Assembly: GCA_027492205.1 (NCBI GenBank)
Contig: JAOZFN010000009.1
Location: forward strand, 64,001-128,000
Direction: 5' to 3'
Length of the DNA stretch: 64,000 nt
From: Thermoproteota archaeon
GTDB lineage: Archaea > Korarchaeota > Korarchaeia > Korarchaeales > Korarchaeaceae
The notes beneath the pieces are model-generated. The model saw nothing but the letters and a program-made list of their open reading frames with translations, made no database searches and had not been told where the DNA came from. Below, in pieces: positions 1-64,000 of this stretch. Each line of letters begins with the position of its first letter. Position 1 is the first letter of the stretch. The translations under genes were made by a program, and so were the position numbers.

Positions 1-315
1 CTTGGCAGTTATGGCCTGGGTCTCGTATGTGACGTTAACGAAGTCCGAGACCTCCCACACCAGGAGGATCCCTTCTGAGACGTTGTAGCCCAGAGGAACG
101 CCTGCGTTGTCCGAGACGAGGAGAGACTCGGCCCCGGGTAGCAGGGGTATCGCGCTCACGAACCCCTCGGAGCTCCAATTCACAGAGACGAGGGCCCACC
201 CGTCCTCGTACAGGGTGACCCTGCAGGGGGTCGGCTCGGCCTGAGCCTCGGCCACAATCAGCGGAACCAGAGCCATCAGCGCGATTGCCAGCGCGACACC
301 CCGCCGCGGACGCAA
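1..315 (-). CDS. 5' part of an exported/membrane protein running off the left edge; possibly an archaeal membrane-associated transcriptional regulator (COG2512-like)
   Basis: Not in the ORF track. The minus-strand frame is open from TTG 315 (GGGGTG SD 6 nt upstream; alternative GTG 324) to base 1 and reads MRPRRGVALAIALMALVPLIVAEAQAEPTPCRVTLYEDGWALVSVNWSS...VNVTYETQAITAK. It has a signal peptide and directly follows alaX. Confidence 0.7.
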   Translation of the reverse strand, partial: MRPRRGVALAIALMALVPLIVAEAQAEPTPCRVTLYEDGWALVSVNWSSEGFVSAIPLLPGAESLLVSDNAGVPLGYNVSEGILLVWEVSDFVNVTYETQAITAK

Positions 316-333
316 TGGATACACCCCGGGGCC

Positions 334-1083
334 TCAATAGAACCCGGAGACCGCGTACTCCAGCCTCACCACACCCTTGCCCTTGCTCTTCCTCTTGAGG
401 ATCTTGATGCCTCCTATCTCCCCGGTCCTCGCGACGTGAGTCCCGCCGCAGGGGTCCGCGCCCACGCCCACGATCTCCACGATCCTGATCTCTTCCATCC
501 CCTCCTGAGCGGGTCCCAGGCCCGCGCCGTATCTCGCTAGGAGTTCCTCTGCCTTGTCCCTCGGCAGCACGTTGGCCCTGACCTCCGCGTCCATCTGGAC
601 TATTCTATTGGCCTCCTCCTCTATCGCGGGGAGCTGATCTCGTGTTATCTTCGCAGCGAAGTCGAGCCGGCCAGAGCCCACACTCAGGCCGCTGCCGGCC
701 AGCGCCGTTCGGCCGAAAAGTCGATCGACCGCGTGCATTAGCACGTGTGCCGCCGTGTGTGTCCTCATTATGGCGTACCGCCTATCCCAGTCCAGCACTC
801 CCCTAACCCCATCACCCGGGGAGAAGGACCCCTCGAGTTCGCCGATGTGAAGCACGTCCTCTCCCCTATTCTCCGCCCAGACGACCTTGAGCTTGCCGGA
901 GGGGCCCTCCAGAACCCCCGTGTCAGCTGGCTGTCCGCCGCCCTCGGGGTAGAAGGCGGTCCTGTCCAGCACCGCTCCTACCTTGCCGTCCGGGAGCTCC
1001 TCCACCGAGGCGACTATTGCGGTGAACTCCTTCAAGTACTGATCTTGGTAGTACAGCCTCTCCGTCGGCACAGGACCCTCCAA
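334..1083 (-). CDS. alaX: alanyl-tRNA editing protein (AlaX-M type)
   Basis: RLYYQDQYLKEF, DRTAFYPEGGGQPADTG, Zn-binding HTAAH and CGGTH motifs; likely start GTG 1071 after GGAGG. Confidence 0.93.
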   Translation of the reverse strand: MEGPVPTERLYYQDQYLKEFTAIVASVEELPDGKVGAVLDRTAFYPEGGGQPADTGVLEGPSGKLKVVWAENRGEDVLHIGELEGSFSPGDGVRGVLDWDRRYAIMRTHTAAHVLMHAVDRLFGRTALAGSGLSVGSGRLDFAAKITRDQLPAIEEEANRIVQMDAEVRANVLPRDKAEELLARYGAGLGPAQEGMEEIRIVEIVGVGADPCGGTHVARTGEIGGIKILKRKSKGKGVVRLEYAVSGFY

Positions 1084-1122
1084 CGGCTCCTAAGTAAAAT
1101 GATTTTTCGGCTCGGGACGACC

Positions 1123-2343
1123 CTACTCCTTGCGCTGGAGGGAGAGTCTCTTCGTGGTTACGGTGAGGTCTACCGAGACTCCGAACCTGGCCACCTCTCG
1201 GAGGAAGGGCTCTGGGTCTATGGCGCGCTCGGGGAGGTGAACTCCAGGCTTCAGTTCTCCCTCTACCAGCATCCTGGCGGCCGTTATCGCTGGGGCGGCC
1301 ACCAAGATGCCGTGGGCCGACGCCGGAGGTTTCGTCCAAGACTCGGCCGATGCGGTGACAACGACTGTGGCTGGCCGATCTGAGATTGACCCCACGGCCG
1401 TGACGACCATCACGTCTACGTCGTCAGGGGTCCAGGATTTCCCCTGGATGGTCCTGTTGACTAGGTACTCCAAGATCTCCATAGGAGACCTTCCGCACCC
1501 CGGGAGATCAAGAGGATCCTCGGAGGCGAACCCCAGCTTAACCAAGAGACCGTACTTCTCGAGTAGGTCATCCGGGAATGAGAGCTTGTAGTCGACCAGC
1601 CTGATCCCGCGGTCCCTGAATGTCTCCCCGAGGCTCCAGGTCTCCGGGTGATCGACGTAGTAGCACGGCTGCCTCCCCACCGGTTCCGGGAACTCGAACT
1701 CCTCCCTGCCACCCCAGGGCAGCGTGGGCCTCGGCCCCTCCGCCGTCCACACCTCCCCCCCGTAGACGAACTCGTCCAGGATCGTCTCGAACGAGTAGGG
1801 AACCGGGAGCGGGATACCCAGGCCCTCGTAGTCAACCCGATCGACCCAACCCTCTCTCATCCGGATCTCTCGGACCTCCTCGAGCTGGTCAACGGCCAGC
1901 CTCGCGAGGACGTTGATCAGGCCCGGCGAGCCGCCCATGGCCGGGAGGGCCGGCACTCCGGCTCGCCGGAAGTCTTCGTCCAGAGAGAGCTGCCACTGGA
2001 GCGTCTCCCTGTCCGACCCGAAGTCTATGTATGGGATCCGCGCCTCCAAGGCCGCCTTCGTGAGCTGGGGGATCACCTTGAAGATCGCCCCGTTGATCAG
2101 GACGTCGTACTCCCTCACCAGGCCGACGACGGTGTCCACATCCCGCGCGTCGAGCTGGGCCCAGGAGACCTCCTTGGACCCAGTGAGGGTTCGACACTCC
2201 CCCGCAACTCTCTCGGCAGCCTCCGGGTCCTTGTCCGCTATCAGCAGCTCCCCCACCCATCCGGCGAGATCGTCTCTGGCCAGGGAGATCGCCACAACCC
2301 TCGACGTCATGCCCGCCCCGACCAGCGCCACCCGTGCAGACAT
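1123..2343 (-). CDS. saccharopine dehydrogenase / lysine dehydrogenase / carboxynorspermidine synthase family NAD(P)-dependent oxidoreductase
   Basis: N-terminal Rossmann VALVGAG, YDVLIN, PYIDF, MGGSPGLINV, DHPE, C-terminal PGVHLPE. Confidence 0.8.
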   Translation of the reverse strand: MSARVALVGAGMTSRVVAISLARDDLAGWVGELLIADKDPEAAERVAGECRTLTGSKEVSWAQLDARDVDTVVGLVREYDVLINGAIFKVIPQLTKAALEARIPYIDFGSDRETLQWQLSLDEDFRRAGVPALPAMGGSPGLINVLARLAVDQLEEVREIRMREGWVDRVDYEGLGIPLPVPYSFETILDEFVYGGEVWTAEGPRPTLPWGGREEFEFPEPVGRQPCYYVDHPETWSLGETFRDRGIRLVDYKLSFPDDLLEKYGLLVKLGFASEDPLDLPGCGRSPMEILEYLVNRTIQGKSWTPDDVDVMVVTAVGSISDRPATVVVTASAESWTKPPASAHGILVAAPAITAARMLVEGELKPGVHLPERAIDPEPFLREVARFGVSVDLTVTTKRLSLQRKE

Positions 2344-2394
2344 CCAGCCTTCACCCTCGTCAGTCTATTAACCTGAACCACCGGAATTGACCGG

Positions 2395-3582
2395 GTGGGC
2401 CCATTGGATTGGGAGGTTGAGGTTCTCAGGCGCCTGGTCGCCCTCGACACCGACGCCACCCAGAGGAAGAACTACCGCGAGGCCGCCGAGCTGGTGGCCG
2501 GATACTTCAGGGAGATCGGCCTGAGCGTCGAGATCGTGGGGGAGGAGGTACCCAACGTCGTGGCGAGGCTCGACGTCGGCGCCGAGAGGGACCTCGCGCT
2601 CGTGAGCCACTACGACGTCGTCCCGGCCGGGGGACCGTGGGTCCTGAACGGCAGGGAGATCGACCCCTTCGAGCCCCTCCTGGTTAACGGCCGCCTCTAC
2701 GGGAGGGGTGCGGCCGACGACAAGTCTGCCATCGCGGCCACGCTGGGTGCCCTCAGGCGGATAGTCGAGAGCGGGCGGGGGGGTGAGCTGAGGTACAACC
2801 CCCTGGCCATCGTGGTCGGGGACGAGGAGGTCGGCGGCGCGGGGATAAGGGAGGTCGTCGAGGGGGCCGGGATCACGGGGGACGCCGCGGTCATACTGGA
2901 CGCCGCCATAGAGCACCTCAGCGTGGGCGCGAGCGGGGTGGCCGACGGCTGGATAACCGTCAGGGGGAAGGGAGGGCACGCCGGATACCCGCACAAGACG
3001 AGAAACCCCATCTACGGTCTGGTCAGGCTCATCTGCGAGCTGGAGAGCTTCTCGAGGCACAGGGCCACGAGGCTCTCCGACCTCCCGAGCCCGCCGGACT
3101 CCCCCGTGGAGAGGGTGTGGGGAAGGTTCACGGTCACGATGCTGCGCGCCGGGGAGAAGCACAACGCCGTGCCGAGCGAGGCCAGGCTAGGGTTCGACAT
3201 GAGGATCGTGCCCGGAGAGGATCCAGAGCGGGCGCTCGAGGAGCTGAGGTCCTTCCTCGCGGACGCCGCGGCCAGGCTGGGCCTCGAGGTGTCGATGGAG
3301 CTCGTGGGGGAGGTGAACACCGGTTGGATGACCCCGCCCGACCACCCCTTCGTGAGGGAGGCGCTCGACGCCATGGAGAGGGCCTTGGGCATGAGGAAGA
3401 TGGCCGCAGAGCTGGGAGGGAACGACGGCTACCTCTTCGCGTCGAGGGGGGTTCCCACGGTCGCCATAGGCGCCATCAGGGTGGACAACAACATACACGC
3501 CCCCCTAGAGTTCGTCTACCTGGAGGACGTAGCCGCGCTCGAGAGGTTCATCACGGAACTCCTAGTCCCAGGCGGGGCGTGA
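2395..3582 (+). CDS. M20 family metallopeptidase (ArgE/DapE-like)
   Basis: SHYDVVP, LYGRGAADDKS, GDEEVGG, GKGGHAG, NIHAPLE; likely start TTG 2404. Confidence 0.9.
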   Translation: MGPLDWEVEVLRRLVALDTDATQRKNYREAAELVAGYFREIGLSVEIVGEEVPNVVARLDVGAERDLALVSHYDVVPAGGPWVLNGREIDPFEPLLVNGRLYGRGAADDKSAIAATLGALRRIVESGRGGELRYNPLAIVVGDEEVGGAGIREVVEGAGITGDAAVILDAAIEHLSVGASGVADGWITVRGKGGHAGYPHKTRNPIYGLVRLICELESFSRHRATRLSDLPSPPDSPVERVWGRFTVTMLRAGEKHNAVPSEARLGFDMRIVPGEDPERALEELRSFLADAAARLGLEVSMELVGEVNTGWMTPPDHPFVREALDAMERALGMRKMAAELGGNDGYLFASRGVPTVAIGAIRVDNNIHAPLEFVYLEDVAALERFITELLVPGGA

Positions 3583-4240
3583 GCCAGGCGAGCCCCGAGA
3601 CGACGAAGGGCACCTCGAGGTTGTCCTCCACTCCGTAGGCCTCAGACAACGCGGCGGCCGCGGACAGCAGAACGGCGCCCGCGGGGTCCCTGAACAGGAG
3701 GGCCACCGGGAGGATGGCCAGGAACCCGGCGACCGTGCCCTCCACCGTCGAGGTGGACGCGAAGGGCATTCTCAGCCTCCCCGCGTACGCCCCCACGACG
3801 GCCGAGGCGACGTCGGTAGTGGCGAGCGCCACGACCCCCCAGAGGAAGTTCCAGCCGAAGAGGAAGTAGGAGACCCCAACGCCTATGACCCCGTACATGA
3901 GGCCGACCCAACCGGCCCTCCTCTCGTACTCCCTCTCCAGCTGGCGTATCTTGGAGTCCAGCCACTTGACCACCGCGTCCACGCTCTGGCCCACCGGCGT
4001 CCTCTGCAGTATCCTCTCCAGCTCCTCCGGGGTGACCTCTATGGCGGGCCCCTTGACCCTCAGCGCGTTGACCCAGGCGGCGGCGATCATCAGGAGGCCG
4101 TAAACCTCGGCGGGAGACGGGCGATGGAGGAGAAACAGAGACTCCGGCAGCTTGGGGAGGATCACGGCCGGTGCGGCGAGGCTCAGGGCCATGACGGCGT
4201 GTATCATCTTGCGCAGCATCAGGCTCTTGAGATCCCGCAC
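3551..4240 (-). CDS. dolichol kinase / phosphatidate cytidylyltransferase (CTP_transf_1) family membrane protein
   Basis: LRKMIH at the N-terminus, multiple TM segments, TDVASAVVG...GR, STVEGTVAGF, EDNLEVP. Confidence 0.8.
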   Translation of the reverse strand: MRDLKSLMLRKMIHAVMALSLAAPAVILPKLPESLFLLHRPSPAEVYGLLMIAAAWVNALRVKGPAIEVTPEELERILQRTPVGQSVDAVVKWLDSKIRQLEREYERRAGWVGLMYGVIGVGVSYFLFGWNFLWGVVALATTDVASAVVGAYAGRLRMPFASTSTVEGTVAGFLAILPVALLFRDPAGAVLLSAAAALSEAYGVEDNLEVPFVVSGLAWLTPRLGLGVP

Positions 4241-4298
4241 GGACCGGTCGGGAGGGGCACGGTTAAAGTGATTTGCATCTCCATCGGCCGGAGATCGG

Positions 4299-4904
4299 AT
4301 GGGAAAAGAGGAGGAGAAGACCCCCCTCGCCTACCGCGTCGTCTACTCCCTTGGGCTCAGGAGCGTATACCGACCGGTCTCCGAGCTCATAAGCGTGGTC
4401 GGGCCCGGGGGGGTCGGAGTCGACGTGGGGGCCGGTTACGGTCTCTCCGCGGAGCTGATAGCCGACATGGTTGGCCACCTCATCCTGGTCGAGGTAGACA
4501 GGGAGATGGCCTCGTCGGCGAGGAGGCGCCTGGAGGACATGCCCAACGTCTCCGTGCTGAGGGCGGACGCCAGGATGCTGCCCCTCAGGGACGAGGTGGC
4601 CGATTTCGTCATATTCTTTGACTCCCTGCACCACATTCGAGGGCCGATGAGGGCCCTCAGGGAGGCTGTCAGGATCCTGAAAATCGGCGGTGTGCTTGGT
4701 ATCTACGATTTCGACGATTCTAGATTCGCCACTCGCATCTTGAGAAGGGTTGAGAAGATGATGGGGCTCCACTCGACCTTCCTCTCGCTGGATCGCCTGG
4801 TTGAGGGGTTGACGTCGCTCGGCATGCGCGTGGTGGGGGTGAGGGAGAGGTGGGCGGGACAGATCGACCTATTGGCCGTGAAGGTGGATTCGGTGTCCAC
4901 CTAG
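4299..4904 (+). CDS. class I SAM-dependent methyltransferase
   Basis: VDVGAGYG motif I, ADARMLPL, SLHH, RILKIGG. Confidence 0.88.
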   Translation: MGKEEEKTPLAYRVVYSLGLRSVYRPVSELISVVGPGGVGVDVGAGYGLSAELIADMVGHLILVEVDREMASSARRRLEDMPNVSVLRADARMLPLRDEVADFVIFFDSLHHIRGPMRALREAVRILKIGGVLGIYDFDDSRFATRILRRVEKMMGLHSTFLSLDRLVEGLTSLGMRVVGVRERWAGQIDLLAVKVDSVST

Positions 4905-5788
4905 CAGCTGAGGTAGGTTATTCGAACCTCCCTCTCGAGCCTCCCTATGAGATCCGACGGAATTGGATGCGGGCCTGCGAATTTCGTTGACGCGGCGGCT
5001 GCGGCGACGGCAAATCTTGCCGCGCCGTCGATTCGCCCACCGTTGATCAGGGCCGCTCCTAGCGCGGCAGAGAAGACATCTCCGGCGCCGACGTCGTCCT
5101 CGGCGTTAACTGCCGGAGGCCTGGCGACGAGGGTACCGTCTGGACCCGACACGACCGCGCCCCTCTCGCCTAGCGTGACGGCAGCCACCCCAAACCTTCT
5201 AGAGAGAGCTCGGGCCGCCAGTAGCGGATCAGTCAAACCGGTGGCCTCTTTTGCCTCCGACTCGTTGGCGTGTACGACCGCCTGAATCCCCCCCAAGGAA
5301 CTGAGCCCTTCGGGGGCAAGAGACACGTGACCAGACGGGTCAAACCTTCTCAGGAATCCTTGGAGGTCTATCACAAGCACCTCGCACGACGACGCGCACT
5401 GGAGCGCCACCTGCCTCGAGATTTCACCGGCCACCGAGCCCAGATGGGTGACCTTCCCACGAAACGACGCCACGTCGGCAACTTGCAGCGGCCGCGCCCT
5501 TGAAGAGAGGGAGGAAACCACTCTATTGGGCCCGAGAACGATCCTGAATCTTGTACTGGGGCCCTCTCCAACCCTGACGCCAGAGAGATCCACTCCCTGT
5601 CGTCTAAGCCAGTCCAACTTATCGCGCGGGAAGTCCTCTCCGACAACGGACACCACCCCGGCGGACAGACCCAAGCCGGCGGCGAAGACGGAGCCGTACG
5701 CCGCTGCCCCGCCAATCCTCAACCTTCCACGCCCTAGCTCGTCCAGCGTGAGGTGGCCAACCGCGAGGTAGTCGTACTCCCTGGTCAC
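4901..5788 (-). CDS. PfkB/ribokinase family carbohydrate kinase
   Basis: GGAAAY, VGEDF, NESE, VTLGERGA, DDVGAGDVF anion-hole motif. Confidence 0.9.
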   Translation of the reverse strand: MTREYDYLAVGHLTLDELGRGRLRIGGAAAYGSVFAAGLGLSAGVVSVVGEDFPRDKLDWLRRQGVDLSGVRVGEGPSTRFRIVLGPNRVVSSLSSRARPLQVADVASFRGKVTHLGSVAGEISRQVALQCASSCEVLVIDLQGFLRRFDPSGHVSLAPEGLSSLGGIQAVVHANESEAKEATGLTDPLLAARALSRRFGVAAVTLGERGAVVSGPDGTLVARPPAVNAEDDVGAGDVFSAALGAALINGGRIDGAARFAVAAAAASTKFAGPHPIPSDLIGRLEREVRITYLSC

Positions 5789-5795
5789 CGGACCC

Positions 5796-8453
5796 TCACT
5801 CCCTCTCCAGCAGTCCAGGGTACAAGATTATCCCGCCCGACGCGCCGATCAGCACCAGTACCCAGTCCCTGAAGTTGAGCGGAGCGGTCTTGAACACGAG
5901 CTGAAGTGGGGGGAGGTATATCGCGGCCAGTTGAAGCGCGAAGGAGGATGCGACCGCCAGCAACAGGGCCTTGTTGGCGGTAATAGCGGACCGAGATGTG
6001 TAGACGTACTTTCTGGGAGACCTGCAGTTCAAGGCCAAGAACAGCTCAAAGACGACGGCTATGGTGAAGGCGAGCGTCCTTGCACGCGCAACATCTCCGG
6101 TCACCTTCAGCTCGAGCCAGAATGGCACGAGGGAAGCGGCGGCCGCGACCAAGGCGGCCACTACGATGTACCACAGCATGCCGTGATATATCTCCTCATT
6201 CGGGTCCCTTGGGGGCCTCTCCATAACGTCCTCGTCTGGCGGGTCAAGGCCGAGCGCCATGGCGGGCAGACCGTCCGTCAGCAGGTTGAGCCACAGGATC
6301 TGGAGCGGGAGGAAGGGCAGGGGGAGATCCAGAAATGCCGCGGTGGAGATCACCATTATCTCGTCCCAGTTCGCGGACAGGAGGAGCCTGATGAACTTCC
6401 GAATATTCTCGTAGATTCGCCTTCCCTCCTCAATGGCGTTTACGATTGTTGCGAAGTTGTCGTCCGTCAGGACCATGTCCGCGGCCTCTCTAGTCACGTC
6501 AGATCCCCTGACGCCCATGGCTATGCCTATGTCAGCCTTCTTGACGGCGGGGGCGTCATTCACGCCGTCTCCGGTCATGGCCACGATGTCGCCGCCGGCC
6601 TTTAGGGCCTTCAGTATCCGGAGCTTGTGCTCGGGGCTCACCCTGGCGAACACGGATACCTCTCTGACGACCTCTTGGAGCTCCTCGTCGCTCATTGAGT
6701 CGAGCTCCCACCCGGTTACGACCCTGCCGGAGTCGTCGATTCCCACCTCCTTCGCCACGGCGGCGGCCGTGAGCGCGTGGTCTCCCGTGACCATCACGAT
6801 CCTGATCCCAGCCCTCTTAGCCTTCCGCACCGCGTCTGGAACCTCCGGCCTCGGAGGGTCCATCATGCCCACCAGGCCAACCAGCACCATGCCTGACTCC
6901 TGGTGGGCCCCCAGCTCCTCCCCCTCGGGGATCCTCTTGTAAGCGACCGCGAGGACCCTCAGGGCTCTGGCCGCCATGTCCCTCGTGACCTCGTTTATCT
7001 TCGCCCGCAGCTCTTCGTCAAGCTCCCTGAGCTCGCCCCCCTCCCAGAGCACTCTGTCGCAGAGCGAGAGTACGACCTCCGGCGCGCCCTTCGTGAAGGC
7101 GAGCATCCCCCCTCCCGTGGAGTGGAAGGTCGTCATCCTCTTCCTCGACGAGTCGAACGGAACCTCAGCCACGCGGGGATAGAGCCTCCTGAGTTCCCTG
7201 TGGTCTACTCTAAGGTTCCGGGCCATTGAGAGAAGAGCCAGCTCCGTCGGATCCCCGACCCTCACCAACTCCTCACCGCGCTCCTCAACGTCTGAGTCGT
7301 TGCAGAGGACCGAACCCTTTACCAGGGCGTCGACCGGGGAGTGTAAGCTTATCTCAGGGGCCAAAGAGAACTCTATAGAGCCAACGTCCAGCAGCCTCCC
7401 CGACACCCAGACCTGCCGGACGGTCATCTCGTTCATGGTTATCGTGCCGGTCTTGTCGGTGGCGATGACCGTGGCGCTCCCAAGGGTCTCGACGGCGGCC
7501 AGCCTCCTGACGATGGCGTTCCTCGAGGCCATCCTCTGAACGCCTATGGCGAGGGCCACCGTGACGACGGCCGGGAGCCCCTCCGGAACGGCGGAGACTG
7601 CCAAGCTTATTCCGGTCAGCACGACCTCCTCGAGGACGGACAGGCTCTCAAGCCCTCCAAGCTCGTAGATTCCCTCGACGGTCACGAGGGCGGTAAGGAG
7701 GAGTATGAAGGCCCCCAGCTTCTTTCCGAAGCTGTCCAACCTCCTCTGCAGGGGCGTTTCCTCCTTCTCCTCCAGCTGCACCATGGCCGCGATCCTGCCC
7801 ATCTCCGTGTTCATTCCCGTCTCGACCACCACGGCCTTGCCGCGCCCGTAGGCCACGACGGTTGAGGAGTAGACCATGTTCCTCCGCTCCGGCAGGGGGG
7901 TGTCCTCGTCCAGCGCCAGGTCCGCGAACTTCTCGACGGGAACCGACTCTCCGGTGAGGACCGACTCGTCCACCTTCAGATGCGCGCTCTCGATGAGTCT
8001 GGCGTCTGCCGGGACCCTGTCGCCCGCCTGGAGGACGATTATGTCCCCGGGCACGACCTCTGTGGAAGCGATCTTCACCTGCACGCCGTCCCTGATCACG
8101 GTTGCCCTTGGGGCGGCGAGCCGTTTCAGGGCCTCAAGGGCTCGCTCTGCCCTGTACTCCTGAATCGTCCCCAGGATAGAGTTCACAACCAAGATTGCTC
8201 CTATTGCGGCGGCGTCCACATACTCCCCGATCAGGACGCTGAAGATGGCGGCGAAGATCAGGAGCGCCACCAGGACGCTCTTGAATTGGTCGACGAATAC
8301 CTCCAACACTCCCCTCTTCTTGGTCTCCTCGAGCTCGTTAGGGCCGAATTCCCGAAGCCTAACAGACGCCTCTCGGGAGGATAGACCATTGAGAGACGTC
8401 TTTAACTCGTTCAGGACCTCTTCGACGGTCATCGCGTGCCAGGGGCGTCCCAT
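5796..8453 (-). CDS. cation-transporting P-type ATPase, type IIA (Ca2+/PacL-like)
   Basis: LTGES, VPEGLP, phosphorylation site DKTGT, KGAPE, MDPPR, TGDGVNDAPA, LWLNLLTDGLPA. Confidence 0.95.
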   Translation of the reverse strand: MGRPWHAMTVEEVLNELKTSLNGLSSREASVRLREFGPNELEETKKRGVLEVFVDQFKSVLVALLIFAAIFSVLIGEYVDAAAIGAILVVNSILGTIQEYRAERALEALKRLAAPRATVIRDGVQVKIASTEVVPGDIIVLQAGDRVPADARLIESAHLKVDESVLTGESVPVEKFADLALDEDTPLPERRNMVYSSTVVAYGRGKAVVVETGMNTEMGRIAAMVQLEEKEETPLQRRLDSFGKKLGAFILLLTALVTVEGIYELGGLESLSVLEEVVLTGISLAVSAVPEGLPAVVTVALAIGVQRMASRNAIVRRLAAVETLGSATVIATDKTGTITMNEMTVRQVWVSGRLLDVGSIEFSLAPEISLHSPVDALVKGSVLCNDSDVEERGEELVRVGDPTELALLSMARNLRVDHRELRRLYPRVAEVPFDSSRKRMTTFHSTGGGMLAFTKGAPEVVLSLCDRVLWEGGELRELDEELRAKINEVTRDMAARALRVLAVAYKRIPEGEELGAHQESGMVLVGLVGMMDPPRPEVPDAVRKAKRAGIRIVMVTGDHALTAAAVAKEVGIDDSGRVVTGWELDSMSDEELQEVVREVSVFARVSPEHKLRILKALKAGGDIVAMTGDGVNDAPAVKKADIGIAMGVRGSDVTREAADMVLTDDNFATIVNAIEEGRRIYENIRKFIRLLLSANWDEIMVISTAAFLDLPLPFLPLQILWLNLLTDGLPAMALGLDPPDEDVMERPPRDPNEEIYHGMLWYIVVAALVAAAASLVPFWLELKVTGDVARARTLAFTIAVVFELFLALNCRSPRKYVYTSRSAITANKALLLAVASSFALQLAAIYLPPLQLVFKTAPLNFRDWVLVLIGASGGIILYPGLLERE

Positions 8454-8542
8454 CTCCGTCGCGGGACCACTCCCATGCGGGATAAATACTTTGTAAGGGT
8501 GTAGATGCGGCAGAAGCGCCGCACGGAGAACGCAAAATCTTC

Positions 8543-8552
8543 CTTAAATAAT
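8543..8552 (+). promoter_or_regulatory. TATA-like box for the gene at 8570 (probably leaderless); divergent promoter region shared with the P-type ATPase
   Basis: CTTAAATAAT begins 27 nt before TTG 8570; a minus-strand TTTAT at 8486-8482 lies about 30 nt before ATG 8453. Confidence 0.5.
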
Positions 8553-8569
8553 CCCGAGGCGAGTCTCGC

Positions 8570-9505
8570 TTGAGCATGATGAGGAGAGTCGCGGCCCTGG
8601 CGCTGGTTGCAGTAGCTGTAGCCTCTGTGGCGCTCCTCTACCCGCGACTCAGGAACAACCCCCTGAAGGAGTATACATTCCAACACGAGCCATGGATGGA
8701 TGTGGTGCCCACGGGCTGGGATCAGGTGACCGCCCTCTTCCTTGGGCGTTGGGCGGGGGATCCCGAGCTAGAGAAGCACCTCACCGGGCCGAGCATACAG
8801 CTTCTCGGTGTAAGAGGGGCGACCTTCGCACCAAAAGATGTGGAGGTGCTTGTCCTCCCGCCGGGCGTCTGCCTGGCCGATTGTGACTCTCCCGTCCCCA
8901 CCAGAGCCACGATTTACCTCCTGAAGAACGAGAGTGCGAGGCGGCTCTACAAGGCGATGGCCGTGAGCGGGACCCTGAGATACAGACACTCGGGCTTCAC
9001 CGTCTTCTTCGCCGTAGGCCGAATGCCGGATGGAAAGAGGGACAGGGACTACGCCTCCCTGGCTGCCTTCAGAGATGACCTGATGGTCCTGGTGTGGGGC
9101 CCCCCCAAAGAGGCCAAGGCCGCTCTGGAGCAGCTCCTGACGCTGTCCGAGGGTGAGAAGCTGTTTGACGACGAGGGGATGAGGAAGGCCTTCGCAATCA
9201 CGTCTTCCGGCCTCAGACAGCTGAAGCTCAGGGCGGGCGGCGGAGACCTCTTAGGCGTCCAGGCCAGGAGGGTTGTCCTCACACTCGGCATAGACGAGGA
9301 GGGGGGTGTGAGGCTGAGGGCCGCGGCGGCGACGGGGGGGACGGGTGAGCTGAGCCCAGAGATCCTCGAGCGCGCCGTATCCAACCTCTCCTCCCTGCAG
9401 GGCGTGAGCCTCTCTCCCACAGAATCCTACTCCGGCGACGGCGTCGTTGCGGTCGAGTTCGAGATCCCGAGGGAGCAGCTGGAGGTCGCGCTGAGCAAGC
9501 TCTGA
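8570..9505 (+). CDS. hypothetical protein with N-terminal membrane anchor/signal peptide
   Basis: 311 aa ORF filling the space before uppS; RR followed by hydrophobic VAALALVAVAVASVALLY; no family recognised. Confidence 0.75.
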   Translation: MSMMRRVAALALVAVAVASVALLYPRLRNNPLKEYTFQHEPWMDVVPTGWDQVTALFLGRWAGDPELEKHLTGPSIQLLGVRGATFAPKDVEVLVLPPGVCLADCDSPVPTRATIYLLKNESARRLYKAMAVSGTLRYRHSGFTVFFAVGRMPDGKRDRDYASLAAFRDDLMVLVWGPPKEAKAALEQLLTLSEGEKLFDDEGMRKAFAITSSGLRQLKLRAGGGDLLGVQARRVVLTLGIDEEGGVRLRAAAATGGTGELSPEILERAVSNLSSLQGVSLSPTESYSGDGVVAVEFEIPREQLEVALSKL

Positions 9506-9526
9506 TAGCGCCTGGGGTGAGGTCCC

Positions 9527-10348
9527 ATCGCCGAGATCCGAGGAAGGTCTCTCACGGTCAGGCTGGGGGACCTCGTCTACTCCCTTCTGGGAAGGATACA
9601 GATCCCCGTATACGAGAGGTACCTGTCCCGCAAAGTCCGTGAGGGCGCGATTCCTGAGCACATCGGGATAATCCTCGACGGGAACAGGAGGTTCGCCAGA
9701 TCGATGGGGCTCGACATCGCTGAGGGCTACAGGCTCGGGGCCGCGAAGGTCAAGGAGGTACTGGAGTGGTGCGACGAGATCGGCGTCAAGCACGTCACCC
9801 TTTTCGCCTTCTCGACTGAAAACTTCTCGAGACCTCCGGAACAGGTCAGAGCCGTTCTGTCAGTCATCCGAGAGGAGATTGACCGGCTCAGAAGCGAGCT
9901 CGACGACCTCAGGAGGAGGGGGGTCAGGGTTAGGTTCATTGGCAGGCTCGATCTCCTCCCAGAGGACCTCAAGGAAGCGGCCCGACGGCTGGAGTCAGCC
10001 ACGAGGGACTTTGGGGAGCGGACGGTCAACGTGGCGCTCGCCTACGGAGGGAGGGCTGAGATAATCGACGCGGTGAGGGAGATCGCCAGGAGGGTAAAGG
10101 CTGGGGAGCTCAGCCCCGATGAGATAGACGAGGGGACGTTCAAGAAGTTCCTCTACCTCCCGGACGTTCCCGACCCGGACCTGATCATAAGGACCTCGGG
10201 GGAGGAGCGCATAAGCAACTTTCTCCTGTGGCACTCCGCCTACTCTGAGTTCTACTTCATGGAGGCCTATCTGCCAGCTCTAAGGAAGGTGGACTTCCTC
10301 AGGGCCATCAGAGACTTTCAGAGGAGGCAGAGGCGCTATGGGAAGTGA
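9527..10348 (+). CDS. uppS: cis-prenyltransferase (undecaprenyl/polyprenyl diphosphate synthase)
   Basis: IPEHIGIILDGNRRFA (in frame but upstream of the first ATG at 9704), FAFSTENFSRP, YGGRAEI, PDLIIRTSGEERISNFLLW, RRYGK; start placed at ATC 9527 after a GGGGTGA SD. Confidence 0.92.
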   Translation: MAEIRGRSLTVRLGDLVYSLLGRIQIPVYERYLSRKVREGAIPEHIGIILDGNRRFARSMGLDIAEGYRLGAAKVKEVLEWCDEIGVKHVTLFAFSTENFSRPPEQVRAVLSVIREEIDRLRSELDDLRRRGVRVRFIGRLDLLPEDLKEAARRLESATRDFGERTVNVALAYGGRAEIIDAVREIARRVKAGELSPDEIDEGTFKKFLYLPDVPDPDLIIRTSGEERISNFLLWHSAYSEFYFMEAYLPALRKVDFLRAIRDFQRRQRRYGK

Positions 10349-11720
10349 CGGCCTGCTGTCGCGCACCTGTTTCCGTGAGTACGACATCAGGGGGGTCTAC
10401 GGTAGAGACCTAGATGCGGGAGGGGCGTACAGGGTTGGACTCGCTCTGGGAGAGTACCTCAGGTGCGGCGACGTGGTGGTCGGCAGGGACGGCCGGCTGT
10501 CCTCCCCGCAATTGGCCTCCGGAGTGATTGAGGGCCTCTTGGATCGCGGGTGCTCCGTTCTGGACATAGGGATGGTGCCCACGCCCGCGTTCTACTGGGC
10601 CGTCAGGAGACTCGGGGCCAGAGGGGGAGCGATGGTGACAGCCAGTCACAACCCCCCCGAGTGGAACGGCTTCAAGCTCGTCAAAGAAGATGCTAAGCCG
10701 CTCGCTCGCGGGTTCGGACTGGAGGTAGTCGAGGAGCTGGCTCTTTCCGATCTCAGTATGCTCGTGTCCGGGGAGAGGGGCACCAGAAGAGGGCTCGAGA
10801 TCTTGGATGAATACGTCACGGAGATCTCCGGCCTGGCGTCCGTCGGCGGCTCGCACAGAGTCGCGGTGGATGCGTCGAACGGGGTGGCCGCTCTCACCGC
10901 CCCACAGGCTTTGAGTAAAATTGGATGCGAGGTGAGGGTTCTGAATGGAGAGATCGATGGGAGGCTCCCATCCCACCCACCGGAGCCCCTACCCGAGCAC
11001 TTGGGTGAGCTGAGGGATGAGGTTCGGAGGGGAGGGTACGATCTGGGCGTTGCGTTCGACGGCGACGGCGACAGGTCCGCCTACGTTGACGATCGCGGTA
11101 GGGTGCTGACGGGAGACCAAGCCCTCGCGATCCTGAGCATGATGTACCTGGAGGATCACCCGGGGGGGGCCGTCGTCTTCGACGTCTCGTCCTCGTCGGT
11201 CGTGAGGGAGGTGGTGGAGGAACTCGGCGGGGTACCCGTTGAGGTGAGGGTGGGCAGCGCGTTCGTCAAGGAGAAGATGCTGGAGGTTGGCGCGGTCCTG
11301 GGTGGGGAGCGGAGCGGGCACCTGTACTTCTCCGAACTCGGCGGGACGGACGACGCCACGTTCGCCGCGCTGAAGATGGTCGAGGTCGTCGACCGCCTGG
11401 GCCCCTTATCCGCCCTGGTTGATTCTCTCCCCAAGTACCACATGATCTCCGCCACGGTCGAGTGTCCAGACGAGCTGAAGGGGACCGTGGTGGAGGCCGT
11501 CGCCAAGAAGATTGCCGAGGCGGCAGACAGGGTCGATCGGCTGGATGGGGTGAAGGCCTGGTTCGGCGACTCGTGGGTGCTGATACGTGCGTCGAACACG
11601 CAACCCCTGATACGCGTGACCGCCGAGTCCAAGTTGAGAGGGGAGGCGGAGAAGCTCGTCAACGAGGTCCTGAGGGCGTTGCGCGAGGTGAGGCTCAATG
11701 GATGGGGAGAGAGGCGGTGA
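10338..11720 (+). CDS. phosphomannomutase/phosphoglucomutase (alpha-D-phosphohexomutase)
   Basis: FREYDIRG, phosphoserine motif TASHNP, FDGDGDR metal loop, GGERSGH, RASNTQP. Confidence 0.93.
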   Translation: MGSDGLLSRTCFREYDIRGVYGRDLDAGGAYRVGLALGEYLRCGDVVVGRDGRLSSPQLASGVIEGLLDRGCSVLDIGMVPTPAFYWAVRRLGARGGAMVTASHNPPEWNGFKLVKEDAKPLARGFGLEVVEELALSDLSMLVSGERGTRRGLEILDEYVTEISGLASVGGSHRVAVDASNGVAALTAPQALSKIGCEVRVLNGEIDGRLPSHPPEPLPEHLGELRDEVRRGGYDLGVAFDGDGDRSAYVDDRGRVLTGDQALAILSMMYLEDHPGGAVVFDVSSSSVVREVVEELGGVPVEVRVGSAFVKEKMLEVGAVLGGERSGHLYFSELGGTDDATFAALKMVEVVDRLGPLSALVDSLPKYHMISATVECPDELKGTVVEAVAKKIAEAADRVDRLDGVKAWFGDSWVLIRASNTQPLIRVTAESKLRGEAEKLVNEVLRALREVRLNGWGERR

Positions 11721-12273
11721 GGTGCGCCCTGGGGGCGAGTTCGTTCTCTGGCCGATAAGAGTCAGGGCGATCCGAATCCGGACGAGGTCTGGAGAGAGGG
11801 AGAGGCCGCTCGTTGAACACCCGGGAGCCGCGGCCGTCGTCCCGGTGGAGGCGGGGGCTGTCTATCTCGTGAGACAGTGGAGGTACGCGGTGGGCGAGGA
11901 CCTCCTGGAGATCCCCGCGGGTACCAGGGAGGAGGGGGAGACCTTGGAGGAGTGCGCGTCCAGGGAGCTGATGGAGGAGGCGGGCCTGCGGGCGGGGAGG
12001 TTGGTCAGGCTCTTCGAAGGGTACCCCACCCCTGGATACGGGAGCGAGAGGTTGGCGATTTTCCTGGGGCTGGACCTGGAGCACGTTGAACGCGACTTAG
12101 AGGAGGACGAGTTCTTAGAGGTCGTGAGTATGCCGCTTCGAGAGGCCGTCCGCATGGTCCGAACGGGGCTCATTCGCGACATGAAGACTGCGCTCGGAAT
12201 CCTCTTGGCTTGGCAGGCGATTCAATTGGGGGAAGTCAGCCCGGGCTCGGGCCCCTCCAGCGGCGTACCCTGA
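11698..12273 (+). CDS. NUDIX hydrolase (ADP-ribose pyrophosphatase-like)
   Basis: HPGAAAVVP, RQWRY, Nudix box EIPAG...ECASRELMEEAG, IRDMKT. Confidence 0.9.
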   Translation: MDGERGGEVRPGGEFVLWPIRVRAIRIRTRSGERERPLVEHPGAAAVVPVEAGAVYLVRQWRYAVGEDLLEIPAGTREEGETLEECASRELMEEAGLRAGRLVRLFEGYPTPGYGSERLAIFLGLDLEHVERDLEEDEFLEVVSMPLREAVRMVRTGLIRDMKTALGILLAWQAIQLGEVSPGSGPSSGVP

Positions 12274-12670
12274 AGAGTGAATCCACCGGCTGAGAGAGGA
12301 CCCAGTCCACCGCCTCGCTCAGGCTTCCCTCCATCGACCGGAGCTTCACCAGGACCTCCTCTCTCACGGCGACCTCGAGCCTCTCGCCCGACTTGACGTT
12401 CAGAAAGGTGGCGGAAATCCCCTCGCCGGAGGGAGACTCAGCAACCTCGATGCTGAGCTTGCCCAGCGTGCAGCGCGACGAGCACTGGACGCCATCCAGG
12501 AAGCAGGTCTCCGGCCTCCTCGGGGGGAGCTCGACCCTGACCGTGAGGTCGAACTCCGACTGGGGATCGAGCTGAGAGACGGCCAGCTCCCCCGCAAGGT
12601 ACCCCAGGGTCAGGTAGGGCCCCAGGTGCCCGTGGAACACACCCGCTTCCTCAAGACTCAGACGACGCAT
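12236..12670 (-). CDS. FmdE/FwdE family protein (stand-alone domain)
   Basis: FHGHLGP...G and CFLDGVQ...CTLGK motifs; ATG at 12670 preferred over the ORF start 12718. Confidence 0.82.
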   Translation of the reverse strand: MRRLSLEEAGVFHGHLGPYLTLGYLAGELAVSQLDPQSEFDLTVRVELPPRRPETCFLDGVQCSSRCTLGKLSIEVAESPSGEGISATFLNVKSGERLEVAVREEVLVKLRSMEGSLSEAVDWVLSQPVDSLFRVRRWRGPSPG

Positions 12671-12733
12671 CCTCGGTCGACCTCGCCCATCGGCAGAAGG
12701 ACCACTTAAGCGCGCCATTTATGAGCCCGAAGG

Positions 12734-13540
12734 GTGCCTCCTTACAAGGTGACCGTAGAGAGGCTGAGCACCGGCGTCCCCGGAATTGACGGCATGCTGG
12801 GCGGCGGTATACCCAGGGGGTTCCTCGTGGCAGTGACGGGAGAGCCCGGGACCGGGAAGACCATCTTCTGCCTGCACTTCTCGTGGCAGGGGGTGAGGGA
12901 GGGTGACAAGGTCGTCTACGTGACCACGGAGGAGAGCAGAGAGTCGATACTGAGCCAGGCCGAGCAGTTCAACATGGACCTCGGAGGCGCCGTAGCCGAG
13001 GGCAAGGCCGTGGTGATCGACGCCCTCATGGGCAGGGCCAGCGACCAGTGGTCCCTCCGCTCCCTCAACCCGGAGGACCTGGTGGAGATCGTCCTGAAGG
13101 CCAAGAAGTACCTGGGCTACGGGAGAGCGAGGCTGGTGATCGACAGCATGAGCGCCTTCTGGCTCGACAAGCCGGCCATGGCCAGGAAGTACAGCTACTA
13201 CGTGAAGAAGGTCCTGTCCAGGTGGGACTTCACGGTCCTGGCCGTCAGCCAGTACGCCATAACGACTTCAGAGGCCTTCGGCTGGGGAATAGAGCACGTC
13301 GCCGACGGCATCATCCGCTTTCGTAGGTTCGTGCGGAGCGGAGTCCTGCGCAGGTACGTGATGGTCGAAAAGATGAGGCAGACCCCCCACGACCTCAGAA
13401 TGTACGAGATCTCCGTCGAGGACGGGCGCGGGTTGGTCGTCCTCCGACCGGCTGACATGAGGGCGGAGGACGTTGCCCTCCCTCCCAAGGTGACTGAGAG
13501 GATAGTGAGGGCCAGGAGGAGGGAGGAGGGGGCCCTTTAA
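12734..13540 (+). CDS. KaiC-domain RecA-superfamily ATPase (archaeal single-domain type)
   Basis: RLSTGVPGID, Walker A GEPGTGKT, YVTTEES, Walker B LVIDS, EKMRQT. Confidence 0.92.
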   Translation: MPPYKVTVERLSTGVPGIDGMLGGGIPRGFLVAVTGEPGTGKTIFCLHFSWQGVREGDKVVYVTTEESRESILSQAEQFNMDLGGAVAEGKAVVIDALMGRASDQWSLRSLNPEDLVEIVLKAKKYLGYGRARLVIDSMSAFWLDKPAMARKYSYYVKKVLSRWDFTVLAVSQYAITTSEAFGWGIEHVADGIIRFRRFVRSGVLRRYVMVEKMRQTPHDLRMYEISVEDGRGLVVLRPADMRAEDVALPPKVTERIVRARRREEGAL

Positions 13541-13565
13541 TCTGATTTTGCTGAGTCTGCGCGTC

Positions 13566-13775
13566 TTACACACGTTGGGGCCTCGCAAAGAGACCGTACA
13601 GGCCTAGATAGCTCAGGACGGTTCCCGCCACGGCCGAAATAAACGCCACCATGACGCTTGGGAAATCTGGGGTCTTCCAGTTCATCACCATCGCGAAGGA
13701 CAGTGCCAGAGCGATCAAAAGGAGGATCAGACCCAGTAGAGTCAGCCTTACTGCCCGGGGAACGATCGCCTCCAT
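13566..13775 (-). CDS. small hypothetical membrane protein (2 TM)
   Basis: From ATG 13775: MEAIVPRAVR plus two hydrophobic helices; fills the gap downstream of oppF. Confidence 0.55.
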   Translation of the reverse strand: MEAIVPRAVRLTLLGLILLLIALALSFAMVMNWKTPDFPSVMVAFISAVAGTVLSYLGLYGLFARPQRV

Positions 13776-13838
13776 CGGAGGCGGCTCAGAGAGCGCGAAA
13801 ATGGTGGGTGAGGGGTCGTGGTGGTTCAATTCTCCCAC

Positions 13839-14840
13839 TCACCTCTTGGAGTACAGGTGGCAGGCCACCCAGTGGCCCGGCTCGACCTCTATGAACGGAG
13901 GCTCCTCCTTGTCGCAGGGCTCGAACCTGTACGGGCAGCGGGGGTGGAACCTGCAACCAGGCGGAACGTTGGCGGCGCTTGGGACCTCGCCCTTTATGGG
14001 GATCTCCTTGATGACGTCCTTCATGCTGGGCTCGGGCTCCGGGACTGCGGCTATGAGAGCCTTAGTGTAGGGGTGGAGCGGGTTCTCGACCAGCGTGTCC
14101 GAATCGGCGAGCTCGACGATCTTGCCGAGGTACATTATGGCGATCCTGTCTGAAAAGTACCGAGCCGTGGACAGGTCGTGGGTGATGTAGAGGTAGGTCA
14201 GGCCGAACCTCTTCTTAACATCCTCCATCAGATTGAGTATCTCCGCCCTGATCGAGAGGTCGAGCATGGACACCGGCTCGTCGGCCACTATGAACTCGGG
14301 GTTGAGGATGAGCGCCCTGGCTATCGCAACTCTCTGCCTCTGACCCCCGGAGAGCTGATGCGGGAACCTACCCAGGAACTCCTCAGGGGGGACCATCCGC
14401 ACGCTCTCGAGGGCCCTTATGATCAGCTCCTCCCTCTCCGACCTGGTGTCTCCGATGCCCTGCAGGATGAGTGGCTCCTCCAAAACGTTGTAGACCCTGA
14501 ACCTCGGGTTGAGCGATCCGTAGGGGTCCTGGAAGATTATCTGAACCTTCTTCCTATACTCCCTCTCCTCCTCTCTGCTGAGGGTCGTTATGTCGGTCCC
14601 GTTGAAGTAGATCTTCCCGGAGGTGGGCTCGAGGAGCTTCACAATCAGCCTGCCGGTGGTTGTCTTCCCGCAGCCGGACTCGCCCGCCAGAGCGAAGACC
14701 TCGCCCTTGTGGATCTCAAATGAGACGTCGTCCACCGCCTTAACGCTCCGCGGGGGGGCTCCCTTGAGGAACTCTACGACGGACCTCCTGAGAGGGAAGT
14801 ACTTCTTCAGGTTCTCAACCTTGACCACCACTTCCGCCAT
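13839..14840 (-). CDS. oppF: oligopeptide ABC transporter ATPase
   Basis: GESGCGKTT, LSGGQRQR, ADEPVSMLD, HPYT, C-terminal CRFHPRC..C..C domain. Confidence 0.93.
   Translation of the reverse strand: MAEVVVKVENLKKYFPLRRSVVEFLKGAPPRSVKAVDDVSFEIHKGEVFALAGESGCGKTTTGRLIVKLLEPTSGKIYFNGTDITTLSREEEREYRKKVQIIFQDPYGSLNPRFRVYNVLEEPLILQGIGDTRSEREELIIRALESVRMVPPEEFLGRFPHQLSGGQRQRVAIARALILNPEFIVADEPVSMLDLSIRAEILNLMEDVKKRFGLTYLYITHDLSTARYFSDRIAIMYLGKIVELADSDTLVENPLHPYTKALIAAVPEPEPSMKDVIKEIPIKGEVPSAANVPPGCRFHPRCPYRFEPCDKEEPPFIEVEPGHWVACHLYSKR
13871..13955. repeat. 85-nt sequence identical to 14879-14963 (3' ends of oppF and oppD); a diverged third copy lies at about 22155-22239
   Basis: Direct base-by-base comparison: agtggcccggctcgacc...ggtggaacctgca. 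Confidence 0.9.
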
Positions 14841-14846
14841 GCTCCC

Positions 14847-15818
14847 TCACCTCTTGGCGAACAGATGACACCTCACGTAGTGGCCCGGCTCGACCTCTAT
14901 GAACGGAGGCTCCTCCTTGTCGCAGGGCTCGAACCTGTACGGGCAGCGGGGGTGGAACCTGCAGCCCGATGGCGGGTGTATCAGGTTGGGCGGGGCTCCC
15001 GGAATGAACTCCAGTCTCTCCACCTTCTTCTTCAGCCTCGGAATCGCGCCCAGCAGCTTCTGCGTGTATGGGTGTCGCGGGTTGAGGTATAGGTTTTCGG
15101 AGGGTCCTATCTCAACTATCTCGCCGGCGTACATTATCGCGAGCCTGTCGGCTATCTCCGAGATGACCGCCAGGTCGTGGGAGATGAAGATTATGGAGAG
15201 GTTGAGCTTCTTCTTCAGGGACTTTAGCAGATTGAGGATCTGAGCCTGAACGATGACGTCGAGAGCCGTGGTCGGCTCGTCCGCTATGATGACGTCCGGG
15301 TGCTCCAGCAGGGCCATGGCGATGACGGCCCTCTGCTTCATCCCGCCGCTTAGCTCGTGCGGGTACCTCTTGTAGATGTCCGGATCGAGTCCCACCAGCT
15401 CAAGGTGTTCCTTCACCCTCTCTGTGGCCTCCTCCTTTGACACGCCCTGGTGATATATTAGAGGCTCCGAGAGCTGGTCGCCGATCGTCAGGACAGGGTT
15501 GAGGGCGTTCATGGCTCCCTGGAATATCATCGAGATCTTCTTCCACCGGACCTCCCTCCTAAGCTCCTCGTCCGGCTTGCCCACGACCTCTATCCCGTCT
15601 ATCTTTATGCTCCCGTCAACGATCTTCCCTGGCGGCGGAAGCAGGTTGATGAGGGCAAAGCCGAGGGTACTCTTCCCGCAGCCGGACTCGCCCGCAAGGC
15701 CCAGGGACTCTCCCCTCTCAAGATCAAAGGAGACGTTGTCCACGGCCTTGACGGGCCCTCTGCTGGTCAGGTAATAGGCCTTCAGGTTCCGTACCTCTAG
15801 CAGGGGCATCGCAAACAC
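14847..15818 (-). CDS. oppD: oligopeptide ABC transporter ATPase
   Basis: GESGCGKST, LSGGMKQR, ADEPTTALD, HPYT, CRFHPRC; likely ATG start 15809. Confidence 0.93.
   Translation of the reverse strand: MFAMPLLEVRNLKAYYLTSRGPVKAVDNVSFDLERGESLGLAGESGCGKSTLGFALINLLPPPGKIVDGSIKIDGIEVVGKPDEELRREVRWKKISMIFQGAMNALNPVLTIGDQLSEPLIYHQGVSKEEATERVKEHLELVGLDPDIYKRYPHELSGGMKQRAVIAMALLEHPDVIIADEPTTALDVIVQAQILNLLKSLKKKLNLSIIFISHDLAVISEIADRLAIMYAGEIVEIGPSENLYLNPRHPYTQKLLGAIPRLKKKVERLEFIPGAPPNLIHPPSGCRFHPRCPYRFEPCDKEEPPFIEVEPGHYVRCHLFAKR
14879..14963. repeat. second copy of the 85-nt oppD/oppF identical segment
   Basis: Identical to 13871-13955. Confidence 0.9.
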
Positions 15819-15819
15819 C

Positions 15820-17256
15820 TCACAGGGTCCTCATCTTCGGACTCAGGATCTTGTTCAGCGCCGAGCCAAGGAGCGCGAAGGAGAGGCCGAGCATCGCTAT
15901 GGCGAGCCCAGGGGGTACGACCCACCACCACATCCCGTTGAGGGCAGCGGCGGATCCCTGCGCGTCGTGGAGTATCTGCCCCCAGGTCACCCTGCTGACG
16001 TCGCCCAATCCCAGGAACGACAACCCCGCCTCTAGAAGCACGTAGCCGGGAACGCCCAGAGCTATGGAGGCGAAGACGTACGGCAGGATCTGGGGCATCA
16101 TGTGCCTCAGTATTATCCACCTGCCGCCGGCGCCCAGGGCCCTGGCCGCCTCAACGTACTGCATCTCCTTGAGCTGGAACCCCATGCTCCTCACGACCTT
16201 GTTGGTCCCAGGCCAGGAGAAGAGGGTCATCAGGATGATCACCGGCCAGATCGTGGGCTTGTAGAACTCGAAGATGATGATCAGGAGGGGCAGAACGGGG
16301 ATCGAGGCGACGATCTCCGCCACCCTCTGCATCGCCTCGTCGGTCCAGCCCCCAAAGTAGGCGCTTGCCACCCCGTAGACCACTCCAATTAGCGTGGTCA
16401 GGACGGAGCTCACGATCCCCACCGCAAGAGAGACCCTCGTTCCCCAGACCAGGCCGGAGAAGAGATCCCTCCGCAGGGTGTCGGTGCCCAAGAGTCCGTA
16501 GACCTTGCCTGCCATGACGAGCTTAGGCTCAGAGATCTCATCGGCCGGATTGAATGTGTACACCTTCGCGGTGAAGACGTACTTGCCCTTGAGGGGGACT
16601 GCGCCCTTGGCAGTCATGATGCCCTCCTTGGCCTCTGAGAAGAGTATCCTCATGGGATCTATGAGCTGGTACTCCAGCGTGGAGGCGACCTCCGGGTTCT
16701 CGTACTCCCTCGCAAAGCCCACTAGTCGGGCTTTGAAGTCCTTCAGCGATGAGATCAAGAGCCTCTGCTCTCCTACCCCGCTCCCGGCGAGCTTGGTGGA
16801 CACCAGGTCTACCGTGGTCCCATCGGGCCTAGTCACTGTGAGGACGAGTGTGGGCGGCTTCGCAGGGTCTGTTACGTTGGCGGATATCAGGAGCATTAGG
16901 TCCGTCGGATAATCGTCGTAGGTGAAGTCGTACTCGAACACGAATGTATTCTCCGTTATCTGCCCCATCTGGCGGACGTCGGTGGAGGCAGGCTGTAGGA
17001 TCAGGTGGGGCGGCTTCTTCTTGGTGGAGAACACGTTTGTCCAGGCGGGTGGCACGGCTCGGGGGAGGTTCTGCCAGTAGGGAACGTCTCGCCAATGGGC
17101 GCTTGCGTCGGCGGGAGCTATGTACGGCGCGAAGACTGCCAGAACTATGAAGAATATCAGGATGACCATCCCAACTATCCCGCTCTTCTCCCTCCTGAAC
17201 TCGAACCAGAAGTCCGATAGGCTAGCCTTGAAATCCTCCCAGCGCACGCCAAACAC
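15820..17256 (-). CDS. oppC: oligopeptide ABC permease with large extracytoplasmic insertion
   Basis: LLGTDTLRRD, YVEAARALGA EAA motif, LSFLGLGD, WWWVVPPG. Confidence 0.92.
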   Translation of the reverse strand: MFGVRWEDFKASLSDFWFEFRREKSGIVGMVILIFFIVLAVFAPYIAPADASAHWRDVPYWQNLPRAVPPAWTNVFSTKKKPPHLILQPASTDVRQMGQITENTFVFEYDFTYDDYPTDLMLLISANVTDPAKPPTLVLTVTRPDGTTVDLVSTKLAGSGVGEQRLLISSLKDFKARLVGFAREYENPEVASTLEYQLIDPMRILFSEAKEGIMTAKGAVPLKGKYVFTAKVYTFNPADEISEPKLVMAGKVYGLLGTDTLRRDLFSGLVWGTRVSLAVGIVSSVLTTLIGVVYGVASAYFGGWTDEAMQRVAEIVASIPVLPLLIIIFEFYKPTIWPVIILMTLFSWPGTNKVVRSMGFQLKEMQYVEAARALGAGGRWIILRHMMPQILPYVFASIALGVPGYVLLEAGLSFLGLGDVSRVTWGQILHDAQGSAAALNGMWWWVVPPGLAIAMLGLSFALLGSALNKILSPKMRTL

Positions 17257-17265
17257 CTCCTTTTC

Positions 17266-18333
17266 TCAGACCGCCACCTGGGCCCCGACTTTCACCCTCG
17301 GATCGAGCAGGCCGTAGATCAGGTCCATTATGACAAGCGACGCGAGGTAAAGGATTATGCTGAATGTGGTGTTTCCGAGGAGCACCGGGACGTCGTGCTC
17401 CTGCAGTGCGATCCAGTACAGCCTCCCCATGCCGGGCCAGTTGAACACTATCTCTGATATCATCGCGCCGCCCAGCGAGCCCAGGAGGCCGAAGACCATC
17501 ATCGTTACAATCGGCGGAGCCGCGGCCCTCAGCACGTGCTTGTAGAGGACCTTCCTCTCTGGCACGCCCTTGGCCCGAGCGGCCATGACGTAGTCCTCTT
17601 GGAACTGGCTGAGAACTACGCTCCTCGCAGTATACGCCCACCCCCCGAAGCTCACCAAGACGGCGGTCGACACCGGCAGGATCATGTGGTAGATTATGTC
17701 CGCAACCCTCTCCAGCGTGCCCTCCGGCGGGGGTATGGAGGTCATGCCTCCAGAGGGAAGCAGGTCGAGGTAGTAGGAGAACACGATGATGGCGAGCATC
17801 CCGACCCACCACATCGGGAAGCTGTAGGTGATAAGGGCGAATATGGACAGGGACTTGTCGAGCATGCTGCCGGCTCTTTGGGCCGCCTTGAGGCCGAGGA
17901 TCAGGCCGATTATCGTGACTATTATGGTCGCAGTGGTGAAGAGGAGGATCGTCCTCGGCAGGGCCTCCAGTATTATCCTAGACACGTCGCTGGATCCAGT
18001 GGCGGACCTGAGGGTGTGAGACTTCCCCATGTCTAGCTTGAGCTGGTCAATGGCCCGTGACATGACCCGTTGGAGCAAGGGCTTGTCGAGGCCGTACCTC
18101 TTGTAGAGGATCTCCTTCTGCGTCTGATACCATATATCCCTCGCGGTCTTGTTCACCGAGAAGATCTTCAGCAGTTCCGGGTTCTTCATTTGGGCAGCAA
18201 TCTGCTCCTCTATCTGCGCGCGGAGCTCCCTGTCGGCAACGCTGGAGAAGATCAGGGATACGAGAAAGACCGCTATAACCAGCACTAGCAAGGCGTTTAG
18301 CACCCTAACTACGATGTACCGGCCATACCCCAA
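17266..18333 (-). CDS. oppB: oligopeptide ABC permease
   Basis: YGLDKP, DYVMAARAKG, EIVFNWPGMG, LLDPRV. Confidence 0.93.
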   Translation of the reverse strand: MGYGRYIVVRVLNALLVLVIAVFLVSLIFSSVADRELRAQIEEQIAAQMKNPELLKIFSVNKTARDIWYQTQKEILYKRYGLDKPLLQRVMSRAIDQLKLDMGKSHTLRSATGSSDVSRIILEALPRTILLFTTATIIVTIIGLILGLKAAQRAGSMLDKSLSIFALITYSFPMWWVGMLAIIVFSYYLDLLPSGGMTSIPPPEGTLERVADIIYHMILPVSTAVLVSFGGWAYTARSVVLSQFQEDYVMAARAKGVPERKVLYKHVLRAAAPPIVTMMVFGLLGSLGGAMISEIVFNWPGMGRLYWIALQEHDVPVLLGNTTFSIILYLASLVIMDLIYGLLDPRVKVGAQVAV

Positions 18334-18365
18334 TCGCCAGCACCGACGCGCGGCGTTCTAACAGG

Positions 18366-18373
18366 ATATAAAA
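18366..18373 (-). promoter_or_regulatory. TATA box for oppBCDF
   Basis: TTTTATAT about 33 nt upstream of TTG 18333, in an AT-rich intergenic region. Confidence 0.55.
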
Positions 18374-18442
18374 TGGTTAGCAGGGCAGCCTCAAAACGCT
18401 ATTCAAAACTGGCGGGGATTTTTGTTATAATTCTCTAAATTT

Positions 18443-18451
18443 AAAGAAAAA
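18443..18451 (-). terminator. oligo-T terminator after oppA
   Basis: TTTTTCTTT about 28 nt past the oppA stop. Confidence 0.5.
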
Positions 18452-18478
18452 GGGGAATGGGAGGCCCCTACACTCAAC

Positions 18479-21190
18479 TCAGGACTTCTTCCTCATGAGG
18501 AGGAAGGCGGCGACGACGATCACTATCAGCACTATGACGCCGCCGATGAGGGCCCAGTTCGGCCCTGCCGGCGGAGCGGTGGTCGGCGGCGGGGGAGCTG
18601 TGGTCGTGGCCGGCGGGGGAGCTGTGGTCGGCGGGGCGGTGGTGGTCGGAGCCTCGGTGGTCGGCGGCGGGGCGGGCGCGGCGATGATGATGTCGACGCT
18701 GGAGGTTCCAGTCACGAGGGTGGAGGTCTTGCCGGCCAGCACCTCGATGGTGAAGGCGCCCTCCTTGCCCTCGGTGGCGCTGCCAGGTATGGTGGCCTTG
18801 AACTGGCCGGGCGACACCATGGACATCTCGGTCTCGTAGACGATGTTGCCAGCGGAGTCCTTGAGTCTGACGGCCACGTACGCCTCCTCAGCCGGATACT
18901 CCTTGACCTCAGGATACTCCTGAGACTCTATCACGCTCGCGGTCACGTCGATCGCGTCACCGGCGGTTATGCTCGTTGGGGCGTTGATAGCCTCAACGCG
19001 CTCCCTGACTACGAAGAACTTGTTCACCCAGTAGTCTTCTGTGAACGGGTAGGTCGGGTCCCTGAAGGCGACGAGCCTCATGTACATCTTCTGAGGATCG
19101 TACTTCACGAGCATGAAGGGACCGTTGGAGACCCATGCAGTGCCATACTGGTCCATGAACCTGAGCAGTGCGTTGTACCTCTCGACAGCCTGAGTCGGGG
19201 TGATGCTTCCCTTCAGCGCGTCGGGTATGTGGCCCTCGAGCCTCAGCTCCTCTACGGCCGCCCTCAGGTCGACGAGGTGGGCCGGGGAGATGAGGTCGAG
19301 GTACTCCTTGCCCTCCTCCTTGTACCAGCTGTACTCGTTGCCGCTGACTGGGCCGCCGTTGGCTATGATGTAAGAGGCAGCCTCGTAGACCTCCCACGGG
19401 AGCACGGGCCACCAGACGTAGAAGCTGGCGGTCTCGTTCTCAGAGACAATGTGCAGGTAGTCGCCGTAGACGATGATGGTGTCGGGCTCCACGAACTGGA
19501 AGCCCTTGTAGTATTCAAGCTGAGGAGCCATGCCAGAGGCGTACTCTGGGTGGTAGTAGGGGTCGCCCTCCTCATCCTCGTGAGACCACTCGTAGGCGAA
19601 GGCGATGGCGTACTTGATGTCGTCGAGTGTCATCGGGATGCCGTGGTGCCAGTTACCGAGCTTGTACTTGATGACGGCCTTGACTACAGCCTTCTGGCCG
19701 GATCCCACACTGACCCACTCGTTCTTCACGGAGTCGTACACAACGGCGTCGGAGGGTACATCAATGTTGCCGACCTTGTTGCCCTCCTCATCGACGGTGT
19801 AGTCGATCTGAAGTTCCCAAGACGCCCTTACCGGCATGTACTCAGCGTTTGTTGGGTGTCTGGCAGCGCCCTGGTCGTAGGTGGCCCTAGCAACCAGGTG
19901 GGAGTAGACGTCGTCGAGACCCCCGAGCGGGTTCCAGGCGCTTGTGTACATCTGCGCCTGCTGGGCCTCGACCGCCACCCTAAGCTTCCCGTCAACGGTC
20001 TCTACGGTCCTCCAGGGCCAGAAGGACCACAGACCAGTCACCGCATCGTAGCCTATCCTGGTCACCCTCTCCTTGTTGACCGGGAAGTAGTCTATGGTGG
20101 TCGCCGTGAAGACCCTTATGCTCTCGCTCACTCCCATCTCCATTACCTTCCTAGCCTTGTCCCAGTACTCGTCGGCGCTAGCGACGTTCATGAACACCAA
20201 GTCCTCAGTCAACTTGTCGATCGTCTCGTTCTGCCACTCCCACCAACCGGCCATCTGGTAGGCCGGCATCCACCCAAACTCGGGCGAGTAGTACCAAGCC
20301 AAGTCGCCTTCAACGAACGGAGAAGCGGCGGTAGCGCCCCACCCGGCGGTGTAGAGGTTCCACTCGTAGTCCGCAGGGTTGCTGAAGTAGACCGTGTAGA
20401 TGCACTTGAGGAAGTTGGCCTCTATCCTCTCAACCTTGATGCCAGCCTTCTCTATCTGGCTGGCGACGTAGAGGCCCTCCTCGTGCCTCTCGTCCTCTAT
20501 TCTTATGAAGAACTTCACGGTGACAGGCTCGCCGTCGAAGGTCCACCAATAGCCAGCTGGGGCCCTCGGATCTGGTACCTTTCTGAGCCTACCGCCGAGC
20601 TCCTCGGCGGCCTGGGTGAGCGCCTCGTCGATCATCTGAAGTCCAAGTTCTTCGTTGCCCTCCGGAGTGAATCCAAAGTTCTTGAAGATGTCCTCGAAGT
20701 ACTTGTAGGCCGGGTGAGAGGGAGATATTGGCGAGTAGGCAACCTCGCCGCCTCCCTTGAGGACCTCGTCCACCAAGTACTTCCTGTTGATCAGGTAGTT
20801 CATCGCGAACCTGACCTTCCTGATGGCGAAGGGGTTGAAGTACGTCTTGCCCTCGACGTTGACGAGGTAGGGGGTTCCCTCCTCATAGTACGGGTTCAGA
20901 GTTATCTCCCAAGTACCTCCCGCGTTGGGTATGAGCCTCAGGTTCTCCTTGAGATACTCCGGGAGGCCCTCATAGACCGTTGGAGCCAGAGACTTAGAGT
21001 AGAAGTCGAGTCTGCCCGTGGCGACGTCGCCAACCGCTACCTCTCCAGTAGCCCTAGTCTCTACAATGACCTCGTCGACTGCCGGTCCCTTCCTCGGCTG
21101 AGCAGAGATGGCCCCGAGCGGAAGCAGGAGCACAGTGAGGACGAAGGCCAGTGCGGCTACACCTATTCTCTTTCTACCCCACATCTGCAT
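18479..21190 (-). CDS. oppA: oligopeptide ABC substrate-binding protein (family 5), archaeal long type with Pro/Thr linker and C-terminal TM anchor
   Basis: Signal peptide, NPFAIRKVRFAMNYLINR, WHHGIPMTLDD, SNGPFML, TTAPP repeats, hydrophobic tail followed by RKKS. Confidence 0.92.
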   Translation of the reverse strand: MQMWGRKRIGVAALAFVLTVLLLPLGAISAQPRKGPAVDEVIVETRATGEVAVGDVATGRLDFYSKSLAPTVYEGLPEYLKENLRLIPNAGGTWEITLNPYYEEGTPYLVNVEGKTYFNPFAIRKVRFAMNYLINRKYLVDEVLKGGGEVAYSPISPSHPAYKYFEDIFKNFGFTPEGNEELGLQMIDEALTQAAEELGGRLRKVPDPRAPAGYWWTFDGEPVTVKFFIRIEDERHEEGLYVASQIEKAGIKVERIEANFLKCIYTVYFSNPADYEWNLYTAGWGATAASPFVEGDLAWYYSPEFGWMPAYQMAGWWEWQNETIDKLTEDLVFMNVASADEYWDKARKVMEMGVSESIRVFTATTIDYFPVNKERVTRIGYDAVTGLWSFWPWRTVETVDGKLRVAVEAQQAQMYTSAWNPLGGLDDVYSHLVARATYDQGAARHPTNAEYMPVRASWELQIDYTVDEEGNKVGNIDVPSDAVVYDSVKNEWVSVGSGQKAVVKAVIKYKLGNWHHGIPMTLDDIKYAIAFAYEWSHEDEEGDPYYHPEYASGMAPQLEYYKGFQFVEPDTIIVYGDYLHIVSENETASFYVWWPVLPWEVYEAASYIIANGGPVSGNEYSWYKEEGKEYLDLISPAHLVDLRAAVEELRLEGHIPDALKGSITPTQAVERYNALLRFMDQYGTAWVSNGPFMLVKYDPQKMYMRLVAFRDPTYPFTEDYWVNKFFVVRERVEAINAPTSITAGDAIDVTASVIESQEYPEVKEYPAEEAYVAVRLKDSAGNIVYETEMSMVSPGQFKATIPGSATEGKEGAFTIEVLAGKTSTLVTGTSSVDIIIAAPAPPPTTEAPTTTAPPTTAPPPATTTAPPPPTTAPPAGPNWALIGGVIVLIVIVVAAFLLMRKKS

Positions 21191-21491
21191 ACCCCCTCTA
21201 GGCCGGGGATATCACCCCGCCCTTAGGGCTGGGCTGTTGAAGACTGCTGAAGATCACAAATAAAAAGGCTATTTCATCAGGTCAACTCCGAAACCTCAGG
21301 ATTCAGGCGGTTTGACAGGCCTAATCTTTCAGGTCCCGGTGGCGAGGGGGCGCCGAGACCCAGTAGGCTAGAGCGCACGTGTCACCGTCCACTCAAAGTC
21401 AACGACCCCCGCGGATCTGAGCGGATCTGAGGGGCGCTGTGGTCGCGGTTGAACACTCCAGTCGAGGGGTTCTGTACCAAAGGAACCGCGC

Positions 21492-22061
21492 TCAGGCCCT
21501 AGCAGGTAGCTGGGCTATGCAGGCCTTTACGTCGTCTGCTATCCGCCTTCCTATCCCGCCGGACTCCCCAACTATCAGCTCAATGACCCAGTCGCCAGAG
21601 TACCACATCTCCCAGGTCAAGCCGGGGTACTCGAACCTCGCATGGCCCTCGTCACCCCCGACGTCGCACTCCCAGCTCGTGTAGTTCGCCGTGAAGTTGG
21701 CGGCGTAGTCCGCGATCTTCTCCCCTATCCGCCTGGCCGACGTACTGTTGTCGAACTTCATGAACGCTATCATGACCATGACCCTCGGGTACCTGTACTC
21801 GGCCAGGAACTGCACGCCCTCCCCGCCCTCGAGCGGAAAGCCCTCCGGGGTCGTCGAGAGCATCATGGCGCTGTTGATTACGGCCCTCCCGGGGCAGTCG
21901 AACGTGTACCTTATCTGCTCGATTGTCACGTCCTTGGGGGGGACCGGGTAGCTCTCGCCCATGAGAAGCGTGAGCCCATACGCCAAGGAGCCGAAGGCCA
22001 TGATCCCTATGAACGCCAAGGCCATCAGGCGCCTGGAGTTGGCTCCCTTCTTTCGGGGCAT
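21492..22061 (-). CDS. hypothetical membrane-anchored protein
   Basis: 189 aa; basic N-terminus plus one TM; NxS/T sequons (NST, NFT, NYT). Confidence 0.7.
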   Translation of the reverse strand: MPRKKGANSRRLMALAFIGIMAFGSLAYGLTLLMGESYPVPPKDVTIEQIRYTFDCPGRAVINSAMMLSTTPEGFPLEGGEGVQFLAEYRYPRVMVMIAFMKFDNSTSARRIGEKIADYAANFTANYTSWECDVGGDEGHARFEYPGLTWEMWYSGDWVIELIVGESGGIGRRIADDVKACIAQLPARA

Positions 22062-22122
22062 TCGAACCTCCTCTCAACGAACAGGGATCTTCCCCCCGAT
22101 CAATAAAGAATTTGGGCCGCCC

Positions 22123-23223
22123 CTACCCAGGCGGGTAGAGGTGGCAGGCCACCCAGTGGCCCGGCTCGACCTCAATGAGGTGCGGCTCCTCCTTGTCGCA
22201 GGGCTCGAACCTCTTGGGGCAGCGGGGGTGGAACCTGCAGCCTGACGGCGGATTCACTGGGCTGGGAACGTCGCCCTTCAGCACGATCCTCTTCTTCTTC
22301 CTTGCGAGCACGGGGTCGGGCACAGGCTTCGCGGAGAAAAGGGCCTGGGTGTACGGGTGCAGGGGCTTCTCGAAGATGGTCTGCGTGTCCGCAAGCTCGA
22401 CGATCTTGCCGAGGTACATCACGGCGACCCTGTCGCTGATCACCTGCACCTGGGAGAGGTCGTGGCTTATGAACAGGTAGGTAAGGCCGTACTTCTCCTG
22501 GAGTTCCCCGAGGAGCTTCAGTAGCCTGGCCCTGACCGAGACGTCAACCGCTGAGGTGGGCTCGTCGAGGACGAGGAACTCGGGCCTGAGGACCAGCGCC
22601 CTAGCGATGGCGATCCTCTGCCTCTGCCCCCCGCTGAACTCGTGGGGGTACCTCCTGAGATGCTCCCTGCCCAGGCCCACCGCCTGGAGCGCCTCGAGCA
22701 CGCGCTCCATCGCCGCCTCGCCCTTCGCGATTCCCTGGACGACGAGTGGCTCGGCGACGATGTCCTTCACCATCATCCTGGGGTTGAGGGCCGTGAGCGG
22801 GTTCTGAAACACAATCTGCATCCTTCTCCTATATTCCTTCAGCTTCTTGCCCTTCATGGCGGCCAGGTCGAACTGTTCCCTCAGCCTCTTCAGCTCTTGC
22901 TTGTCGCCGCGCTCCTCTGCTTCGATTATACGCTTTATCGTCTCCTCGGGCAGGTCGTAGAATATGTGACCCTCGGTCGGATCGAGCAGCCTGATTATGG
23001 TCCTCCCCAGGGTGGTCTTTCCGCAGCCCGACTCGCCCACCAGCCCGAGCGTCTCCCCCCTCTGAATCCAGATGTCCACGCCGTCGACGGCCCTGACCCA
23101 GGCCACCGGACGCTTGAGCACTCCCCCTAGGACTGGGAAGTGCTTCTTGAGTCCCATCGTTCGGAGCAGGGCACCCTGAGTCTTCTCCAGCCAGCTCTCC
23201 GCGTATTCCCTCGCGATCATCAC
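22123..23223 (-). CDS. dppF: dipeptide/oligopeptide ABC ATPase
   Basis: GESGCGKTT, FSGGQRQR, LDEPTSAVD, HPYT, CRFHPRC. Confidence 0.92.
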   Translation of the reverse strand: MMIAREYAESWLEKTQGALLRTMGLKKHFPVLGGVLKRPVAWVRAVDGVDIWIQRGETLGLVGESGCGKTTLGRTIIRLLDPTEGHIFYDLPEETIKRIIEAEERGDKQELKRLREQFDLAAMKGKKLKEYRRRMQIVFQNPLTALNPRMMVKDIVAEPLVVQGIAKGEAAMERVLEALQAVGLGREHLRRYPHEFSGGQRQRIAIARALVLRPEFLVLDEPTSAVDVSVRARLLKLLGELQEKYGLTYLFISHDLSQVQVISDRVAVMYLGKIVELADTQTIFEKPLHPYTQALFSAKPVPDPVLARKKKRIVLKGDVPSPVNPPSGCRFHPRCPKRFEPCDKEEPHLIEVEPGHWVACHLYPPG

Positions 23224-24476
23224 TCCTCGCCCCCCTCGTCGGCCACCTGATCGTGGTAGAGGAAGCAGGCAACCTTGTGACCCGGCCTCACCTCGATGAG
23301 CCTCGGCTTGTGCTCCTCACACTTCGGCATCGCGTAGGCGCACCTGGGATGGAATCTGCATCCCGTCGGCGGGTTGATCAGGTTGGGGACGGTGCCCGGG
23401 ATGGCCTTCAGCTCCCTGCCGGGCATCGGAATGGCCTCAAGCAGTCCCTTTGTGTAGGGGTGGAGGGGCTCCTTGAACAGCGTGAAGACGTCGGCGACCT
23501 CGCATATGTTGCCGGCGTACATAACAGCGACCCTGTCGGAGACCTCCGCTATGACCCCCATGTCGTGGGTTATGTATACGAGCGTGGAGCCGAACTGCTT
23601 CTTCAGCTCCTTCATGAGCTCGAGTATCTGGGCCTCGACCGTGACGTCCAAGTTGGTGGTTGGCTCGTCGGCTATGAGCATCCTGGGGTTGCAGGAGAGG
23701 GCTGTCGCTATCACTATCCTCTGCTGCATCCCCCCGCTCAGCTCGTGCGGGTACATGTCGTAAACCCGGTCCGGATCCGGGATCCCCATGAGGCCGAGGA
23801 GTCTAACAACGTCCCTCCTGGCCTCTGCGCTCACCGGAGACCAGTAGAGTCTCCTGAGGATTGGGACCCTTAGGAGGAGCTTCAGGCCGAGGCCACTAGG
23901 GCTTTTCTTGGCCATCCTCATGACTGCGAGCTTGGCCCTGGCCAGCGCCCCCCTCAGGCCGCCTGCCTTGGACTCCTCCTCGAGGGTCGCTATCGCCCTC
24001 CCGATCATCTCGTCCATCCTGTGTATCAGGATGGCCTCGGCCACCTGGTCACCGACCTTGAAGACTGGGTTCAGGGCGGCCTTCGGCTCTTGGAAGATCC
24101 TCGAGATCTCGGCCCCCCTCAGCTTCCTGAGGTCCTCCTCATCCATCTCCGTGAGGACCAAGGGCTTCCCATCCATGTAGTAGACGACTCTGCCGGCGAC
24201 GATCTTCCCGGGGGGCGGGATGAGGTTCATCATAGCGTAGGTAGTGACGGACTTCCCGCTGCCGGTCTCGCCGACGATCCCCAGGGTCTCCCCTTCCAGG
24301 ACGTCCAAGTCGACGCCGTCAATGGCCTTCACGACCCCCTCGTAGGTGTAGAATCGGACCTTCAGGTCCCTGACCTCCATCAGCACGTTCCTCTCCTGGG
24401 CCGAGGCTTTGACCTCGGGCCTCTCCTCAACCGCCTCAAGCGCGCCGGGATTGGAATCGGGGTTGGGCATTCTCAC
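23220..24476 (-). CDS. dppD: dipeptide/oligopeptide ABC ATPase with internal insertion
   Basis: GETGSGKS, LSGGMQQR, ADEPTTNLD, HPYT, CRFHPRC. Confidence 0.92.
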   Translation of the reverse strand: MRMPNPDSNPGALEAVEERPEVKASAQERNVLMEVRDLKVRFYTYEGVVKAIDGVDLDVLEGETLGIVGETGSGKSVTTYAMMNLIPPPGKIVAGRVVYYMDGKPLVLTEMDEEDLRKLRGAEISRIFQEPKAALNPVFKVGDQVAEAILIHRMDEMIGRAIATLEEESKAGGLRGALARAKLAVMRMAKKSPSGLGLKLLLRVPILRRLYWSPVSAEARRDVVRLLGLMGIPDPDRVYDMYPHELSGGMQQRIVIATALSCNPRMLIADEPTTNLDVTVEAQILELMKELKKQFGSTLVYITHDMGVIAEVSDRVAVMYAGNICEVADVFTLFKEPLHPYTKGLLEAIPMPGRELKAIPGTVPNLINPPTGCRFHPRCAYAMPKCEEHKPRLIEVRPGHKVACFLYHDQVADEGGEE

Positions 24477-25414
24477 CTCCTCCTGAGGGTCGGATCCAGT
24501 ATGTCTCGGAACGCGTCGCCGAGCAGGTTCCAGCCGAGGACGAACGTGAAGATGAAGATGCCGGGGATCGTGTAGGTGTGCCAGTAGGCGAACGGGTTGC
24601 CAGCCTCTCCCAGTATCCAGTTTCGGGACATGGATATGAGCTGGCCCCAGTCCGCGTAGCCTATGGGCGCGCCCAGGCCGAGGAAGCTTAGCGCGGCCGC
24701 CGTGAGCACCATGGATCCGATGTCGAGGGTTGAGACTATTACGACTGGGTAGATGCTGTTCGGCAGGACGTGCTTCAGCAGTATCCTAGCGTTTGACGCG
24801 CCTATCGCCCTGGCCGCCTCGACGTAGTCCTCCTGCCTGACCTGAAGCACTCCGGCCCTGGTGAGTCGAGCGTAGGTGGGCCAGCCCACCAGGATTAGCG
24901 CCTTGATCACGTTGTCCAGGCCGACCCCAAAGGCCGTCACGAACGCCATGGCGAGGATCAGCCCCGGGAATGCGTACATGATGTCGGTGATCCTCATGAT
25001 TATCTCATCCAGGATACCGCCGAAGTACCCGGACAGGGCCCCGAGGGTCACCCCTATGGCCAGGGCCCCGCCAACGACTAGGAGGCCGACCCTGAAGGCC
25101 GTCCTAGTCCCCCAAATGCAGCCGTAGAACATGTCGTACTGGCCCTCGGTGGTCCCGAATGGGAACTCGTCGCTCGGGGGCTTTGGAGTCGCCAAGTAAC
25201 CATGCCTGGGCATGACGTATGGATCCCTGCCGGGTTGGGGCGGGGCTATCAGTGGCGCGAATATGGCTATGATCGCGAAGAACGCGACGATCGTCAGGCC
25301 CGCCAGAGAGAGCGGACTCTCCCTTATTCTCTTGAGGGTGAAAACCAGCTCCTTGAACCACGCCCTCTCTCGCAGAGGCACCCTGCCGAGCTCCTTCTCC
25401 TTACTCCCTGCCAC
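24473..25414 (-). CDS. dppC: dipeptide/oligopeptide ABC permease
   Basis: FPFGT, YVEAARAIGA, LSFLGLG, GDAFRDILDP. Confidence 0.92.
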   Translation of the reverse strand: MAGSKEKELGRVPLRERAWFKELVFTLKRIRESPLSLAGLTIVAFFAIIAIFAPLIAPPQPGRDPYVMPRHGYLATPKPPSDEFPFGTTEGQYDMFYGCIWGTRTAFRVGLLVVGGALAIGVTLGALSGYFGGILDEIIMRITDIMYAFPGLILAMAFVTAFGVGLDNVIKALILVGWPTYARLTRAGVLQVRQEDYVEAARAIGASNARILLKHVLPNSIYPVVIVSTLDIGSMVLTAAALSFLGLGAPIGYADWGQLISMSRNWILGEAGNPFAYWHTYTIPGIFIFTFVLGWNLLGDAFRDILDPTLRRR

Positions 25415-25421
25415 CTCAACA

Positions 25422-26462
25422 TCACCCCAGCCTTATCCTCGGATCCAGGTAGGCGTAGAGTATGTCCACCAAGAGGTTAGAGACAACGAACACTATCCCG
25501 GAGAACAGGGCGAACGCCAGCACGGCTGGGAAGTCCAGCTGCGTGGCGGCGTGGGCGGCCCAGTACCCGAGGCCCTTGAACTCGAAGACCGTCTCCGTGA
25601 TGACAAGCCCCGTCAGGAAGCCGGCCACCAGCACCCCGGCCATCGTGACGACCGGTATCATGGCGTTTCTCATGGCGTGCTTGTTTATCACCGCCTTCTC
25701 GGGCACCCCCTTGGTTCTGGCGGCCATCACGTACTCCTTGTGGAGCTCCTCGAGCAGGCTGGACCTCATCACCCTCATTATGCCGGCGTTTCCGACGATG
25801 ACGAGGTTGAGGACGGGGAGGAAGAGGTGTCTGAGCGCGTCGACGAACACGAACAGGTTCCTGTTGAGTATGGCGTCTATTGTGTAGAGCCCCGTGTAGC
25901 TCACCCACTCTGCAGAGTGGACAATGCTCTGCGCCTCGGGGCTCAGTCTCCCCGGCGGGAACCATCCCAGCGCCCCGTAGAATATGGCGAGAAGTACGAT
26001 CGCGGACCAGAAGGTGGGGAGGGACCAACCAACTATAGCGAATATCCTCGAGATGTGGTCGGGCCACCTGTCCCTGTGGACCGCCGATATCCTTCCCAGC
26101 ACGATGCCAGTTATCACTATGAGGGGGGCCGCGTAGATCGCTATCTCTACCGACGCGGGCCAGAGTTCGGTGAAGGCCCTGGCAACCGGGATGTTCAACG
26201 ACTTCGACCACCCGAGGTTGCCTTGGAGAACGTTCTTCAGCCAGTTATAGTACTGAACGTAGACTGGCTGGTCCAGGCCGTACTTCTTGATTATCGCCTG
26301 AATCCTAGCGGCCGCCTTGAACCCTCCCTCGCCGACGTACAGCGCGGCCCTCTCCTCGGGAGAGAACACCATTGATACGGAGAATACGAGTATTGAAACG
26401 CCAAGCAGCGTGGGGATTATTAGGAGGAGCCGCCTGATTATGTAAGTTCTCATACCTCCCAT
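25422..26462 (-). CDS. dppB: dipeptide/oligopeptide ABC permease
   Basis: YIIRRLL, YGLDQP, EYVMAARTKG, ETVF, YAYLDPRI. Confidence 0.93.
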   Translation of the reverse strand: MGGMRTYIIRRLLLIIPTLLGVSILVFSVSMVFSPEERAALYVGEGGFKAAARIQAIIKKYGLDQPVYVQYYNWLKNVLQGNLGWSKSLNIPVARAFTELWPASVEIAIYAAPLIVITGIVLGRISAVHRDRWPDHISRIFAIVGWSLPTFWSAIVLLAIFYGALGWFPPGRLSPEAQSIVHSAEWVSYTGLYTIDAILNRNLFVFVDALRHLFLPVLNLVIVGNAGIMRVMRSSLLEELHKEYVMAARTKGVPEKAVINKHAMRNAMIPVVTMAGVLVAGFLTGLVITETVFEFKGLGYWAAHAATQLDFPAVLAFALFSGIVFVVSNLLVDILYAYLDPRIRLG

Positions 26463-26613
26463 TCGGGTTCACCCGACGGATCTCCGAGGGCGGGGATCTT
26501 TCCCCGCTATGGTAAAAAAGTGTTCCCAAAAGGTGCTTTCGGCCAGCCGGCTGGCGGAAGGTCCCGTGAACACCAGGAAATCGGGCAAACCCGGAGATTC
26601 TCTACCCGGCTTC

Positions 26614-26622
26614 AAAAAAGAA
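26614..26622 (-). terminator. oligo-T terminator after dppA
   Basis: TTCTTTTTT about 15 nt downstream of the dppA stop. Confidence 0.5.
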
Positions 26623-26636
26623 GTGGAAGGGTTGAC

Positions 26637-28478
26637 TCAGCCCTTCCAGAGCGGATAGGCGTAGACTCCTGGGTAGATCGGGTTGTAGTACCAGCCGTGG
26701 ACCCAGGTCCTCTCGTAGTGCCTGCCGAGCGGCTGGTAGATGATGAAGCTGGGTACCTCCTCGTAGTAGATCTGGGTGAGTTCCCTGCAGATCTCGATCC
26801 TCCTGTTCTGGTCCGAGGTCGTGATCAGCTCCTCGACGAGTTCGTCAACGTGCGGGTTGCTGTAGCCCTGCCAGGCGGCAAAGGTTCCGGAGGAGTGCAT
26901 GTACGGGAAGACGAAGTTGTACGGGTCGGGGTAGTCGGCGAGCCAGCCGATGATGAACATCGGCAGCTGGCGCCTGACCATGGCCTTGAGGTATTCGGGC
27001 CACTCGACGCCCCTTACGTAGACCTTAAACTTCGGATTGAGGCTCTCCACGTTCTCCTTGATCATCTCAGCAGCGGTCTTCCTCTGGACGTTGCCCACGT
27101 TGTAGAGCAGCTCGAAGTAGAAGCCCTTCTCCCAGACCTGGCCGTTCCAGGCCTTCTTGAAGTACTCCTCGGCCTTGGTCAGGTTGAACTCGTACATCGG
27201 CAGGTTGGGGTCGTAGCCAGGCAGGCCCTGCGGGATCGGACCAGGCGTCCTCACTGCCTCGCCGAACCAAGCCTCCTCTATGTACCTGTCGAAGTCGAAG
27301 GAGTAGGCGAACGCCTTTCTGAGGTTGATGTCGGAGAAGAAGTCGGGCGGGATCCCGTTGCCGTCGAGCTTGCCGCTGCCTATGTAGGGGCTGTTCGGAT
27401 CGACCTCGAAGGTGAAGAACACCGCGGCGTTGGACACCGTGGGCAGGTTCTTGACGACCCTGATGCCCTCGGCCCCCTCGATCTCCTTCATGTGCTGCCT
27501 GGGCACGTAGGCCATGTCAACGTCGCCCTTGAGGAACATGAGCTTCCTGGTGGCCCACTCGTCGACCTTCATGATGATGAACTCGCTGAAGTTGGCCGGA
27601 CCCCTCCAGTAGTCGTCGAACCTCTTCAGGACGACCTGCTTGCCGTGCTCCCACCTGTCGAGCATGAACGGACCGGAGCCGCAGTCGGCCTCCTGGAGCG
27701 GAGGTACCTCAGGGTTGTTGTAGTCCTGCCAGGTCTCCGGGGTCCCCGGCCAGGCCCCGTGCTCGATGGCGCACTGCTTGTCCACTATGCTGCTCCAAGT
27801 CTGGGACAGGATTTGGAAGAGCACGGTGATCGGGTAGGGCTTGGCCAGGTGGAGCACCACGTTGTTGCCCTCGACCTCGACGGCCTTGTCTATCTGGTCC
27901 CAGGTGACGACCAGGTTGCCCTCTCCATCCCTGGTGGTCTCAACGCCGAGGAGCGGGTCGAGGAGCATCCAGGACGGACCGCCGTCCCTGTCCATGACGA
28001 GGACGCGCTCTAGGGAGTACTCGACGTCCTCCGGGGTGAGCTCCCTGCCGGAGTGGAACTTGATGCCAGACCTGATCGGGAACACGATGGTCATGCCGTT
28101 GTCCCTGATCAGGCCGTTCTCGACGGAGGGAACCTGCTCAGCTATTATCGGTATGAACTGGTCCACCTTGTCCCTGTCGAAGAAGATGAGGGTCTCGTAG
28201 ATGTTGAAGATCACCTCTCCGCTCGCGGTGTCATACGCCCACGCCGGGTCGAGGGTCTCGGGCTCGCCGATGGTGGCCACTATGAGCTTGTCCGGGTTCT
28301 TCACCTCCATCGGCGGCGGAGTTGTCTCGGGCGGCGCCGTTGTCGTCGCTGGCGGAGCAGTCGTCGCGGGTGGGGCCGTCGTTGCAGGCGGCGCCGCCTT
28401 CTTGCCGGCTATGTAGGCCAGTCCCCCGACCACTATGAGGAGGACGATGAAAACGCCTACTAGGGTCTTTGTCTCCAT
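26637..28478 (-). CDS. dppA: dipeptide/oligopeptide ABC substrate-binding protein (family 5), N-terminal anchor plus Pro/Thr linker
   Basis: EPETLDPAWAYD, IYETL, GIKFHSG, GSGPFML, GWLADYPDP; PPATTAPP repeats. Confidence 0.93.
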   Translation of the reverse strand: METKTLVGVFIVLLIVVGGLAYIAGKKAAPPATTAPPATTAPPATTTAPPETTPPPMEVKNPDKLIVATIGEPETLDPAWAYDTASGEVIFNIYETLIFFDRDKVDQFIPIIAEQVPSVENGLIRDNGMTIVFPIRSGIKFHSGRELTPEDVEYSLERVLVMDRDGGPSWMLLDPLLGVETTRDGEGNLVVTWDQIDKAVEVEGNNVVLHLAKPYPITVLFQILSQTWSSIVDKQCAIEHGAWPGTPETWQDYNNPEVPPLQEADCGSGPFMLDRWEHGKQVVLKRFDDYWRGPANFSEFIIMKVDEWATRKLMFLKGDVDMAYVPRQHMKEIEGAEGIRVVKNLPTVSNAAVFFTFEVDPNSPYIGSGKLDGNGIPPDFFSDINLRKAFAYSFDFDRYIEEAWFGEAVRTPGPIPQGLPGYDPNLPMYEFNLTKAEEYFKKAWNGQVWEKGFYFELLYNVGNVQRKTAAEMIKENVESLNPKFKVYVRGVEWPEYLKAMVRRQLPMFIIGWLADYPDPYNFVFPYMHSSGTFAAWQGYSNPHVDELVEELITTSDQNRRIEICRELTQIYYEEVPSFIIYQPLGRHYERTWVHGWYYNPIYPGVYAYPLWKG

Positions 28479-28643
28479 TCACTATCCCCCCACCGGGGTC
28501 TTAGGGGTCTTTGCCCCCGACGGGCAATCTGTCGATCCTAATTAAGACTTTTGTTGAAACGGAGGGATCGGAGGTGCAGAGAGGCGGGCCGCCCCATCCC
28601 CCCGCGTTTGGTTAATAACACAGCGATGCCCGTCTGACTGAGC

Positions 28644-29156
28644 ATGGACCGCTACCAGCTGGCCTACCTGCTGCTGGTGCTGGGATTGGCCACCTCCGTC
28701 ATCTACTCGGCGAGGACTAAGGAGGAAGCTCCCCCGGCGGTCAGCGAGGACCGCCTCCCCGTCAGCGGGGGGGATGCTGTCAGACTGACATACGAGACTG
28801 GGGAGGTCGTCGAGCTGTGGCTCAGGGAAGAGGAGGGTGGGGCTGGCCGACTCACAATCGCAGTGAGGGCGCACAAGGGCTCGCTCGTTGAGGCTGTGCG
28901 CGCAAACCTCACCGGAAGTTTCAGCTGGCTCGGGCTGTCGACCATGAGACCTCTGGAGGGGAGGCTCTACGTCAACGAGTCTCTTGGAGTCTACGAGTTT
29001 GCCCTAGAGGGGATAGGGGTCTCGGGGGCCGACGGCCTGGCGGTCGACTTCCTGCTGATCCCGCCGGGCCGGGTGTCAATCGAGCTGGAGGTGGACGTCA
29101 GGAGAGGGGCCACCCTGAGACACCTCCGGGCGAGCGAGACGCTGGCTCATCCGTGA
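28644..29156 (+). CDS. hypothetical membrane-anchored protein
   Basis: 170 aa ORF with N-terminal TM; TTAATAA TATA-like box about 30 nt upstream. Confidence 0.7.
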   Translation: MDRYQLAYLLLVLGLATSVIYSARTKEEAPPAVSEDRLPVSGGDAVRLTYETGEVVELWLREEEGGAGRLTIAVRAHKGSLVEAVRANLTGSFSWLGLSTMRPLEGRLYVNESLGVYEFALEGIGVSGADGLAVDFLLIPPGRVSIELEVDVRRGATLRHLRASETLAHP

Positions 29157-29159
29157 GAC

Positions 29160-29705
29160 TCACGGCCCCTTGGAGCTGCTCCACAGGCTCTCGGCCAAGA
29201 ACGGGACCAGTGCCATGTAGACTCCATGCTCGTAGAGGTCCGCACGTGAGACGAGGCCTCTAGTGAATATACCGATTGCCCCCTCGGCCCTCTTTACTCC
29301 GCTCCGGCCAACTCTCTCGTCCATTAGCTTCCCCAGCTCGACCCCCTCAAGCATCCTCCTCACGAGGTAGTCAGGGCACTGAAACCACCCACTGGTGCCG
29401 AGCCCAGTCAGCCCGTCCCTGCGGACGATCGCCACGAAGCCGGTGCAGAAGGTCTGCCCGTAGAGTTCGACCAGCGCGCCCTCTATTCCGACTCCGAACT
29501 CCGCCCTTGGGACTTCGCGCAGGCTCTCCCGCGCCCTGTTCAGGGCCCCCACGGGCCCCTCCTCGTTGACCGGCTGAGGGGGGACTCCCGAACTAACCGA
29601 CACGGATACGACCTCCACCGACCCATATGCCCTGGTGAAGGCCCTCCTCACCGCCTCGACCTTAACCGGGTTCTCGGAACCGACGGCCACCACGACCCCT
29701 CGCAT
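29160..29705 (-). CDS. yjjX: non-canonical purine NTP phosphatase (ITP/XTPase)
   Basis: VAVGSENPVKVEAV, SGVPPQP, GALNRA, GVGIEG, GAIGIFT..VSR. Confidence 0.92.
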   Translation of the reverse strand: MRGVVVAVGSENPVKVEAVRRAFTRAYGSVEVVSVSVSSGVPPQPVNEEGPVGALNRARESLREVPRAEFGVGIEGALVELYGQTFCTGFVAIVRRDGLTGLGTSGWFQCPDYLVRRMLEGVELGKLMDERVGRSGVKRAEGAIGIFTRGLVSRADLYEHGVYMALVPFLAESLWSSSKGP

Positions 29706-29774
29706 CGGCCGACTCGCAACCCTGAGACGTTATTATGTAGACCTTTTGAGATCCCCAAGAGCCGGGGGGTCGGT

Positions 29775-30113
29775 TTGCGCAGGGTCCGGTGCCCCAAGTG
29801 CGGGAGGGTCCACGAGATTCCCCCTGATCACCCAGACGGGAGGTTCTTCCTGCCGTGCGGGGAGGATCACGACCTCGTCATCTGGGTGAGCGGCGGCATG
29901 GTGAGAGAGGTGGACGTGGCCGAGTCTGTCTTCGCCAGGGTGGGTTTCGAGCTGATTCCGGAGAGGGCCCCGCTGGCGCCCTCTTGGGTCGACATGGACA
30001 GGGTGAGGGCGCTCCTCTCCGGAAGGGTCAGGCCTAGCTCTGAGGACATAGACGTCCTAATGCTCTTGGAGGAGCTCGGCGTGGTGAGGAGGAAGGCGCG
30101 CGCCGCGACCTGA
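29775..30113 (+). CDS. zinc-ribbon hypothetical protein
   Basis: CPKC ... CGEDH putative Zn ligands; G-rich SD before TTG; first gene of a tightly spaced operon. Confidence 0.7.
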   Translation: MRRVRCPKCGRVHEIPPDHPDGRFFLPCGEDHDLVIWVSGGMVREVDVAESVFARVGFELIPERAPLAPSWVDMDRVRALLSGRVRPSSEDIDVLMLLEELGVVRRKARAAT

Positions 30114-30128
30114 CCAGAGGGAGTCCCG

Positions 30129-31151
30129 TTGTTCGCCCTCTACACGCGGGGCCTGTTCGGGAGGGGGACTTACTCCTCCACGCTCCGACACGCCGGGCTG
30201 GACAAGGGAGAGGTTAGGTCGGCCTCCAGGGAACTCAGGAGCTACGTTGTATACTGGATCTACGCGGCTCTATCCGACTCCGGGCTCCTCAAGGAGATAG
30301 AGGGAAGCTACAGGCGAAGGATGCGCCGGTCAGTTAGGAACCCAGCCCTTCTGGACGCCATCCTCGATCTCCTCCTCGACGCCGAAGTGCTGAGGTCGTA
30401 CGAAGATATATTCTCCTTTGAGGCTGAGCCTGACAGGCCCACTCTGTCAATTTGGTGGCTGAAGAGAGCCCTCACCGGAATGGAGGATAGGTTCAGCCAG
30501 CTCGCGGAAGATGTCAGGTCGGGGGTGAAACCTTCCCAAGACCCAGCGCACACGCTGGCGATGTACGACAACCCACTCACGCTCCTAGAGACGGGGCTCG
30601 CCGTTGAAGGTTTTGGGTTGGGGGCCGACATCAGTGCCCTCCTGCTCCCCTGGTCTGGACTCGGGGAGTACGTCTTCTCACTTAGATCCATCGTGGGCGA
30701 CGTAAGGATCATGGCCGCGGCTCCACCCGGGCTTGAGAGGGTGGTCAGGCTGGCGCTCAGGACAAGGGGGATCTATGAGGGCGGCACGATCACAATCTTC
30801 TCGGCCCGGCCGGAGGTGGCTGGACTGGAGTGCCTGAAGCAGGTGGAGGGAACTGGGACCCCTCCAGAGGCAGCCCTGCTCCTGAACGCGATTCAGTGGT
30901 CTTCATCCCCGGAGGCCGCGGTGCGATCGGCCGTTACCGGAGTGAGGTCTGGGGGGCGGGTCTACATTCTTCAGACGCTGAGATCGAGTGAGAGCCTCCC
31001 AATGGTTATATTGGGTCGGCTGCTCGGGGCTAACCTGCTTCCCACTTGGGAGGAACTGGAGAGGTCCCTCAGGGGGGCGGGCGTGAGGTGGAGGGTCATA
31101 TCGAGGACGGGCAGCGCGGTGGCACTGGAGGTGACCACGGGGGTGAGGTAG
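30129..31151 (+). CDS. hypothetical protein, helical N-terminus plus degenerate class I methyltransferase-like fold
   Basis: LLLPWSGLG at the motif-I position, AALLLNAIQW, GVRSGGRVYI; paralog of the next gene. Confidence 0.7.
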   Translation: MFALYTRGLFGRGTYSSTLRHAGLDKGEVRSASRELRSYVVYWIYAALSDSGLLKEIEGSYRRRMRRSVRNPALLDAILDLLLDAEVLRSYEDIFSFEAEPDRPTLSIWWLKRALTGMEDRFSQLAEDVRSGVKPSQDPAHTLAMYDNPLTLLETGLAVEGFGLGADISALLLPWSGLGEYVFSLRSIVGDVRIMAAAPPGLERVVRLALRTRGIYEGGTITIFSARPEVAGLECLKQVEGTGTPPEAALLLNAIQWSSSPEAAVRSAVTGVRSGGRVYILQTLRSSESLPMVILGRLLGANLLPTWEELERSLRGAGVRWRVISRTGSAVALEVTTGVR

Positions 31152-31167
31152 CCTGTATGGGTCCCTG

Positions 31168-32220
31168 ATGACGGGGGCCGCCCCTGAGCTCGTCGAGGCG
31201 AGGGCCTTCGAGTACGCGGGGATTGAGCCGACGGAGCTGGCGGTCGGGCACGACAGCCTGGTGAAGTCCATAGGATACGAGTGCTATCGTGCCCTCTATG
31301 CGTCTGGCCTCGCTAGGCGAATGGAGGGGGTTAGCCTCTCCAAGCTCAAGGAGGTCTCGGCCTATCCCGAGCTAATGGAGGCCGTGGTAGGGGCCATGGC
31401 AAGGGGAGGATACGTTCGACTTGCCGGCGGGAGGGTTAGCAGGTTCCTAGATCTCACTCCGCCGCCAGAGACGGTTCCCTGGGTGGACCGGATCATGCGC
31501 TCCCTTAGGTCTGCATTCGAGGCCCTTCCCGATCTCCTCATATCCGGAGCCCAACCGAAGCTGGATCGCGAGACGAGGAGGTTGGCCACGCTGGCGATGT
31601 ACGACAACCCCGTAGCTAGATTCCAGTCCGCGCTCGCGCTCCTCGGGATGGGGATGACGGACGCTCAGCTCATCAGGAGATGGGCCGACGTGGGGCTCAT
31701 ACCGGCGACCGTGCTCCTCCCCTGGTCCGGTATCGGGATGGTGGCGGTCGACGCCCTGAGGCTCATCGGAGCCAAGATCGTCGCGGGTGTTCCCCCCGGA
31801 GACCTGCGGGCGGCGCGGCTCGTGGTGTCGACGCTGAAGGCGCCAGAGGCCGGCAGGCTCCGGCTGGTAGAGTCCGACCTCGAATCCTTTGGGCAGAAGG
31901 TACGATCGAGCCCGGGCCTGGTGGAGGGACAGGCCGACGCTGCCGTTCTCATAGACGCGGTTCAGTGGGCTGGGGCCGACTTTGAGGCCCTCATAAAGTC
32001 GCTCGATGGAGTTCTAGCCGAAGAGGCTCCCCTGTTTCTCCTCCAGGCCCTGCAGGAAGGGGACTCGCAGGTTATAGGTATCCTCTATGCCCTCCTCGGG
32101 GGCTCGCTCCCACCCACGAGGGGTGAGCTCGAGTACGCTCTAAAGCTATCCGGCTATCGCTCGCGAGAGCTGATTAAGGGGAGGGGGGTTGTGCTTCTCA
32201 GGGCCAGCAGGAGGGAATAA
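31168..32220 (+). CDS. hypothetical protein, paralog of 30129-31151 (degenerate methyltransferase-like)
   Basis: Shares TLAMYDNP, LLPWSG.G, A.QW, LQ.L and LLG...PT..ELE..L...G with the upstream gene. Confidence 0.7.
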   Translation: MTGAAPELVEARAFEYAGIEPTELAVGHDSLVKSIGYECYRALYASGLARRMEGVSLSKLKEVSAYPELMEAVVGAMARGGYVRLAGGRVSRFLDLTPPPETVPWVDRIMRSLRSAFEALPDLLISGAQPKLDRETRRLATLAMYDNPVARFQSALALLGMGMTDAQLIRRWADVGLIPATVLLPWSGIGMVAVDALRLIGAKIVAGVPPGDLRAARLVVSTLKAPEAGRLRLVESDLESFGQKVRSSPGLVEGQADAAVLIDAVQWAGADFEALIKSLDGVLAEEAPLFLLQALQEGDSQVIGILYALLGGSLPPTRGELEYALKLSGYRSRELIKGRGVVLLRASRRE

Positions 32221-32221
32221 C

Positions 32222-32695
32222 ATGTCCGGGATAGTCAAAAAGAAGGTCGTCCTCGCCGGAAACAGCGGGGTTGGGAAGACGACCCTGGCCAAGAGGCTCA
32301 CAGGCAGGTACACCGAGGACACTAGGATGACGGTCGGGGTCGAGTTCTTCACGGTGAGGGAGGGAAACGTGAAGCTAGTGGTGTTTGACTTCGCGGGGCA
32401 GGACAGATTCAGGCCGGTCATCGAGGGGATGGGGAGGGGCGCCAGCATGGTCCTCCTGGTGTTTGACGTGAGCCGTCCGAGCACGCTGTACTCCCTGCGC
32501 GAGTGGGCCACCGTGTCTGGCGCCAGCGACGCGAGGATCCTGCTGGTCGGGAACAAGGTCGACCTCGGCATGAGGGTGGACTTGGAGGAAGTCCGGCGCG
32601 TCGCCGCCGAGCTGGGGGCAGACGAAGTGATTCTGGTGAGTGCCAACACCGGAGAGGGCATAGAGGAGCTGAGGAGAACATTGGTGAGCGCCTAA
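32222..32695 (+). CDS. Ras-superfamily (Rab-like) small GTPase
   Basis: G1 GNSGVGKTT, G2 TVGVEF, G3 DFAGQDRF, G4 GNKVD, G5 SAN; ATG 1 nt after the upstream stop. Confidence 0.93.
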   Translation: MSGIVKKKVVLAGNSGVGKTTLAKRLTGRYTEDTRMTVGVEFFTVREGNVKLVVFDFAGQDRFRPVIEGMGRGASMVLLVFDVSRPSTLYSLREWATVSGASDARILLVGNKVDLGMRVDLEEVRRVAAELGADEVILVSANTGEGIEELRRTLVSA

Positions 32696-32815
32696 AGCCG
32701 ACGTATCTGATCAAACGCCTCTGCCGCTGTCTTCCAGCACTTCCCCGCCCGACCTGAGTTTAGATTGGCGTAGTTGGGAGTTCAGAAAGGGGGTGAGGGC
32801 GCCCCGTTGGGGGCA

Positions 32816-33436
32816 TCACCTGACTGAACGCTCCCCGAGCTCAAAGGCCCTCCTGTTGACTTCCTGAGTTCCCTCAGGGACGCCCTCCATCAGGGCCTCG
32901 AGCAGCACGCCTCGGTCGATTGGGAGAACGCCGGTCGCGTAAAAGGCGCCGAGAACCACGGAGTTCATCGCCTTCGCAGTTCCCGCCTGAATGGCCAGGT
33001 CTGTGGCGTTGAGAGTGTAGACCTTGGCCCCCATCCCCTTGAGGCCCTCGACGATGGCGTCCACGTCTGGGTACCTGGCCCACCCGGCGTTGACGTCCAT
33101 GGGATACACCGGAACCACGTTCATGACTACGACCCCGCCGGGCCTGAGGTACGTCGAGGATATCCTCAGCCCCTCCAGCGGCTCCAGCGCCATGACGGCG
33201 TCCGCCTCCCCCTCCGGTATCAGAGGGGCGAGGTCGCCCTCCCTGAACATCCTGATGTGGCTGGAGACGGCGCCTCCCCTCATGGCCGCGCCGAACTTCT
33301 CCCCGACCCTGACCCTGTAACCCGACCTGATGGCCGCGTCTGCTATAACGTGAGATATCAGAACGGAACCCTGGCCGCCAACTCCGGCGACCAGCATCTG
33401 GAAGACGGCCCTTCCCGCTCCCACTCTCTCTCCCAT
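32816..33436 (-). CDS. iorB: indolepyruvate:ferredoxin oxidoreductase beta subunit
   Basis: AGVGGQG, GAAMRGGAVSSHIR, LEPLEGLR, NSVVLGA, NRRAF. Confidence 0.9.
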   Translation of the reverse strand: MGERVGAGRAVFQMLVAGVGGQGSVLISHVIADAAIRSGYRVRVGEKFGAAMRGGAVSSHIRMFREGDLAPLIPEGEADAVMALEPLEGLRISSTYLRPGGVVVMNVVPVYPMDVNAGWARYPDVDAIVEGLKGMGAKVYTLNATDLAIQAGTAKAMNSVVLGAFYATGVLPIDRGVLLEALMEGVPEGTQEVNRRAFELGERSVR

Positions 33437-33448
33437 GTGACCACCCCC

Positions 33449-35413
33449 TCAAGAGCCCTCCTTCGGGACTATCGCGTCGGTCGGACACACCTGCGCGCAC
33501 ATGCCGCATCCCACGCACAGGACTTGGTCGATGAAGGCCTTGTTCGTGTCCACGTCGAACGCGTTCGCCGGACAGCCGAACTGCACGCAGAGCCTGCAAC
33601 CGATGCACTTGTCCGGGATGACGACGTAGGTCCTCGTGGGCCTGTACTCCCTCAGCCTCATGGCCTGCAGGGTGCACACCTTGTCCGCGATCACCAGCGC
33701 GGGGCCGTCGGCCTCGGGACTGGACAGGTAGTCGAGGGCCTCCTCTATAGCCTGCTGGATGGCCTTGAGATCCCACGGGTTCGCCCTCCTGATGAAGCGG
33801 ACGCCCATGGACCTGGCGACCTCACCTATGTCCAGCCTGTTCGTGGGCTGACGCCTGGCCGTGATGCCCGTGGTGGGGCTGGGCTGGTGGCCGGTCATGG
33901 CCGTCCACCTGTTGTCCATCACCAGGAGGAGCACCTTGGCCTTGTTCACCACGGCCTCGACCACCGCCGGAAGGTCGGCGTGGAAGAACGTGGAGTCTCC
34001 CGCGAGGCCCACTATCTTTCCGTCCCTGTACCCGGCGTGGAACTCGCCTATCGAGGTACCGAACCCGCCGCCCATGATGTAGTTGGTGTCTATCATCTCG
34101 TACGGGGCCTCGGCGACGTACTTCCTGGACTCCTCGGAGAAGCTGGGCTCCACCTTCTTGGCCACTATGCCGTACCCTCCCTGCTCGTAGCACCCTATGT
34201 CGCCGTTCACGATGGGAACCTTGCCTCCCTTCCTGGCCAGAGCCAGCTTGAGGCCCCAGTAGGTCCCGAGGTGCGGACATCCGGCGCACAGCATCGAGGA
34301 TCTGGGGGCCACGAGGTCCTTCAGGGCCTCCCCCGCCGGCCTAAGGGGCTTGAACTCCACCCCCGCCAGCCTGGCCAGCGCCGCCGTGACCCTGTTGTGC
34401 GAGAGCTCGTCGTATGGCTCTATCAGGGAGTTCTCGTGCCTCCCGTAGATCTCGACGTCCGCGTGCATCCTCTGCGCGAGGTCCCTCAGCTGTAGCTCGA
34501 CCACGGGCTCGTTCTCCTCGACGACGAGGATCTTCTTGGAGCTCTCGATCAGCCTCCTGACCTTGGACTCCGGCAGCGGGAACGGGGTGGCGAGCTTCAG
34601 GAGGTTGACCTCGATTCCCAGGCGCTCGACGGCCTCCCTGACGTAGCCGTAGGCAATGCCGCAGGCCACCACTCCCACGTCGGAGTCGTTGATCTCTAGG
34701 ACGTTGAACGGCTCTCCAATCTCTTCGACGGCCCCCTTCACCTTGGGGAGCTGCTCGAATAGCCACTTGTGCTTGGCGACGGGCCCTGGGGGGCCGTAGA
34801 CGTTCCACCGGTAGGGCATCTTCCAGTGCCTGTCGAAGGCCAGCCTGTTCCTCTCCCTCCTCATCTCGCCGAGCGTGACGTCCCCACTGGAGTGGCTGAT
34901 CCTGGTCAGCGAGCGGACCATCACCGGGAGCTCGAGCCTCTCAGAGAGGTCGAAGGCCATCTTGGTGAGGTCCTTGGCCTCCTGCTGATTCGCCGGCTCC
35001 AGGCAGGGTATCTTGGCGTACATGGCGACCATCCTGGTGTCCTGCTCGTTGGACGAGTAGTGGGCGCCGGGGTCGTCGGCCACGTAGACGACGAGCCCTC
35101 CCCTCACTCCCCCGTACACGACGGTCATCAGCATGTCCATTATCCAGTTCAGGCCCGCGTTCTTCATGGTGGCCATGGATCTCGCGCCTACTATAGCCCC
35201 GCCGACGGCGACGTCGAAGGCAACCTTCTCGTTCGTCGCCCACTCGACATGGGCGTCTATGTCGGCCTCGCTGAGCGCCTCTATGACCTCGGAAGAGGGA
35301 GTGCCGGGGTAGCCGGAGACCAGCTGAACGCCAGCCTCTATGGCCCCCCTGGCCACTGCGTGGTTTCCCATCAGGAGCACTCTCTTTCCAGGGGCATCCT
35401 CATCGATCCTCAA
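33449..35413 (-). CDS. iorA: indolepyruvate:ferredoxin oxidoreductase alpha subunit family (TPP plus 2x[4Fe-4S])
   Basis: MGNHAVARGA, YPGTPSSE, NEKVA, SSNEQD, LCAGCPH, GDSTFFH..DN..TAMTGHQP, two CxxCxxCxxxCP motifs. Confidence 0.92.
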   Translation of the reverse strand: MRIDEDAPGKRVLLMGNHAVARGAIEAGVQLVSGYPGTPSSEVIEALSEADIDAHVEWATNEKVAFDVAVGGAIVGARSMATMKNAGLNWIMDMLMTVVYGGVRGGLVVYVADDPGAHYSSNEQDTRMVAMYAKIPCLEPANQQEAKDLTKMAFDLSERLELPVMVRSLTRISHSSGDVTLGEMRRERNRLAFDRHWKMPYRWNVYGPPGPVAKHKWLFEQLPKVKGAVEEIGEPFNVLEINDSDVGVVACGIAYGYVREAVERLGIEVNLLKLATPFPLPESKVRRLIESSKKILVVEENEPVVELQLRDLAQRMHADVEIYGRHENSLIEPYDELSHNRVTAALARLAGVEFKPLRPAGEALKDLVAPRSSMLCAGCPHLGTYWGLKLALARKGGKVPIVNGDIGCYEQGGYGIVAKKVEPSFSEESRKYVAEAPYEMIDTNYIMGGGFGTSIGEFHAGYRDGKIVGLAGDSTFFHADLPAVVEAVVNKAKVLLLVMDNRWTAMTGHQPSPTTGITARRQPTNRLDIGEVARSMGVRFIRRANPWDLKAIQQAIEEALDYLSSPEADGPALVIADKVCTLQAMRLREYRPTRTYVVIPDKCIGCRLCVQFGCPANAFDVDTNKAFIDQVLCVGCGMCAQVCPTDAIVPKEGS

Positions 35414-35510
35414 AGTCGACCCCCCGACCGCCGAGTCCGGACTGTAAAAAACGGTGGCCCTACTTGAGGGGCACGGAGGCTATCGAAGAACTGCTCTGAG
35501 AGGTCGTTCT

Positions 35511-36854
35511 CTATCCCTTTCTGGACCTCCACAGGTTATAGAGCGCGACCACAGCCCTCTCCGGCGTGGGATAAACCGGTATCCCAGCTTCGTAGAACTT
35601 CCTCCTCTCCTCGACCTCGATGTCTCCTCCGCCCAGGTAGGCGACGAGGATTGGCTTCTCGGTCTCCCTGAGGTGCTTCTCAATCACCTCAAAGGCTCCC
35701 GGGATGGGGTCACCGAATATTAGTATGTAAGAGTCTATTCCATCGTGATCCTTCGTGATCTCTAGTGCCTTGTCGTAGAGCTCTGCGTATGCGCTCCCAG
35801 TGAGGTCTAGAGGGTTCCTGATCACGCAGAAGTATGGGAGCTCTTCTCTGAGCCTGCTGAGCACATCTTCAGACAGCTTAGCTAGCTCCATCCCTCTCGA
35901 CTCTATTGCGTCGGCGGCCAGTATGCCGGAGCCGCCGGAACTCGTAATCACCATGACCCTCGGGCCCTTAGGAGGCTTGAAGGCCGCGAGGGCCTTGGCC
36001 GCGTCGAAGAACTCCTCCAGAGTATCGACGGCTACGGCGCCTGTCTGCCTGAACACCGCCTCGTAGACCTCCGCCGAGCCGGCGAGCGTTCCCGTGTGCG
36101 ACGCCACCGCCTCCGCCCCGGCCTCCGTCCTACCGGCCTTGATAACCACCACGGGCTTCCTGGAGGCGCACCTCCTGAGGGCCTCCATGAGCTCCCGGCC
36201 CCTCGACGTGCCCTCCAGGTAGAGAGCAACGACCTCAGTGTCGGGGTCGTCGGCGAGGTAGTTCAGCATGTCCACCTCGTCCACGTCGGCCTTGTTGCCG
36301 AGGGCGGCGAACTTGCTCATGCCTATGCCCTCCCCCTCCAGGCCGGTGGCCATGAACGCGGCGACCGTCCCGCTCTGGGACACGACGGCCACGGGTCCCC
36401 TCCTTGTGGAGAGCGGCCAGGTGGCGCAGAGGCCGACGTGCGGATTGTTGATGCCTTGGCAGTTCGGCCCGATGAGCCTGGCCCCGCCCTCCCTCACCGC
36501 CCGGACGAGCCTCCTCTCCAGCTCGACTCCCTCGCCGCCTACCTCCCTGAACCCGCCCGAGATCACGACGAATCCCTTGACTCCCTTTTGAACAGCCTCC
36601 TTCACCGTGTCGGGCACGAACCGGGCGGGGATGACTATCACGGCCAGGTCAACGGGTTCGGGGATCTCGGAGATGGAGTGGTAGCACTTCAGCCCCATGA
36701 TCTCGTCCGCCTTCGGGTTTACCGGGTATATCTTGCCCCGAAAGCCCGCGTCGATTATGTTCTTCAGGATCTCGTACCCGAGCTTTCCGGGCGTCCTGGA
36801 GGCACCTACCACCGCCACAGAGCCCGGATTGAATATCGAGTCCAGCTCCCCCAT
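35511..36854 (-). CDS. acdA: ADP-forming acyl-CoA synthetase alpha subunit
   Basis: SVAVVGAS, YPVNP, IGPNCQG, SQSG, GNKAD, catalytic SHTG, NPLDL. Confidence 0.92.
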   Translation of the reverse strand: MGELDSIFNPGSVAVVGASRTPGKLGYEILKNIIDAGFRGKIYPVNPKADEIMGLKCYHSISEIPEPVDLAVIVIPARFVPDTVKEAVQKGVKGFVVISGGFREVGGEGVELERRLVRAVREGGARLIGPNCQGINNPHVGLCATWPLSTRRGPVAVVSQSGTVAAFMATGLEGEGIGMSKFAALGNKADVDEVDMLNYLADDPDTEVVALYLEGTSRGRELMEALRRCASRKPVVVIKAGRTEAGAEAVASHTGTLAGSAEVYEAVFRQTGAVAVDTLEEFFDAAKALAAFKPPKGPRVMVITSSGGSGILAADAIESRGMELAKLSEDVLSRLREELPYFCVIRNPLDLTGSAYAELYDKALEITKDHDGIDSYILIFGDPIPGAFEVIEKHLRETEKPILVAYLGGGDIEVEERRKFYEAGIPVYPTPERAVVALYNLWRSRKG

Positions 36855-37133
36855 CTCGGGCCTCCTCGCGGTTTGGCTGGTTAAAAGTGGATAACCCCTC
36901 CCCTCACCTCGGAGGGGCGGACCCCAGTCCCTCCCGGTAATCGGCGAGCGGACCTCGAGGGGGTCCCCCTGATCGGATCTTGGTGGTGGCCCCCGTCGGC
37001 GGGGAACCCTCCCCCTTCTCCCCTTTCCTTTCTCTCTCAGTTTGTGATGATTGCTTACATCGAGCGCCTCTTTGGTACAGAGGGACGTGTTGTGGGCGGC
37101 GATCAGAAGGGGGGCGGGCCTTAAAGGTCGTCG

Positions 37134-37865
37134 ATGTGGGGGGAGGGTGGGTTGTTCGACCCGGGGTCCTTCCGAATATTTGAGCGGCTGGCCGAGAGGT
37201 ACGACTCTTGGTATGACAGGCCGGAGAACGTGCCGCTCTTTGAGTCAGAACTCGCCTGCGTTCAGAGGATGTTGAGAGGGTTCCCCCGGCCCTGGATCGA
37301 GGTAGGGGTGGGCTCCGGGAGGTTCGCCGAGGGACTGGAGATCGACCTGGGGATCGACCCGGCCCTCGCCCCCCTTAGGCTGGCCAGGCGAAGGGGGGTA
37401 GAGGTGATCAGGGCGAGGGCCGAGAGCCTTCCGCTCGGGGGCTCGAGCGTCGGGGCTGTGGTGATGGTGGTCACCATGTGCTTCCTAGACGACCCCAAGA
37501 GAGCCCTCAGGGAGGCGAGCAGGGTTCTCAAGCCCGGAGGGGGACTCGTGCTGGGCCTGGTCCTCAGAGAGAGTCCCTGGGGCAGGTTCTACCTGAGAAA
37601 GAAGGAGGAAGGCCATCCCTTCTACAGGGCCGCCAGATTCTTCTCGTCAGATGAGCTGATTCGCCTCGTTAGGGAATCAGGCCTGAAACCCTTTGGGTGG
37701 AGCTCCACGATCTCCAGGCCGCCTGGCGATGGTCCCTACGTGTTTGAGGAGCCAACACCCGGTTTGGACTTGGAGAAGGGCTTTCACTGCCTTGCGGCCG
37801 TTAAGCCGCCTGGGGAATCCTCCGAAGGGAGAGACGGTCCAGACAGCGGCCTCTCCCCGAGGTAA
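37134..37865 (+). CDS. class I SAM-dependent methyltransferase
   Basis: FERLAERYDSWY, IEVGVGSGRFA, AESLP, TMCFLDDP, RVLKPGG, GHPFYRAARF. Confidence 0.9.
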   Translation: MWGEGGLFDPGSFRIFERLAERYDSWYDRPENVPLFESELACVQRMLRGFPRPWIEVGVGSGRFAEGLEIDLGIDPALAPLRLARRRGVEVIRARAESLPLGGSSVGAVVMVVTMCFLDDPKRALREASRVLKPGGGLVLGLVLRESPWGRFYLRKKEEGHPFYRAARFFSSDELIRLVRESGLKPFGWSSTISRPPGDGPYVFEEPTPGLDLEKGFHCLAAVKPPGESSEGRDGPDSGLSPR

Positions 37866-37918
37866 AGTTATTGAGCACCCGGACCGGGCAACCTGGACCC
37901 CACATTAGGGGTGATCGC

Positions 37919-39259
37919 ATGGTTCGCAGGCCGAAGATCGTGGTTGAGCCCCCGGGACCCAAGGCGAGGGAACTCATCGAGATGGATCGTCAGTACCTCT
38001 CGCCAGCCCTCACCAGGACCGCCCCCCTCGTGGGATACGAAGCCGAGGGGGTGTGGGTGAGAGACCCGGACGGGAACCAGTATTTGGACTTTGGATCCGG
38101 CATAGCCGTCACCAACGTGGGGCACAGGCACCCCAAGGTCGTCGAGACCGTCAAGAGGGAGGTCGACAGGCTCATCTTCGTCAACAGCTGCGACTTCTAC
38201 ACGATCCCCCAGGTGCACCTGGCCAAGAAGCTGACGGAGATTACGCCCGGCAGCTTCAAGAAGAGGGTCTTCTTCGTGAACAGCGGGACGGAGGCGGTGG
38301 AGTGCGGGATCAAGGCCACGAGGTACTACACCCAGAGGTACTACTTCGTCGGGTTCATCAACGGGTTCCACGGCAGGACCATGGGCTCCCTGGCGTTCAC
38401 GACCACCTCACCCGCCGCCAGGAGGCGGTTCCAGCCCATGATGCCCGGCGTGGTGCACGCCCCCTACCCGTACTGCTACAGGTGCCCGCTCGGACACAAG
38501 GAGGGCTACCCGGAGTGCGGACTCGCCTGCCTCGATTACCTGGAGAACGAGATCCTCGGGCACGTGGCCCCGCCGGACGAGGTCGCCGGAATACTGTTTG
38601 AGCCCGTCCAGGGGGCGGGGGGCTACATCGTGCCGCCCGCGGAGTGGGTCAGGGGTCTCCGGAAGATAGCGGATGAGCACGGCATAGTCCTCATGGACGA
38701 CGAGGTCCAAGCCGGCATGGGCAGGACCGGGAGGTGGTGGGCCATTGAGCACTTCGGCGTCGAGCCCGACGTCGTGATGATCTCCAAGGCCATAGCCGCC
38801 GGCTTCCCCTTCGGCGCCTGCGTCGCCAGATCTGAGATACTGGAGTGGGGGCCAGGGGCCCACGAGAACACGCTCGGCGGGAACCCGGTGCTGGCCAGCG
38901 TCGCCCTGACCGTAATCGACATCATCGAGAAGGAGGGGCTGCTCGAGAACGCCAAGAAGGTGGGAGAGCACATGGTCAAGAGGCTGAGGGAGATGCAGGA
39001 GAGGCACGAGATAATAGGCGACGTCAGGGGCCTCGGGCTGATGGTGGGCGTCGAGTTCGTGAAGGACAAGCGCACCAAGGAGCCGGCGACTAAGGAGAGG
39101 AACAAGATAGTGCAGGAGGCCTTTAAGAAGGGCCTGCTGCTGCTGGGGGCTGGCAAGTCCAGCCTCAGGTTGGCCCCTCCGCTGATAATCACCGAGGAGG
39201 AGGCGGATGCGGGCCTCGACATCTTGGAGGAGACGATAAAGGAGGTCGCGGGGAGCTGA
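37919..39259 (+). CDS. class III PLP aminotransferase (4-aminobutyrate/beta-alanine/ornithine aminotransferase family)
   Basis: YLDFGSGIAV, NSGTEAVE, FHGRT, EPVQGAGG, DEVQAGMGRTG, PLP Lys in ISKAIA, TLGGNP; ATG 37919 follows a GGGGTGA SD. Confidence 0.92.
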   Translation: MVRRPKIVVEPPGPKARELIEMDRQYLSPALTRTAPLVGYEAEGVWVRDPDGNQYLDFGSGIAVTNVGHRHPKVVETVKREVDRLIFVNSCDFYTIPQVHLAKKLTEITPGSFKKRVFFVNSGTEAVECGIKATRYYTQRYYFVGFINGFHGRTMGSLAFTTTSPAARRRFQPMMPGVVHAPYPYCYRCPLGHKEGYPECGLACLDYLENEILGHVAPPDEVAGILFEPVQGAGGYIVPPAEWVRGLRKIADEHGIVLMDDEVQAGMGRTGRWWAIEHFGVEPDVVMISKAIAAGFPFGACVARSEILEWGPGAHENTLGGNPVLASVALTVIDIIEKEGLLENAKKVGEHMVKRLREMQERHEIIGDVRGLGLMVGVEFVKDKRTKEPATKERNKIVQEAFKKGLLLLGAGKSSLRLAPPLIITEEEADAGLDILEETIKEVAGS

Positions 39260-39303
39260 CGCGGGGCTCCCCGCACGTCGTTTTATGTCAAGAAGTGAAA
39301 GTC

Positions 39304-40386
39304 TCACTGGATGATCTCCCAGCGCTCCCTGGCCTCTCTCAGCTCCCTCGCCCTCTGGGCGTCGCGCACCACCTCGTGAGCCCTTTCAGGTATCCTCAGC
39401 TCCTTCTCCACGCCGAAGAGGGGGGTCGAGAAGTACCTGCGCCCGTCGTCGTTGACCATCGTGGCTATCCTCCGCAGTTCTGGCCTCCTCCTGGACAGCT
39501 TGATCGCGGCAGCCACGTTGGCTCCCGAGGATATTCCGCAGAGTATGCCCTCCTCCCGGGCCATCCTCCTAGACATCTCGATGGCCTCCTCCGAGGACGC
39601 CAAGATGACCCCGTCGACCACCCCGAGGTCCAGGTTGTCTGGGACGAAGCCGTCCCCTATGCCCTCTATTCTGTGAGATCCCCACCTCCCCTCCGCGAGC
39701 ACCGGGGCCTCTGCGGGCTCCACCACGTAGATCCTGACCCGCGGATCCCTCTCCTTTAGGTACCTGCCGACCCCGGTCACGGTGCCAGCTGTTCCGGCCG
39801 CCGCCAGGAAGGCGTCCACCTCCCCGCCCATCTGCTCCCAGATCTCGGGCCCCGTAGTCTTGTAATGCGCCTCCGGATTGGCCGGGTTGGAGAACTGGCC
39901 AGGCTCCCAGTACTTGCCGGGGTTCTTTTCCTTCAGCTCCCTGACCTTCTCGAGCGCCAGGTCGACATCGCTCTCTGCGCCGGGCACGAAGACGAGCTTG
40001 GCGCCGTACGCCCGCATCAGCATCTTCCTCTCCTCGCTCATCCCCTCGGGCATGACTATGGTCACCGGGTACCCAAGGAGCGAGCCCACCCACGCGCAGG
40101 CTATGCCCGCGTTACCAGTCGAAGCCTCGATCACCTCCATACCCGGCCTCAGCTCGCCCCTCTCGATGGCCTGTCTGAACATCTCTAGGTATATGCGGTC
40201 CTTCAGGCTACCGGTTGGGCTGAAGTACTCCAGCTTCACGTAGATGTCGGCGGAAACTCCCTCTTCCTTTGGAATCCTCCTCAGTCTGACCATCGGTGTT
40301 AAGCCAACGGCCTGCGTGATTTCATCCAGCGCCTTTGAGTGTCTCAGCCAGTCTACTCCTCCCAACAAGACACCCACGACTCTCAC
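39304..40386 (-). CDS. cysK: cysteine synthase family PLP enzyme (fold type II)
   Basis: KLEYFSPTGSLKDR, EASTGNAG, QFSNPAN..AH, GTAGT, HRIEGIG, GISSGAN; exact start uncertain. Confidence 0.8.
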   Translation of the reverse strand: MRVVGVLLGGVDWLRHSKALDEITQAVGLTPMVRLRRIPKEEGVSADIYVKLEYFSPTGSLKDRIYLEMFRQAIERGELRPGMEVIEASTGNAGIACAWVGSLLGYPVTIVMPEGMSEERKMLMRAYGAKLVFVPGAESDVDLALEKVRELKEKNPGKYWEPGQFSNPANPEAHYKTTGPEIWEQMGGEVDAFLAAAGTAGTVTGVGRYLKERDPRVRIYVVEPAEAPVLAEGRWGSHRIEGIGDGFVPDNLDLGVVDGVILASSEEAIEMSRRMAREEGILCGISSGANVAAAIKLSRRRPELRRIATMVNDDGRRYFSTPLFGVEKELRIPERAHEVVRDAQRARELREARERWEIIQ

Positions 40387-40588
40387 GTCGACCAGGAGTT
40401 AAAAGATTATCCAATATTAATCGAACTCCCAGCCAAGTGGCTGTTCAGAAGAGGTACTGAATGTCAACCGGGTATAGGCCAAAATCAGGTAGCTGTAATT
40501 GGTAATCATGCGAAAATGGTTCTTCGATCCCTCCTCGCATATGTCACCAAGTTAAATCGGCCCCTCTCTCCCGCCGCATGTGGTAACC

Positions 40589-41560
40589 ATGAGGGTTGGG
40601 CTGATCGGCTTGGGAAACATGGGGTACCGCATGGCCGAGCGCCTTCTGGATGAGGGCTTTCAGCTGATCGTGTACAACCGAACGAGGGAGAGGGCACTCC
40701 CACTGGCTGAAAGGGGAGCAGAGGTGGCCTCAAGTCCCAGAGAACTGGCCTATCGGGCGGACGTGATCATAGACATGGTCAGCGACGAGGCGGCGGTCAG
40801 GAATACGCTCTTGTCCGAGGATGGAGCCATCTACGGGGCCAGGCCCGGGGCGGTGGTGGTAGAGATGAGCACCCTCTACCCGCAGTTCGTCAGGGAGCTG
40901 GAGGAGGCGGCGAGGGAGAGGGATATAGGTCTGCTAGACGCCCCCGTGCTGGGCAGCACGACGCAGGCCAGAGAGGGTAGGCTGTCCATCATGGTAGGCG
41001 GCGATGAGGATGTCTACGAGAGGGCTCGCCCCGTTCTGGACGCGCTCGGCTCACACAGGCTGGTCGGGCCAGTCGGGATGGGGACTGCCTACAAGCTCGT
41101 GATAAACGCCATCCTGATCTCCATGGTCGGTGTCATGGCGGAGGGGCTCGCCCTCGCCGAGGCGATGGGCGTGGACCCGGAGTCGGCGCTTGAGGTGATG
41201 GGGGAGCACCCCGTGGGCAAGGCGGCCGGGTACTACTGGAGGAGGATGTTGGACGACTCCGCCCCAGTGAGGTTCGCCCTCAGGCTGGCCGAGAAGGACA
41301 TGAGGTACGTGCTCCGGACGGCGGCGGATCTCCTCAGGGAGCTTCCAATCATGGCGGAGGTCCAGCAGACCTTCCTTCGCGCGAAGAGGCTCGGCCTGGG
41401 AGATCTCGACTACTCGAAAGTGTTCAGATCGCTGGGGGACCGATCCCCGAGGCCCCCATCTAATAATCAACCATTCAGACCCGAAGGAGCACCTTCATCG
41501 ACCTCTTCGCCTCCTCGAAGGCCTCCTCGACCCTCTCCAGAGGATAAATCGCTGAGATGA
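40589..41560 (+). CDS. beta-hydroxyacid dehydrogenase (3-hydroxyisobutyrate dehydrogenase / tartronate semialdehyde reductase family)
   Basis: IGLGNMG, YNRT, EMST, DAPVLG, catalytic KLVIN, KDM. Confidence 0.9.
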   Translation: MRVGLIGLGNMGYRMAERLLDEGFQLIVYNRTRERALPLAERGAEVASSPRELAYRADVIIDMVSDEAAVRNTLLSEDGAIYGARPGAVVVEMSTLYPQFVRELEEAARERDIGLLDAPVLGSTTQAREGRLSIMVGGDEDVYERARPVLDALGSHRLVGPVGMGTAYKLVINAILISMVGVMAEGLALAEAMGVDPESALEVMGEHPVGKAAGYYWRRMLDDSAPVRFALRLAEKDMRYVLRTAADLLRELPIMAEVQQTFLRAKRLGLGDLDYSKVFRSLGDRSPRPPSNNQPFRPEGAPSSTSSPPRRPPRPSPEDKSLR

Positions 41561-42407
41561 GGTCGTCCACCCTCACCAGCCCGCGCCTGAGGAGCGAGAT
41601 CGCCGCCTCAAATGGCCCGCACCTGCTCCCCACTACTCTCACCTCCTTCACCACCAGGGATGGATCGACCACGGCGCCCTCCGCGGTGGTGGACTTCAGA
41701 ACGACCGTTCCCATCGGTTTGACCAGGCGCAGGGCCGTCTTCAGACCTTCTGGCCTGCCAGTGCACTCGACGACCACGTCTGCCGCGTTCTCTATCCCCT
41801 CCGCGCTGCCCCGTAGCTCCGCTCCCAGTCCGCGGAGGAGGCGGAGCTTCCAGTCGTTCCTGTCGATGACGGTGAGCCTGCACCCGGTGAGGGCCAGTAC
41901 CCTCGCCACCAGCTGGCCCAGCCTGCCCGCCCCCAGGACAACCGCCCGATCTCTGGGCCTCACCCGTGCGGACTCCAGCACCCTCAGGGCCGCCGCAAGG
42001 GGCTCTGTGAACACAGCCACCTCGTCTGGAATCTCATCTGGGACCGGATGGAGGTTCTCCTCGGGTATTGCCACGAGATCGGCCATGGCGCCGTCTCTGG
42101 TGAGGCCTATTACCTCTCTGCGGAGGCAGTGCTCCCTCACGCCGGCCCTGCAGAACTCACACTCGCCGCAGCCGACGTTGATCTCTCCGACCACCCTCAT
42201 CTCGGCGTACTTTCCGTACTGGGCCACGCCGACGAACTCGTGTCCCGGGACCCCGGAGAATCCCTTGTAGCCCCTGAGGAGTTCCAGGTCCGTCCCGCAT
42301 ATCCCCGCGAGCTTGACCCTAACCAGGACCTCGCCTGGCCGGGGCCTAGGGTCCTTGTAATCCGGGACGAACCTGACGCGCCCTCCCCCGATCACCGCCG
42401 CCCTCAA
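41475..42407 (-). CDS. zinc-dependent medium-chain dehydrogenase/reductase
   Basis: GICGTD, GHEFVG, CGECEFC...C structural Zn, LGAGRLG, GSRCGPF. Confidence 0.9.
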   Translation of the reverse strand: MRAAVIGGGRVRFVPDYKDPRPRPGEVLVRVKLAGICGTDLELLRGYKGFSGVPGHEFVGVAQYGKYAEMRVVGEINVGCGECEFCRAGVREHCLRREVIGLTRDGAMADLVAIPEENLHPVPDEIPDEVAVFTEPLAAALRVLESARVRPRDRAVVLGAGRLGQLVARVLALTGCRLTVIDRNDWKLRLLRGLGAELRGSAEGIENAADVVVECTGRPEGLKTALRLVKPMGTVVLKSTTAEGAVVDPSLVVKEVRVVGSRCGPFEAAISLLRRGLVRVDDLISAIYPLERVEEAFEEAKRSMKVLLRV

Positions 42408-42458
42408 ATCAACACCGAGGGGGCCGGGCGGGTGACACAGAAATAGGTGCGGGAGGGT

Positions 42459-43433
42459 TCAGTCCGGGACTATCCAGGTCCCGGTCTTCCCCTCCAGAGC
42501 GTCGAGGGCCTTCTCCAAGTGGGTGATTATAGCGGCCTTCCCGCCGGCCTCCTCGATGAACCTGATGCAGGCCTTGACCTTCGGGCCCATGCTACCGGGC
42601 AGGAAGTGTCCCTCCTCGAAATACTTCTTGGCCTCGGAGACGGTCATCCTGTCTATTTCCCTCTCGTCGGGCTTCCCGTAGTTCAGCTTGACCTTCTCCA
42701 CATCGGTGAGGATCACGAAGATGTCCACCCCCAGAACCTCGGCCAGCCTCTCGCCGGCGAGATCCTTGTCGATGACCGCCTCGACGCCCTTTATCTTCCC
42801 GTCCTCCTCGATGACCGGTATCCCACCGCCTCCGCTTGCGATCACTATGATGCCGCTGTCGTAGAGCTTCTTGATCGCGTCAGCCTCTAGCGGCCTGATG
42901 GGATCCGGGGAGGGGACGACCCTCCTGTAGGGCTTGTCGGCGTTGGGCTTCACCTTCTTGATGACCCACCCTCTCTCCTCCGCCAGCCTCTTTGCGGTCT
43001 CCTCGTCGTAGAACGGGCCCACGGGCTTCGATGGGTCCTGGAAGTCCGGGTCATCCTTCCGAACGAGAACCCTAGTGACGACCGTGGCCGCCAGCTTGTC
43101 GAGGCCCACCTTCCTGAACTCGTTCATGAGGGCCTGCTGGAGCATGTACCCGATCTGGCCCTGGGTCATGGCCCCGCACACATCCATGGGCTGAGGTGGA
43201 ATTCCAAGCCTCTGCCCCTCCTCCTGCTGAATGAGGAGCGCGCCCACCTGAGGCCCGTTCCCGTGGGTTATGGCCAGGTGGTACCCCCTCTGCACTAGCT
43301 TGGCCAGCTGGGCGGCGGTCTTCTCCACGTTTCGGAGCTGCTCCTCATAGGTGCCCTTCTCCTGAGCCTGCTTTATGGCGTTCCCTCCCAGGGCGACAAG
43401 TATCTTCTTCCCCAAGTCCGTCAAGCGCTTCAC
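42459..43433 (-). CDS. arcC: carbamate kinase
   Basis: [46 protein letters not shown]. Confidence 0.96.
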
Positions 43434-43509
43434 CTCCGAGAGCGACGAGGTCCGCCCTCCGGAGGGTTAAAAACATGTATCCAATCAGCCCCCCGAGGGT
43501 GGAGGGGGC

Positions 43510-44658
43510 CTGGACGGTGGAGATGAGGTTGTCAAGTTCTGCTATAGGCTTGTCCAGACTCCAAGCCTCTCGGGGGAGGAGGGCGAGGTAGCTGGCCTGA
43601 TCAGAGATGAGATGAACTCACTGGGATTCGACAGGACGTGGGTGGATCGGGCTGGAAACGTCGGAGGTTTGATCAGGGGGTCTGGGTCGGGGCCCGTGGT
43701 GGTCCTGGAGGGGCACATGGACACGGTCCCCCCAGGGAGGGCGGAGGAGTGGGGGGTCGATCCCCTCTCCGGGGAGGTCAGGGACGGCTGGCTGTACGGC
43801 AGGGGGTCCGTCGACATGAAGGGGGCCATAGCGGCCATGGTTCACTCCGCCCTCCTACTGGACTCGGCGGACGCGGACGTGTACATGGCCTTCGTGGTGC
43901 ACGAGGAGGACCAGGAGGGCTTCGGAATCAGGGTGTTCCTTGAGGAGGCAGGAATAAAGCCTGATCTCGTGGTCTTGGGGGAGGCCACGAGGCTCAACGT
44001 GGCCGTGGGGCACAGGGGCAGGGTCGAGATCAGGCTCTCCGCCGGGGGAAGGACGGCCCACTCCAGCATGCCCGATCTGGGGGACAGCGCGCTCTACAAG
44101 TTGGTGGAGGCGCTGGTCAGGCTCAGGGGGATCTCGGGAGAGCTGCCCGAGCACGAGGTCCTGGGGAGGTCCACCGCCTCTCCGGTTGCGATACGCTGCT
44201 CGCCCGGGGTCATTCCCGTCATCCCAGACTCTTGCGAGGTCCTGGTGGACTACAGATTGGTGCCTGAGGAGACGCTCGAGTCGATCCTGTCTAGGATGAG
44301 GTCGCTGAAGCCGGGAATCGAGGCCTCGGTCGTAACCAAGACCATAAGGTGCTACACCGGCCTCGAGGAACGCGTGAGGGCGTACTTCCCGGCCTGGTAC
44401 ATGCCCAGCGAGTTCGCGAGCCTGGTGGTGGGGGAGCTGAGCGGCGAGCTGGTGACTTGGAGGTTCGGAACGGACGGTTCCTACACAGCCGGGGAGGCGG
44501 GAATCCTCACGATTGGGTACGGGCCGGGCGACGAGACCCTGGCCCACAGGCCGAACGAGAGGGTCAGGGTGGCCGACCTGAGGGCGGCCGCGCGGGGGTA
44601 CGCCAGCATAGTCAGGCTGGCCGAGGATCACCTGCCTAGGGGCTCGGGCAGGTCATGA
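43510..44658 (+). CDS. M20 family amidohydrolase, YgeY-like
   Basis: LVQTPSLSGEE (upstream of ATG 43612), DRAGNV, GHMDTV, YGRGSVDMKG, VHEED..G, GHRGR, WRFGTDG, GPGDETLAH; start placed at CTG 43510 after GGAGG. Confidence 0.85.
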   Translation: MDGGDEVVKFCYRLVQTPSLSGEEGEVAGLIRDEMNSLGFDRTWVDRAGNVGGLIRGSGSGPVVVLEGHMDTVPPGRAEEWGVDPLSGEVRDGWLYGRGSVDMKGAIAAMVHSALLLDSADADVYMAFVVHEEDQEGFGIRVFLEEAGIKPDLVVLGEATRLNVAVGHRGRVEIRLSAGGRTAHSSMPDLGDSALYKLVEALVRLRGISGELPEHEVLGRSTASPVAIRCSPGVIPVIPDSCEVLVDYRLVPEETLESILSRMRSLKPGIEASVVTKTIRCYTGLEERVRAYFPAWYMPSEFASLVVGELSGELVTWRFGTDGSYTAGEAGILTIGYGPGDETLAHRPNERVRVADLRAAARGYASIVRLAEDHLPRGSGRS

Positions 44659-45082
44659 GGTCCCTGCTCACGAGCACCACTGGAATCCTGACGCTGTCGG
44701 CCAGCTTCTCCGCAGGACATCCTCGGAGGGCCCTCAGCAGGCCTGAGCCCATGGATCGAGTGGGGATGACCAGCAGGTCGTGCCCCTCCACGGACTCCAC
44801 CAGGGCGGTTTCGACGTCCCTCGACAGGGCCACCTTGGCCCTGGCCGTCAGGCCGTGCTCCGCCAGACTGCTGACCAGCGCGTCGAGCCACTCGAGCGCC
44901 TCACGGGAGGGCTCCCTCAGGGCGGAGGCCTCGAGGGGGCTCGTCCTGGGCACCGTCACCACGTGGAGTAGGGTCACCTCCGCCGAGGTCAGTCCGAGGG
45001 TCCCGGCCAGAAGGCCCACGAGGCACTCGGCGCTGACCGGCTCGTCCAAGAGAACCAGAACTCTCTTACCGGCCTCGCTCAC
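44636..45082 (-). CDS. universal stress protein (UspA domain)
   Basis: RVLVLLD, VTLLHVV, HDLLVI, LRGCPAEKL...IPVVLV. Confidence 0.8.
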   Translation of the reverse strand: MSEAGKRVLVLLDEPVSAECLVGLLAGTLGLTSAEVTLLHVVTVPRTSPLEASALREPSREALEWLDALVSSLAEHGLTARAKVALSRDVETALVESVEGHDLLVIPTRSMGSGLLRALRGCPAEKLADSVRIPVVLVSRDLMTCPSP

Positions 45083-45348
45083 TCCTCCAGCAGCCTCCCC
45101 ATCCTCTTGTGCGTGTGGAGCACGACGAGGCTGTTGGAGCCGTTGATGCCCTGCTTCTTCAGAATCCTCTTCACGAGGACGCTCCTGAAGTGCTCTATGG
45201 ACTCCGCCTCGACTATCAGGACAAGGTCCTGGTCTCCCGTGACCTCGAACAGGTCGACCACCTCGGGCATCTGCTTGAGTTCGTCGACCAAGGACTCCAG
45301 ATACTTCGCCTCGACATAGAGGTTGATTATCACAAGCATGGAACTCAC
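45079..45348 (-). CDS. stand-alone Lrp/AsnC ligand-binding (RAM) domain protein
   Basis: MPEVVDLFEVTGDQDLVL signature; about 86-89 aa; no HTH. Confidence 0.85.
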   Translation of the reverse strand: MSSMLVIINLYVEAKYLESLVDELKQMPEVVDLFEVTGDQDLVLIVEAESIEHFRSVLVKRILKKQGINGSNSLVVLHTHKRMGRLLEE

Positions 45349-47201
45349 CTCCTGAGGACCAACACCTTCCCGGGAAGCCTCGCCGACACCACCCTGGCCA
45401 GGCCCCTCTCTTTAGACTTCATGGCCCGCCTCGACGTGAGCACCACGACGAGGTCGTACCTGTCGCTCGCGCCCTCCATGACAGCCACTTCCACCGGCTC
45501 TCCGTACATAACGGAGGTCGTCGCGAGGATTCCCTTGGATCTCAGCATCTTAGCCGTCTCCGCAAGTAGGGCGAGCGTCCTATCGGTCTCCCTGGAGAGC
45601 TCGTCGGGTGACATGCCCGCGGGGTTGACGACGCTGAGCAGGTGAACCCTGAACCTCCCTCTGAGGCCCTCGGCAACGGCGCGGGCCACCTTCTCCGGAT
45701 CGTCGTAGGGCCTGAAGAGCACTAGGGCGTCCATGAGGTAGTTGGCGGGCCTGGACATCTCCCCACTTATCCTCCCGGTGATCGGAAGGCCCGCCGCCGT
45801 CCGGTAGGCCGCGAAGGCCACGAGGCCAGCCACGAACCACGCCGTTCCCAGGGATCGCCCGACCGGGTGGAGGGCAGCCACCAGGGCGAGCATCACGCCG
45901 GTGGCCAGGGCGCCCAGGAGCCCAACCAGTGGGATCTCCCTCCCACCGACCTTGATGGAGCCCGGCGCCCTCCACGGCCGGTAGGCGTCCCTGTCCAACT
46001 CCCTCAGCCGTATCATGGAGACGTTCACCAAGACGTAGGAGACGAGGGCCCCGAACGCGTACACATCCGCGATCTTCTCAAGACTGCCGAGCAGCGTCAA
46101 GAGCCCCCCGAGGAGGCCGAAGATCACTATGGTCCTCACCGGCGTCCTGAAGCGAGGGTGTATCGCCTTGAACCAAGAGGGCATCAGCCGGAACCTGCCC
46201 ATGGAGTAGACCACCCTCGAGACTCCGATTATCCCCGTGTTGGCGGAGACCAGGTTTATCACGAATCCGGTGGCAGCAACCAGCGCCGGGGCGACTCCGC
46301 CGATCACGGGGAGGGACTCCGCCAAGACGGTGAGGGGCCTCTCCGCGTTCTCGGCCAGGGGCCGCCAGCCGACGGTCCCCACCCCCACCAGGGAGAGCCC
46401 CAGCGCGAAGACCAGAACGGCGGCCACCGATAGCTTGGTGGCAAGCGGAATCCACTTGTAGGGCCTCTTTATCTCCTCGGCCGCCTGGGCGATGGACTCC
46501 ACGCCTATGAAGGAGCTCATGGCCAGCGTGGTGCCGTAGATGAAGTTCTGCTCCCTAACGCCGATGCCCGGTAGGTAGGCGACCTCCTCCCTCACCCCAG
46601 GGAAGCCCACCTGTGAGAGGTTCGCCCTGAGCGTTTCCGCCCTGACGCAGGCCAAGCCTATCAGAAGAAGGATGCCCTGAACTGCCAGGCCGAGGGAGAC
46701 CATTATCTCGTTCAACCTGGAGGACTCCCTGATCCCGACCAAGTTCAGCAGTATCAGGGCGGCTATCATGACTATGGAACACAGGGCGAACCCGTTCAGC
46801 TTGACGCCCAGTAGGCTGTGGGAGAATGAGGCTATTTTAGGGAAGAAATACGATAGGTAGCCAGCCGACGCCATGGAGAACAGGGCGATGTCCACGGTGT
46901 AGCTCAGGAGCAGGGCCCACCCCGCAACAAAACCGGCGAGGTCCCCCAGCCCCCTCGCCGCGTAGACCTGGGCTCCGCCGGCGTATGGGTAGGTTGAGGA
47001 CAGCTCAGCGTACACCAGCCCTGTGAGGACGTAGGCCACGGATGCGAGGCAGAAGGCAAGCGGGAGCCCTCCAGCCGCGTAGGCCGCCACCAGACCGAGC
47101 GCTATGAATATGTCGGCGCCGACATCGGCGTATCCCATGGCGAAGGAGCCGAACCACCCTACGTCCCTTTTCAGAGAGACCTCCCGCCCTCCCTCGGCCA
47201 G
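45345..47201 (-). CDS. APC-family amino acid permease with C-terminal UspA-like domain
   Basis: LKRDVGWFGSFAMGYADVG, YAELSSTYPYAGG, FIGVESIAQAAEE, SRVVYSMGR, HPRFRTP, RPWRAP; start placed at CTG 47201 (first ATG 47138 falls within TM1). Confidence 0.88.
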   Translation of the reverse strand: MAEGGREVSLKRDVGWFGSFAMGYADVGADIFIALGLVAAYAAGGLPLAFCLASVAYVLTGLVYAELSSTYPYAGGAQVYAARGLGDLAGFVAGWALLLSYTVDIALFSMASAGYLSYFFPKIASFSHSLLGVKLNGFALCSIVMIAALILLNLVGIRESSRLNEIMVSLGLAVQGILLLIGLACVRAETLRANLSQVGFPGVREEVAYLPGIGVREQNFIYGTTLAMSSFIGVESIAQAAEEIKRPYKWIPLATKLSVAAVLVFALGLSLVGVGTVGWRPLAENAERPLTVLAESLPVIGGVAPALVAATGFVINLVSANTGIIGVSRVVYSMGRFRLMPSWFKAIHPRFRTPVRTIVIFGLLGGLLTLLGSLEKIADVYAFGALVSYVLVNVSMIRLRELDRDAYRPWRAPGSIKVGGREIPLVGLLGALATGVMLALVAALHPVGRSLGTAWFVAGLVAFAAYRTAAGLPITGRISGEMSRPANYLMDALVLFRPYDDPEKVARAVAEGLRGRFRVHLLSVVNPAGMSPDELSRETDRTLALLAETAKMLRSKGILATTSVMYGEPVEVAVMEGASDRYDLVVVLTSRRAMKSKERGLARVVSARLPGKVLVLRR

Positions 47202-47233
47202 CTGAGATCCCGGTCAGCCCGCTGATGCTCAGA

Positions 47234-47241
47234 TCATAAAA
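47234..47241 (-). promoter_or_regulatory. TATA box for the APC permease operon
   Basis: TTTTATGA 33 nt upstream of CTG 47201. Confidence 0.5.
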
Positions 47242-47391
47242 GGTGATCGCCCGTGAAGCGGAGAGACCGATCGGCGAACCCCCTCTGCTAAACCGGGGGT
47301 TCAGACGCTATCCTACACTACCGAGATTACCGGTTAACCCAAACGGACCCGGAGCATTCCGCGGGTTAGATTGTAAAGGAGTAGGGGGAGG

Positions 47392-47397
47392 AAAAAA
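47392..47397 (-). terminator. oligo-T terminator closing the AOR operon
   Basis: T6 about 18 nt after the stop at 47415. Confidence 0.5.
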
Positions 47398-47414
47398 GGT
47401 AACATTGATGAGGA

Positions 47415-49364
47415 TCACGGCGGAATCCTGATTCCCCTCCTCTCAAGCTCTTCTGCCTCCCCCGTCAGCCCCAGCTCATCCAACCTCGCTCTCCTCGGGA
47501 TCCCCGTCTCAACGTCCCAATTTCTGTACTGGTAGTACTCGTCGAGCATCTGGTCGAGCTCCACCACCTGCCCCTTGGCGGGCCCTCTCGGCATCGGCTC
47601 CTTGGTGAACCTCTCCGGCAGCGAGTCGTCCTTCCTGGTCAGCCCCTCCCTCACGTTAAACAGCCTCTGGAGGTTCACGATCCTGGCGCCGATTAGCCTT
47701 AGGTCGGCCTCCGTGTACTTCTTCCCGGTCACCAGCGTCAGGGCCTCCGCCAGGTCCGGGTAGAAGAAGACCGGCGGGATTATGGTGCCGTACTTGCACA
47801 CGCCCACGGCCTCGACCACGGCCCCGAAGTCCTCCAGCTCCGCCACCATGATGCCCTTGTACTTGGGGTTCAGCCTGTCCGTCATCTCGGGGAGGTACTG
47901 CTCTCCGAACCTCTCGACTATGTCCTTCTCGAAGCCCACCTCGTCCAGCACCGGGAACGCGTAGAGGTGGTCAGCGCCCCTGTTGGAGGTAGCGTGAGCC
48001 AGCCCCATGCTCTTCTGGGCCCTGCCGTCCTGCGCAGCTATCTCCATCTTCTTCACGTGCATCGCGTACTTCTCGGTTCCCCTCCCGATCTTCTTGGCGG
48101 CCCGGTAGACGCCTTCGGCCAGTAGGTCCCCGAAGCCCTTCCTAAGGGCGATCATCTCGATCAGCTGGACTATCAGCTCAGGGTCTCCCCACTCGAGCTC
48201 CAGACCTCCGGTGTCCTCCTTGGTCAAGAGGCCGTTCTCCCAGCACTCCATGGCCCAAGCTATGACCCCTCCGGCGGATATGACGTCCATCCCGTAAAGG
48301 TTGCACAGGTGGTTGGCGTAGATCAGGGCCTCTAGGTCGCTGTTCCCCACGTTGGCCCCCAGCGCGTCCAGACCCTCGTACTCGGGCCCCTTACCTATCA
48401 TGGCGTACTTGCCGGAGGGCACTCGGACGAACCGGCCGCACCTCTGATAGCAGGCGAAGTCTGCCTTTGGCTTGAGCAGGTACTCCCTCGTCACCCTCTC
48501 CCCGGAGATCTTCTCCCACTCGTCGAACACGCCCTCCCTGTGGTTGTACGCCGGCAGCCTGCCTATGGCCTGCATGAGCTCAACCAGGCTGTTGGTGCCG
48601 TACTTCACCCTGTCCGGCGTGAATGGGTGGGCGAGCATCCTCTTGCCGTATTCGATCATGGTCTCGTAGAACTCGTCGGGCCTGGCCACCTTGATGGGTC
48701 TGTACCCCCTGGCCGCGATGGCCTTGAGCCTCTTGGAGCCCATGACGGCGCCGATGCCGGCCCTGGCCGCGGCCCTGCCGTGGTCGTTGAAGACGCCGGC
48801 AAACCTCACCAGGTTCTCCCCAGCCTGCCCTATCAGCGCCGCCTTGACCTGCCTGTCTCCGATCTCCTCCTTGATCATCTCCTCCGCTTCGTAGGTCGTC
48901 CTCCCCCACAGGTGGCTGGCGTCCTTTATCTCGGCCTTCCCGTCCTCGATGTATATGTAGACCGGCTTGTCAGACCTGCCGGTGACCACGACCGCGTCGA
49001 ATCCGGCGAACTTGAGCTCGGCGCCGAAGTGCCCGGCGGCGTGGGCCTCGCCGTAGACGTCGGTGAGCGGGGACTTGGCGGCGACTATGTGCCTGCTGGC
49101 CTGAGGGAATATCGTCCCGGTGAGAACCCCCGTGGCCAGTATGAAGACGTTGTCCGGGCTGAACGGGTCCACCTCCGGTCCGACCAGGTCGAAGAGCCAC
49201 CTGGCCGCGAACCCCGTTCCCCCGAGGTAGTTCAGCGCCAGCTCCTCGTCCAGCGGCTTTGGCACGACCTTCTGTCTGCTCAGGTCGACCCAAAGGATTT
49301 GACCGGCCCAGCCGCCGTACTTCCCGGCAACTCCGATCGACCCCGAATCCATAATCACCTCCAC
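47415..49364 (-). CDS. aor: aldehyde:ferredoxin oxidoreductase family (W-pterin) protein, paralog 1
   Basis: KSPLT, GHFGAELKFAG, GAVMGSKRLKAI, GPEYE, YGMDVIS, RGADH, FNVREG..DDSLPERF; likely ATG 49352. Confidence 0.92.
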   Translation of the reverse strand: MEVIMDSGSIGVAGKYGGWAGQILWVDLSRQKVVPKPLDEELALNYLGGTGFAARWLFDLVGPEVDPFSPDNVFILATGVLTGTIFPQASRHIVAAKSPLTDVYGEAHAAGHFGAELKFAGFDAVVVTGRSDKPVYIYIEDGKAEIKDASHLWGRTTYEAEEMIKEEIGDRQVKAALIGQAGENLVRFAGVFNDHGRAAARAGIGAVMGSKRLKAIAARGYRPIKVARPDEFYETMIEYGKRMLAHPFTPDRVKYGTNSLVELMQAIGRLPAYNHREGVFDEWEKISGERVTREYLLKPKADFACYQRCGRFVRVPSGKYAMIGKGPEYEGLDALGANVGNSDLEALIYANHLCNLYGMDVISAGGVIAWAMECWENGLLTKEDTGGLELEWGDPELIVQLIEMIALRKGFGDLLAEGVYRAAKKIGRGTEKYAMHVKKMEIAAQDGRAQKSMGLAHATSNRGADHLYAFPVLDEVGFEKDIVERFGEQYLPEMTDRLNPKYKGIMVAELEDFGAVVEAVGVCKYGTIIPPVFFYPDLAEALTLVTGKKYTEADLRLIGARIVNLQRLFNVREGLTRKDDSLPERFTKEPMPRGPAKGQVVELDQMLDEYYQYRNWDVETGIPRRARLDELGLTGEAEELERRGIRIPP

Positions 49365-50713
49365 CTCCCCATCCTGACGAACTCCCCGTGGCCGGGGCGC
49401 CCGACGGGCTCGCCGTCCTGGGCCACGACCTCACCCCGTACGGTGACCAAGACGGGCCAGCCCCTAACGACGATCCCCTCGAAGGGCGTCCAGCCCACCT
49501 TGTAGTGGAGCCTGTCGGCCCTGATCTCGACCTCCAAGTTCTGGTCGTAGATGACGAGATCCGCATCGGACCCGGGGGCCAGCTCGCCCTTCTTGGGGTA
49601 CATCCCGAACGCCCTCGCCGGGTTGGCGCAGAGGGCCGCGCAGAGCACGGTGGGCGGTATCCCCCACCTGTGGAGCCCCTCGCTCATGGAGATCGGCAGC
49701 AGCGTCTCTACCCCGGGGATGCCGCCCCAGGCCTCCCATATGTCGTCCCAGCCGACCTCCTTCTCTTCCCTGGTGCCGGGGGCGTGGTCCGTGGCGATCA
49801 TGTCCACGCCGCCGGTGAGCAGGGCCTCCCAGAGCCCCCTGACGTCCTCCTTCGTCCTGAGGGGCGGGGTCATCTTGAGGTAGGGCCCCCACCTCCCCAC
49901 ATCGTCCTTCGTGAATACCAGGTAGTGGACGCACGTCTCCGAAGTCACCCTGAGCCCCCTGGCCTTGGCGTGGGCCACCAGCTCGGCCCCCCTGGCCGTG
50001 TTTATGTGGGCAACGTGGTAGTGCCCGCCCACCCTGGCCACTGACTCGATTATCCGGGCCACGGCGACGGCCTCGGCCTCGGGCGGCCTCGAGTCGTGGT
50101 GGGCCAGAGGGTCCTTCCTTCCCTCTACGTCTCTGACCCTGTGGACGCCCCTCTCCACAACTTGGTCGTCCTCCGAGTGGACGACAATCCTGCCACCAAG
50201 CTCGGACGCCCTGATCAGGAGTTCCTCTATGTAGTCGTAGCTGGCCAGGAAGGGCTTGGTGGTGAACGCCTTGAAGGAGAGGACGCCCATCTCCGCAAGC
50301 TCGGGCATCCTCCTCAGGTGCTCCTCGCTCGTCATCATGCCCGCGTGCAGGCTGAAGTCTACGAGGGACTCCCTCCCGCCCACCTCTATCTTCTGCCTGG
50401 CCAGCTCCGGCATGACTGTGAGCACCAGGGGCATGTCCATGAGCAGGGTAACGCCACCGGCAGCGGCGGCCTCGCTCCCGCTCTTCCAGTCCTCCCTGTG
50501 CGTGTAGTCCGGATCGTAGATGTGCGCGTGCGCGTCCATGGCCCCAGGCATCAGGATCTTCCCGTTGGCGTCTATAACCTGGGAGGCCTCTGGCAGGTGG
50601 GGATCCTTGGCCAGGGTCACGATCCTCCCGTCCTGGACGGCGACGCCGGCGCCCTCTATCATGAACTGGGAGGTCAGGACCCTGGCGCCCCGGATCACGA
50701 GGTCAACCGTCAT
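49355..50713 (-). CDS. cyclic amidohydrolase (allantoinase/dihydropyrimidinase/hydantoinase family)
   Basis: PGAMDAHAH, AAAAGGVT, SFKAF (carboxylated Lys), VHSED, HVAH, ETCVHYL, TPPLR, ATDHAP, GIPGVET. Confidence 0.9.
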   Translation of the reverse strand: MTVDLVIRGARVLTSQFMIEGAGVAVQDGRIVTLAKDPHLPEASQVIDANGKILMPGAMDAHAHIYDPDYTHREDWKSGSEAAAAGGVTLLMDMPLVLTVMPELARQKIEVGGRESLVDFSLHAGMMTSEEHLRRMPELAEMGVLSFKAFTTKPFLASYDYIEELLIRASELGGRIVVHSEDDQVVERGVHRVRDVEGRKDPLAHHDSRPPEAEAVAVARIIESVARVGGHYHVAHINTARGAELVAHAKARGLRVTSETCVHYLVFTKDDVGRWGPYLKMTPPLRTKEDVRGLWEALLTGGVDMIATDHAPGTREEKEVGWDDIWEAWGGIPGVETLLPISMSEGLHRWGIPPTVLCAALCANPARAFGMYPKKGELAPGSDADLVIYDQNLEVEIRADRLHYKVGWTPFEGIVVRGWPVLVTVRGEVVAQDGEPVGRPGHGEFVRMGRWR

Positions 50714-52677
50714 CCGGCCTCTCCTACCCCTCCCTCGCCCTCAGGGGGCCGCTCACTCCTGGGCAGCTTACCGAGGCGCTCCAGCTCGGCGGCGACGTCC
50801 TCCAAGCCGAGTTCCACGAGCTTCTCCCTCGTGGGCAGCCCGGTCTTGAGATCCCACCCCCTCAGGGTGTAGTACTCGTCGAGCATCACGTCCAGGTTAA
50901 CGACCTGTCCCTTCGCTGGCCCGGCCGGCATCGGCTCCTTGGTGAACCTCTCCGGGAGGGTGTCGTCCCTTCTCGTTATCCCGAGCCTGACGTTGAAAGC
51001 CCTCTTGAGGTTGTTTATCCTCTCTCCGATCACCCACATCTCCCTGACGTCCTTAAAGGCCTCCTCTCCCGTGACCAGGTAGGCCAACCTGGCGAAGTCG
51101 TCCATCCAGAATATCGGCGGCCAGCCTACCGTGTACCAGCACACTATGAGCGAGTCCCTCACCGCGTAGGCGTCCTCGTGCATCTTCACGGCCAGACCCT
51201 TGTACGCCTCGGAGTACCCGTTGACCACGCCCTCGACCTTGTCCTCGCCAAACCTCTCCCTGGCAGTGTCCCAGTAGGCGAGCTGGTCCACGGTCACGAG
51301 GGACCTCATGTGGTCCGCGCCCCTGGCCGACACCGCGTGCGTCAGGCCGGCGGACCTGTGGGCCCTGCCGTCCTGGCCGGAGATCTCCAAGCCCTTGACG
51401 TGCATCGCGTACTTCTCGGCGCCCCTGCCGATCCTCTGGGCCATGGCCCTGACGCCCTCGGCCATCAGGTCCCCGAAGCCCTTCCTGAACACGATCATGT
51501 CGAGGGCCTCGAGCATGGCGTGGTAGTCCCCCCACCTGAGCTCGAAGCCCCCGGTGTCGTCCTTCGTTAAGATACCCTTCTCGAAGAGCTCCATCACGAA
51601 GGACATAGTCTTTCCAGCGGATATGACGTCGACTCCGTACTTGTTGCACAGCAGGTTTAGCCTGAGGATGGCGGGGAGGTTGTCGCACATGGCGCTGGAG
51701 CCGAAGGCGAAGACGGCCTCGTACTCGGGCCCCCCGGTGAAGGTGCCAGCGAACTCGCCCGCCCTCACGAGGTGCTTCTTCTTGCAGGCCGTGCTGCAGC
51801 CGAAGCAGGACTTAGTAGCCACCCAATACTTCTCTCTGAGCGTCTCGGCGTCTATGGAGTGGTAGCGGTCGAACACGCCCACCCAGTGGTTCTTCGTCGG
51901 GAGTTCGCCGATGGCCTGCTTAACCGCCACGAGCATGGGGGTGCCGAACCTCCTGAGCTCCATGGCCTGGTCCGACTCCAGGACCCTCCTGTGCCCCTCT
52001 AGGGCGAACTCGTAGAACTCGTCCGGGTGGGCCACCTCGACTGCCCCGAATCCCCTCACAGCAATGGCCTTGAGCCTCTTGGAGCCCATGACGGCGCCCA
52101 TGCCGGTCCTGCCGAACGCGTCGTGGTAGTTGGTGATTATGGCGGCGTACTTCACCAGGTTCTCGCCGGCCTGGCCGATGCTGGCCACCTGCACCGCCGG
52201 GTCCCCGAGCTCCTCCCTGATCATCTCGGTGGTCTCGTAGGTGTCCTTCCCCCACAGGTGGCTGGCGTCCCTGATCTCCACCTTTCCGTCATAGATGGAG
52301 AGGTAGACGGGCTTGCTCGACGCCCCCTCTACCACGATCATGTCGTAGCCAGCGTACTTGATCTCGGGCCCGAAGTGCCCGCCGGAGTGGGCCTCTCCCC
52401 ATATCCCGGTGAGCGGGGACTTGGACACCGCGACGACCCTGCCCGAGGTGTGCCATATGGTGCCCGTCACCGGACCCGTGGCTACGATCAGCTTGTTGTC
52501 CGGGCCCAGCGGGTTGACCCCCGGACCGACCTCCTCCCAGAGGAGCCTAGCCGCCATGCCGTCGCCGCCGAGGTACTTGCGGGCCCACTCCTTGGGAGTG
52601 TTCACCTCCCTGATCTTGCCTGAGGTGAGGTCGACCCGCAGTATCTTGCCCGCGTACCCCTTGTACGGGAACCGCAA
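50710..52677 (-). CDS. aor: aldehyde:ferredoxin oxidoreductase family (W-pterin) protein, paralog 2
   Basis: GYAGKILRVDLT, KSPLTG, GAVMGSKRLKAI, CFGCSTAC, GPEYE, RGADH. Confidence 0.92.
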   Translation of the reverse strand: MRFPYKGYAGKILRVDLTSGKIREVNTPKEWARKYLGGDGMAARLLWEEVGPGVNPLGPDNKLIVATGPVTGTIWHTSGRVVAVSKSPLTGIWGEAHSGGHFGPEIKYAGYDMIVVEGASSKPVYLSIYDGKVEIRDASHLWGKDTYETTEMIREELGDPAVQVASIGQAGENLVKYAAIITNYHDAFGRTGMGAVMGSKRLKAIAVRGFGAVEVAHPDEFYEFALEGHRRVLESDQAMELRRFGTPMLVAVKQAIGELPTKNHWVGVFDRYHSIDAETLREKYWVATKSCFGCSTACKKKHLVRAGEFAGTFTGGPEYEAVFAFGSSAMCDNLPAILRLNLLCNKYGVDVISAGKTMSFVMELFEKGILTKDDTGGFELRWGDYHAMLEALDMIVFRKGFGDLMAEGVRAMAQRIGRGAEKYAMHVKGLEISGQDGRAHRSAGLTHAVSARGADHMRSLVTVDQLAYWDTARERFGEDKVEGVVNGYSEAYKGLAVKMHEDAYAVRDSLIVCWYTVGWPPIFWMDDFARLAYLVTGEEAFKDVREMWVIGERINNLKRAFNVRLGITRRDDTLPERFTKEPMPAGPAKGQVVNLDVMLDEYYTLRGWDLKTGLPTREKLVELGLEDVAAELERLGKLPRSERPPEGEGGVGEAG

Positions 52678-52680
52678 CCC

Positions 52681-53184
52681 TCACACCCCTGCCCTCTTCG
52701 GGGCCATCAGGTTCTGGGCCACCTCCTGCATCCTGAGGGCGACCATCCTCCTCTTGGTGTCGTCGGCCTGGTCGGCCCTGACCCACTTGATGGCGCCCGT
52801 GGGGCAGATCCTGGCGCACTGCGGGTCTCCGCCGCACCAGTCGCACTTCAGTATGCTGTTGGTCTCGGCGTCCCACCCCACGCCGCCGAACGGGCAGGCG
52901 GTGATGCAGGACTTGCATCCAATGCACCTCTCGGCCTCGTATACCACGAGCCCGGACTCCTCGTCCTTCCACAGCGCGCTGGTCGGGCACGCCGCGACGC
53001 ACGGCGCGTCGTCGCACTGGAGGCACGTGACGGGAACGTCGAGTCCGCGGTCCTCGAACTTCACCACCGTGATCCTAGACCTGGAGGGCTGGATCACACG
53101 GTAGTGATGGAAGGAGCAGGCCCCCTCGCAGAGCCTGCACCCGGTGCACAGCTCGGGCGTTATCAGCAACATCATCTGGGCCAC
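52681..53184 (-). CDS. 4x[4Fe-4S] polyferredoxin electron-transfer subunit
   Basis: CTGCRLCEGAC, CLQCDDAPCVAACP, CIGCKSCITACP, KCDWCGGDPQCARICP; GTG 53184 after GGAGGTG. Confidence 0.9.
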   Translation of the reverse strand: MAQMMLLITPELCTGCRLCEGACSFHHYRVIQPSRSRITVVKFEDRGLDVPVTCLQCDDAPCVAACPTSALWKDEESGLVVYEAERCIGCKSCITACPFGGVGWDAETNSILKCDWCGGDPQCARICPTGAIKWVRADQADDTKRRMVALRMQEVAQNLMAPKRAGV

Positions 53185-53228
53185 AAAAACCACCTCCCAA
53201 CCCATTTCGCCTACCTCGCGGGACAAGG

Positions 53229-53234
53229 AAAAAA
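53229..53234 (-). terminator. oligo-T tract immediately after the preA-like gene
   Basis: TGA followed by ATTTTTT on the minus strand. Confidence 0.35.
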
Positions 53235-53235
53235 T

Positions 53236-54423
53236 TCAGGAGGGCGGGAAGGTAACCGCCCTGACGGGGCAGATGCTCACGCAGACGCCGCAGCCGTAGC
53301 AGGCGTACTGATCCACGACTGCCGTCTTCTTGCCGCCCCCTCCCTCTACCCTGATGGCGTTGTACCTGCAGGCCTGCTCGCAGATGCCGCAGGCGGTGCA
53401 CTTCTCCGGGTCCACCACCGGGTTCCGGACCTCGTAGTTGGGCTCCTCCCTCATGTGCTTCAGGGCGATGCCCCTGATGTCCTCCACCGAGTCGTAGCCG
53501 TGCTCCTCTAGCCACTTCGCTATCTCCCTGGCCACCCTGCCGTAGATCCCCGGGCCCTCGATTATGGCGCCGGTGCAGATCTGCACGGCCGAGGCGCCGG
53601 CCATGAAGTACTCTATGGCGTCCTCTCCCTTCGTGACGCCGCCCACCCCTATCACCGGCAGGTTCGTGTTCCTCGCGACCTCTGCAACCACTCTCACTCC
53701 CAGCGGCTTGATCGCCGGGCCGGAGAGCCAGCCGTAGCCGTACTTCCCGCCGAGCATAGGCTTGCCCTCCTCTATGTCGATGTGCAGCGTCGGTCCCAGC
53801 GAGTTTACCGCCACGATCCCGTCTACGCCTATCTTCTCCAGCTCCTTGGCGAACTCGGGCAGGTTGAGGATGTGCGGGCTCAGCTTCGCGAATATCGGGA
53901 TGTCAACCGCCTCCCTCAGGGCCTTGGCGATCTCCAAGATGGGCTTGTAGTCTACCCCCACGTAGTGGAGGGAGAACTCTATGCCGTCCACGCCCGCCTC
54001 CTGCACCTTCTTACCGAGGAAGCTGACCTCCTCGGCCGTGTACCCTATGCTGGCTATCAGGGGTAGGCCGGAGCTCTTGGCCAGCCTGTACTCAACGTCG
54101 AGCCAGCGCTGGTAGGGCAGGTCCGACCAGAGCTCGGTGTTCAGGAGGCCCCTCGGCATGAAGAGCTTGGTCCTGGTCCTCCTGACGATCCTCCCCCCCG
54201 CGGCGTAGAACACGTCGAAGTCGGTGAACCCCCTGTCCAGGACCACCATGGTGGGCCTTGGAACCTTGGCGGGCTCAACGCTGATGGTCTTGGCCACGAG
54301 CCCGCCAACCCCTGCCCTGGCCGCCGCGAGCAGGGCGGCCGCGTTCTGGCTGGGCGGTCCGGCGGCCGTGAGCACGGGGTTCCTGAACCTGATTCCGGCG
54401 ACCTCAACCGTCAGGTCCACCAT
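53236..54423 (-). CDS. dihydropyrimidine dehydrogenase PreA / dihydroorotate dehydrogenase family flavoprotein with C-terminal 2x[4Fe-4S] domain
   Basis: FRNPVLTAAGP, VAKT, LNTELWS, FAKLSP, VNSL, LSGPAIKP, IGVGGV, GASAVQIC, two ferredoxin motifs. Confidence 0.85.
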   Translation of the reverse strand: MVDLTVEVAGIRFRNPVLTAAGPPSQNAAALLAAARAGVGGLVAKTISVEPAKVPRPTMVVLDRGFTDFDVFYAAGGRIVRRTRTKLFMPRGLLNTELWSDLPYQRWLDVEYRLAKSSGLPLIASIGYTAEEVSFLGKKVQEAGVDGIEFSLHYVGVDYKPILEIAKALREAVDIPIFAKLSPHILNLPEFAKELEKIGVDGIVAVNSLGPTLHIDIEEGKPMLGGKYGYGWLSGPAIKPLGVRVVAEVARNTNLPVIGVGGVTKGEDAIEYFMAGASAVQICTGAIIEGPGIYGRVAREIAKWLEEHGYDSVEDIRGIALKHMREEPNYEVRNPVVDPEKCTACGICEQACRYNAIRVEGGGGKKTAVVDQYACYGCGVCVSICPVRAVTFPPS

Positions 54424-54428
54424 CGTGC

Positions 54429-56363
54429 TCACCTCCACCTACCGGCCAGCTCGCCTAGGCCGAGTTCCCTCAGGGTCTCGTCCTTGGGCACGCCTGTCTC
54501 CTTGTCTATGCCGGCGGCCTCGTAGTAGTCGTCCAGCATCTCGTGGAGCCTGCAGACGTGGCCCTTCGCCGGTCCGGTGGGCATGGGCTCTTTCAGGAAC
54601 CTATCTGGGAGCGTGTCGTCCTTCCTCCTGAGTCCCTCCCTCACGTTGAACATCCTCCTATGGATGGCTATCCTCTTGGCTATCCTCTTGACCTCGTTGG
54701 GGTCGCCGAACTCCGCTATGCCCGTGGCCGCGGCGGCGGCCCTGGCCATGTCGGGGTAGTAGAAGACGGGCGGCCAGCCGACCTCGTACCAGCATATTAT
54801 CAGGGAGTTGCCAAGCGCGTAGAGCATCTCAAGGTCCCAGACGAGCCAGCCCTTGTACCTGGTAGATTGGGGATCCACTAGATCCTTCACCTTGTCTGCA
54901 CCGTACCTCTCCGCGGCCACCTGCTCGTACCCCCTCTCCTCGAGGCAGGAGAGCGAGGTGAGGTGGTCGGCCCCCCTGGCGGCCGTCGCGTGCGTCAGCC
55001 CGGAGGACTGGTGGGCCCTGCCGTCTTGGGCGGAGATCTCGTTGCCCTTAACGTGCATCGCGAACCTCTCGGTCCCCCTGCCTATGATCTCGGAGGCCCT
55101 CTTGCTCCCCTCCGCTATCATGTTCCCGAACCCCTCTCTGAAGGCCGTCTTCTTCACCAGCTCGACCATGGCCTCCGCGTTGCCCCAGCTCAGGTCAAGT
55201 CCTCCCGTTTCCTCCTTCGTCAACAGGCCGTGCTCCCAGCTCTCCATGGCCCACGCAATCGTCATTCCCAGAGAGATCGAGTCCATCCCGTAGAGGTCGG
55301 CCAGGTGGTTGGCGTAGAAGACCGCCTCGACATCCTCGACGAGCAGGCTGGACCCAAACGACACCAGGGCCTCGTACTCAGGTCCCTTGTAGATCCCGGC
55401 GTAGGGCTCCTTCCTCGACCTCACGAAGTACTTGCACTGCACCAGGCAGCCGAAGCAGCTGGCCTGCTTGACCCTGAACTCCTCCCTGATCCTCTCCCCC
55501 CCAATGAGGTGCGCCTTCTCCCAGTAGCCGGTCCAGTGGTTCTTGACCGGCATCCTCCCCATGGCGTTTATGGCCTCTACCAGGTTTGGCGTCCCGTACT
55601 TGGTGAGCGTCTCCTTCAGCGCGTCGCCCCAGTCCACCAGGAGCTTCCTGTATGCGTCATCGACGACCTCCATGAAGAGCTCGGGCTTCGCGACCCGAAC
55701 CCCCCTGCTCCCCCTTACGGCTATGGCCTTGAGCCTCTTGGAGCCCATGACCGCGCCCATGCCCGTCCGGCCGGCCGCGTTGCCGAGGTCGTTGATGATG
55801 GAGGCGAACCTCACCGTGTTCTCTCCGGCCGGGCCGATGGCCGCGACCTTGAACGTCTCGTCCCCGAGCTCCTCCCTGATCATCTGTATGGTCTCGAAGG
55901 TCGTCTTCCCGCCGTAGAACCTACCGTTCCTCTCCTCGCCCCAGAGGTGGCTGGCGTCCCTCAGCTCGACGAGGTCGTCGTCGATGACCAGGTAGACCGG
56001 CCTCTCCGCCCTGCCCTGTATCACGATGAAGTCGTATCCTGCGAACTTGAGCTCGGGGCCGAAGAATCCGCCGGCGTTGGCGTGACCCCAGATCCCTGTG
56101 AGGGGCGACTTGGCGTTCACCTGGTACCTCCCCGCCGCCGGGAACATGGTGCCGGTCAGGGGGCCCGTGGAGATGACGAGCCTGTTGTCCGGCCCGAGCG
56201 GGTCCGTGTGCTCGTCCACCTCGTCCCAGAGTATCTTGACCGCGAACCCCAGACCGCCCAGGTAGTTTCTGATGAGCTCCTTCGGGGTCTCCTTTACCCA
56301 GACCTTCCCGGACGAGAGATCCACCCTCAGGTACCGCCCCGCGTATCCGCCCAACTCCACCAC
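54429..56363 (-). CDS. aor: aldehyde:ferredoxin oxidoreductase family (W-pterin) protein, paralog 3
   Basis: GYAGRYLRVDLS, KSPLTG, GAVMGSKRLKAI, CFGCLVQC, GPEYE, RGADH. Confidence 0.92.
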   Translation of the reverse strand: MVELGGYAGRYLRVDLSSGKVWVKETPKELIRNYLGGLGFAVKILWDEVDEHTDPLGPDNRLVISTGPLTGTMFPAAGRYQVNAKSPLTGIWGHANAGGFFGPELKFAGYDFIVIQGRAERPVYLVIDDDLVELRDASHLWGEERNGRFYGGKTTFETIQMIREELGDETFKVAAIGPAGENTVRFASIINDLGNAAGRTGMGAVMGSKRLKAIAVRGSRGVRVAKPELFMEVVDDAYRKLLVDWGDALKETLTKYGTPNLVEAINAMGRMPVKNHWTGYWEKAHLIGGERIREEFRVKQASCFGCLVQCKYFVRSRKEPYAGIYKGPEYEALVSFGSSLLVEDVEAVFYANHLADLYGMDSISLGMTIAWAMESWEHGLLTKEETGGLDLSWGNAEAMVELVKKTAFREGFGNMIAEGSKRASEIIGRGTERFAMHVKGNEISAQDGRAHQSSGLTHATAARGADHLTSLSCLEERGYEQVAAERYGADKVKDLVDPQSTRYKGWLVWDLEMLYALGNSLIICWYEVGWPPVFYYPDMARAAAAATGIAEFGDPNEVKRIAKRIAIHRRMFNVREGLRRKDDTLPDRFLKEPMPTGPAKGHVCRLHEMLDDYYEAAGIDKETGVPKDETLRELGLGELAGRWR

Positions 56364-56366
56364 GCA

Positions 56367-56861
56367 TCACCCCTGGGGGACTATCAGTGAGATCAGCCTG
56401 GCGGACCTCTGGGCCCCGTCCACCTTCTTCTGGTAGCCAACCTGGTCGGCCCTGACCCACTTGATGGCGCCCGTGGGGCACCTCCTGGCGCACTGCGGGT
56501 CTCCGCCGCAGAGGTCGCACTTCACCACCTGGAAGGTCACCGGGTCCACCTGAATGCCGCCGAACGGGCAGGCGTTGAGGCACTGCTTGCACTCTATGCA
56601 CTTGGACTTGTCGAGGAAGACGGCGTTGCCGAACTGGTATAGGGCGCCGGTCGGGCAGGCCTCGACGCAGAGGGGCTTGCCGCAGTGCTGGCAGGTCATG
56701 GGGATGAAGACGCCCTCGAAGTCATTCCTCAGGACCTGTATGTAAGATCGCCTGGGGTTGAACTCGCCGTAGTGATGGAAGGAGCAGGCCTCTTCACAAA
56801 TCCTGCACCCGGTGCACTTGTCGGGGTCTATTACCAAGAGGTTCTGAACCCCCTCAACCAT
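56367..56861 (-). CDS. 4x[4Fe-4S] polyferredoxin electron-transfer subunit
   Basis: CTGCRICEEAC, CQHCGKPLCVEACP, CIECKQCLNACP, KCDLCGGDPQCARRCP; ATG 56861 after GGTGA. Confidence 0.9.
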   Translation of the reverse strand: MVEGVQNLLVIDPDKCTGCRICEEACSFHHYGEFNPRRSYIQVLRNDFEGVFIPMTCQHCGKPLCVEACPTGALYQFGNAVFLDKSKCIECKQCLNACPFGGIQVDPVTFQVVKCDLCGGDPQCARRCPTGAIKWVRADQVGYQKKVDGAQRSARLISLIVPQG

Positions 56862-57036
56862 GTGATCACCGCCAGCCCTGAATGGGCCGAACAAGGGGCT
56901 CCCACAGAGACCAAATAAATCATGGGATGGGAATTCGAATTCAGAACGTTATCCTCTCTGGGTATATCGAGTCAGGGGCAATGGAAAGGGCGCCATCTGA
57001 TAGAGCGGAGCTTGAGGAGAGGGCGGTTATCGCGAG

Positions 57037-57042
57037 AAAAAA
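57037..57042 (-). terminator. oligo-T terminator after the BMP gene
   Basis: CCCCC followed by T6 about 19 nt after the stop. Confidence 0.5.
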
Positions 57043-57060
57043 GGGGGAGAGATTTTTGGT

Positions 57061-58365
57061 TCAGCCGCCCAGGGCCGGCCCGACTACGTTGTCGACCCAC
57101 CACTGCATGGACCAGAGCTCGTCGTGGCCTAGCCTCTGGCCGGCCATGACCCTCAGCGTCCCCTGGTCGTCGTAGATGGGACCGGTGAAGGGATCGAAGA
57201 CCTCGTCGTTCACGAACACCCACCCGCTGCCTGTCCAGACCGCGCCCATCTGGATGAGCCTGGCCATCACGAGGGTGTAGACATCCGGGTTCTCGATTAC
57301 GGTGCCGTTGGGCAGCTGGATGGTCTCCTGGACCCTGACGGACTTGAGCTCGTTGATGAACTTGGGGTTGATCGGCTGGTTGAAGGCGCAGCCCAGCTCG
57401 ACGGAGCCCTCCTTCAGCTTCCACCAGTAGTCTACGTTCTGCAGGTTCTGGGTGTTGTAGGAACCGGAGTATATCTTGCTCAGGATGTCGTCGTAGATCA
57501 CCTCCCAGTGCACCAGCTGACCGCTGACGCAGACGTCGGGACCGTATTCAAGCATCGGGCTGTAGTGGCCGAAGGCGAGGACCCTCTCGCCCCTCTCGAA
57601 GTGCTCCTGGGCGACCTGGACGACGGTCGGCGAGTCCTCCGTGAATGCCAGCACGTCGACGCCCTCGGAGATCAGGGCCTCGGCGGCCTGCCTGGCCTTG
57701 GTCGGATCGTACCAGGCGCCTATCTCCCTGACGTAGACCTTGCAGTCGGGGCAGACCTCCTTGACGCCCAGCGCGAAGGCGTTGATGTGCCTCACCACCT
57801 CGGGGATCAGGTGCGCGGCGACGTAGCCGATCTTCTTGGTCTGTGTCAGGGCGCCGGCCATCAGGCCGTTCAGGTAGTAGACCTGGTAGAAGTCGGCGAA
57901 GTAGGTGCCCATGTTGGGAGCCCTCTTGTAGCCGGAGCAGTGCCAGAAGATCTTGTCGGGGTGCTTCTGGGCCTCCTCGAGGGTCGGATCCATGAAGTCG
58001 AAGCTTGTGGTGAAGATCACGTCGTAGCCCTTGCCGATCAGCTGCTCTATCACTCCGGCGCACTCGGCCGGGGCGACCGACTCCACGTGGGTGGTCTCCA
58101 GCCAGTCGTACTTCTGGTCGACCATCTCCTTAGCGGCGTGGTGAGCGTAAGTCCAACCGATGTCCCCGATCGGTCCAACGTAGATCCATGCCGCCTTGAT
58201 CTTCTTGGCTGGGGGTGCCTCGCACGGAGGGCAGGTTGCCGGGGCCGGGGTTTCGGTCGGACACGGGGGGCACTCCGCCGCGCCCTTCGGCGCCGCAAGG
58301 TACCCGATCGCCGCCCCGACTATGATGCCGACTATAACTAAGGCAGCCCACTGGGAGGAGGTCAT
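57061..58365 (-). CDS. BMP family (purine/nucleoside) ABC substrate-binding protein
   Basis: AAWIYVGPIGDIGWTYAH, IFTTSFDF, HCSGYK, IPEVVRHINAFALG, WYDP; N-terminal TM; ATG 58365 after GGAGG. Confidence 0.92.
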   Translation of the reverse strand: MTSSQWAALVIVGIIVGAAIGYLAAPKGAAECPPCPTETPAPATCPPCEAPPAKKIKAAWIYVGPIGDIGWTYAHHAAKEMVDQKYDWLETTHVESVAPAECAGVIEQLIGKGYDVIFTTSFDFMDPTLEEAQKHPDKIFWHCSGYKRAPNMGTYFADFYQVYYLNGLMAGALTQTKKIGYVAAHLIPEVVRHINAFALGVKEVCPDCKVYVREIGAWYDPTKARQAAEALISEGVDVLAFTEDSPTVVQVAQEHFERGERVLAFGHYSPMLEYGPDVCVSGQLVHWEVIYDDILSKIYSGSYNTQNLQNVDYWWKLKEGSVELGCAFNQPINPKFINELKSVRVQETIQLPNGTVIENPDVYTLVMARLIQMGAVWTGSGWVFVNDEVFDPFTGPIYDDQGTLRVMAGQRLGHDELWSMQWWVDNVVGPALGG

Positions 58366-58416
58366 GTCTATCCCTCCCACGGAGAGCGTGGGTGAGTTGA
58401 TTGCCGATTTGATGCC

Positions 58417-58430
58417 CATAAATTTTTCCC
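58417..58430 (-). promoter_or_regulatory. BRE plus TATA promoter of the BMP gene
   Basis: GGGAAAAA-TTTATG about 52 nt upstream of ATG 58365. Confidence 0.6.
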
Positions 58431-58433
58431 GGG

Positions 58434-58547
58434 AGTCGAAAAGCTAACCCCGCCGCCCGGGCGTTCGGCCGGGGGCGGCCAGCGACCCGTTATCGCGAGA
58501 TGGATAACGCAGTCGAAAAGCTAACCCCGCCGCCCGGGCGTTCGGCC
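58434..58547. repeat. perfect 37-nt direct repeat (58434-58470 and 58511-58547) with a 40-nt spacer
   Basis: agtcgaaaagctaaccccgccgcccgggcgttcggcc occurs twice; the spacer holds the inverted repeat cgttatc-N8-gataacg. Confidence 0.92.
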
Positions 58548-58735
58548 CGGTAAAACGGACGTCTTACCCGAGAAAAGCGGGCATCGCCCCCAAATTGTTA
58601 AAATATTGTATCCATAATCGTTCGTTGTCAACATTTTCAAGAAGACTGCGGCAGGCGCTGATCGATCATAGGGCGAGTTCCCGACCCACCGGGGGCCCGC
58701 CGGCCCGGCCTCAAATGAGGGGTGAGGGGGAGGGG

Positions 58736-59680
58736 CTACTTCTCTCCCCTCACGTAGGGCACTCCGAGTGCTGCCGGAGCCCCCATTCTCCTCCTCATGG
58801 TCTCCGTGGCGCCGGCGGTGAGAACTATCACCGTTAATAGGTACGGCACTCCGTTCAGGAGCCACTGGCTGTACCCGTAGGCCTGCAGGGTGTACCCCCC
58901 GGCCTCGACGACTCCAAACAGGTAGGCCCCGAATATTGCCCTCAGCGGGTTCCAGAGGGCGAATATCGTGAGCGCCAGCGCTATCCATCCCCTGCCAGCT
59001 GTCATGTTCTCTATCCAGGCCGGGCTGTAGGCCACCGACAGGTAGGCCCCGGCCATGCCGGCCAGGGCCCCTCCAAGGGCTGTGCAGGCGTACCTCACGA
59101 GGTAGACGTTAATTCCGAGGGCGTCGGCGGCGGCGGGGTTTTCGCCCGTTGACCTGATAACTATCCCCACCTTGGTCCTGTAGAGGACGAACCAGAGGAC
59201 GACGGCGATAACTATGCTGAGGTAGAATAGCGGCTCCTGGTCGAACAGGGCCTTACCCACCAACGGGAGCTTGACTAGGCCCTCCGAGAGGGGCTTTGGG
59301 AGGAACCTCGCCTTGACGGGTAGCTGATAGCCGACGTACTTTCTCCCGATCACGCTGCTCAGCCCGAGCCCGAACATCGTGAGGGCCAGGCCGGAGACGA
59401 CCTGATTGCCCCGGAGGTGGATGCTGATTACCCCGTGTATGAGGGACATTAGTAGGCCGACCGCCGTCGCCACGGCCACGCCCAGCCAGGGGTTGCCCGT
59501 GGTCAGTGCGGTGATGAAGGCGGATACCGCCCCCATTATCATCATGCCCTCGACGCCCAGGTTGAGTATTCCCGACCTCTCGGCGTAGATCTCGCCGAGA
59601 GAGGCCAGGAGGAGGGGGGTCGCCGATCTGAAACCGACCCACAGGATGTTCTCAACCACCGACAGGTCCATCCGCATCAC
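58736..59680 (-). CDS. nucleoside (CUT2-type) ABC permease
   Basis: TPLLLASLGEIYAERSGILNLGVEG, NQVVSG, GENPAAAD, GRGWIALA, PAALGVPY. Confidence 0.92.
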   Translation of the reverse strand: MMRMDLSVVENILWVGFRSATPLLLASLGEIYAERSGILNLGVEGMMIMGAVSAFITALTTGNPWLGVAVATAVGLLMSLIHGVISIHLRGNQVVSGLALTMFGLGLSSVIGRKYVGYQLPVKARFLPKPLSEGLVKLPLVGKALFDQEPLFYLSIVIAVVLWFVLYRTKVGIVIRSTGENPAAADALGINVYLVRYACTALGGALAGMAGAYLSVAYSPAWIENMTAGRGWIALALTIFALWNPLRAIFGAYLFGVVEAGGYTLQAYGYSQWLLNGVPYLLTVIVLTAGATETMRRRMGAPAALGVPYVRGEK

Positions 59681-60753
59681 CTCCTGAGCTGGATCCTGTA
59701 TCGTAGGAGGAAGTCACCGGCGAGGACGAAGAAGAGGACGGCTCCGTTGAACATGTCCACGACGCCGATCGGGAGCTTGTAGTCGATCATGATGTACTGG
59801 CCACCCACCAGGAGCCCTCCGAAGAGGAAGTTGGCGATCAGCAGGCCGATCGGGTTGACGCCGCCGAGCCAGGCCGTGATTATGCCCGTGAAGCCGTACC
59901 CCGAGAGGAACTCGGGCGTGAACCGATGCTGGATGCCCGCGAACTCCCCGACGCCCGCCAGCCCGGCTAGGCCGCCGCTTATGATCATGGCCAGGGTAAC
60001 GGTCCTCAGGTAGCTGATCCCGGCCGCCCTAGCGGCCTCGGGGTTGTCGCCCACAACCTTCATCTCGTAGCCAGCTGTCGTGTAGTTCAGAAACACGTAC
60101 ACCCCAACGGCGGCGAGTATGGAGAGGATTAGCGTGGGCCAGTGGATCCTGGTCTCCCCGATCACAGGCAGCCAGGCGTTCTTGGATATGATCTCTGTGT
60201 GCGCGAACCCCCCGTACGTGAGCTGACCGACCCTCTCCCTGGCCTTCCAAGGCCCGTGAATGAGGTGCTGGAAGACCCAGTAGATGACGTAATAGAGCAT
60301 CAGGGTTGATATGACGTCGTTCACGTTCAGCTTCGCCTTCAGGACCGCGGGCGGGATTCCCCAGGCCGCGCCGGCCGCGAACCCGACCAAGAACATGGAT
60401 GGTATGAGCGCGATGGACGACGCGTCCGGGAACGTCCTGGCCACCACGTAGGCCGCCATCGCCCCCACCAGGAGCTGACCCTCGGCCCCTATGTTCCAGA
60501 AGCCAGTCTTGAAAACCAGCGCGAGTCCGGCGCTGACGAGCAGGAGGGGCATCATTCTCACTATGGTCTCGGTGAGGCCGACCTTTGTGCCAAACGCGTT
60601 GAAGAAGATGGACCTGTAGACGTCAAGCGGGTTCACCCCATACGCGTAGAATATGACGGCCACCGCTAGCAGGGCCAACACGACGGATCCTATCCTGACG
60701 GCGAGGGCGAACCTTCTGGGCACAACCACGCGCTTCCGAACTATCACCCTCAT
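59677..60753 (-). CDS. nucleoside (CUT2-type) ABC permease
   Basis: FWNIGAEGQ, VISTLML, GDNPEAARAAGI, SGGLAGLAG, GYGFTGI..AWLG. Confidence 0.92.
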   Translation of the reverse strand: MRVIVRKRVVVPRRFALAVRIGSVVLALLAVAVIFYAYGVNPLDVYRSIFFNAFGTKVGLTETIVRMMPLLLVSAGLALVFKTGFWNIGAEGQLLVGAMAAYVVARTFPDASSIALIPSMFLVGFAAGAAWGIPPAVLKAKLNVNDVISTLMLYYVIYWVFQHLIHGPWKARERVGQLTYGGFAHTEIISKNAWLPVIGETRIHWPTLILSILAAVGVYVFLNYTTAGYEMKVVGDNPEAARAAGISYLRTVTLAMIISGGLAGLAGVGEFAGIQHRFTPEFLSGYGFTGIITAWLGGVNPIGLLIANFLFGGLLVGGQYIMIDYKLPIGVVDMFNGAVLFFVLAGDFLLRYRIQLRR

Positions 60754-62318
60754 GAGGCCATCTCCTCCCTGGCCAGCCTCCTGGCTCCGGCCATCATCAG
60801 CCCTATCTCCTCAATCGAGGCCTCTTCTGGCCTGACTATGCCGACGATTTCACCGTTGAACATCACCCCAACCCTGTCGCTGAGCTGGAGCACCTCCTCG
60901 AGGTCCTCGGAGATTAGGAGCACGGCGGCCCCTCTCTTCCTCTGTTCGAGCAGGATCCGGCGGATGTACTCGGTCGCACCGACGTCCAGCCCGTAGGTGG
61001 GGTGGGCGGCCACGATGAGCCTGGGCTCTTTGTGGAGTTCCCTGGCGCATATCAGCCTCTGGATGTTCCCCCCGGACAGGAGCTTCGCCGGGGTCAGGGG
61101 GCTTGGGGTCACTATGTCGAACTTGTTGATGAGCCTCTCAGCATCCTCGATCACCTTAGAGTGGTCCAGGAGCAGCCCCCTCCTGTAGGGCTCCTTGTAG
61201 TAGTCCTTGAGGATGAGGTTCTCGGCGACGCTCAGGTTGGGTACGATGCCGTGCCTCAGCCTCTCCTCCGGAATGTGGGCCACCCCCCTGGAGGCGATGA
61301 ACCTGGGCGACTTGTTTGTGACATCTACCCCGTCTATGAGTACTCGGCCCGCGGTGGCCTTCCTGAGTCCTACTACGACCTCCGCAAGCTCTCTCTGACC
61401 GTTCCCCGCGACCCCGGCTATGCCGAAGATCTCGCCCTCGTGGACCCTGAAGCTTACCCCCCTGACCGCGGGGAGCCCCCTGTCGTTCAGGGCGTGTAGG
61501 TTCTCCACCTCCAGGACGGGCTTACCCCTCGAGACGCGTTCCTTCTCCAACCTGAACAGGACTTCCCTGCCCACCATCATCCTCGCGAGCTCCTCCTTAG
61601 TCGTCTCGCTGGCCTTCAGGGTGCCTACGACCTTCCCCCTCCTCATGACAGTGACCCGGTCGGCGACCTCGAACACCTCGTCCAGCTTGTGCGTGATGAA
61701 GATTATGCCCTTGCCCTCGTCCCTCATCCTCTTGATGATCTTGAACAGCTCCCTCGTCTCCTGCGGGGTCAGCACCGACGTCGGCTCGTCGAGTATAAGT
61801 ATGTCGGCGCCGTGGTAGAGGGCCTTGATTATCTCGACCCTCTGCTGCTCGCCCGCGGAGAGCTGCCAGATGTAGGCGTCCGGATCGACCTTGAGCCCGT
61901 ACTTCTCGGCGAACTCCCTGAGCCTCTCCTTTATCTCCTTCAACGGGTTCAGCAGGCTCTCGGCGTACCCCAGGGCTATGTTCTCCGCCACCGTGTGCCG
62001 ATCCACGAGCATGAAGTGCTGGTGGACCATCCCTATCCCGAGGCTCATCGCGTCCCTGGGGCTCCTGATCTCGACCCTCCTGCCCCTGACGTAGATCTCG
62101 CCGCCGTCCGGGTAGTATATCCCATAGAGTATGTTCATCAGGGTGGTCTTCCCGGCGCCGTTCTCGCCGAGGAGGGCGTGTACCTCTCCGGGCCTCAGCT
62201 CGAAGTTGACGTGGTCGTTGGCCAGCACTCCGGGGAATCTCTTCACGATACTGACCATCTTAACGAGGAGGTCGGTTTCTCGGGGCTCGCTCGCCACGGC
62301 GGTAGCCTCAGAGGCCAA
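60750..62318 (-). CDS. nucleoside (CUT2-type) ABC ATPase with tandem NBDs
   Basis: ANDHVNF, GENGAGKTT, GMVHQHF, DEPTSVL, GVAGNGQ, LSGGNIQR, PTYGLDVG. Confidence 0.94.
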   Translation of the reverse strand: MASEATAVASEPRETDLLVKMVSIVKRFPGVLANDHVNFELRPGEVHALLGENGAGKTTLMNILYGIYYPDGGEIYVRGRRVEIRSPRDAMSLGIGMVHQHFMLVDRHTVAENIALGYAESLLNPLKEIKERLREFAEKYGLKVDPDAYIWQLSAGEQQRVEIIKALYHGADILILDEPTSVLTPQETRELFKIIKRMRDEGKGIIFITHKLDEVFEVADRVTVMRRGKVVGTLKASETTKEELARMMVGREVLFRLEKERVSRGKPVLEVENLHALNDRGLPAVRGVSFRVHEGEIFGIAGVAGNGQRELAEVVVGLRKATAGRVLIDGVDVTNKSPRFIASRGVAHIPEERLRHGIVPNLSVAENLILKDYYKEPYRRGLLLDHSKVIEDAERLINKFDIVTPSPLTPAKLLSGGNIQRLICARELHKEPRLIVAAHPTYGLDVGATEYIRRILLEQRKRGAAVLLISEDLEEVLQLSDRVGVMFNGEIVGIVRPEEASIEEIGLMMAGARRLAREEMAS

Positions 62319-62492
62319 GTTTCCCCCCGACCGCCTTTTTCGGGAACCATATTAATCTAACACTGGGGGGCGACCCGGCCAGCCCTAGAACGAGGTTAAT
62401 TCTCAAAACCAATTGCCCCACGAGTCGCTCCCCGTAGCCACCTTCGGACAGGGGCCAAACGTTCGGGTGCCTGTTATTAGAAAGGTCCTCCG

Positions 62493-63842
62493 ATGTCCCA
62501 CCAGCCGGAGGGGTGCGCGGTGATACTGTCGGGAAAGTGGGTTGTGACCTTTCAGGGGGGAGTCGACCTCGTAGAGGACGGGGCCGTCCTCGTCGAGGGC
62601 AGCGTGATCAAAGACGTGGGGCCCAAGGGGCGGATAGTCAAGGAGAACCCCGGTGAAGATGTGATCGAGTTCCCCAAATCGGTAATCATGCCAGGGCTGA
62701 TATGTGCCCACTGCCACGCATACGGCGCCTTCGCCAGGGGGATGCCGCTGAAGGTTGAACCCCCGACGAGGTTCGTGGAGATCCTGGAGAGGATATGGTG
62801 GCACCTTGACAAGAGGCTCACTCTGGACGACGTCTACTACAGCGGGCTGGTCACGGCGATAGAGGCCGTCAGGCACGGGACCACCACGGTGTTCGACCAT
62901 CACGCCAGCCCCTTCGCCATCACCGGCAGCTTGGAGAGGCTCGCCGAGGCGTTCAGGAAGGTCGGCGTCAGGGCCAACATAGCCTACGAGGTCTCGGACA
63001 GGGACGGTCTCGACAGAGCTGAGGAGGGGATCAGGGAGAACGTCGAGTTCATCAAGAGGCACCAGGGAGAAGAGTTCATCACTGGGAGCTTCGGCCTACA
63101 CGCCCAGCTCACCCTCTCGGACGAGACGCTCGAGAAGGTCGTCGAGGCGGCCAGGGGCCTTGACACTGGATTTCACATCCACGTGGCCGAGGGGATCGAG
63201 GATGTCTTCGACAGCCTCCAGAAGTCTGGGAGGAGGGTAGTCGAGAGGCTGTGGGCGGCGGGCATACTCGGCGAGAAGACCATAGCAGCACACTGCGTCC
63301 ACGTGAACGACAGGGAGATCAGGATTCTGAGGGACACTGGGACGAACGTGGTCCACAACCCCGAGTCCAACATGAACAACGCCGTGGGCGTGGCCCCAAT
63401 AGTCAGGATGATAGAGCTCGGCATCAGGCCCGCGCTGGGCACGGACGGCTTCACGATGGATGTGTTCAGGGAGTCAAAGGTCGCCTACATACTCCACAAG
63501 CTCCACATGGCGGACCCCAGGGTCATGGGGGCCGACAAGGTGGTGGAGATGCTGTTCCACAACAACTCCGAGCTGGCGGCCAAGTACTTCCCCAAGCCCC
63601 TCGGCAAGATCGTCCCGGGAGCGTTCGCCGACCTTGTGGTGCTGAGCTACAGGCCGTACACGCCCATGCACGAGGGGAACTTCCCGTGGCACTTCATATT
63701 CGGCATGGACGCCTCCCACGTTACGGACGTGTTGGTGGACGGGAAGTTCGTGGTGAGGAACGGAGAGCTCCTCACGGTAGACGAGGAGCAGATCTTTGAG
63801 GAGGCGCAGGAGCTGGCCCAGGCGCTTTGGGACCGGCTCTGA
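62493..63842 (+). CDS. ssnA: SsnA-like metal-dependent aminohydrolase
   Basis: MPGLICAHCHAY..FARG, WWHLD, GTTTVFDHHASP, YEVSDRDG, GLHA..TLS, HIHVAEG, HNPESNMNNAVG, GTDG; alternative GTG start 62520. Confidence 0.88.
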   Translation: MSHQPEGCAVILSGKWVVTFQGGVDLVEDGAVLVEGSVIKDVGPKGRIVKENPGEDVIEFPKSVIMPGLICAHCHAYGAFARGMPLKVEPPTRFVEILERIWWHLDKRLTLDDVYYSGLVTAIEAVRHGTTTVFDHHASPFAITGSLERLAEAFRKVGVRANIAYEVSDRDGLDRAEEGIRENVEFIKRHQGEEFITGSFGLHAQLTLSDETLEKVVEAARGLDTGFHIHVAEGIEDVFDSLQKSGRRVVERLWAAGILGEKTIAAHCVHVNDREIRILRDTGTNVVHNPESNMNNAVGVAPIVRMIELGIRPALGTDGFTMDVFRESKVAYILHKLHMADPRVMGADKVVEMLFHNNSELAAKYFPKPLGKIVPGAFADLVVLSYRPYTPMHEGNFPWHFIFGMDASHVTDVLVDGKFVVRNGELLTVDEEQIFEEAQELAQALWDRL

Positions 63843-63847
63843 GTGCC

Positions 63848-63852
63848 TTTTT
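63848..63852 (+). terminator. oligo-T terminator after ssnA
   Basis: CCTTTTTCTCTC 5 nt after the stop. Confidence 0.5.
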
Positions 63853-64000
63853 CTCTCAAAATCCCCCATTTCATCACCAATTTTTCTTGCCCGATGATGA
63901 GGATCGGTGGGCCGACTGCGACGAAACACGGTCTTCCAAGCTGGATTACAGCATTCTCGAACCCATCGACTTGCTCGGCGGCCACGACACCCAGCGGGCG

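Follow-up and report, generated by a model that had tools for sequence, protein, structure and literature searches.

What are the partners of a Rab-like small GTPase in an archaeon, and is the switch the center around which they have been assembled? The question is raised by four genes in the window, the 64,000-nucleotide stretch of DNA from an uncultured korarchaeon analyzed here. They lie on the forward strand between 29775 and 32695 and are separated by gaps of just 15, 16 and 1 nt, an arrangement reported in the initial annotation and confirmed by both the list of open reading frames and the raw sequence. The first gene (29775..30113, TTG start) encodes a zinc-ribbon protein of 112 amino acids (the Zn protein). 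It is followed by paralogue A (30129..31151, TTG start, 340 aa), paralogue B (31168..32220, ATG start, 350 aa) and the gene for a Ras-family, Rab-like small GTPase of 157 aa (32222..32695, ATG start), which begins 1 nt past the stop codon of B.

The operon is bounded upstream by a divergent ITPase-family gene on the reverse strand (29160-29705) and downstream by a convergent reverse-strand gene with its end at 32816. Read from the sequence, the divergent intergenic region (29706..29774, forward strand) is a candidate archaeal promoter. It contains the A/T-rich TTATTATG at 29730-29737, and a run of G nucleotides at 29764-29769 lies directly 5' of the TTG start of the zinc-ribbon gene. From the general architecture of archaeal promoters we take these to be a candidate TATA box and a candidate Shine-Dalgarno (SD) sequence, respectively. 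SD-like purine runs also precede the start codons of A (GAGGGAG) and of the GTPase gene (AGGAGGG). A promoter and terminator scan of the operon gave no match, the scan being of bacterial type and not applicable to archaea. The sequencing runs listed for the lineage (9 rows, with shares of 0.05-0.12) include no RNA data.

The fourth gene encodes a genuine Ras/Rab-like protein that is apparently competent as a switch. It matches the Pfam Ras family (PF00071) with 88.1 bits against a cut-off of 21.6 (E = 6.4e-25) and TIGR00231 small_GTP with 71.8 bits against a cut-off of 42.5 (E = 5.3e-20), and Ras outscores the Arf family by 88 to 48 bits. The translation contains G1 GNSGVGKT, the switch-I threonine within MTVGVEF, G3 DFAGQDRF with its glutamine, G4 NKVD and G5 SAN. 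In the alignment of these GTPases (A7), G13, G18, K19, T20, T37, D56, G59, K112, D114 and S140 are invariant. The chain ends in TLVSA and has no cysteine anywhere; the C-terminal Cys prenylation motif of eukaryotic-type Rabs is absent. The nearest solved structures are those of Rab14, Sec4, Rab25 and Rab11 (E = 1.4e-19 and weaker). None of the four operon proteins matches the Roadblock/MglB, longin or V4R families at E ≤ 0.1, and both Roadblock genes of the genome sit on other contigs. The initial annotation had described five G motifs, Rab-like switch regions with the switch-II Gln, no prenylation signal and no recognizable Roadblock/MglB regulator, and in all of these respects it was accurate. 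Elsewhere in the same genome longin-like and V4R-like genes lie beside other Ras-like GTPases, and the sister genus G007 has a V4R-linked Ras-like GTPase gene.

A and B are paralogous, as had been proposed, with 29% identity across 325 residues (E = 3e-31). They had also been called unknown, a description that no longer holds. An AF2 model of B was obtained with a pLDDT of 87.8 and a pTM of 0.87, and its top matches in a Foldseek search of the PDB are enzymes of the O-methyltransferase family (E = 5e-11 and weaker). VIA-align superimposes it on the C-methyltransferase of CurJ with Z = 22.3 (327 of 350 residues aligned, rmsd 5.0) and on an OMT family 2 protein with Z = 19.1. The best full-length structural matches are polyketide synthase (PKS) C-methyltransferase domains, and the Atlas features of B place it with Methyltransf_2 clusters at 0.96. 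We confidently assign to the modeled B a class I methyltransferase fold of the O-/C-methyltransferase type. The fold was shown for B only, and A would share it because the two are paralogous. Neither protein matches any Pfam or NCBIfam family at E ≤ 0.1, methyltransferase models included.

The residues expected to hold S-adenosylmethionine (SAM) have been replaced in both proteins. Motif I reads LLPWSGLG in A and LLPWSGIG in B, with its glycines surviving (SGLG/SGIG), and motif II reads MAAAP and VAGVP. A has Q in place of a histidine conserved in the family, and the corresponding motif of B is QW. None of the eight A/B sequences keeps either acidic SAM-binding residue or the family-conserved His. 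By general knowledge of such enzymes we take the acidic positions of motifs I and II to be SAM contacts, and A and B would therefore have lost SAM binding; unusual motifs suffice for SAM binding in some methyltransferases. We do not label the histidine catalytic, a term that was dropped because this position is not occupied by His in the solved methyltransferases nearest in sequence, the best match having E there. With dN/dS values of 0.12-0.27 (about 0.2 for A; dS 0.7-2.4, partly saturated), A and B are not decaying genes. Each forms a clade with orthologues from three genomes, those of A from two other genomes included; the two clades are sisters with support of 99 and share a long stem (0.94). 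Since the acids and the His have been lost yet purifying selection persists, A and B are most likely pseudo-enzymes that have retained a binding role.

Paralogues A and B are members of X, a small family of archaeal proteins, and descend from SAM-dependent methyltransferases within it that were apparently active. Both acidic residues are kept in 43 of 53 non-identical X sequences, 39 of which have GxGxG as well. The nine sequences that have neither acid all come from the window's genus, and comprise the A/B orthologues and a third X paralogue of the same genome at C15 that has also lost both. The conserved His is kept in 40 other X sequences, and is Q in every A and B. Some relatives are recognized directly as methyltransferases: the X protein of L062 reaches the Pfam cut-offs for Methyltransf_11 (1.7e-14) and Methyltransf_2 (28.4 bits), and those of G007 and G038 match Methyltransf_25 at the Pfam cut-off. 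Eroded motifs are found in GTPase-less lineages too (L064, P0142, P0144, P0146 and L043/L050), so motif erosion is not specific to GTPase coupling. Identity with a defense system was rejected; PADLOC gave matches to the GTPase at the P-loop level and, in a relative, a generic methyltransferase-core match (mad2).

The Zn protein comprises an N-terminal beta zinc ribbon (C6, C9, C28 and the H-32 region) and a small C-terminal domain of three helices. In its AF2 model (pLDDT 87.9) strands span residues 2-50 and helices residues 62-100. C6, C9, G22 and P69 are invariant in the family alignment (A6) and C28 is nearly so, and with dN/dS of 0.03-0.04 this gene is under the strongest constraint of the four. 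A fold search with Foldseek (threshold E ≤ 0.001) came back empty, as did one with VIA (Z ≥ 5). The best matches are weak, namely the LysW zinc ribbon (Z = 4.7) and wH/HTH-like domains (Z ≤ 4), and a resemblance of the model to these is only suggestive. The N-terminal domain is homologous to that of a DUF742-like Zn protein of a second korarchaeal GTPase cassette, which includes a V4R-like protein (the V4R cassette; hhalign probability 96%, E = 2e-9, 54 columns), the alignment being confined to the zinc domains. That protein scores 1.1e-5 and 25.7 bits against DUF742 (PF05331), below the cut-off of 27, and the Zn protein of the window gave no match to this family. ArfGap matches occur in 4 of 17 members of the Zn family, and at a best E of 0.042 are very weak, far below threshold and at the level of noise. 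Kinship with Trm112 was rejected, the hhalign probability against the genome's own Trm112 being 3%; a search of the genome with PF03966 (Trm112p) found C1:33513-33764 and two weak sites, none of them within the operon.

How widely is the arrangement conserved? The neighborhood survey suggested in the initial annotation bore out the gene order within the phylum. The Zn gene, X (or A and B) and the GTPase gene follow one another in the same order in all eight korarchaeal loci inspected (the window, L009, L010, which is cut upstream, L011, L012, L013, L023 and L031), and match coordinates are consistent with 11 cassettes in seven genomes. Chance adjacency can be dismissed, since none of the korarchaeal cassettes examined departs from this order. 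The genome of the window has a second cassette, of three genes, at C15, with identities of 38% for the Zn protein, about 20-30% for X and 46% for the GTPase. X is found in 7 of 43 genomes of the phylum and Zn in six of those seven, the Zn side of the seventh being lost to a contig end. Three korarchaeal genera and a Thermoproteales metagenome-assembled genome (MAG) keep the order and the tight spacing or overlap. In the latter the stop and start codons of the Zn-X-GTPase cassette overlap, and the cassette directly follows genes for an MglA/Arf-like GTPase and a Roadblock protein.

Outside Korarchaeota the picture is different for the GTPase. The Zn gene lies upstream of X in 22 of 26 evaluable loci, whereas a Ras-like GTPase gene lies downstream in only 3 of 27, with none in the other 24; L063 has a lone X without Zn or GTPase. 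Distant Zn-like/X-like pairs occur in the complete Thermoproteales-type genomes L043 and L050, and further relatives are a Thermocladium modestius protein (P0154) and proteins of Odinarchaeota. The conserved core is the pair of the Zn protein and X. The operon had been described as built around the GTPase, but since most non-korarchaeal loci have the pair without one, its partners were not, and the GTPase looks like a later addition to an older two-gene module. Its link to the pair may be loose, because the pair evidently works without it outside Korarchaeota.

The GTPases linked to Zn and X form one clade (11 of 49 rows, support 97/95) in a tree that included Asgard, protist and Bacteroidota 'Rab' sequences, and no Ras, Rho or Ran references. 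This clade stands beside a group that contains the sampled Asgard, protist and Bacteroidota sequences. The cassette GTPase of G038 falls outside it in the free tree, and joint monophyly of the cassette GTPases with the G038 copy is not rejected (p-AU = 0.156, for a group named post hoc). The GTPase is Rab-like by similarity and in this tree belongs to an archaeal clade of its own, beside and not inside the sampled Asgard and eukaryotic Rabs. A relevance to the origin of eukaryote-like Ras/Rab signaling had been proposed; the Rab-like similarity stands, but given the position of the clade the relevance is indirect.

We propose a single cytosolic switch module whose components are the products of these four genes. 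Its ancestral unit would be a pair of genes widespread in thermophilic Thermoproteota, one for the zinc-ribbon protein and one for the SAM-dependent methyltransferase X, with a helical or winged-helix N-terminal domain. A gene for a Ras/Rab-like GTPase would have been added directly downstream, and coupled translationally, in Korarchaeota and in a single lineage of Thermoproteales, and the GTP/GDP state would presumably gate the action of a putative complex of the Zn protein and the methyltransferase. Duplication of the methyltransferase gene in the genus of the window would have given A and B. Enzymes of the O-methyltransferase-type fold class normally dimerize through the N-terminal domain, and by this analogy the most likely arrangement of A and B is a heterodimer, which together with the Zn protein would act as effector or scaffold for the GTPase. 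Against the analogy stands the fact that PKS C-methyltransferase domains, and not O-methyltransferases, give the best full-length structural matches. We judge it an even balance whether a GTPase switch was recruited onto a Zn-protein/methyltransferase module in which the pseudo-enzyme pair is now effector or scaffold. That the heterodimer and the Zn protein directly control or read the nucleotide state of the Rab-like GTPase seems to us doubtful.

Other explanations should be weighed against this. The Zn protein and A/B could form a dedicated GEF, GAP and/or effector set, with, for example, the Zn protein as GAP and A/B as a platform for GEF activity. The strictly conserved korarchaeal neighborhood would accord with this, and so would the recurrence of the zinc domain beside GTPases in the V4R cassette; an operon without Roadblock or longin would need another regulator, and the ArfGap matches might be cited were they not noise. 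We nevertheless think a dedicated set unlikely. The Zn-X pair is older than the GTPase and mostly occurs without it, the majority of X proteins, with full motifs in 39 of 53, look like working enzymes, which fits poorly with such an origin, and searches of families and structures detected no known GEF or GAP fold.

The replaced motifs bear in turn on whether A and/or B might still be active through a non-canonical SAM site, with the GTPase as substrate or as specificity or activation factor and the Zn protein as an activator in the manner of Trm112. Canonical methyltransferases are their relatives, the motif I glycines and purifying selection have been retained, and small zinc activators of class I methyltransferases are known (Trm112; PMC6144793, PMC3152332). 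Yet the loss of both acids and the His in every A/B sequence, the failure to match a Pfam methyltransferase even at E = 0.1, and the lack of relationship between the Zn protein and Trm112, whose family matches another gene, make continued activity improbable, to much the same degree as the dedicated set. Less probable still is the absence of any functional link, the GTPase being merely co-transcribed with an unrelated Zn/methyltransferase-like pair. The many Zn-X pairs without a GTPase would be expected in that case, but against it all three gene types share a duplication in this genome, the GTPases of the cassettes group in a clade of their own, and order and spacing persist across three korarchaeal genera and the Thermoproteales MAG.

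The cassette had been put forward as a candidate undescribed system, and we found no description of it in print in the literature searched; the combination of a zinc protein with a putative pseudo-methyltransferase pair is an undescribed partner set for this kind of switch. To our knowledge archaeal Ras/Rab-like GTPases are known almost solely as sequences. The partners of Asgard GTPases cannot be read from the genome, as their genes are generally not operonic with candidate regulators (PMC10933270); the korarchaeal genome reveals those of its own GTPase, one Rab-like lineage being inherited along with two partners, a zinc-ribbon protein and a protein of methyltransferase fold. If A/B and the Zn protein do directly control or read the nucleotide state of the GTPase, they would represent a structurally new kind of regulator or effector of small GTPases, which might link the switch to a metabolite or a former substrate. 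The module would then parallel SAMTOR-GATOR-Rag in logic, though not in ancestry, on the archaeal side. The range from an apparently active enzyme (G038 and the Thermoproteales MAG) to the putative duplicated pseudo-enzymes of the window provides a natural gradient, and so a natural experiment on an enzyme module turning into a GTPase effector or regulator. Being small, soluble and thermophilic, all four proteins lend themselves to reconstitution and structural work. Given Ras-like GTPases linked to longin in this genome and to V4R in G007, Korarchaeota may offer a tractable view of pre-eukaryotic GTPase wiring beyond Asgard.

How does the operon compare with known systems? In MglA-MglB modules and the actinobacterial conservon (CvnA-D) a small GTPase shares its operon with Roadblock and DUF742 proteins. 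The window shares with them a prokaryotic small GTPase, tight gene packing and small non-enzymatic partners, and the V4R-cassette protein that has its N-terminal zinc domain in common with the Zn protein approaches DUF742 below threshold. It differs in having no Roadblock protein, histidine kinase or DUF742 match in its Zn protein, in a GTPase that is Ras/Rup-like with DxxGQ and not MglA-like, and in middle partners of methyltransferase fold.

The target of Mtq2-Trm112 is eRF1 in its complex with the GTPase eRF3. In Trm112-methyltransferase holoenzymes a small zinc-binding protein is encoded or works with a class I methyltransferase (PMC6144793, PMC3152332, PMC5372719). The Zn protein of the window is non-homologous and has an extra helical C-terminal domain, and A and B lack the SAM-binding residues.

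The Rup proteins are Ras superfamily GTPases of unknown function in prokaryotes, and those of Group 2 in Crenarchaeota (Wuichet and Sogaard-Andersen, PMC4316618) resemble the GTPase of the window as archaeal single-domain proteins that have eukaryote-like G1-G5 motifs, frequently occur as multiple copies in a genome and are uncoupled from MglB. The same paper gives Group 2 no conserved neighbors and the sole korarchaeal genome then available an MglA-type GTPase only. The GTPase of the window, in contrast, has a conserved partner set. ArvABC (OapABC) of Haloferax, which combines a small GTPase, a DUF2073 protein and the zinc-ribbon DUF2072 protein and is needed for extracellular vesicle formation (PMC10927574), is likewise an archaeal operon, of three genes, in which a small GTPase, a zinc ribbon and a third protein are conserved across lineages. 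Its gene order is the opposite one, ArvA is Arf-like whereas the GTPase here scores best on Ras, and the third partner in the window is a methyltransferase-fold pair. Identity with ArvABC was rejected, as neither OapB (PF09846) nor OapC (PF09845) was matched anywhere in the genome at E ≤ 0.1, while the Haloferax controls were positive.

Asgard and eukaryotic Rabs are served by longin, Roadblock and TRAPP/V4R regulators, and the GTPase genes of Asgard MK-D1 are reported to lie generally outside operons with such partners (PMC10933270). The GTPase of the window is similarly Rab-like, in a genome whose longin-like and V4R-like genes adjoin other Ras-like GTPases. It differs in its lack of a prenylation Cys, its separate archaeal clade and its operonic partners, which are not longin, Roadblock or TRAPP. 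Finally, SAMTOR is a methyltransferase-fold SAM sensor that acts on GATOR1-KICSTOR upstream of the Rag GTPases (PMC10883374). SAMTOR binds SAM, while A and B lack the usual residues for doing so; the likeness, by analogy only, is that of a methyltransferase-fold protein as a non-catalytic signaling component in the pathway of a small GTPase.

The operon runs from 29775 to 32695 on the forward strand, and the four-gene layout initially annotated is borne out by the open reading frames and the raw sequence. A zinc-ribbon protein of 112 aa (29775-30113, TTG start) is followed by A (340 aa, 30129-31151, TTG start), B (350 aa, 31168-32220, ATG start) and a GTPase of 157 aa (32222-32695, ATG start), with successive spacings of 15, 16 and 1 nt. 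Shine-Dalgarno-like purine runs lie ahead of the A and GTPase starts. A divergent ITPase-family gene (PF01931, 3.4e-51) forms the 5' flank and a convergent minus-strand gene the 3' flank. Further upstream (28644-29156, forward strand) is the gene of a 170-aa protein that has a hydrophobic N-terminus and matches nothing in Pfam or NCBIfam; a protein with 67% identity occupies the same place in G003, a congener. The genome comprises 1.94 Mb in 17 contigs and is 96% complete; the public proteins nearest to its own carry the label Candidatus Korarchaeota archaeon.

The GTPase translation shows motifs G1 to G5, the switch-II Gln among them; it contains no cysteine at all, and thus no C-terminal prenylation signal. 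The protein matches Pfam Ras at 88.1 bits (cut-off 21.6) and TIGR00231 at 5.3e-20, and its best solved relatives are Rab14, Sec4, Rab25 and Rab11 (E 1.4e-19 and weaker). The nearest non-korarchaeal proteins, at most 39% identical, include Bacteroidota proteins, protist Rabs and Asgard proteins labeled Rab family GTPase. In a tree of 49 rows the GTPases linked to zinc-ribbon and A/B-like genes form one clade of 11 rows (support 97/95), which takes in the copies from Thermoproteales and those of both paralogous cassettes in the window's genus. The GTPase of G038, from another korarchaeal genus, lies outside this clade, and a tree uniting them all is not rejected (p-AU 0.156, the group having been named post hoc). 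The sister group (95/75) contains Asgard, eukaryotic and Bacteroidota rows together with those korarchaeal GTPases whose genes adjoin V4R-like or longin-like ones. The Rab-like character first claimed therefore stands as similarity and not as membership, because the tree was built without Ras, Rho, Ran or Rup references.

A and B are paralogues, as was proposed (29% identity, E 3e-31). Setting aside zinc-ribbon matches at noise level, Pfam and NCBIfam offer no model at E<=0.1 for A, B or the zinc protein. A and B were initially called unknown, a description that no longer holds. The AlphaFold2 model of B, from 12 input sequences, has a pLDDT of 87.8 and a pTM of 0.87, and resembles solved methyltransferases across its full length. 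The best Foldseek matches are of the O-methyltransferase family (among them 3mcz, AlpH, RedM, BchU and DnrK; E 5e-11 and weaker), VIA-align places 327 of 350 residues on the CurJ C-methyltransferase (Z 22.3, rmsd 5.0), with other PKS C-methyltransferase domains at Z 20-21 and an OMT family 2 protein at Z 19.1, and a language-model look-up concurs (Methyltransf_2 clusters, 0.96). A and B are therefore predicted to adopt the class I methyltransferase fold, preceded by a helical N-terminal domain.

A profile built from relatives of A and B and searched against 1.84 billion representative proteins defines a small family, X, with 38 proteins at E<=1e-3, 24 at <=1e-10 and 17 at <=1e-30. Those that carry a name are from MAGs of Thermoprotei and Thermofilaceae, under the labels "hypothetical" or "class I SAM-dependent methyltransferase"; remoter ones include proteins from an Odinarchaeota MAG and from Thermocladium modestius (P0154, weak at E 1e-5). 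X relatives of A and B score over Pfam methyltransferase cut-offs. The acidic residues of both motif I and motif II are present in 43 of the 53 non-identical family sequences, 39 of which have GxGxG too, and the motifs of the G038 X are fully canonical. Both acids are lost in nine, all from the window's genus: every A and B orthologue and the contig-15 paralogue. A His conserved in 40 members is Gln in all A and B sequences. Against two congeners dN/dS is 0.19-0.21 for A, 0.12-0.27 for B, 0.10-0.13 for the GTPase and 0.03-0.04 for the zinc protein, ratios that are rough because dS is 0.7-2.4 and partly saturated. A and B are thus not decaying genes. In a quick tree the A clade is sister to the B clade (99) on a long common stem, with three genomes in each, and the duplication therefore predates the species of the genus; the pair evolved fast after it.

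The zinc protein is modeled as an N-terminal beta zinc ribbon and a small three-helix domain (pLDDT 87.9), with weak structural neighbors (LysW at Z 4.7; wH/HTH-like domains at Z<=4). Outside Korarchaeota, in sequences from Thermoproteota metagenome loci, its family has a full four-Cys ribbon, CxxC ... CxxC, whereas korarchaeal members have CxxC ... C..H. ArfGap zinc-finger matches occur at noise level in 4 of 17 members (best E 0.042).

The zinc-A-B-GTPase order recurs in three congeners, G003, G004 and G002, the last cut upstream. The window genome has a second cassette on contig 15, of three genes (zinc protein 38% and GTPase 46% identical, with a single X), and this type is also present in G003. 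Zinc-X-GTPase occurs in G007, of a different genus, and in G038, one of 21 genomes of a third. The GTPase stands at the cassette end at all eight korarchaeal loci inspected, and match coordinates are compatible with 11 cassettes in seven genomes. X is found in 7 of 43 genomes of the phylum and the zinc family in six of these, the seventh zinc copy being cut by a contig end. Among 301 sampled archaeal genomes full-length X is confined to the same seven; 27 others align to the methyltransferase core only.

We compared 38 non-korarchaeal loci on genome and metagenome contigs, some redundant (L063 equals L110, for example). At 22 of 26 evaluable loci X is directly preceded by the zinc gene, but a Ras-like GTPase lies downstream at only 3 of 27, all of one Thermoproteales lineage. 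The conserved core is therefore the zinc gene and X, to which the GTPase appears to be a lineage-specific addition. Small membrane proteins, and not a GTPase, come after the pair in the metagenomic lineage seen most often. At L115 an Arf-like GTPase lies just upstream of zinc-X. In the Thermoproteales lineage with the downstream GTPase (MAG contig L062, 2104-3648), zinc-X-GTPase is directly preceded by genes for an MglA/Arf-like GTPase (186 aa), a Roadblock/LC7 protein (Robl_LC7, 7e-14) and a 177-aa protein that contains Cys and has no Pfam match, so that this one cluster encodes two distinct small GTPases. A distant zinc-like/X-like pair is present in two complete genomes from another archaeal family (L043, 1474-2738; L050, 1459-2741), motif I of the X-like gene being eroded. 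This pair and the T. modestius protein may offer a cultured organism for the two-gene core.

Other small-GTPase gene sets were observed. A third Ras-family GTPase of the window genome (L013, 2315-3802; contig 15, ~64.3-65.8 kb; 238 aa, Pfam Ras 3.7e-32) has an N-terminal extension of ~75 aa, and its gene overlaps the end of one for a 146-aa protein weakly matching the first longin domain of FUZ/MON1/HPS1 (E 0.0018, below cut-off), itself preceded by a small membrane protein gene. Inspection by eye showed a similar set, made up of a longin-like N-terminus, a membrane protein and an extended GTPase, in a pair of genomes from another genus of Korarchaeota (L014, 4130-6693; L015, 3164-5134). A V4R cassette type (L016 in G007, 4311-7219; L163 on G004 contig 36, 661-3006) comprises an FAD-dependent, geranylgeranyl-reductase-like gene, a zinc-ribbon protein whose zinc domain is homologous to that of the operon's zinc protein and whose C-terminus is DUF742/wHTH-like (sub-threshold), and a protein resembling V4R at a sub-threshold 2.5e-4. 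The next gene in G007 encodes a Ras-family GTPase (1e-25). The window genome has two Roadblock matches and eight V4R matches, five over cut-off. On contig 17 (L144, 1447-2356) a V4R-domain gene (172 aa) comes straight after a Roadblock gene (124 aa), and the 3.2 kb inspected there showed no GTPase.

The simplest reading is that A and B are a pseudo-enzyme pair that would keep a binding function and serve the GTPase as effector or scaffold, with the highly constrained zinc protein as adaptor. A GTPase switch would have been grafted onto a zinc-protein/methyltransferase module, with all three gene types passed on and duplicated as a set. In the window's genus the enzyme gene has been duplicated, and neither copy retains the SAM-binding residues, while selection still acts on both. 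We infer that the proteins form a complex, that A pairs with B as a heterodimer, that SAM is no longer bound, and which way control runs. That the zinc protein and A/B are a dedicated GEF/GAP set, as initially proposed, seems unlikely; the genes accompany the GTPase throughout the korarchaeal loci, and zinc-X mostly occurs apart from it elsewhere. We give no better chance to A and B still working as methyltransferases through a non-canonical SAM site, the GTPase being their substrate or activator: their relatives are canonical methyltransferases and selection is retained, and both motif acids are gone. Mere co-transcription of the GTPase with zinc-A-B would fit the zinc-X pairs elsewhere that lack a GTPase, and is slightly less probable still, given paralogous cassettes of the same order.

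Several known systems were compared. An MglA-MglB type is ruled out, since Pfam confirms that the operon has no Roadblock gene, as first noted, and the two in the genome lie elsewhere. ArvABC has OapB and OapC partners (PMC10927574), whereas the window genome has no match to either, and it too is excluded. Homology comparison rules out Trm112 as the identity of the zinc protein. The link to conservons is loose: the zinc protein of the G007 V4R cassette, which shares its N-terminal zinc domain with that of the window, gives a sub-threshold DUF742 match. The 2015 survey of prokaryotic Ras-superfamily GTPases reports that Rup Group 2 of archaea lacks conserved neighbors, and the word methyltransferase is absent from it (PMC4316618). 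Searches of full-text articles yielded no published description of a zinc-ribbon/methyltransferase/Ras-like GTPase cassette. The partner set of this archaeal Rab-like GTPase is real and conserved, and apparently undescribed, and the locus has a clear evolutionary story with testable predictions. Operonic small-GTPase modules of prokaryotes are already known as a kind, and it is the zinc/X partner set that is apparently new to it.
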